From: Basidiobolus meristosporus CBS 931.73
Taxonomy: Eukaryota > Fungi > Basidiobolomycota
Assembly (NCBI GenBank): GCA_002104905.1
Contig: MCFE01000723.1
Span: forward strand, 1-42,124
Direction of reading: 5' to 3'
DNA: 42,124 bases
Shown here: one piece after another, positions 1-42,124 of the stretch
How positions within the stretch are numbered: the stretch's first letter is position 1
Layout of the letters: the number at the start of each line of letters is the position of its first letter
Made by a program: the position numbers and the translations under genes
The notes under the pieces: generated by a model
What the model saw: the letters and a program-made list of their open reading frames with translations, nothing else
The model's database searches: none
What the model was told of the DNA's origin: nothing

Positions 1-882
1 CTTTAGACCTAAAGGGGTGTCTAAAGGGGTGTCTTTAGAGTAAAAGGGCTTCTTGTAGTGGTCTCTAAAGTGGACTTTTCACTAAAGGGGTGCCTAAAGC
101 AGCTTCTTTAGAGTAAAGGGGTCTCTAAAAGGGTCTTTGGACTAAAGGGGTGTCTAAAGGGGTGACTTTAGAGTGAAGGGGCTTCTTAGAGGGGACTTTT
201 CCAACAGAAAAGTGGTAGTTTTCTTGAAGAACTTAGATTGGATTCTTGTGAGCTTTGTAGTCTCTTTACTGATGTAATACCAATCAAAGTCAGAATACTC
301 AACAGTTCAAGTGATGCAGGGGAAGTCTTATAGCCTTGAAACTTGTAATTGTAGTGTAGAGGTTCTGGAAAGAGAGGCTCTCTCTTTATTTTTCAGCTGG
401 GGAAGTCATATATATGAAAATTCCGAAGGATCAAGGCTTTTGGGCAATTGCGCAAGCAATACATGAGATACAGAGCTAAAAGGTTGCAGTGGTGCAGTGG
501 TGCAGATCAGACCTAGGTGCAGCACCTGTGAAAATTTCACATGATTTGATTAGCTGGTCCAAAAGTTACATGCAATCAAAGTCACCATAGTAATCCTAGC
601 TATAGAGGCCCAGTATATCTAATAATTGGACTCTTTTGGTCATAACTCCTTAAGTACTGCTTCAAATGAGCTGTAATTTGAAACATATGTTGACTACTGT
701 GTGTTTTGTATGACATATTATTCTTGGGTGGATTGCCTGTCAGGGTCTGGAGCATTTGTCCTTCAAAGTTGTAAATTCTTGATCTTTCACCTGTGTCTTA
801 CAATAGCAGAAAGTAAAATAAAGAAATGAGTGCAATATTGGTTTTGAGATATTGTAGTAATGGAATACTTTCCATTACCACA
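1..882 (-). repeat. Dispersed repeat (family U part), homologous to 32341-33080; begins with degenerate 12-bp CTAAAGGGGTGT tandem units
   Basis: Collinear match to 32341-33080 (e.g. GACTTTTCCAACAGAAAAGTGGTAG, CAATCAAAGTCAGAATACTCAACAG, TTTTTCAGCTGGGGAAGTCATATATATGA). Homology ends at TTCCATTACCACA (~882/33080). Strand inferred from a degenerate minus-strand frame. Confidence 0.85.
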
Positions 883-1935
883 TTTCTACCAAGAGTAAAT
901 TGGAAGCATTGGGAGCCATATGTGGACATTGTAGGAATATTTATCCAGAAGTGGATCACCAATGCCAACTTGACACATCTACAGCTTTTGTGCAAAGAGC
1001 TTGTCACAGGATTTGAGCAGCTATACTACAAACATACAGTTGAACATGTAGATCTCTGCTGCCACTGTATCCATTTACTACACCATCTTGCTTGGTGTGC
1101 TGAGAATATTGGATCTTGCTTCACCTTTTGGGAGCTTCCTATGGAGTGGATGTGTGGGGAGATAGGATGACAAGTAAAGTTGCAGGTACTACCATATTCT
1201 GATTGCATCAAGAATATTACCTTCTAGTTCATCATGGATGTGATGAGTTTGCACATGGAGGACAGCCAGCAAGAATTGTAAAATACAGAGGACAGATTTG
1301 CACTTGGAGACACCTATGCCTATAGCATTAACAAACTAAGCAGCCCAATGCATGGGTAATTGGTGAGTAATGCAAAGCTGGGTTGGGTGCAACAAGCAGC
1401 AAATTGATACTAGGAAAACTCTACCCAGGTATGCTGGATTTCTCTTAGTCACAAGCCAATTCTTACAACACTCAATACAGAATTCATACTAACAACAGCC
1501 AGGGTGCACCAATAAGGGGACAAGAACCCAGCAGGGAGAAGAAATATATTTGCTAAATACCAATAGATTCTTTGCAGATATCCAGGAAGTATTCATGGCC
1601 AAAGTGGTGGTAATCAAGCATATGTTTGCAAGATATATATGTTACCAGCAATGCAAGGTATATGGCAACTTTGCAAGTATCACACTAAAAAGCCGTAAAG
1701 TTGAGGCAATAGAAAAATGTCAATTGCGGCAGGTGCCTGTTTGTAGAGGTTTGTGAGCAGGAGGCCATAATATTTTTTGATTCAAATTATATGTGTATTA
1801 CCCATGGCAGTAGAGGGTGAGCAAATAAAGAGGGGTGATTCTACCATGGGAAATATCAGTTGTGCAAGGCAAGGTAGAAAAAGGAAGTACCATTTGGTAA
1901 ATTGGTATGATAGCATTATACATAACCAGCTGTAG
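883..1935 (+). pseudogene. CACTA/En-Spm Tnp2-family transposase, C-terminal half, degenerate
   Basis: FEQLYY...CIHLLHHLAWCAENIGSCFTFWELPMEWMCGEIG matches the fungal Tnp2 motif FE.LY...iH.LlHla..i...Gp....wqfpmER.cG. The downstream frame is broken by stops and frameshifts; the end coordinate is approximate. Confidence 0.8.
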
Positions 1936-3214
1936 GCCACCATACTGCTATGATAATGCCATCAGAGGCTTGCAAAGAGGCCATCAAAACACTGTCAGTT
2001 TTTTTGCCATATAAGGCAATTGGATATAATGGCTGGTTAGATCCACTGAAGTAGTTGTACAGTGCACTGGGACTGCACCAATGCCATGCCACCCTTGGCA
2101 AAACACCATACAGACACCATTTTGCCCTGAGCTTTAATTGGCTGGAAAATTAGCCAATGCCATTGTTATCCTATCATAGGATTATGGAAATAGTCACTAA
2201 TTTCAAGCTGTTGGTATTATTGCGGTCTCATCACATGATCTTCACTTCAGAGGACTCTACTATTATAGCTTAGCCTGAATCAGTGCCTAGGAATATTATA
2301 GAAGTAAGTATCCCAGTATCACAGACCAGGAGATTGAACTAGCCCAGAAATAGCCCAAATTACTATATCAATGAGGGCACAAACTTAGCATTTGCCAATG
2401 CAGTCCATATTGATGAGCCCCAGTCTGTAAAAGAGGCCCTGAATAGCCCTCAGACAGACTTTTCCAGATCTGCAATGACTGAGGAGTATCAGGCCTTGAT
2501 GGAAAATCAAACTTGGGATTTAGTCAAATTACCAATCAACCAAAAATCAATTGGATGCAGATGGGTCTTCAAGATAAGACATGTGGCTGATTGTACAATT
2601 GGAAGATGCAAAGCAAGACTTGAGGCCAGAGGATACTCTCAAACAAATGACTTGACTACACTGAGACCTTTGCACTGGTAGCCAAGTTTAACTCCATCAG
2701 GTTAATATTAGCTATTGCAGCCAAATATAGTTCTTTATGCACTAAATGGATGTAAAAACTGCATTTTTAAATGGTGAACTTGACAAAGATGTGTACATGG
2801 ACCAGCCTGATGGGTTTATTGAAAAAGATAAATGCCATTTGGTCTGCAAGCTTAAAAATTCTCTGTATATACTCAAACAATTACCAAGAGCCTGGATTTG
2901 CAATATAGATTCTTATTTGGTATCTTTGAGTCTCCAAAGGAGTAATGTTTACTACAGTATATACTAAAAGCCAGATAGAGCAGATTCAGTTCTATTAGCT
3001 CTATATATGGATGATCTATTATAGCCACCAATAACCTTGAAACCTTAGAAGAGACTAGATTCAGCCTATCAAAGGAGTTCAAGATGTCCAAGCTAGGAGA
3101 ACTCTGTTACCACTTAGGGATAAAGTTCTCTATAGACAGAAGTCCCCAGACTATCATCCTAAGCCCATCCAAGTATATGCAAGATATACTCAAAAGTACC
3201 AAATGGAAGACTGT

Positions 3215-4420
3215 TGTTGTGCATCAACATCTGAAAACATAGCCAATTATACTGCATTAAAAAATCAAGTACCCTCACTGATTTTCCCTAACTCAGACAT
3301 AACTAATCCCAGTTATGGTTTATTTCATCCCACCTCTGAGTCTATTTGTAGCTGTCACATTGGATCAATCATCATATGTCCATAACATTATCAACTTATC
3401 TGCCATGCATTCTCAGATGATTGTTCATCTGAGATCTATCCAACCATTTAGCAGTTGCCAAGATATCAGCTTATTAATGATGCAATTTCATGTATGTTAT
3501 GTGTTGTAAAACTCACAATTTCACCTAAATATTAACCCAACTTAGTAACTTATATCATTACCTCCAAATCCTTGAGAATACTGACCAAATTCCTTGTCAG
3601 GATTTACTTAGAATAATTTCATCAAAATACCAGGTACCCAGAACATGAAAATTCTCAAAGTTGTCCAAACAGCCCCAAACTTTGCACACATGCTCTTGGC
3701 ACCTTCCTTAACCTGTTCTACATGCTTGTAATGCCAATACCATGTAGAAGTATAAATACTACTTTTACATTCAATAGATCATTAAATGAAACCTCATAAT
3801 CTACTTGTTGTCCCAATGACTTCCAATATCTCCAAGACTCTTACAGCAATTTATCCCACCTCTGAGTCTATTTGTAGCTATCACACTGGATCAATTTTCA
3901 TATGGCAACTACATTATCAACTTATCTGCCATGCATTCCCAGGTGATTAGTCATCTGAGATCTATCCAACAACTTGCAGTTGCCAAGATGTCAGCTGATT
4001 AATGATGCAATTTTCATGTATGTTATTCACCTATCAACACCTGCTTTGATCTCAATTAATCCAATCTCTTGGTGCTTACTAATTCAACTTGATCAAAAAG
4101 GCATAGACAAAGTCTACTGAACCTTTTAATTTAGTGTCTGTTTTAACAAAATCAAGATTGCATCTCAGCAAAATTGAGAATTCAACAATTCTGTTCCAGT
4201 TTCTACCCAAGCCTAGCATATCTAGCACTCTCAAGAACATCAAGCCTAGCCTGCACAGCAAACCCACTCTGATGCCTTTGTAGCCAAACCCAGCTATACA
4301 CAAGTCCAATATGAGACCAGAATCTCTCTGCTAATATTTCTACCACTCACTGACAATTCTAAGATTCTACACTTAGTTGTCCCATTTAAGAGTTTTGACA
4401 CTTTTCTCTTGTATACAACT
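3215..4420. mobile_element. LTR-like insertion (probable solo LTR, ~680 bp net) inside the copia RT, itself carrying a nested copia solo LTR
   Basis: Starts TGTTG and ends CAACT. Flanked by a 5-bp direct repeat ACTGT (3210-3214 / 4421-4425). The RT frame ..KMEDC|KLAATPM rejoins across it. Confidence 0.75.
3502..3848 (+). repeat. Solo LTR of the copia family
   Basis: 347 bp, TGTTG...TACAGCA, roughly 90% identical to the reverse complement of 17221-17569. Confidence 0.92.
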
Positions 4421-5199
4421 ACTGTAAACTGGCAGCTACACCAATGAAGACAAACCTTAGCTTGGTCAAAACTTAACCAATCAAGAGAGCTTAGTGCCAT
4501 TTGAAAGCCCTGACTTTCCTTATCAATTTATGGTTGGCAGTCTGATGCATATACTGCTAGGAACAGATCCAGATATCCCATATATAGTGGGAGTAATCAG
4601 CCAGCATAATCAGAACTGTGAATCTGATTATATTGCTGCAATTGATTGGATTCTTAGATACCTAAAGGGAACTGCTAATATCTGCTTAGGGTACTCCTAT
4701 AATAGTTCAGAACAGGATCTTGTGGAATACTCTGATGCTGATTGGGGACAATATTCAGAAGGCAGAAGATCAACCATACAATACATCTTTTATTCTGTAA
4801 AGGAGCAATTTCATGGAATTCAAGAAAGCAACCAACCTTAACATGTTCCACCACAGAGGCAGAGTAAATGGCAGCCTGTGAAGCTACAAAAAGCAATGTG
4901 GTTAAGAAAGCTTTTTAAAGATTTGGGCATATATCAAAAAACACCTACTGCTATATTTCAAGATCATCAAGGATATATACAAATAGGCAGATATCCAACT
5001 TTTCATGCTAAACCTAAGCACATAGAAATTAGACATCATTACATAAGTGAAGCTATAGAAAGTAACTTCGTTGACTTAGCGCACTGCTCTACAGATGAAA
5101 TGATTGTAGACATATTTTCCAGGCCATTAGCTAGATACAAACTTGAATACCTTAGGTCAAATTAGGGCTAGTCAGTGTGAGTATTTAGTTGAGTGGGAG

Positions 5200-5545
5200 T
5201 GTTGTAAAAGTTTGTAATTCCACCTAAGTATATACCTAGCTTAGTCACCCAGATTGTTACCTTCAGACCCTAGAGAATATTGACCCAATTCCTTGTTGGG
5301 ATTTACCTGGAATATTTTCACCAAAATATCAGGTACCCAGAACATGAAAACTCTCAAAGTTGTCCAAACAGCCCCAGACCTTGCACACGTGCTCTTGGGA
5401 CCTTCCTAACTCAATTTTACATGTATGATATACCAAGACCATATAACAGTATAAATACTACTATTACATTCAGTAAATCAATATGTGAGAACCATATAAT
5501 CTGTTTGCTCTCCCAATCACTTTCAATATCTCCAAGACTTTTAGA
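5200..5545 (+). repeat. 3' LTR of the truncated copia copy
   Basis: Follows the PPT; aligns over its length with the family LTR; the last few bases are lost. Confidence 0.88.
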
Positions 5546-5746
5546 GTACCAAGAGCATGTGTGTAAAGTTTGGGGCTGTATGGGCAACCTTTCTGATTTT
5601 ATGTCCTGGGTACCTGATACTGTGGTGAAAATATTATAAGTAAATACCAACAAGGAATTTGGTCAGTATTTTCTAAGATTTGAAGGTCATGATCTAGGTG
5701 ACTCAGTTAGATGAGTATTTAGGTGGAATTAAGAGCTGTTACAACA
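5546..5746 (-). repeat. Inverted half copia LTR
   Basis: Matches 17370-17569 in direct orientation (CCAAGAGCATGTGTG...CCAACAAGGAATTTGGTCAGTA...TTACAACA). Confidence 0.88.
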
Positions 5747-5789
5747 CTCAGAAGGTAAGTCACTGGCTCCCTTCATTACTTCAAGATAG

Positions 5790-6075
5790 CAACTACCCAT
5801 AGTACTTTCCAGCACAGAGGAAGAGTATGTGGCAGGCCATGAAGCTACAAAGGCAATGTGACTGCAAAAGCTCTTGTGAGATATAGGCATATGTCAAAAA
5901 TACCATACTGCACACATGTTCTTGGGACCTTCTTAAACATATTCTATGCAATTATTTTGCCAAGACTATGTAAAAGCATGAGTTCTACTTTGACATTGAG
6001 TAATTCATTAAGTGAAAATCACATAATCTATACGTTCTCCCAATCACTTCCAATAGCTCCAAGACTCTTACAACA
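5790..6075 (+). repeat. Copia RNase H fragment fused to the 3' half of an LTR
   Basis: Translates as LSSTEEEYVAGHEATKAM (cf. LSTTEAEYMAACEATKEAM), then TGCACACATGTTCTTGGGACC...GACTCTTACAACA. Confidence 0.8.
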
Positions 6076-9053
6076 AAGATTGGTTACTACAGAATGATAG
6101 TGTATTACCAGATATGTCTATCACTTGATGGAATTAATTCACATTGAAGCCTAAGTTCACCAGTCAAAGCTAACTGCTTTAGGGCTCGGAAGAGAATAAG
6201 TATTAATCAGGCAAGCTATGGTATTTGCTACAAATGACCTTGTGGCAAAATATTTGTGAGTTTTGCAAGTGATTTGCAGAACTAGAAGAGTCGAAATTAT
6301 CATCCTTTAGCTATCAAGTGCAAATAGAGTTTTCAAATTAATGATGGGAATGCTTTCAGAAGAGTCGTAGAGAGTGGGTGCAAAGTTTGTGGTCATTTCG
6401 ACGAGTTTAGCTTAATGAAGTTCTGGAACCCATAATAATACTTAAAGTCATACGATGTAAAGCATAAGTTAATGATTAATATTAAAACGATGAGTAATTT
6501 AGGTGCTAAACTTAACAATATGATTTGGTATTTTGGGTGAAAATAGTTCATTCCCTTTTTGACAAACTTGAATAGTAAAACGCACTGGAAAAGACCATAC
6601 AAAAGCATTCGATGAGCTCGAAATTTCAATTCTCCCGTTGTGGCCGTTAATTGGTTTGGCACCTGGATCATTGAGACACTATTGCATGTTGGTTAGTTAC
6701 TAGAATCTTGGATACTGACTAGATTTGATTCATTAGAGATTAGATACATACAGATCCGAAGACCTAGTAGAAGTCCGGGAGGTTACCAAATATCCAAACC
6801 TGTCGGAATGCCCCCAAATCGAATGCACAGACTCTCGGAACCTTCCTTAACAATTCGCGTCGTTCTCTTTACAGAGCGGTGCAGAAGGTAAAGAGACTTT
6901 GTTTCAGCTGAATCAGTCATAAGGGGTATACCATATAAGTCCTCTAGTTCACGAACTCACTTTCAACACTCCCCCCAAAAAAAAATCATGCAACAAGATA
7001 TATTTACGCTTTAAGAATTTTTAAATTTGTTTGTAAGTATAAAATTCTGTGTAGCTCCGAAGAATCATTATCGGAATGATTTAAAACAAAGTTCATTTGT
7101 AGCTGAATTTGGTAGAAACCAAGTCGCTGTGCTTTCAGTAGAGCTCTGTCAGGTAAAGTAGTGAATGTATTATAGAAACTTATGGAATGTAAGGTAGAGT
7201 TGGGGGTTTTCGGATGGCTCCGAATGGTCCGTTCATTTTAATGCTTCAACGAATCGAGAGAATTAGCAAAATAACCTACGGAATTGATATCTGAGGATTC
7301 GATTGTACATCAAAATATACTTGGCTATCACGATTTACAACGAATCAAGCTATATTTACATCATGGCAAATGCTGCGCATGATCCAGTTTGGCCTGTGGC
7401 AAGAGCATCCAGGCGGATTCAAGAGAGTTGGCCATTGTGTGCAGGAGAGCTTTCCAAGGCGGTGAAAAAAGGAATATAGAAAGGTGGGGATGCTCTACGC
7501 TTGCTATGCGACCAAGGTATTCCAAGTCCTTCACCATGCTGCTTATCCCATCGCTCAGAAATATCAGGATAAAAGTAACCAATATGGATGAGGTTGAATA
7601 GTATTGCAACGTTGGGTCTTTGCGTCATCATTGTCAATACAAATGGGACCGAACTTCAACCACGCTGATGTGTTGATGAAATGATTGCCCCATTTGGCTG
7701 GATTCACATCAATTTAAATTCGATTAAAAACTGGCTTCAAAATGTGCAGCACTACTGGAATGGTAATCAAGCATCAGTTATGGGTTAGTGGAGTAAGGAT
7801 GATGCACATTCATCGTTGTCTTCTGACATGTTGCATTCCATCCAGGTGAAACCTAGGTCTGATTGAGCACAGCATCACGATGATTTAACACCGGCATCCA
7901 CCGCGGCCTGATCTGTCGTAACTTAGGCATTGGTGGCCACAAGCCTGGCCAGGTGTTGTTGGCCTTCGTTGGGGCTAGCACACAGATCCAAGGCCCATAT
8001 GGCTCGACCGTCCCGGTCGAAAACCCCTGTTTCCAGATAAAAGTCGCTCCTCCACCTCCAGAACGTTCGCGAGACCCACGCTCCAATCTCAAGCAGAACC
8101 GGTTTTTTCGGTGGAAATGTCTTCGAAACACTTTTCGCCTTCGAGAAGCTGATCGTCGACTAGATCTCAGCAATTTTCAACCCAGTCCCAAACTTGGCTA
8201 TACGTTGGTTTATCTCCGCTTGAGGCCTGGATAATCATCCGGTTCCCAAAATGGTCGACACTTCCGGATGCGGATGGTTGGGATAACTTCATTGAGGGAT
8301 GCTTAGAATAGACAGGGAATCGATGGGATGACTTCAGCGATGTGCTGTGTTAGCCCGATACCGGCCTTATCACCACCTGGCCGACTGGCCAATCATGGAT
8401 TCCCTTTGGACAGAGGGAAGGAGGCACTTGGGCGATTTGGAGCTGGCCTGATAAGCGTGGTCCTTCGACAACAATCAGGAATGGGCTGGGTTGCATGTCC
8501 ACGCTTGATTAGTCAGCGGCTTAGTTGCTCAAGGCCGCTGTGATCCAGCGTCGCATTGGGTGGAGGTCGTGGCATATCCAGGTTGGGCCTCCCAGGGTTG
8601 CTGGCGAGAGGGCCGGGTGGGGTGGAGTGCGACTGGGAGCTTTATTCGGGAATGTAGGTTTGCGACCTTGGCGCACGTGGGGTGGGGAAGGTTGGCACAT
8701 GTGTCAGCAGTTCGGTTGGGTGGGGCGTGGCTGTATGTGGAGAATGATTATATAAAAGTTGAATGGGTTACAGAGATTTGTTTGAGGCCTGGTTCATGTT
8801 GCGCTCGTCTACCAATACATCAGATTATACAGGGGTTTTGTGAGGGCTTAATGCGGGAATACAACTGGTTGATTTGTTCAACAAGGATACGGGATTACTA
8901 TGTAGGAATAAACACGACGTGAGTGAATGAACAGGGGAGGGGCAGGTTTCGTCTGGAACGAGGTCAGTTCGCACCATCACAGGGATATCGGATAAATACG
9001 GAACTTGGTATATGGGATTCGCTAATCGTGGTCAGCCAGGGGCGATCTGGTGC

Positions 9054-10469
9054 TCAGCATACTTCCATGCGATCACCGAACCATTTGCTACGGCAGTCAT
9101 CGATATTCACAACCGAGCCAGAGGCTCTGGCCTGCTCAGCCGCAAGTGCGTACATTCGAGACCGAAGCTCTTCGAAGCCATGTTCGCGGCCCCATTGACC
9201 GCGTCCCCAGCGAATATTTTCCAGAAATTCTTCGATGAGGCCGTAATCACCGTCGTTCTCGACTGCCTCTCCCGCAGCATTGATGTCGGGCCGGATGAGC
9301 TCACTGCGTCGAGTGAGGAAGTCGAAATGCTTGATGACATTGCCGTCGCACTCCAGCTCGCCCAATGTCCCGAAGATGCGGGTCATCCGCGAGGTTTGCG
9401 AGCTTCCGGAAATCATGGTAAAGCTGCACGTCTTTCCTTCGTCAAACTCCATGTTGACGATATGACTGTCACAGACTTCGGTCTCCAGCGGACTAGCGTA
9501 GGAGCATGAGTCGCCCATCGTCAGCCCAGCGTCTGCTATTTCCACGTTGACGATGCCGCTCAGGTACGGTGTCCACTCGGACTCGCGAATGACGATGGGG
9601 TTGGAGTAGATTTCGGAGTACACGAAGGGGTTCTCGGACTTCCTATTCCCTCCTTGGAAGAGGCTTCCAAAAGCACTGACCTTGCGGCAGGGCGAATCCA
9701 TCAGCCAACTAACGAGGTCGATGCCATCAATGCTTTTCGAAACCAGCGAGAGCGAGGTGTCCTTTCGCCGACGAATATTCTTGGTGACCTGTGAAGGAAT
9801 CCATGGTGTAAGTCCGTGGGGGATCGTATGGAAGATGTCTGCATCATGCGTACCAGATGGGGTATCGATTGGAAGCCGACCTTTTCAATGTGTTGGATGC
9901 TCATGATCTCCCCGATGGAGCCCGAGTCGAGCATCTTCTTGAGGGTCCGGTTACACGGCTTGTAGCGGATCGTATTCCCGACGGAGAAGATAACCGAGTT
10001 TTTGGCCGCCGCCTCAACCACTGCTTGGCACCTTCCGAGGTCGATGGCCTGTGGCTCTTCGAGCAGGATGTGGTATTTCTTCTGGGCGAATACGATGCTG
10101 ACCTCCTCTATCGAGGAATCGGTGCTTGTGATAAGGACAGCGTCGGCGATTTTCGGGAGGCTGGCTAGCTCTCTCCAGTCGCAAAAAACTCGGTCTGAAG
10201 GGAGTTCGAGTCTCTACAACGTTACACAAAGATATTAGTCTTCTTCTCTAAAGCAACGCCGGCCGGCAGTCAAGGGTGCTTACCTCGCTAAGGATGTTCC
10301 GCCTGAAGTCCACTGGGGAGACCACGGCAACAACCTTCATGAGTTGAGGATGTTGCAATGCGAAACTAGTGTAAGTGGTTCCTTTATTGCCAGTGCCGAT
10401 AATACAAACTGTGACGGGGGCGTGTCGGTTGGAGGGAGAAGAGCCTAGCAAAGGTTGCAAAGGGGGCAT
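9054..10469 (-). CDS. Gfo/Idh/MocA-family (StrI/YteT-like) NAD(P)-binding oxidoreductase homolog, 3 exons (10469-10284, 10213-9854, 9788-9054), 426 aa
   Basis: Rossmann start VCIIGTGNKG; RVFCDWRELA, ADAVLIT, YHILLEEP, IGEIMSIQHIEKVG, RKVSAFGSL, VNMEFDEG, RIFGTLGEL, AAEQAR. Two phase-0 introns: GTAAGC..GACTAAT..TAG (70 nt) and GTACGC..CAG (65 nt). No stops or frameshifts. Confidence 0.93.
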
Positions 10470-13400
10470 AGCGAGCAGGCTTGGCGTGTTGAGGTGAGGA
10501 ATGGAATTGCAGGGTGTGGTTTGGAGAGCGCTCAAGGGAACGTTGTCAGTGGGAGTGGAGATAAGTAGCTGAAGCTTTGGTGTGGGGAAGCTGGATAGGT
10601 GGTACAAGACAAAGTGTGGTGTCTGCAAGTCAAGCACAATTATATGTGAGATCTAACGAGTGTATGGAAAATATCGATGAGTGTCCGGTATATATGGGAA
10701 TGGACAGCTGGACGCTTGCAAGGCCAGAAGGAGTGAATAAGAGCTAGATCCCTGCTTACACACTCATCCTTTCCCATCAATCTCTCGTAATCTAGGCCTA
10801 ATGCGCGAGTATTTCTTTGAGTCACATTAATCTTGAGACTTGGGCTATATGCGGCACACCATTGGCTCGGCCGATCGAAGTCAGTTGATTTATATTAGCA
10901 GAATGCTAGATTTACCAGCCAGTACGACGGTTCCTGGTCTCGACTCGAAAACAGTTTGAGACATCAACGTCACAAAGCTAACAAGGCGATGGCAGAGCAA
11001 TCGAGGATGGCTAGCTCTTACCACGCTAAGACCCCGGCATTGCTGGGTGCTTGGAGAGCCAGCGTCGTGAGAGCACAGCCTTCCCGTGTGACTAGGGGGC
11101 GAACTAGGCTGCTGCCAATGACCACTGCATTTGGCACTTCCGATCAGAACTGACGGGTTTTACGTGATGAAGTCGTAATCCCCCACCTACTAGATACCAC
11201 CTGTTTGCCATATTAGCACCGCAACAACCGGCTTAATATATCGGCCCATTGTTTCATCACGAAGCAGCTAGACGTGGACTCGAGCCTTCACGACCACCCT
11301 ACTAGGTGATTCAGGATAGACAGCGCACAGAATCGCTCGATACGTCCAATGCCGACCGCTTACTCTGACTGTTGCTGCCCTTGTCAGTTGGGTGCGACCA
11401 TATCGAGAGCAGGGGAGGAGTAAGATTCGCAGGTGATTGCTGGATGCAACAAGAACGGATCTGACTCGCTGGTTCCTATTTTTGTCGGGATTTTCTCACA
11501 ACGGTCGATGCACTTCCAGTATCAGAGCAAGCACACCACTAGCCACATCCCTTTCCACGTCCAATTCCATATTTGATGAGATGCCTTCCATATCAAAGCG
11601 ACCGATTCTCTACACGGTGATCCAGGTGAACTCCGAGCTCTACTCAGCATGGACCAAATCCGAACGAGTTTGAGGCACCTCTGGTTGCTGCCAAAACGGA
11701 TCTCGCTGCGAAGGAGCGAGCCTTTCGCTAGGGATTCGGTCCAACCGCACGCCCTCAATCGCTACGAGGATGGGCCAGATTCCCTCCGATAGGCCTCGAT
11801 GGAAACTGGCCAAGTTTGTTTGCGTTGCTGGGCCACGATGAGAGGCTTGATAACCACCTCGCCAGCTCTCCGGTGGTAACTTTATTCTGCATTCTAGCTA
11901 AATTCAATCAAGAACCAATTCTGAAAAGAGGCTATTCTCGAATGGGCTCAGAGGGGGCAGCGAGCAATAGGCTCCACCAATCACCGGGCTTCACTGGATT
12001 ATAAATCAAATAAGACTAAATAGTCTACGGATGTCCAAGAGTGGTGGTTGCCTTTCTGGGCTGACATTCGCCGTCCATTCTTGTCGATTTACGAAACGCC
12101 ATGCTGCTTCGAGGGTGGCGACCTGACCCCTCGCGAAGCCCGCCTGCAGCTCCGGCACTTCCCCTCCTGGTGGAGATGGGCCATACCCGCCAGATCACCA
12201 AGATCATTGATCGCCCTACACGATCAGCTGTGGCTACCTCAGACTAGGCTTCAGTAATTGCACCACATCACCAATGGCTTGTTCCACGCTTGTGCCACCC
12301 GGGAGATGAGGCACAAGGCTCAAGGGTTTCGAAACCTATGACTTGACCGGCACCAGTCCTTCAAATGGCCCTGGTAGCCTGGTTGGTTGGGTTGGCCAGG
12401 GCAAGGCGAGAGAGCACAGCAACGAATGCAATGCAAATGCATCCTGGGAAAACACCATGGGTAGCGCTTCCTCTACACTGCACTGGGAAGCATTCCCGAA
12501 TAACCTGAAGGTGGAACAAGATTCCTGTGAAATGAGCACAAGCGGCGTACCAGATCGATATATTGAAAACCTGACTACCGCGATCTAGCCGCATCGCCCA
12601 GCCAGAAATCAAGATGCAATATATCATTCTCAATGGAACAGGTATTCTAGGTTCCAGTGTCAGGTAACCGTTCAGGGCTGGGAGATGGGTGAGCCAATCA
12701 GGCGAAACCCGAAGACAATCTCGCATTATCTGGGCCGTTGCTGTCATCATGCGCACCACCCGGCCCCAAGCTCCAGGGAGATGTATCTTGTCTACAGGGC
12801 AGTGTGTACACCGGTTCTAGGTGGCATCATCAGCACTGCATATGTGGGTTGTACATGCTACATCAGTTGCGTACCAGTTGCGTAGAGGGGAGTTGGGTTA
12901 CTCGAAGTGGAGGGTGATATAAAGGTGAGATTATATCGATCTGCAGAGTACAAACTGGGAGTGAAGGGTGTACGGAATATCTAGAAGCTCGTGGTTCTCG
13001 ACTCTCACTCATGGAACAGCTGGACGTCAGTATGAAGTGCTGCATTCTCGACACCCTGCCTGGAGATGGTAGCGGTTTCAGAAGCTCCGACTAGAGCGTC
13101 CATACCAGAACGAGCGGTCGCATCGACTCGGGGCATTTGGAATCTTGCTGAACCTCTTCGGGCTCGGGGTCGATCTAGAGATTCCGGATGGGTTGGGCGG
13201 ATGATTTCGACGGTTGAGAAATTTATTGTGAATATGGTATATCTTTTCCACACCTTCCCCAATATATCCAGTCGAAGCAGCCGGTTGCCATTTGCAGCCA
13301 GGTCTTGGTTTGGAACCCTCTTGGCTTGAGTAGCAGATCGATCGAGGTGCCTGATTCCCAAATCGTAGGAAGGACACGATGTCCTTGTCATGATTATCCT

Positions 13401-13801
13401 TTGTTGGAAGGGGGAAGGCCGATATATTGGGTTAGGTTTCTGGTTAATGAGATGTCCTTTCCGGATATGGCAAATCATTTGGCGATATTGCGCTGCAGAC
13501 CGTGTCTCTCGGTCACAGCCGACACCCACCGCATTTCCGGGTGCCAGTGCTGTGCAGTTGTGATGATTCATGGTCGTTTACATCTATGCTCTATATGGTG
13601 CATCTACGGGTTGGTGAGACATTTACACAATTCATTGAAGGGGATTTCTCAGCTTCGACTAATCATCGGAAGCTCGTACAGGAAAACAATGAAAGTCTAA
13701 CTATATTACAGGCAGAACGATCTACAAAATTATTAATGGTCGGCAAATCGGGGGATTCTGCTACGGTGGCGCCAGCGACTTGCCAGACTGTGTGCCTCGG
13801 A

Positions 13802-15511
13802 TTATCGGCTGAGTATGGAGAAGACGAAGTTGACTGGCTCCTCCGTGTCGCTGTCGGTATCGTCGCCGAAGCCCGTTTCCGTTTCTAGAAGGCTGAGCTC
13901 TCTAAGATACTCCCGCGTGGTTGCCTCATACTCCTTGATCTCTTGCTGGAACGGCTCGAGTTCTACGAGGGGCATCCACTCGGGCTCGGTTTCTCCACGG
14001 AAATGCACCAGGTAGAACGTCCCATCTACGCGTACTTTCTTGTCAAGAACCCCTTGTAAGATCTTAGAGGGAGCAGCCTTCTCATGGGAGTGCCTTCGCA
14101 GCTTGGCACTGTGGTTGCTGGCCCTTGTTCGTTGCAGACATATCTCGGACTCCGCGACGCTCTCCGCCTCACTCTCCTGGGACTGATCTCCAGGAGTGTT
14201 TGCGTCGGAAGAGGGATGGGCGCCTTCTACATACGAATCCTCATTTTCACTTTCCTCCACCTGCTCCTTCAAAGAAACCCCGTAGTTGCCGGGTACGTCC
14301 ACTGCCTGTGAGGACTGGATGTTTTCGGAGGAGTCGGAGTCTTCACTTTGGCTGTTAGCGACATGCTCGGTCTCTGATATCGGCGACTTGGCGTACGGGC
14401 TTGGCCGGGGCTTCAAAGGTTTGGTCCTTTTGACCGCAGCATGTGTTGGTGTTCTAACGCTCGGGGACATGTTGGACGGGGATGCGTGGTGTAGTAGCGG
14501 GGATGGCGCCAAGTTCGATGCGGTCCTCTTTTTCAAAAATACCGCCGGTGTGGAGGTGACTCCGCCAATGTTGCCGTGCGAATCGGACCTGTATGGGGTG
14601 GCATGGGGTTTTGCATTGGTAACTTCTTCCCCTTCGCTGTCGGTTTCACTGTCACTGCTCTCGGAGCCTTGGGACTCATGCTGACTACTGGATGCGGATA
14701 TCTCAGGCTCGCTCTCGGAGATTACATCCGATGAGTCATCCGAATGACCACCGCTTTCTGAATCGGAATCTATACTCGCTCGACGGCTCTCTGGGAGATT
14801 CAGGGGCTCAACCGGATGATCGTAAGAGGCTTGGGCAGACAGTGTAGGTGATCCGTTCGTGGGTGATTCGACATCTTGGGTTTCGGGGATGACTTCATCA
14901 TCGCTTTCAAGTTCGTTGAACTCACTGCTTACCAAATCGGCATTTGTCTCTTGCACGAGAGTGTCTTGTTCATTAAGAATGGAAGGATCATACGACCGAT
15001 TCAGTTCTGGGCTTAAACTGGGCCTTCCTTCTTCTCTGGTTAGCTCTTCCTCGCTTTCGGCGTCGCTCGGGAAGCCCAGTGTGGTTTCTGATTCACTTGA
15101 GACATCCGAGGAGGGGACCTCCAACCCTGGACTCGTTGAGATATACTCATCGGTGAGTTGGCCTTCTTCTTCATGAAGGGGTAGAACTTCTTGGAGCAAG
15201 GTATTTTCGCTTTCTAAGCCTCTATCTATGCATTCATCTTCTTTATCTTCGCCCACATGGGTGCTGTTGTCAACGGTGGTTTCGTTAGAGTCTTCATCGG
15301 ATTCGTCCTCGAACGGGATCTCGGCAAGGATGTCGCTGGGTACTTGTTCGAGGGTGCTGTCTTGGTAGACCGTTTCAGTAGGAGAGTAGTGGGTATCACC
15401 GACGCGAAATCCAACGGTTAGGGTGGGGAAGTGACCTATCTTCGGTCGCTTTTTTAGCTCTCCAGGTGGTTCGAGTGGAGTCACGTATTGAAGGGAGCTA
15501 CGCTTCGGCAT
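13802..15511 (-). CDS. 569-aa acidic/Ser-rich disordered protein with C-terminal chromodomain-like domain
   Basis: Uninterrupted 1710-nt ORF with CACC-ATG context and basic NLS-like KKRPK. C-terminal VLDKKVRVDGTFYLVHFRGETEPEWMPLVELEPFQQEIKEYEA (13922-14065) aligns with the HP1-type chromodomain. The frame is open ~50 codons upstream, so a 5' exon is possible. Confidence 0.85.
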   Translation of the reverse strand: MPKRSSLQYVTPLEPPGELKKRPKIGHFPTLTVGFRVGDTHYSPTETVYQDSTLEQVPSDILAEIPFEDESDEDSNETTVDNSTHVGEDKEDECIDRGLESENTLLQEVLPLHEEEGQLTDEYISTSPGLEVPSSDVSSESETTLGFPSDAESEEELTREEGRPSLSPELNRSYDPSILNEQDTLVQETNADLVSSEFNELESDDEVIPETQDVESPTNGSPTLSAQASYDHPVEPLNLPESRRASIDSDSESGGHSDDSSDVISESEPEISASSSQHESQGSESSDSETDSEGEEVTNAKPHATPYRSDSHGNIGGVTSTPAVFLKKRTASNLAPSPLLHHASPSNMSPSVRTPTHAAVKRTKPLKPRPSPYAKSPISETEHVANSQSEDSDSSENIQSSQAVDVPGNYGVSLKEQVEESENEDSYVEGAHPSSDANTPGDQSQESEAESVAESEICLQRTRASNHSAKLRRHSHEKAAPSKILQGVLDKKVRVDGTFYLVHFRGETEPEWMPLVELEPFQQEIKEYEATTREYLRELSLLETETGFGDDTDSDTEEPVNFVFSILSR

Positions 15512-17180
15512 GGTGATGTCTATTTGGCCACTACCGCTACCGCTGGGACTGGACGTTAATGAGGGGGTTCTAGTTTTAGCCTGTGTTGGGTTTTGCTCGA
15601 AGTTTCGCCAGCAACCAGGAGATTGATTAGGGAGGGGAGTTTCTAGAATCGGGTGATGTGATTAGGACCCACGAGGATTTCAAACGAAGCTGCGACTGAA
15701 TTGGCTCGACCCAGATGGCCTTAACATAGGAACTATCAATAACCAACAAAAGTCGCGTTGTTTTCTTCTCTGTTGATAGGATATCGGTTGATGTGAGCAA
15801 GGCACTTTTTTTTTCCAAATCCTCTGTCGATTTCCTATGCATCCATATTTTGGATGTTCGATTCCTCCCCTCACGATTCTCCATGTTTTTCGTCGGCCGC
15901 TTGATTGGTCCCTGCAGCCGGTCAGGATTGCCATACTAGTTAGCTACTGGATGATCGAATTTAGTCAACATTAAGGATGGAATCGTTGGTGGCTAGCATT
16001 ATGGTTGCTGGTCTTCACTTTGTGCCAGAGAGGTGCACATTGAGGAACAGCGAACGATCACGTCAACAGGTGTACTGCGCTGAGCCTAAAGTACTCGTGG
16101 TGTCCTTAGTCAATCTTGCTTCCCAGGGAGCACCACCACAACATATAGTCTGTTAGTGACACTTTAATTGGGGAGGCAATGGCTAGCTGGGAGATGAGGT
16201 ATCAGCAGACTTAGAGGCCACGTTAATGTACGATTGAGGTTCCCAGCATCCGGCTTCTGAACTTCCGGTGATTGCCATGGGGAGGGTGCTGAGATTTGGC
16301 GAACATGGCGGCGCCGTTCCAAGAATTTCCGAGAATCACGAATTGACCCCTAGCTCGATTCATTGGAAATCAATGCAATGAGTCGAGCTTCCACTGATTC
16401 TCGCACCACACCTATACGTGTGGATCGGTGTGGACGTGATGGCAGGCCCCATTTTTATGCCTACGGGTTGAGCACTCGGTGTTTGGGATATTCAATGATT
16501 TTATTTGCTGGCTAGGATTACCGTATTCACGCTACGGTAAGGAGACTGAAATACTACGCCCGAAATGATACGATGAGAGGCTAAGAGAAGGTGAAGATGC
16601 TCTCAATGGTTGGGTCGCCATCAGAGTTTTGGATCTTTGTCGAGCACTCCGAGTCAGATTGGATCATGCTGGAAATGGCCATCCCTGGTCAATGTGGTGC
16701 TTGAGATTTGTTGACCAAATTCGCACACTGGTTTGTAACCCATCGATGAGAAATCCGGTCCTGAAATGTTTTGTCTTCACTGATTGCCCCCACTGGAAAC
16801 TTGGAAATCAGGTTCGTTTTTAATACTGCCGCAACGTTGAGGGGTGAAAGTGGCTGGCCTCTTTGAGGTGCAGTTGTATTTCTTGAAATTAGCTAGTTTC
16901 ATAACTACTCATGTAGTAGTAGCTTCCACTCAGTTTTCCTGCGACCTTCTTCAAGACACTCCTATCATTACTATTGCCAAGTGGTGTGCTTGATCTTTGT
17001 CCAATACTCAAGAAGTGAAACCTATATCTTTTCTGAGTAATCCCAAACCATTGCCAGATGCCTAAATTGAAATGTCTACTTTCAACAGATTTGCAAACCA
17101 AAAAGTTGTATCACAAGAACTTGTAACAGCAACCATATATAGTCGGAAGTCTAAAATGACCTATGTATCTTAATCAACCA

Positions 17181-17220
17181 TCTTAAGAGTCTTGGACATA
17201 TTGCAAGTGATAGGGAGAAC
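17181..17220 (-). repeat. Left part of an older copia-family LTR split by the 17221-21903 insertion (continues at 21904-22145)
   Basis: TAAGAGTCTTGGACATATTGCAAGTGATAGGGAGAAC matches the first ~40 bp of the family LTR; the remainder resumes after 21903. Confidence 0.82.
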
Positions 17221-17580
17221 TGTTGTAAGAGTCTTGGAGATATTGGAAGTGATTGGGAGGACAAGTAGATAATGTGGTTTTCACTTAATGATTTATTGAA
17301 TGTAAAAGTAGTATTTATACTTTTACATGGTATTGGCATTACAAGCACGTAGAACAGGTTAAGGAAGGTGCCAAGAACATGTGTGCAAAGTTTGGGGCTG
17401 TTTGGACAACTTTGAGAATTTTCATGTTCTGGGTACCTGGTATTTTGGTGAAAATATTCTAAGTAAATCCCAACAAGGAATTTGGTCAGTATTCTCTAGG
17501 ATTTGAAGGTGATGATCTAAGTGACTAAGTTAGGTGAATATTTAGGTGGAAATGCAAATTTTTACAACACTCCCACTCAG

Positions 17581-20500
17581 CTAAATGCTCATACTGACTA
17601 GTCCTAATTTTGACCTAAGATATTCAAACTTGTCTCTAGCTAATGGTTTGGTAAATATGTCTGCAATCATTTCATCTGTAGGACAGTAAACTAAGCTAAC
17701 TAAATTACTCTCTATAGCTTCACGTATGAATTGATGTCTAATATCTATGTGCTTAGTTCTAGCATGAAAATTTGGATTTCTACCTAATTGTATACATCCT
17801 TGGTTATCTTGAAATAAAGTAATAAGCGTTTATTGACATAGGCCTAAATCTATAAAAAGTTTTCTTAACCACATTGCTTCTTTTGTAGCTTCACATGCTG
17901 CCATATACTCTGCCTCTGTGGTGGAAAGTGCTACGGTTGGTTGATTTCTTGAATTCCATGAAATTGCTCCTTTACAATAAAGAAAGGTGTATCCTGTGGT
18001 GGATCTTCTGTCTTCTAAATTTTGTCCCCAATCAGCATCAGAGTATCCCACAAGATCATGTTCTGAGTCCTTATAAGTGTATCTTAAACAGATATCAGCA
18101 GTTCCTTTTAGGTATCTAAAAATCTGCTTAACTGCTGCAATATGATCAGATCCATAATTCTGATTATGTTGGCTGACAGCTCCCACTGAATATGAGATAT
18201 CTGGATGTGTTCCAAGCATGATATACATGAGACTGCCAACCATAGATTGATAAGGAAAGTCAGGGCTTTCAGATGGCACCGAGCTCTCTTGATTTGGTTG
18301 AGTTTTGACCAAGTTAAGGTTTGTCTCCATTGGGGTAGCTGCCAATTTACAGTCTTCCATTTTATACTTCTTTAGTATATCTTGAGTATACTTGGATTGG
18401 CTTAGGGTGATAGTCTGGGTACTTCTGTCTATGGAGAACTTAATCCCTAAGTAGTAACTGAGTTCTCCTAGATCGGACATCTTGAACTGTTTAGATAGGC
18501 TGGATTTAGTCTCTTCCAATGTTGCTAGGTTATTGGTGGCTATAATAAGATCATCCACATATAGAGCTAATAGAACTGGATTTGCTCTATCTGGCTTGTA
18601 GTATATACAATAGTCAGCATTACTCCTTTTGAAACTCAAAGATTCCAAATAAGAATCTATCTTGCAATTCCAGGCTCTTGGTGATTGTTTGAGACCATAT
18701 AGTGACTTTTTAAGCTTGCAGACCAAATGGGGGTTATCTTATTCAACAAACCCATCAGGCAGGTCCATATACACGTCCTCATCAAGTTCTCCATTCAAAA
18801 ATGCAGTTTTTGCATCCGTTTGATGAATAAAAAACTTATATTTGGCTGCAATAGCCAATATTAATCTGATGGAATTAAACTTGGCTACCGGTGCAAAGGT
18901 CTCAGTATAGTCAAGTCCTTTTGTTTGAGAGTATCCTTTGGCTACAAGTCTTGCTTTGTATCTTTCAATTGTACCATCAGCCTTGTATTTTGTCTTGAAG
19001 ACCCATCTGCATCCAATTGATTTTTGGTTGATTAGTAATTTGACTAAGTCCCAAGTTTGATTTTCCATCAGTGCCTGATATTCTTCAGTCATTGCAGATC
19101 TCCAAAACTTTGTCTGAGGGCTATTTAGGGCCTCTTTTACAGTCTGGGGCTCATCAATATGGACTGAATAGGCATAGGCTAAGTTTGTACCCTCATTGAT
19201 ATAGTAATTTGGGCTATTTCTTGTCCAATTGGATCTCCAGGCATTTGATACTGGAATGATCACTTCTGGGATATTCCTGGGCACTGATTCTGGCTAAACC
19301 ACAGTTGTAGAGTCCTCTGGCATGAAAAAATTTTCATTGTTTTGCTCTGATTCAATCCTGACAATTGGTGGACTTGAGATCAAATTTTTGCCATCATCTG
19401 ATGTCATTTTTTGTGAAAATTTTGAATCTTCATCAAACAACACATCCCTGGACTTGATCAGCTTCTTTGCTTTGGTATTGTAGAGTCTGTATGCCTTACT
19501 CTCATTGCAGTAGCCCAAAAATATGCATTTTACACTTTTTGGCTCAAATTTTGACTGATTTCCGGCCAGTTTTTTGGCATATGCTGTACACCCAAATATT
19601 CTTAGATGTTCTGCACTTGGTCTGTATCCATACCATGCTTCAAATGGAGTAGAATCACAAAGTATTCTGTTTTAACTCCTATTTTTAAGATATACAGCAG
19701 TGGCAACTGATTCCGCCCAAAAATCATAGGATAATTTTGGATCATGGATCATAGATCTTGCCATATCAATTATTGATCTGTTAGCTTGTTCTGCTACTCC
19801 ATTTTGTTGTGGGGAGTATGGTACAGTAGTCACTTGCTTTATCCCATGAATCTTGCAGAAGTGGATGAAGAGTTTTCAGGTATATTCTCCACCATTGTCA
19901 GAGCGTATTTTCTTGATTTTTTCACCAGTTTTTCTCTCCACCATAGCTTTGAACTCCCTGAGCTTGGACAGAGCTTCTTCCTTTCTCTCCATGTAGTAGA
20001 CCCATGTGTATCTTGTATAATCATCAATAAAGGTGATTAAATACTTCATCCCGCCTAAGGATAAATTTTGCATAGGTCCACACAGATCTGAGTGAATTAG
20101 ATCAAATATTTTCTTAGTTTTGATTAAACCAGAGCTCTTGAACGGTTGTCTGGCTTGTTTCCCATATATGCAGGCTGCACAGTGCTCCAAATCAGCTGGG
20201 GGATCAATAATCACTCCAGAAATTAGCTGTTCTTTGATCATTGTATGCAAATAATCAAAATTGATGTGTCCAAATCTCCTGTGCCAAAGCATTGGTGTTT
20301 CTTCATTTAAGTTACTTATATTGGCTTCCAGATATGATGGAATATAAGTCAACTTGTATAGATTCTGATCCCTGATGCCCAAAGCAATATGGGCACCATT
20401 TTGGTCAGTGATCCTGCATCCAGAATTGTCAAAACTGAACTGAGTCCTTCTGCTGTAGCCTTGCTTACAGAGAGTAGGGTCTTGGCTATTTCTGGTACAT

Positions 20501-21551
20501 AGAGTATTTCTTTAAAGGTCAGTGTATGGCTTCCTTCACTGCTTCTAAGGTTTACTTGGATAGTTCCTTCTTCCACTGCATCAAGTGTTCTATCATCACT
20601 CATGAAAACCTTCTTAATTGGAATTTCTTGATATTGGGTAAAAAGTTCTTTTTGGTGTGTAAAGTGTTGAGAGGCTCCAGAGTCAATATACCACATCTGA
20701 CAATCCTTGTTTGTGGTCATATTTAGTGCAGATATGAATAGTGTATCTTCTGTTGTTGCAGCATTTCCATATTCAGGCTTCTTTTGCTGATAATCTCACT
20801 TTTTGAGACACCGGTCTGATGTGTGTCCTTTCCTTTTGCAGTAGTTGCAAAACAGGTTGCTGTTGCCTTTGTAGGGTCTTGGGTACCTCCTTTGTTGGTT
20901 ATCATTGCTTATTAAAGCATTTTCTTCTTCCTTCTTATTGGCGCTTGATTTTCTTAACTCTTCATCCAGGAGCCTTCCATATACATAATTTAAGGTCAAA
21001 TCTTCAGTTCTGGACTCTATGGCTGATACAAGGCCCTGAAACTAGTCTGTCAGGCTATTCAGGATGGTAACTATCACATCCTCATCAGTAGTTGGTATGC
21101 CCACAGATTCCATCTCATCTACCAGCAGGGTAATTCTGTTAATTAGATTTTTCATTTCTTCTCCTGGCAGAATCTTTGTAGTAAGGAATTTTTGTCTCAG
21201 ATACATCTTCTTGGCAGCTGAACATGACTGGTAGGTGTTTTCTAATGCTTTCCAGGCATTCTTTGCCGTTTTTGCTGTTGAGCATTGAATTGGCAATTTG
21301 TCCTTGACATTAAGGCAAATGCAGTTAAAGGCACTTTGTTCTTTCTTCTGGTACTTTAAGGCTTCCCCTCCCACATTTTTAGGAGGGCATTCTTCTCCCA
21401 TGACAATATCCCAAAGGCCTCTTTCTTGTAGCAGCATCTTCATCTTCACCTTCCACACTTGGTAGTTAGATCCATCCAACTTTTCAGCAGAGGGAAAAAT
21501 TCCAGTGATAGCAGTAGTAGACATTGCAGAGAGTGACAGCTTGGGGCTCAT
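17581..21551 (-). pseudogene. Copia gag-pol polyprotein with several stops and at least 2 frameshifts
   Basis: LDGSNYQVWK (gag), CNYCKRKGHTSDRC (zinc knuckle), WYIDSGASQH (protease), WHRRFGH / HSDLCGP / RSDNGGEY (integrase), LYVDDL (RT), GYSDADW / STTEAEY (RNase H). Confidence 0.96.
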
Positions 21552-21555
21552 AACC
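21544..21555 (-). promoter_or_regulatory. Primer-binding site complementary to the tRNA-iMet anticodon arm (Ty5/copia half-tRNA type)
   Basis: GGTTATGAGCCC directly after the 5' LTR is the complement of GGGCUCAUAACC in initiator tRNA-Met; it overlaps the gag ATG. Confidence 0.88.
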
Positions 21556-21903
21556 TGTTGTCAGAGTCTTGGAGATATTGGAAGTGATTGGGAGGACAAG
21601 TAGATTATGTGGCTTTCACTTAATGATTTATTGAATGTAAAAGTAGTATTTATACTTTTACCTGGTCTTGGCATTACAAGCACGTAGAATAGGTTAAGGA
21701 AGGTCCCAAGAGCATGTGTGCAAAATTTGGGGCTGTTTGGACAGCTTTGAGAATTTTCATGTTCTGGGTACCTGGTATTTTGGTGAAAATATTCTAAGTA
21801 AATCCCAACAAGGAATTTGATCAGTATTCTCTAGGATTTGAAGGTGATGATCTAAGTGACTAAGTTAGGTGAATATTTAGGTGGAAATACAAATTTTACA
21901 ACA

Positions 21904-22145
21904 AGAACAAGTATAATCTATGATTGTAACCTAATGATTGATTAAGCATCAAAATAGTATTTGTACTTATACACAACCTTGGCAAAGCAAACATGTAAAA
22001 TATGCTTAGGAAGGGCCCAACAGCATGTGTGCAAAGCTCGGGTCAACTTGAATAACTTTGAGAAACTTCATATTCTAGGTATTTGATGCTTTGGGGAGAA
22101 TATTCCAAGTAAGCCTCAACAAGGAGTCTGGTTTGTATTCTCTAG
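21904..22145 (-). repeat. Right part of the older, split copia-family LTR
   Basis: Diverged but collinear with the LTR after position ~40 (AGGAAGGGCCCAACAGCATGTGTGCAAAG...CAACAAGGAGTCTGGTTTGTATTCTCTAGG). Confidence 0.82.
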
Positions 22146-22149
22146 GTTC

Positions 22150-22778
22150 TGTTTTTTGTAAGAGTCTTAGAGATATTGGAAGTGATTGGGAGAACAAGTA
22201 GATTATGTGATTTTCACTTGATCATTTAATGAATGTACCTGATGTTTTGGTGAAAATACTCAAAGTGAATCTCTATAAGGAATTTGGTCAGTATTCACTA
22301 AGATTTGTAGGTAATGATATAAATGACTAAGTTAGGTGAATATCTTGGTGGAATTAGTAATTTGCACAATACTTGCACTCAATTAAATATTCACATCAAC
22401 TAGTCTCAAGTGCAATCTAAGCTATTCAATTATGTTGCTAGCTAATGCTTTGGCAAATATGTCTGCAATCAATTTATCTGTAGGGCAGTGAACCAGGTTA
22501 ACAAAGTTAGTCTCTACAGCTTCTTGTATGAAGTGATGACTAATATCTGTGTGATTGGGACCAGCATGAAAAGATGGACTTTGATGTAACTATACACATC
22601 CTTGATTATCTCGCCATACTGCAGCAAGGGCTTTTTGTCACAAACATTGGTCCCCAAAAAGCTTGCATAGATACATTACTTCTTTTGCAGCCTCACAGGC
22701 TGCTGTATACACCGTCTCTGGGGTGGTAAATTCTACAGATGGCTGCTTTCTTGAGTTCCATTTGATTGCTCTGTGCAG
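22150..22778 (-). mobile_element. Third copia remnant: internally deleted 3' LTR (22150-~22371) plus RNase H 3' end
   Basis: The LTR start and end match the family; minus-strand WNSRKQPSVEFTTPETVYTAACEAAKE is the RNase H motif. Confidence 0.85.
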
Positions 22779-23165
22779 TGTGGTGGTGTATGTGAGTACT
22801 AAATGCAGTACCCACTCTTCACCCAAGAGTTCTCCCCAGAGTCCTACCCAAAGTCCCTCAGTATCCTCCCTATGATTCCCCCATGTGCCCTCCCTCCTAT
22901 CCCTACCCTTATCTAGTTAGAACACTTACCATAATAGGAAGGTGTTCACATCCCTATTTTATAACATATTGACTATTATCTTAGCCCCCCCAAGTGATAT
23001 ATATATGTACCCAATTGAACCAAGACAGAGAGATTTGGGATGGAATAAACACAAGTCTTTATTACCTTGCTACCTTCTATTGGAAGCTATTCTGAACCAA
23101 GTTGTACTGACTTGACCTACAAGCTCTCCCACTCACCAAGTACAGTCAGTAATAACCCACATATT

Positions 23166-23177
23166 TGGTGCCATCTC
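23166..23177 (+). promoter_or_regulatory. PBS complementary to a tRNA-His-type 3' end
   Basis: TGGTGCCATCTC, 4 nt after the 5' LTR, is the complement of ...GAGAUGGCACCA, the 3' end of yeast tRNA-His as recalled. Confidence 0.7.
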
Positions 23178-23202
23178 TGCAGAAATAAGCACAAGTGAGG
23201 TA

Positions 23203-26200
23203 ATGACTACTACAGTCAAACTAAAAACATACAAGGGAAAGAGAGAGAAAGCCCTTGAGTGGTTGGATAGGTTTGAGAGAGATGCGGTTGATGCAGGATG
23301 GAACAATAATAAGAAAGTGAGGGAGTTTGCAAGACATATGGAAGGGTCAGCATGGCAATGGCATTATGGGTTGGAAGACGCAGTTAAAGACAACTAGGAT
23401 GCACTAGAAGAAGCTTACAAGACACGCTCTCTATATGCCAGAGGATACCACTACAAAGCCCTTCTATTGTCCTCACGGAAGAAAAGCAGTGAGAGCTATG
23501 AAGCCTACACTGAACTGTTTCTCTAACAAGTTTGATGTCTCCTAAAGGACAAAATTGCCAAACAACAGCTCATGAGGTATTACATCATGGGCTTAGACAA
23601 TGGAATAAGACATAGGGCATACAAAGAACAACAAGGATGTAAAACGCTGCAAGAGTTGGTCAAACAAGTACAAGGGGTCATCTTACTATGGGGGCTACCC
23701 TAGAGTGATACAAATGCTCAAAGGACAGGGATCCCCCGTAAGAAAGGAAAAATTGCCTCCCCAAAAGACCGTGAGTTAGAGGAATTATGGCAAAAGGTCC
23801 AAGAACTCTCAATCAACAATGTTCAAGAAGTCCCCAAAGAAGGTGATAAACTCTGGGAAGCTGTTGTAGATCTAAAGGCCCAGGTACAAGCCCTGACCCA
23901 ACAGATGCAACACCCGCAACAACAGTATCTGTGTTATGTGTGTGGAGAAGTAGGTCACTGGGCCCACAAATGTGAAAAACAGTACGGACAAGAAGCCGTA
24001 CCAGACACAAAAGAGAAGAAGGCATCAAAAGACAGAGTCCCTGGCCAGGAGGCCAACAGGACTCAGTCAATCTAAGCCCTCTGGTCAGGACAGTCAAAGT
24101 GCGGAAGAAGAAGCGTCAACATGATGCTTCTAGTGAGGAGGGAGAGGAACCTGTAGTAGAGGTTCTGTCAAAAGGAAAGAGCGCAGAATTAGGTGAAGAA
24201 GTGTTAAAGCAAACAAAGAGCGCTAGCATGTCTTCCCATGGCCTATTCCCCATAATGAAGGTACTAGAGCAAACCAAGGCAACCCTCCCAATAACCAATT
24301 TACTGGGACTTGCCCCAGCTCTAGTCAAGTAATTGATAGAGGGATTGAAGGAGATAACAACCCTTCATGTCAGCCAGATGGTCCTGCAAAAACCAAATAA
24401 AGGTACATATGTTAAGGTACGTATAGAGAATAAGGAAATTCTTGCCCTTATCAATACAGGATCCTCTACATTGATCATGTCAGAGTCATTAGCAAAATGT
24501 CTAAAATTAGACATAGTCCCCAACAACACCATTTGAGTACGGCTAGCAAATGACCAACTGGACACAATGGTAGGCATGGTGCCTAATTGCCCCATCCGGC
24601 TAGGCAACTTGATAATACACCAAGATGTTGTGGTTCTACCCGTCATAGCCAACAACTTACTCATTGGCAAGAGTTGGTTTATCCAACATGAGATGGATAT
24701 ACTTTACAGTGCATCTGAACTCAGGTGGGATACCAAGAGTATCCCACTGATTCATATCACCAATGAGAGCAAGGTGCATAGCAACAGTGTGACAATCAAA
24801 GAGGTGAAACCGTTGTAGCCTCTGATCATCACACAAAATACCACCCGCCAGTGAGACAGTGCTCTCATTAGAGACACCAATAGCTTATTTGACAAGCGGA
24901 AGAATGATAACCGCAGCAAAGGCATCTAAGCAACCAGAAGGAATCTCAGTCCCTAAAGTATGGATACCACCAAAATTTGAAACACAAAGTCTGAAGTACT
25001 TGGTGGTCAACAATGGGCAACACACAGTGACATTGCCTAGAGGAATGCCATTGTTAAACCTAGAGGAAGTTGACAGAATTGACCAAGGACCACCTACAAA
25101 TGAGGAACCAGAAGAAGAACTCCCCAAACTAGATGTGGACCCTGGTCTACCAACTACATTACAAGACAATAGCAGCCCCCCTATATGAATTGACGCAAAA
25201 AGGCCAGTGTTTTGTATGGTTGGAGCCTCAAAAGAGAGCATTTGATCAGCTGAAACATTCCCTGATATCACTGCCAGTGTTATGTTTTCCCAATTGGGAT
25301 GCAAGATTTTTTATTAACTGTGATGGAAGTCTCACTGGTATAGGCACCGTACTGGGACAATACCACCAACCTGGCAAATTCCACCCAATTGGTTATGTGA
25401 GCTGCTCATTAAACAAACACAAATGTCACTACTCCATTACCAAGATAGAATGTCTGGCTGTTGTTTATTCAATTAAACAATTCCATACATACATACATGG
25501 TTGCTGATTCACAATAGTAACAGACCACAGCGCACTGGTCTGGCTGATGAAAACTAAAGACTTTACTGGTTGCCTAGCATGCTGGGCCCTCCAACTACAA
25601 GAATACAACTTTGAAATAATTTATTGCACTGACAAGAAACACCAAGACGCAGACTTCCTCAGTTGCTATCCTGTTTGCCAAGTACGCATCAGCAATGACT
25701 ACAAAGACTTAATCTGCTTTAAAAGAAGGGGGAAGTATCCCAAACACATAGTTACAAACAAGCAGAAGAGAGACTTTCAAAAGAAATGGTGTCAGTACAA
25801 AGTACAAGAAAACCAATTATGGTTCCTCCAAGGACAGTTCAGAGTTGAGGCACCCCCAATAACTGCCCGCAAAGAAATCATACAAGAAAGACATATGTCA
25901 TTAGGACACACTAACCCTCTAACAACATACAGGATGTTAAGAAAGACGTTTTATTGGAAAAAAATGATGACCAACGTTGTGAAAACACTACAAAGATGCT
26001 CCACCTGCAAAAGATTTAACCAAAGTCAAAAGATAGGGACAACCGCACCAATACCGCTTGACCTACCCTTCTATTGGGTAGGGATCAACTTTGTTGGGCC
26101 CTTTATGAAAACAAAGAAAGGAGAACAATACATAATAATTGCTACCAATTATTTCTCATAGTGGGTAGAAGCCCAAGCCGTCCAAAATAAAGACCAGAAG

Positions 26201-26929
26201 ACAACTGCCTGATTCATTCTAGAACACCTCAACTGCCGGCACGGATATCCTCAGATACTCCTGTCCAACAATGGTGGCTCCTTCCTGAACAACACCATAG
26301 CATACTTGTGCAACATGATGGGCGTGAAACAGGTCTTCACGGCCATGTATCACCCCCAGACCTACGGATTAACCAAGAGGATGAACCAGATGTGTTGCTG
26401 CATACTAGAGAAGCTCCATTGGGAACTACCCCAATCATGGGCCAAGCTACTCCCACTGACACTCCTAGCAACGTGTACAATACCAAATAAAACAACAGGT
26501 TTCTCACTGTACAAAGTTCTGTACGGACAAAGGCCCAAGTGGCGTGAAGAAGCTGTATTGACAATGGAAGGTGTCCCCTTGAAAACACATAACATCTATG
26601 TAGAAAGGTTAATACACTGCATTGCCCACCTATACATAAAAGTATTCAAAAATGTTGACAAGCACCTTCCCCCTCCACCCAAAAATGAGAAACTAACAGG
26701 ACAAAAGTGGAAACCAGGCAATAAAGTATGGTACAATCAAACCGTTGCAGGCCTCAAATTTTGCCCACAATTTACACCCCAATGGATTGGCCCTTGCACC
26801 ATCAATAGCTCAGACCATGGGCCAAAGTACACCATTACCCTGAACAACAAGACAATCAGCAACATAGCGCCAGCCCATCTGAAACTATTTCATGATGATC
26901 CACCATTCATCACTGAAACCAAAGTGTGA
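23203..26929 (+). pseudogene. Gypsy gag-pol, degenerate
   Basis: LEWLDRFE..GW (gag), CYVCGEVGHWAHKC, ILALINTGSS (protease), IAAPLYELT..KRAFDQLK, NCDGS..IGTVL, ECLAVV (RNase H), H-H-C-C and GINFVGP (integrase), QWIGP..HLKLF. Confidence 0.93.
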
Positions 26930-27058
26930 TTAAACAATTCTCAGGACAAGGATAGAGGAAGACATGGGATACATACAATGTTTATTAGAGGAGGTTTTAG
27001 TTGATATAGGCACAAATGATATGCACAAGGAAGTTTACCCAAAGGGGAGAACAAAAGA

Positions 27059-29036
27059 ATGCAAATGGAAAGTGCCAAAGGAAACAGTTCACCCAAAACT
27101 GGCAATACCCCTCCCACCAGCAAGAACCAAGATGATATAAACAATAAAACCAACCTGCAAGTGTTGAGAGATATGGTACAAGCATTACGTGCGACAAGAA
27201 CTACCTATGAAGAGTTATTTGCCAGAGCAGTCACATTGATACAAGACACAATCAGAGAGGGATGAGACAAGTTACCCATGCCAGTACAAAGCATGGAGAT
27301 ACTACCCAAGTAGTCCATGTACCACCTAAGAGGAGGTTCCTTGATCATTAAAGAGAAGGATGCTGCACTGATTCCTGTATCCATACTGGACACAGTCAGA
27401 CAGAAGACACAAGGAATCAACTGTCGTGCCCTCACAGGACCTTGAGAGCCCCCCTGTTTTGTTGCATACTTGCCATTGATAGATACCACGGTTGTTGAGG
27501 TATATGCAGACCTGGTACAAGCAGCAAGAGCACCAGAAGTAGAACTCACAATTGAAGGACTCCTCCAAGAAATTTGCAAACATCTCAAACCGCATTTCCA
27601 ATAAGGACCCATCTTAGAGAAGATGCGCAAACGGATTAAGTACACTGACCAGTTAACCCATGCAATCCACCAAGTTGCTGTGTTACAACTATTACAGTGG
27701 TTTACCATAGGACAACCCAGGAACCAGTATTAAGTCCAACTCCAAGAAGCCAAAGAAACTGCTGCAGACTCTGTAGAAACCATGAGGTGCATATGAAAGC
27801 GCTTTGATTGTGCCACAGTTTCTACAGAAGAACTACAATACGTCTTGGAAGAAGCAAAAACTCATTACCAACAATGGGTGACTGCTGACCAAGTGTACAC
27901 CCTCTTCAAAAGGTCCCCCACCGTCATAATGAACACAAAATGGACAAGCCCCAACAATGTTGTGGTGGTGTAGAGGTACTCCTGGGAGAAGCTACACAAC
28001 TCAAGGTGTGTGAGGTGTCTGATGGGTGCAATAACCTCTGTGTCTAAACTGCTGGTGTCTTGGTCAATATGTCACTATGGTAAAAGCTCCTGCTTCTCTA
28101 GCTTCCTAGGTGCTCCAAGTGTTTCCAAAGGCCTCTGTGTGTCTTGTGCACTACCCTGAAAAGCTCCTTCATGGCAGGTCTGAGATGTACTGTTGAAGGC
28201 AGGTGCAGTGATCAACTGCTAATCAATAAGGGAGAAGTGTTACTGATGGAAGGGATGGTTTATTGATGAGGGATTGCTTTCCCTTAAATACTTTTCCTGA
28301 TTGCCAAGTGATTACTAATGACAAGGTTCTAGAAGATTCTAGGTATCAGTGGAATTCTTGATGACATCACTATGAGCAAAAAATATGCCAAGAATGTCCT
28401 GGAAGGTTCTAAAGGGCACAGCACATCCAACCAATCAGGAATCAGTAGTCTGAAACTTGTGCAACATAGAAATACCATATATGGTATTGAAATGTTAGGG
28501 ATGGCAACACAGACCTAGGTCAAGTGTTGCAGGTACCGATGTGGGTACTTGCCTTATGTAGACACATATACTGATCACAAAGCTGAATAACATCTGGGAT
28601 AAGTAATGCTAATAACTAATCAGGGTAAACATCATATGGGGATAATACTGATAATATGGGCAAAAGAAGAATGGGATAATACTGATAAGATAAAATATGG
28701 ATAAGTATATCACAATGACTATATGAATAAACTTGTCTGTGGGAGGTATGTTTACCCTACCACAACGTTCACAAGATAAAGAAGCAAGACTTTATTGCGC
28801 TATTGCACCTTTTCTTGTTCTCTGACCCTCCTGAGGAACTTACCCAGTACCCTATGGTTCACCAACTATTTGGCTCTGTGGAAAACATCCCTTGAGCAAT
28901 GCAAGCCACACCCCACTCTGCTGCCAAATGGTATCAGGTATTTGCCCGCAACCCCCTTGCAAGTGACAACCAGCAATGGTGCCATGGTGACTCCCCATGC
29001 TCCGTGAACAAAATCAACCCTGGAGAAGCAAGTTAA
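27059..29036 (+). pseudogene. Unknown ORF3 / integrase C-terminal extension (~389 codons once insertion 27961-28768 is removed)
   Basis: One frame, no frameshift, in phase with integrase, continuous across the nested LTR (..SPNN|VHKIKKQ..). Internal stops are TGA x4, TAA x2 and TAG x1, each one C>T from a sense codon. Confidence 0.7.
27961..28764. mobile_element. Solo LTR-like element (family X) nested in G1
   Basis: Termini TGTGGT...ACCACA; 4-bp TSD ATGT/ACGT; roughly 70% similar to 29452-30515 (shared GGCACAGCACATCCAACCAATCAGGAA). Confidence 0.8.
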
Positions 29037-29451
29037 TCAAAAGAACTTTGAGGACAAAGCTCCCTCTTAACCCCCAGGATATGTGAGTACAAAATGCAGT
29101 ACCCACTCTTTGCCTAAGAGTTCTCCCCAGAGTCCTACCCAAAGTCCCCCAGTATCCTCCCTATGATTCCCCCATGCGCCCTCCCTCCTATCCCTACGCT
29201 TATCTAGTTAGAACACTTACCATAATAGGAAGGTGTTTGTGCCCCTATTTTATAACGCATTGACTATTATCTAAGCCCCAGAAGTGATATATTTATGTAC
29301 CCAATTGAACCAAGACAGAGAGATTTGGGATGGAATAAACACAAGTCTTTATTACCTTGCTACCTTCTATTGGAAGCTATTCTGAACCAAGTTGTACTGA
29401 CTTGACCTACAAGCTCTCCCACTCACCAAGTACAGTCAGTAATAACCCACA

Positions 29452-30515
29452 GTGTTTAGGTCCAAGGGAGAGATATGTCTAACACTTCTTAAGTGTTTTG
29501 TGTGTGGGGTGTTCATGGGGTGCAATAACCTCTGGCAAAAGCTTGCTAGGAATACTTGGGTTCTATCTCTAGGCTAATGTGATGGGGAATAAAGCCACAA
29601 GTTTGTCAAGGGAAAACAATTGAGCTACAATCCCCAACTTAGTTGGTGTCTTAATAAAAGTATGTGCTGGGTTCAGCGTCCTTTGAGATGACAATGTACT
29701 AACGCTTCCAAAGTCAAAACAACTTTAAACTCCACCAGCAGGGACTTGACAAGAATGCAGCTATACTCAATAGTTACAAAGACAGAAAAGTATCTTTGCC
29801 TGTACAAGAACAAACTTGAGAAAGAATCAGATATAATAAAGGATACCTACTCTGAGTATTCCTCACAAGTAGTGCCTCCAAGGTCAGTTGCCTGTCAGCA
29901 TGGTTTCCTAGGAGTGTCCTGTGGACTAGGGTTGGAAGTTCAGGTAACAGCAGGTAGCAGTGATCACACTAATCAACAAGTTGGTATACTGCTAAAAGGG
30001 ATGATGATTTATTGTTGAGGGATTACCTCCCTTCTGTACTTTTCTCACTGGCTAAGTGATTACTAATCATGGTGTTCCAGAAGGTTCCAGAGATCCATAG
30101 AAATCTTAATGACATCAGAATGCGCTAAGAGTATTCTAAGTAGTTGCTGGAAGGTTCTAAGAGGCACAGCACATCCAACCAATCAGGAACCAGTACTCCA
30201 AATCCTATGTAACATAGGATTACCATATGGTATGGAAATGGTTGAGATGGTGACACAGTTTGGTCATGTGTTACAGGTATTGGTTCGGGTACCAGCCTAA
30301 TATAGAAGTATTTACATCAAGTAATCTTACATAAAGTGAGCAAAACCTTATGCAACAAGATAAGCAGGTGTGATAGTCAGCTGGCTTATAGGATAGTACT
30401 GATCAAGTAAGACAAATGGGATAAAACTAATATACTGGTAGCAAAAAAATAGGGAGGCAGAAAATATGGGAAGGAGCACTTCTGTCAGTGGGTGTCACAG
30501 TGACCCCCCTACAGC
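29452..30515. repeat. Second family X copy, split by G1 (its first 12 bp are at 22779-22790)
   Basis: TGTGGTGGTGTA at 22779 plus the sequence after 29451 reconstitutes the family X start; shared blocks GGGTGCAATAACCTCTG and AAGTGATTACTAAT. Right end approximate. Confidence 0.72.
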
Positions 30516-30519
30516 ATCA

Positions 30520-33080
30520 AAAGGCCATCACAGATTCTAAGGCCTCTGACTAAGAGGTATTGATTCCATCAGGACACTGTGCAAAGACCATAAAAAAATA
30601 ATTGTACCCCAGATAACATAAAAGACTTGGTCAAATTTTTCACTACAACAATACAAAAGCGGCTTTTGATTAGTTCTCTGCCAATTTTCTCACATTCTGA
30701 TCACAGACATTCTATCACCTCCTATGTTTATGTGCATTGATTAGCTATTGCCTCTTTTTCACACTCCTCACTTCCTGACTCATTTGTTTCTCTTACTTTT
30801 CATGCATACAAATTGATTTAGATCCATTGAAACTTCAGTTGTACCTCAGTTGCCAATTGTGTGGACCAGTACAAGTCCCTATACCCTACACCAACATTAA
30901 CCTCAACCCCACACTAAACAAGTAACTCCATTAAAATCCACCACTCAATAAGTATTTCTGCTGTAACACTCTGCTTCCACAACTTTGGCAGGTGCCCTAC
31001 TGCTTTATGCCACTGTTTATTCACTGGTTCCCATATGTCCTGGTCTTCAGCTGGCACTGTAAGGTCTAGCTTTTAATCAGCTAGTCTTGGCAAAAAGTCC
31101 TTGCGATATTCAGGTGTGTTTTCTAGAGCACTGCTCTTGAGGAAGTGCTGCAAACTCTTGGTGTGCCTACTGATGTTCCAAAACTCCACTAAAGGCAATG
31201 TGATAACCTTTTGAGTTCTTGATGTTGCTACTTTGTCTGTCAGTGTGATCTCCACTCTGTCAACAATGGAGGACATGGATGCTGTGGTACACAAACTGCC
31301 TTTCTCTGCAAACTCATCTACCGCACTGGAGTGTAGCACATTTTAGCCATGTGTGTCAGTGGGATCTCCACTCAGTCAACAATGGAGGATGTGGAGGCTG
31401 TGGTACACAAATTGCCTTTTTCTGCAAACTCATTTACCTTGCTGAAGGTAGCTCAACTGGCTGTGCTTCCAACTCTTATGAAAACATCTGTTTTCTTGTT
31501 GGTTGTTCTTCTTGGCTATAATGGGATTCAGTCTGTTCTAGGCTTACAGCATTAATCAGCAACAACTGCAGCTTTTTTCTTATGCTTCCCTGTCTCTGGC
31601 TTGGTGGACTTTTTCCCCTTTACCTTTTCCTTTCTCACTACCAGGTCTTTCACTACTACTTTGTCTGAGTGCTTCTTGTATTGAACTACATTTTCTCCTT
31701 AATATATGCTGCTCTGATGCATCTGTTTTAGCTTGCTTGTCCCTTGCTGGCACTCTGGAGGCAACCTAACACTTCTTTCCCACTTGTCTTGAGCTCTCAG
31801 CCCAAGCTGCAATGGGCTCCTGAGGTAGCCGCTTGTTTTTTTCACTGCTACTTTGACTGAATAATTCTTGAGTAGACCTACACTTTCATTGGTAAATTTT
31901 GTGCTAGTGCATCTGTGTCTACCTACCATTCCCTTATTGCCACTCTTCCAGCTACCTGATGCCTCTTTAACACTTGTTTTAAGCTTTCAACCCTGTTTGT
32001 AACAGGCTTTTGAGGAAGTGTTGTGTTATATTATGATTAGTTTGGGGCTTGTTCCACAATGTAGAGGCTAATCAACAATATACAACAACTTCCAGTATGC
32101 TAATACTGAAATAGTTTATTGGGAGTTTGATATACCAATAAAAGATATAACTTTCACTAATATCCTCAATCTTAGGCTCAAAATATACTATAGGCAGTAT
32201 TTCTCACTCCTACAGCAGTGTTCTGACCTTCTGTTGACTAATGGGCTTATTTACTTTTATAGCAACTTCTCCTTATTTGGAAGTCACTTTCCTTTCTGCA
32301 AGAATAAATCCTAATATGGAAATTCTAAGCTTACCTTTAACCTAAAGGGTGTGCTGTAGAAGTCTCTAAAGGGGTCTCTAAAGGGGTGTCTAAAGGGGTG
32401 TCTTTAGAGTAAAGGGGTTTCATAGAGAGGACTTTTCCAACAGAAAAGTGGTAGTGTTCTTGTAGAACTTAGATTGGATTCTTGTGAGCTTTGCAGTCTC
32501 TTCACTGTTGTAGTACCAATCAAAGTCAGAATACTCAACAGTACAAGTGATGCAGGGGAAGTCTTATAACCTTTAAACTTGTAATTGTAGTGTGGAGATT
32601 CTGGAAACAGAGGCTCTCCTTTATTTTTCAGCTGGGGAAGTCATATATATGAGATTTCTGAAGGATCAAAGTTTTTGGGCAATTGCGCAAGTAATACATG
32701 TGATACAAAGCTAAAACTTTGCAGTGATGCAGATTGGACATAGATGCAGCAGCTGGTTCAAAAGTTACACGCAATCAAAGTCACCATGGTAATCCTAGCA
32801 ATAGAGGCCTAGTATATGTAATAATTGGACTCTTTTGGTCATAACTCCTTAAGTGCTGCCTCAAATGTGCTGTAATTTGAAACATGTGTTGGCTACTGCA
32901 TGTTCTGTATGACATAACCATCTTGGGTGGACTGCTTGTCAGGGTCTGGAGTATTTGCTCTTAAAAGATGGAATTTCTTGATCTTTCACTTGTGTGTTAC
33001 AATAGCAAAAAGCAAAATAAAGAAATAAGTGCAATACTGGTTTTGAGAAATTATAGTAATGGAGTACTTTCCATTACCAC
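30520..33080 (-). repeat. Family U: multi-copy degenerate coding region of unknown family
   Basis: 30520-31750 is collinear with 38450-39495, and 32341-33080 with 1-882. Conserved translation NISRH.K.LQ.F.K.SA.ENT..Y.KD.L..LAD..LDL...AEDQDIWE. Confidence 0.8.
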
Positions 33081-33907
33081 AGAAGCCGCTGATTTTTAGC
33101 CATTGCACCCTTGCTCCTCTGTCTTTGATAGTTTCTGCTATTCTTGAGATACTTTCTCAGCATACCAATACTGACCCAAAAGCTATTTGCTTGTTTGAAT
33201 TCAGGATAATGCTTGTGGAGCAAGTCATGTATATTCTGCTTAGCCTTGAATTCCTGATGGTACCATGGTATGCCAACCTTAAGGTGTTAGGATGCTAGAT
33301 TTCTAATGGCCTCTTGAATATTAGCCCACTCTTCATTGTTGCAATCAACTGCTTCATGGATTTTCAATGTCCTTTGATTTTTAGGCTCTGGTATAAACAC
33401 TACATTTTCTCCTTCCCATGCTGTGATAGGATTCTCTATGGGCATTTTCTTTGGGCACTGTGGTTGTACTTCAAAGACTGTACAGTGTTTGTGTGCTGCC
33501 ACATTGGGAGATGGCTCAATTCTTGGCTGTGCCATTGAGCCACTTGAGCTCCTTCTGGGTAGCAAAGATATTGCTTTCTCTACCTGTGATACTGATTGCT
33601 CTACACCATTTATCTGCTCATCCTGTTTCAGGACTATTTCCTAACTTCTCTGGGCCACTGCATCTATCCTATCAGCCACTGCACCTAATTGCCTCAATAA
33701 TGCTTTGGTATGAGCTGACAACATATTTAGTAATGTGGGTGGTGGCAATGTTATGACAGCTACTTGCTGGTCTTCAACTCAAGGTACTGTGTTTTCTACA
33801 TTCTTATCTGCTTGAGCATAATAGTCAGCTTGTGGCTGTGCAGAGGTTCTCAATTGCCTACCTGACTGATGGCCTGAGGAGTCCACATTATTACCTTCAG
33901 TAGGCAT
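33075..33907 (-). pseudogene. Transposon accessory (TnpA-like position) ORF, degenerate
   Basis: Coiled-coil-like segment, then FIPEPK...EWANIQEAIRNLAS*HLKVGIPWYHQ...HYPEFKQANSFWVSIGMLRKYLKNSRNYQR, resembling a helical domain of fungal TE-associated hypothetical proteins. Lies head-to-head with the Tnp2 gene. Confidence 0.55.
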
Positions 33908-34199
33908 ACTGCTAACATGGACTTTTTAGACTGTAGCCCTGCTTGTTGCACTAAATGTCAAAGCAAGCTATTGTCCAAGCATTCTGTTGTGCCATCAGTA
34001 GTAGGGTTTGGTTGGGAACCAGATGATTTTGCTTTATTTTTTGGCAGCATATATATGGAAGTGCATCAAGCCAAAGGGGAAATAGTGTCATATATATATG
34101 TGTATGTGGTACCACAAGTTTATTTATAATGCTTACTATGACAGGTCATCATTGATCTTATATTCTTATAGGTGCATTGTCTCAAATACAAGACTGTCT

Positions 34200-35240
34200 A
34201 AAATTCACATGCTTATTGACTAAAAAGTGATATAATAGCATTATATTGTTGAAGATTAAACAGTTTTCCCCATGGACAAGACTACTTTGACTCCAAGCCA
34301 TAAGAGTAGAGAAAGAAGACCATGTGGCTAATGTGGCAAGCCTCATGAAGCAAGCAGACAGTATAGGAGGTATTACAAGGATCACAGCAAGTGTTTTGCC
34401 ACACAAGTCATATTTGACCATTCATTGGTCACTACTGTACCAACATTATGTTGCTAGCCAGTTGATACTTCTATAATGGCACCTGGCTGTATTTGCCATC
34501 TTGCGCAAACTGAGTCAGGTGAGTTTGTGAAGCCATTAGGCTCACCTCCACCTTCTGAAAATGGCACACAGAGTGATAGCTCTGACAAAGAAGGTTCACT
34601 GATGGATTGTGAGCCTATCTCCCCAAACAACAGCATTACATATGAGCCCAGTCAAATCCAAATATGCAATGAGACAACACCTGTTAACTCAAGTGCCAAG
34701 GATACTTTATGGAGCCAAGTGAGCCCAGTAATCAATCCACTGGTGAATGATGTAATGTTGTGGCTAGATAAGTGGCACATTTCCACTAATATCAGTAATG
34801 GCGGCTTTGAGGATGCATTAGTACTTCCCGCCAAAATCATTTGGGAATGCAACTTACTATGTATATGGTACAAGTGGACAACTGTCATGCAGCTGGCAAC
34901 ATATGATCCAGAGACTGTCCTGATTTCAGCATGTGCTAACAATTGCATGGCATTTGCATCCAAATATGCTACCATAGCAACATGTCCAAATTGTCAGGAA
35001 TCCACCACCATTGAGGGAAAACATTGCTCACACTGCGGATACATTCCAGTAATACCCTTTCTAAGAAAGCTGATGTAGTCCAACAAATATTGCAAAGCTA
35101 TACAGTACTGCACTCAGTATCAATCAAGTACAAAGATATCCAATATCTTTGATGGCAAATATTACAAACAGCTAAGAAGCAAGGGCTACTTTGAAGGTAT
35201 GTATTACCATGCCTTTGCTTTAGCACTTGATGGATTCAAT
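34200..35240 (+). pseudogene. CACTA/En-Spm Tnp2 (Transposase_21) N-terminal half
   Basis: ISACANNCMAF...CPNCQE...YIPVIPFLRKLM*...ISNIFDGKYYKQL...YFEGMYYHAFALALDGF matches C.n.C.af..CP.C..yiP.ip.L / DIFDG..Y..L / lstDGF. Confidence 0.88.
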
Positions 35241-35879
35241 TCATTGCTGACAAGTTTTGTATGCTTTCTAGCAGTATAACAGTAAATGGCCATCATGTAA
35301 AAGCGCATATTAGACTTGTTCTGTTGGATAGTGCCACATTGAGCCATGAGTGCCAAATGATGCCATAGTGTGCCAAGGAGGCCAAGTGAGCCTATACCTC
35401 GCCACAGAGTGTGAAATACAGCGCTGCATCTTCAGGCAAAGCAGCCCCTGTGTTTCACCTATTGAGTTGGAGAAAATCCATTTTTTGACCTTTTTTGGAT
35501 CAACATTGTTCAGGATATGTGAGAGCACAGAAGGACTGAAGACATGAATCTGATGCTCAATACCCAGGGCACTCTGAATCTAGCTCCTGTGGCTTGTATC
35601 ATGTCACAAAAATGAATGGCACTATCTTGGTCCACTGGTACTATCTGGCACTATAAGTGCTTTGTATAGATCTTACTTTAGGGCTAATATTTAAATATAC
35701 TAACTGTTCTACTGTGGTTGTTGGCAGTGGGGTATGGATGGGAACCAGATGGCTTTGCTTTTTTTTGGCAGCATATATATGGAAGTGAGTCAAACCAAAG
35801 GGGAAATAGTTTTACATATACGTGTGTATGTGGTGCCAAAACTTTATTTATAATGCTTACTATGGCGGGTCATCATTGA

Positions 35880-36930
35880 ATCTTACACTCATGTAGGTGC
35901 AATGTCTCAAATACAAGACTGTGTTGAGTTCACATGAGTATTGACCAAAAAAGTGATATAATAGCGTTATGTTGTTGAAGGTCAAACTGTTTGCCCAACA
36001 ACAAGACTGCTTTGTCTCAATGCCGTAAGAGAAGAGAAATAAGACCATATGGCAAGCCCCTCAGCCATGAAGCACACAGACAGCATAGGAAGTATTACAT
36101 GGATCACGGCCAGTGTTTTGTAACCCAAGTCATATTTGACCATTCATTGGTAACTACTGTACCAACATTATCTTGCCAGCCAGTTAATACTTCAATATTG
36201 GCACCTGGCTGTCAATGTCACCCTGTGCAAACTGAGTCAGGTGAGTTTGTGATGCCTTTAGGATCACCTCAGCTATCTAAATATGGCACGCAGAGTGATA
36301 GCTCTGAGAAAGAAGGCTCACTGATGGATTTTGAGCCTATCTCCCCTAACAACAGTACCACATATGAGCCCGGTCAAATTACTATATGCAATGAGACAAC
36401 ACCTGTTGAAACAAATGCCAAGGATACTTTATGGAGCCAATTGAGCCCAGTAATCCATCTGCTGGTGAATGATGTAATGCTGTGGCTAGAGATGTGGCGT
36501 GTTTCCACTAATATCAGTAATGGGGGCTTTGAGGATTCATTACTACTTTGTGCCAAAAATTATACCACAATGCAACTTACCATGTACATGGTATAAGTGA
36601 CAGCCGTCATGCGGCTTGCAACATATGATCCAGAGACTGACCTGATTTCAGCATGTGTTAGCAGTTGCATGGCAATCACATCCAAAAATGCTACCATTGC
36701 TAGTGTCCAAATTGTCAGAAATCCACCACCATTTAGGAAAAACATTGTTCACACTTCAGATATATTCTGGTCATACCCCATCTGAGGATGCTGATGCAGT
36801 CCAACAAATATTGCAATGCTATACAGTACCACACTGAGTATCAATCAAGCGCAAACATATCCAATATATTTGATGGCAAGCATTAGAAACAGCTAAGAAG
36901 CAAGGGCTACTTTGAAGGTATGTATGACCT
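35880..36930 (+). pseudogene. Second, duplicated Tnp2 N-terminal fragment
   Basis: 35715-36930 is collinear with 33985-35200 (TESGEFV, SDSS.KEGSLMD.EPISPNN, ATYDPET.LISAC, ISNIFDGK). Confidence 0.88.
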
Positions 36931-37104
36931 TAAGATCATATATCTGGAAAAGTGGCAAAGTTAAGGCAGTAAATGAGTCCTACAGTGACTGAGACTAGTC
37001 TAGAATTGTTAAATAAATATTTAGCTGCTGAATGATACCAAATAGTCCAATATTTCAACAAAGGATCTGCTGATTCATTTACTGACTAATGCTACTGATT
37101 TGAT

Positions 37105-37744
37105 AGATAGTACTGATATACTGAGCCAAGTTCCCAGGTTTTCATTGACTCTACCAAGGTACTGATTAATGTTCACACTTAGGTTTCTCTTGACAGGCTT
37201 TTGCTGGTGCTGGGCCATGGTAATTATTACTTGTTGCTGCTGGCCAAGGATCTGGAGTAACTAATGCTTTTAGGCCCAAATTTGCTGCATACAATTCTTC
37301 CATTCTTGATTTTTGGACATCTTGAGGGAGGCTTCTTCTTTCTTCAGGAGGGAGGTTCCTGTTCACTGCTGCCATTAATGTTACATGTATGGGTATAAGA
37401 GTTTCAGAGGAACACAGAGTTTAGCTGGTCTTGTACTCTCTCAAACTTGAACTGATTTTTTACAAGGTTCCAGCAGCTCCTTATATGCATTTTGCCAGCT
37501 CAATTGCTGACTAATTGGATCTTCTAATATAGGTTGTGGCTGGTGACACATTTGATTGCATCATCACTACCCAATAAGATCTACTTGATATATCCATTCC
37601 TGTCTGATAACGATCTGCTGAATGATTTGATCACCAATGCTACTGATATGATAGAAAGACAGATATACTGATAGCCTAAACATATAACTAATTGATCTGA
37701 CTAAAAACAGATCTTACTTTACATTCAAGCAGTGGATTATAACA
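37105..37744 (-). mobile_element. Gypsy family G2 5' LTR (37379-37744) with PBS and truncated gag start
   Basis: Reverse complement of 40478-41090; TGTTA...TAACA termini; TGGCAGCAGTG PBS. Confidence 0.85.
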
Positions 37745-38099
37745 TTTAGTAATGTAGACAAGAACACAGGCTTTCCTTTGTCTTCAATGTGTTGTGTTGA
37801 TAATTGTGAGTCTTGCTTAGCTTTCTCATATGCTGTCAATGATTAAATTCACTGTTGCTCAACTGCAAATTATTTTTTGCAAGCAGTGTACTTTTTGATG
37901 TCAAATTGTAAGATACACAATTGATATTGGATGCAAAGAGTCTTTGTTGTACATTCATGATAGCTCTTTTCAAATTGCATTTCTAGCTGCCTCAACCTCA
38001 AAATATATATCTGAATCTTTAATATTAGTACTATAAATAACTTTTAGCTTTATACCTCTTAGTTTTAGCACTTTTTTTATATTTATGGCACAAGCACTT

Positions 38100-38340
38100 C
38101 CCAAATGGCATTTTAATGAAGTCCCTTCATGGGTATGAAGTTGGACTTAATGTAAGAGTGGAGTGCAGGAGCTTGCATATGTTAGTATAACTTGCAATAG
38201 AGTTACAATTGAGTATTTAACAAGAACCTACCATTTGAAGCCATGAAAATTCCAAGTACTGGTGAGTCTGGAAGTAAGAGGTGTGAGAAAGTGACAATAG
38301 CCAATCAATGTACACAAGAGTAGAAGATAACTTAGTGTCC
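38100..38340 (+). repeat. Inverted family U fragment
   Basis: Its reverse complement matches 38640-38880; translates EVGLNVRVECRSLHMLV*LAIELQ versus EVGLNVSVGYRGLYRSMQLAIEVQ. Confidence 0.75.
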
Positions 38341-38449
38341 TGGATTCAAAAGCAATAAAAATGATGGAGAAGTAAGAAGCAGCAACTCAGGGATTATTGT
38401 GATAAGAATTAATATGAAACATTGTTGTGTGATTGTGTCAAGAGGCTGT

Positions 38450-39495
38450 TACCAGTTTAGAGTCCTGTGCCTAAGAGGTATTGAACTCAATAGGACACTG
38501 TGCAAAGACCATCCAAAATAATTGCTTCCCAGATTTCACAAAAATCTTGGTCAAAGTTTTTCATCACAATGATACAGAAGTGGCTTTTGTTTGGTTCTCT
38601 GCCAATTACCTCCCTTTCAGGTCCCAGACATTCCAACACCTCCTATGCTGGTGTGCATTGCTTGGCTATTGCCTCTTCTTAAGACTCCTTACTTCCTGAC
38701 TTAACCACTTTCTTACTTTTAATGCATACAATTTGGCTTATTTCCATTGAAGCTTTGGTTGTACCTCAATTGCTAATTGCATTGACCTATACAAGCCCCT
38801 ATACCCTACACTTACATTAAGCCCAACCTCACACTCAGCAGGTAACAACATTATCCTCAGTAAGTGACTCCATTAAAATCCACTGTTCAACAAGTATTTC
38901 TGCTGTAGTGCTCTGTTTCCATGACCTTGGCAGGAGCCCTTTTTGCTTTATGCAACTGTTCTTTCACTTTTTCCCAGATATCCTGGTCTTCAGCCATCAT
39001 TGCAAGGTCTAGCATCTCATCTGCCAGTATTTGCAATAAATCCTTGCAATATTTAAGTGTGTTTTCTTGAGCACTGCCCTTGAAGAAGTATTGCAACCTC
39101 TTGATGTGCCTGCTAATGTTGCAAGTTCCACTGAAAGCAAAGCATAGAGGCCGCAGTAATCAAATTGCCTTTCTCTGCAAACCCATCTACATTACAGGAG
39201 TGTAGCTCAGCTGGTTGCACTTCCAGATCTTGTAAAAACAGCTATTTTCTTGTGGGTAATTCTTCCTGGCTATGATGGGATTCACAATCATCGAGGCTCA
39301 TGGCATTTCTTGGTACCAACTGCAGCTTCTTCTTCATGCTCCCCTGTCACTGGCTTGGGTAGATCTTTTTGCCTTTACCTTTTTTCTTAATAACTGCCAG
39401 ACCTTTTATTGCCAATTTGTCTGAGTGCTTCTTATATTACACTACATTTTCTTTTTGATAAATGCTGCTCTGAGGCTTCTCTTTTGGCCTGCCTG
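38450..39495 (-). repeat. Family U copy
   Basis: Collinear with 30520-31750 at roughly 75% identity; contains ORF 38887-39096. Confidence 0.85.
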
Positions 39496-40477
39496 CATTA
39501 CAAGTCTTGGAATAAGAGTTGTTGAGGAATAGGGAGTTTGGCTGGTAATGACTTCACTAAAACCTGAACTGATTTTTATTGAGGTTCCAGCAGCCCCTTA
39601 TGCGCATTTTGCCAGATCAATTGTTGACTAATTGTATTTCCTAATGTAGGCTGTGGCTGATGACTGATTTGTTTGCATTATCATCACCAAATAATATCCT
39701 ACTTGATATATTCATTTCTGTCTGATATGGATCTGCTGATTCATATGCTGACTAATGCTACTGATTTTATAGATACCACTAATAAGCTGATAGGGTAAGC
39801 ATATAACTAATAGATTGACCAAAAACTGATCTAACATAAGCATTCAAGCCGTAGATCATAGCATTCTGCCCTACTAAGGTTGAGAGGGTACTCCTAGGTC
39901 TCTTTTGTTGTGGTACTAATATCTTGATGTTTCAGTATTGTTGGCAAGTCTTGCAAGCTTGAGTCTGTCTCTATGAACTAAATCTTCCTAGATGTTCCCT
40001 TGTTTGACCAATAGCTGGTAAGTTACAAATGGACATTCTCTGATGATCTTAAAAGGCCACATCCACTATGGCTCAAGCTTCTTCCAAGTGTTGTTTCTCA
40101 GCAATAGAAAATTCCTAACAGGCAATGCTTCTGGCCATATAATCTTATCAGATTGCTGCTTCATCATTTCTGCTATTTGAGCTACTTTGACCTGTGCCTC
40201 TTGACATCTTTGTTCCAGCTGTTTTTGTCCACCTTGTAGACTGAGCCCATCTTCTAAGGCATCTGTAAGCTTTGGTGTGTGAGATCTCCTGGAATCCTTG
40301 GTTCACATCCATACACTAAGTAAAATGGTGATTGTTGGGTGGTGTCATGTACTTTAGCTCTGTATGCAAAAGGTACATGGACTATATACTCATCCCATCT
40401 GCTGACCACTCCATTTGCATTTTGGTCAGCACTTTTCCAAATGATCCATTAAACCTCTCAGTCATTCCATTAGCTCT
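39496..40477 (-). mobile_element. Gypsy G2 3' remnant: integrase C-terminus plus 3' LTR (39496-39863)
   Basis: NGMTERFNG, RWDEYIVHVPFAYRAKVHDTTQQSPFYLVYGCEPRIP, KLEP*W..PFKII, LVHRDRLK; the LTR is homologous to 40478-40845. Confidence 0.88.
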
Positions 40478-42124
40478 TGTTATGATCTGCTGCTTCAATG
40501 CTTGAGTTAGATCAGTTGTTTGTCAAATCAATTAGTTATATGTTTAGCTTATCAGTATATCAGTATTTTCCATCAAATTAGTAGTACTAGTCAGGAAATG
40601 AATCAGCAGATCCTTATCAGATGGAAATAGACATATTAAGTAGGACCATATTGGGTGATGATGATGCAATCAAATGAGTCTTCAGCCACAGCATACATTA
40701 GGAAATACAATTAGTTAGCAATTGATTTGGCAAATGTATATAAGGAGCTGATGGAACCTCAATAAAGATCAGTTCAAGTTGTAGTTAATACAATGCTAGC
40801 TAAACTTTCTATTCCTCTACAACACTTATACCAAGCCTTGTAACATTGGCAGCAGTGAAAACCAGAATCACTCCTTCTGAAGAAAGAAGAAGCCTCCCTC
40901 AAGATATCCAAAAATCAAGAATGGATGAATGCTATGCAACAAATCCTGGCCCAGCAGCAGCAGTTACTCCAGATCCTTAGCCATCAGCAACAAGGAATGA
41001 CTACCATGGACCAAAGCTAGCAAAACCCTGTCAAGAACAACTTAAGTGTGAAGGTCAACCAGCACCATGGTGGAGTCAATGAAAACCTGGGAACTTGACT
41101 CTTCCAGATTGAAGAAGCTTTCAAGGCTAAGGGAATTGCTCCGGAACGCAAGTTACATTATGCAGCCTCTTACCTGGCAGACGCATCTTTACAGTGGTAC
41201 AACAACAAGATCAGGTCAGCCACCATGATAGGCTGCTCTACAATCTCTACCTGGGATGAGTTTGTGTCAGAAATTTAGGATGCCTTTGAGCCCCCTCACC
41301 AACAGATACCACTAAGAAAAAAGTTTAAGACACTCAGACAGAAAGGAATGGTCCAAGAGTACATCTATGAATATAGATGTCTACCTAGGCAAATTGAAAG
41401 AATTGACCCTCTGGATCAGGTTGAATACTTTATTGATGGGTTGAAAGAAAGAACCTGTAAGGAAGGGAATTTTCAAAGACTTCAGACTATTGAAGAAGCC
41501 ATCAAGATTGCCATTGATTATGAATCAGCTTTGTTTGGAGTTGGAAAGCCAACAATGACTCATCAGAGAGGCTACAATCAATATGAAAGAGGATAATCAG
41601 AAGCAGGGCCAATGGAAATAAACTCTATGCAGAAGAATCCTACCTCAGAAGAATGTAAGAAGAAAGGACTTTGCTTCAATTGCCACCAACTGGGACATAT
41701 TGCAAAGTACTGCCCTCAGAGAAGAAATAGACACCAGCCATCAAGAACCTTTAACCTTATTGATGCACTTGAGCATAGTAGCATGGAGGATGAACTTGAA
41801 GGAGACTCAGAACTCACCTTCCATATGACCAAAGAATACCTATCCCAGATGACCTCAAACTCAGGAAAGCTATTATACTTGAATGAAGTAATCAATGGAG
41901 TACCTGCCAAGATCATGACTGACTCAGGAGCATTGCATGAGTACACGTCAGAACAATTTGCTTTGAATGCTGAAATCAACTTGGAACCCACCAACTCAAC
42001 TTCAGTCTCAACAGCTGATGGGAACTCTCACATAATCAACCGTATTAATCAGCTAGTAAGGATGAAGTTCAATGACTATGAAGAAGATCTACAGGCCTAT
42101 ATATTAGGGAAATGCAAGTATTAC
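40478..42124 (+). mobile_element. Gypsy G2 element 5' end (LTR 40478-40845, PBS 40847-40857, gag-protease pseudogene from ~40925), runs off the window
   Basis: LTR TGTTA...TAACA. PBS TGGCAGCAGTG resembles the tRNA-Leu complement TGGCAGCGGTG with one CpG>CpA. Retrotrans_gag TWDEFV..I, GPMEIN, CFNCHQLGHIAKYC, protease IMTDSGA. Confidence 0.93.

Follow-up and report, generated by a model that had tools for sequence, protein, structure and literature searches.

The locus and its gene model

The window analysed here is the whole 42,124-bp contig MCFE01000723.1 of Basidiobolus meristosporus CBS 931.73. Its reverse strand carries, at positions 9054-10469, an intact three-exon gene of the Gfo/Idh/MocA type, the deposited protein of which is P0001. 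A preliminary description, made from the letters of the window, had read a clean spliced open reading frame at this place. Our gene model confirms this, i.e., both introns are of the GT..AG type and all junctions are in phase 0 (Table 1). Furthermore, the position of intron 1 is identical in the paralogs P0002 and P0003.

For intron 2, two acceptors are available and both preserve the reading frame. With the CAG at position 9789, intron 2 is 65 nt long and the product has 426 aa, among them a 'VTK' that corresponds to 'ITK' of the paralog P0002. The deposited P0001 model uses the AAG acceptor at position 9780 (74-nt intron, 423 aa). The choice between the two is without effect on the other results. 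Here, exons were searched singly and codon statistics were computed per exon, while whole-protein analyses used the deposited P0001.

Table 1. Features of the P0001 gene and of its surroundings (positions in the window; motifs as they read in P0001).
Feature	Position	Strand	Remarks
Gene island	8001..17000	.	CpG-replete, GC-rich; P0001 gene and two orphan genes
Start ATG	10467-10469	-	start common to P0002 and P0003
Exon 1	10284..10469	-	62 codons; Rossmann strand beta1, beta2 ending Ser51
GTGNKG loop (Gly-rich)	10380-10397	-	in exon 1
Intron 1	10214..10283	-	70 nt, GTAAGC...TAG, phase 0, branch-like GACTAAT
Exon 2	9854..10213	-	120 codons; STDSSI, LLEEP, GNTIRY
STDSSI	10109-10126	-	exon 2
EEP (within LLEEP)	10052-10060	-	exon 2
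GNTIRY	9962-9979	-	exon 2
Intron 2	9789..9853	-	GTACGC...CAG, 65 nt; in the deposited model to 9780
Exon 3	9054..9788	-	244 codons and stop; C-terminal alpha/beta domain
KSIDGID	9717-9737	-	exon 3
Cys-rich insert remnant	9483..9650	-	P0001 residues 226-281; predicted disordered
NDGD	9246-9257	-	exon 3
SR..LAAE	9135-9161	-	exon 3
Stop codon	9054-9056	-	ends exon 3
Orphan gene, 188 aa	13005-13571	-	without Pfam match
Orphan gene, 569 aa	13802-15511	-	without Pfam match; sub-threshold PWWP hint

With regard to base composition, the gene differs strongly from most of the contig. Its CpG observed/expected ratio is 1.05, and that of the 9-kb gene island is 0.86, compared to 0.21 and 0.12 in the flanks (1-8000 and 17001-42124, respectively), where GC content is 0.39-0.40 and GpC is normal (~1.1). 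This agrees with the CpG-rich DNA noted in the preliminary description. The flanks of the island are rich in repeats, and their CpG depletion looks like the outcome of cytosine methylation and deamination, or of a RIP-like process, confined to these repeats. Beside the P0001 gene, just the two orphan genes from Table 1 are called on the contig.

Two parts of the window (17786-19539 and 30657-31672) hold repeat families that also occur upstream of P0002 (L002:560-3240; tblastx, 54-72% identity). P0002 itself is present on two B. meristosporus contigs (L002:10001-11405 and L003:10001-11405) with zero coding differences and the same neighbours. Either the segment was duplicated recently, or the assembly holds uncollapsed copies of it.

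Family membership and predicted fold

Scanning the exons one by one against Pfam gave matches to PF01408 and PF22725/PF02894. The complete protein P0001 lies above the gathering cut-offs of all three families, with 53.7 bits for the N-terminal Rossmann domain (PF01408, cut-off 24) as well as 28.0 bits vs. 22.9 and 34.0 bits vs. 27 for the C-terminal alpha/beta domain (PF02894 / PF22725). That is, the HMMER check with PF01408 and PF02894 that had been proposed beforehand is positive for both profiles.

Based on a 65-sequence alignment, AlphaFold2 models P0001 with a mean pLDDT of 81.5 and a pTM of 0.81 with the usual pair of a Rossmann and an alpha/beta domain, such that the two-domain Gfo/Idh/MocA fold is predicted to be retained. 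A Foldseek search with this model returns 3db2, 5uhw, 3ezy and others (E ~1e-20, TM-score by target 0.7-0.8), the neighbours being Gfo/Idh/MocA sugar and inositol dehydrogenases and NAD-dependent glycosidases. A sequence search among solved structures found no close relative of P0001. By sequence and tree, its nearest relatives form the canonical YteT-like subfamily, and this parent family shows 32-38% identity to P0001 with profile E-values down to 1e-116. The name 'StrI' is just the database label of one paralog. Canonical YteT-like proteins, e.g., the B. subtilis protein labelled YteT, fish zgc:154075 and the B. ranarum protein P0102, have the same domain order as P0001 and are predicted to share its fold.

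The models differ in the region that holds a Cys-rich insert in the parent family. For P0001 (residues 226-281), AlphaFold2 gives a pLDDT below 50 and no secondary structure, and in the alignment this remnant is poorly conserved even among the closest paralogs (clade A, see below). For the canonical P0102, which is modelled with a mean pLDDT of 94.4, the equivalent region scores 93-97, and the insert forms a small, confidently folded helical subdomain.

Loss of the parent family's motifs

We compared the motifs of P0001 with those of 56-62 real homologs from bacteria, archaea, early-diverging fungi, springtails, molluscs and fish. This parent family is highly uniform, i.e., its members share GAGxRG and an acid ending strand beta2 in addition to a common motif set and the Cys insert. 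In P0001, GAGxRG reads GTGNKG and the acid is replaced by Ser. Furthermore, LLEKP (K in 100% of the homologs) is changed to LLEEP, T.D..H (H 100%) to STDSSI, [CG]HVLRY to GNTIRY, KSCHD.D (H and D 100%) to KSIDGID, GHGGGD to ENDGD and SH..FAAE to SR..LAAE. The H.AHS[FY]VRGNW block is missing, and the cysteines of the insert (C-x2-C-x5-C...C-x3-C) are all gone. Thus, seven of seven canonical YteT-like motifs are altered, at positions that are 96-100% invariant in the parent family from bacteria to fish. In other words, each of the substitutions that the preliminary description had named stands when measured against real homologs, and so does the loss of the Cys-rich insert.

The same picture is obtained from the 106 columns that are conserved to at least 85% in the outgroup. 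P0001 retains 63 of them (~60%), bacterial members retain 101-105 and springtail proteins 94. Most of the family-invariant His and Cys residues are also gone. Relative to canonical YteT-like proteins, P0001 is therefore a protein of the same architecture without the EKP lysine, the His-Asp of CHD, HxAHSFVRGNW, GHGGGD, the His of SH and the Cys-rich subdomain. Still kept are the Gly-rich loop, Glu114, Pro116, Arg145 and Tyr146.

To relate these changes to the active site, we used a HMMER alignment of a canonical member with PDB 3moi, in which K115 and H200 are the EKP lysine and the catalytic His. Sites 1 and 2 of the family are formed by Lys104/Lys106 and Tyr189/His195 in CcAAOR and PlIDH (PMC11612644). 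According to the sequence alignment, P0001 has Glu115 instead of the site 1 Lys and an Asp instead of the site 2 His200. Judged by these aligned residues, P0001 fits the definition of a pseudoenzyme, i.e., an enzyme homolog without key catalytic residues.

A lysine-less clade in Basidiobolus

P0001 is one of ten Basidiobolus proteins from six lineages that form a single clade. Nine of them are monophyletic, and ten when the long-branch P0012 is included (support 100). The EKP lysine is missing in all ten, and the position reads EEP in clade A, ENP in clade B and ESP in P0012. In clade A, P0001 is joined by P0002 from B. meristosporus and P0003 from B. ranarum, a pair that comprises the closest relatives of P0001 and carries the same substitutions. 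Clade B comprises three ortholog pairs of the same two species. The genus also has a fully canonical copy: in P0102 from B. ranarum every motif is intact, and the protein is 77% identical to a Calcarisporiella protein. The tree with fungal paralogs that had been suggested as a check hence puts P0001 inside a lysine-less Basidiobolus clade. P0001 is not an isolated case of motif loss but belongs to a set of ten paralogs without Lys, in a genus that also has a canonical copy. The restriction of the clade to Basidiobolus refers to word and profile searches in which the best 8,000 candidates were scored.

KN[IL]HDID and three cysteines, the first ones of the insert, persist in clade B but are absent from clade A, so the loss was stepwise. 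The lysine was lost on the stem of the whole Basidiobolus clade, in a duplicate of the canonical gene. On the clade A stem, which is long (0.62-0.74 changes per site), the His-Asp, most of the invariant His and the whole Cys-rich subdomain then followed. The lysine-less clade as a whole is split into at least six lineages.

P0012 (B. meristosporus, 380 aa) makes up the sixth lineage, with an end branch of 0.92. It reads LLESP and SLSDVDL, and the N-terminal Gly-rich loop is missing in the deposited model. The protein may be mis-modelled or truly decaying.

P0002 and P0003 have a common upstream Lys-rich gene (329/312 aa, 57% identity) and are therefore syntenic orthologs. This gene is the sole neighbour common to the two and speaks for orthology, not for function. 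P0001 branches outside of the P0002/P0003 pair (support 95-97) and is thus older than the species split. Sequence searches found no P0001 ortholog in B. ranarum. We also considered the neighbourhood as a clue to function and rejected it: P0002 adjoins MFS sugar transporters in B. meristosporus, but this holds neither in B. ranarum nor in the window. Unrelated genes flank the remaining paralogs, and we detected no neighbourhood that is conserved across the clade.

Concerning the origin of the clade, an early tree with bacterial outgroups only had hinted at horizontal transfer from bacteria, which we dropped after adding eukaryotic members. With fungal, animal and canonical Basidiobolus members, the clade falls into an unresolved group beside fungal and arthropod canonical sequences, and one of the trees weakly supports it as the sister of P0102 plus the Calcarisporiella protein. 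Duplication of a fungal gene would be the simpler origin.

In the same parent family, P0081 from the fungus gnat Bradysia coprophila groups within the springtail clade. This placement is odd for vertical descent and could reflect transfer or contamination.

Selection and evolutionary rate

Exon-by-exon NG86 estimates give a pN of 0.17-0.18 for P0001 vs. P0002 or P0003, and of 0.11 for P0002 vs. P0003. Within clade A comparisons, pS ranges from 0.69 to 0.86 and is saturated, such that the resulting pN/pS values (0.14-0.25) refer to saturated pS. The omega values from GY+F3X4 are 0.053, 0.048 and 0.054 for exons 1, 2 and 3, respectively, and are approximate given the saturated synonymous sites and the three clade A sequences. 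Omega is here an average over long branches and would not reveal a loss of function that occurred recently and only in P0001. An omega of ~0.05 strongly indicates long-term purifying selection on the clade A copies. The preliminary description had named orthologs that keep EKP/CHD, together with a dN/dS near 1, as the signature of simple decay. What we observe is the reverse, i.e., P0002 and P0003 share the substitutions and omega is far below 1.

In Tajima relative-rate tests, P0001 is not accelerated compared to P0002 or P0003 (22-28 vs. 18-27 unique changes, p = 0.14-0.89). As a group, the degenerate proteins evolve ~2.5x faster than the canonical P0102 (97-99 unique changes in P0001 vs. 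36-39 in P0102, p ~1e-7).

Shifted constraint and the cofactor site

We also related the conservation within the degenerate clade to that of the canonical family. It is lowest in the EKP surroundings (residues 101-120), the former HxAHSFVRGNW block (181-200) and the insert (221-280). The peak is found at residues 321-340 of the C-terminal beta-sheet (LGELECDGNVIKHFDFLTRR, mean pairwise identity 0.83), and the region of beta2 and the helix that follows it (41-80) also ranks among the most conserved. The C-terminal beta-sheet is the oligomer interface in the Gfo/Idh/MocA fold. For GFOD1, the same interface role of the beta-sheet has been restated (PMC11612644).

Twelve positions are near-invariant within the degenerate clade while being rare in canonical proteins. 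The most clear-cut of them is residue 51, where beta2 ends, which is Ser in 9/9 aligned clade proteins (the tenth is without this region) and Glu/Asp in 26/27 canonical ones. Downstream of Ser51, P0001 carries Arg56-Arg57. In levoglucosan dehydrogenase, Glu43 selects NAD and excludes NADP, and in the NADP-dependent AFR an Arg binds the 2'-phosphate (PMC11612644). Since a site no longer in use would not be expected to keep an invariant Ser, P0001 may still have a dinucleotide site, now of the NADP(H) type. Should P0001 indeed be a redox-dead binding protein under selection, we would regard retained NADP(H) binding as a serious possibility rather than as a probable trait. Pointing the other way, Arg29 of the Gly-rich loop, present in 100% of the canonical members, is replaced by K, W and K in clade A, i.e., the cofactor site may also be decaying.

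A candidate pseudoenzyme and its alternatives

As the best explanation, we propose that P0001 is a redox-dead paralog (pseudoenzyme) of the YteT-like Gfo/Idh/MocA branch that is maintained by selection and acts by binding. Given the residues lost and the constraint kept, we consider this reading reasonably probable. P0001 would no longer perform hydride-transfer chemistry on a substrate. [quoted passage not shown] Most likely, such a protein would serve as a cofactor- or ligand-sensing subunit or as a partner of other family members. A wider version extends this to the whole Basidiobolus clade, i.e., its six lineages, kept in two species, would be subunits without catalysis that sense NADP(H) or a ligand and, through the conserved beta-sheet face, regulate or partner the canonical enzyme or other targets. 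We rate this version as rather speculative and unlikely to hold in full. If true, the sensing-subunit clade would be a fungal counterpart of Gal80 and GFOD1 that arose independently and has expanded, with a pattern of loss opposite to that of GFOD1.

Against the redox-dead reading speaks the nature of the substitutions themselves, as Lys to Glu and His to Asp place catalytically competent residues in the site. P0001 could be a rewired enzyme in which Glu115 and Asp200 have taken over from Lys and His, perhaps for non-redox chemistry or a cationic substrate. This would fit the fixation of these catalysis-capable residues in all three clade A proteins, the strong selection, the retention of the Gly-rich loop together with Glu114, Pro116, Arg145 and Tyr146, and the varied chemistry of the family, which includes NAD-dependent glycoside hydrolases among the structural neighbours. 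However, the loss is much broader than two residues, covering ~40% of the family-conserved columns, most invariant His and a whole subdomain. In addition, the Lys position holds Asn in clade B and Ser in P0012, so there is no shared new catalytic residue, and the surroundings of the old active site are the least conserved. Overall, we find rewiring unlikely. Even less is to be said for a divergent subfamily in which P0001 works as a normal dehydrogenase and the lost motifs are non-essential. While its Pfam domains score above thresholds and a GxGxxG is present, the altered positions are 96-100% invariant in the parent family, including the site 1 Lys and the site 2 His, and they are intact in the canonical copy of the genus (P0102). 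This makes normal activity highly improbable.

A further alternative is that P0001 is redundant and has fallen silent or is decaying, left behind in a contig full of transposons, with P0002 carrying the function. The contig consists indeed mainly of CpG-depleted repeats with three called genes only, and the B. ranarum searches found no ortholog of P0001. A silent copy is at odds with the intact open reading frame, the conserved start and splice positions and the omega of ~0.05. It also does not match a rate equal to that of the syntenic pair though the duplication predates the species split, nor a CpG ratio of 1.05 in the gene that is unlike that of its flanks. We consider silent decay improbable, less so than ordinary dehydrogenase activity but more so than rewiring, and retain the redox-dead, selected binding protein as our preferred reading.

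Under this preferred reading, the Gfo/Idh/MocA fold would gain a pseudoenzyme clade that evolved independently, is maintained by selection and expanded within a lineage. Its graded loss (Lys first, later His-Asp, other His and the Cys-rich subdomain), with a canonical copy as in-genus control, would offer a natural series for separating the fold features needed for cofactor binding from those needed for catalysis.

Relation to known systems

[quoted passage not shown] Yeast Gal80 is a repressor with this fold that binds NAD(P) and Gal4/Gal3. Its likeness to P0001 is conceptual, namely the use of an oxidoreductase fold as a non-enzymatic, possibly dinucleotide-sensing regulator. Gal80 is neither among the 47 solved-structure sequence matches of P0001 (E up to 0.01) nor among its listed structural neighbours from Foldseek, and the P0001 gene has no GAL-like context. 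The preliminary description had proposed a fold-retaining, non-catalytic protein comparable to Gal80. For this proposal, the loss of Lys and His and the predicted fold speak in favour, whereas a specific sequence link to Gal80 is not found.

Human GFOD1 and GFOD2 are Gfo/Idh/MocA pseudoenzymes that do not bind NAD(P), keep sites 1 and 2 (Arg94 and Tyr179 in GFOD1) and bind NKIRAS2 (PMC11612644). P0001 shows the opposite pattern to GFOD1, i.e., it lost sites 1 and 2 and kept the Gly-rich loop and the EKP glutamate. Compared to GFOD1/GFOD2, the Basidiobolus proteins are furthermore of independent origin, fungal and part of another subfamily.

Our results also draw attention to the parent YteT-like family, which ranges from bacteria to fish with an invariant set of Cys and His residues. 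In the literature searched, we found no functional study of YteT or zgc:154075. The canonical proteins (P0102, P0013, P0151 and others) show a near-invariant C-x2-C-x5-C...C-x3-C along with many invariant His. Located in a helical insert that is predicted to be folded, this Cys/His set suggests a putative metal site.
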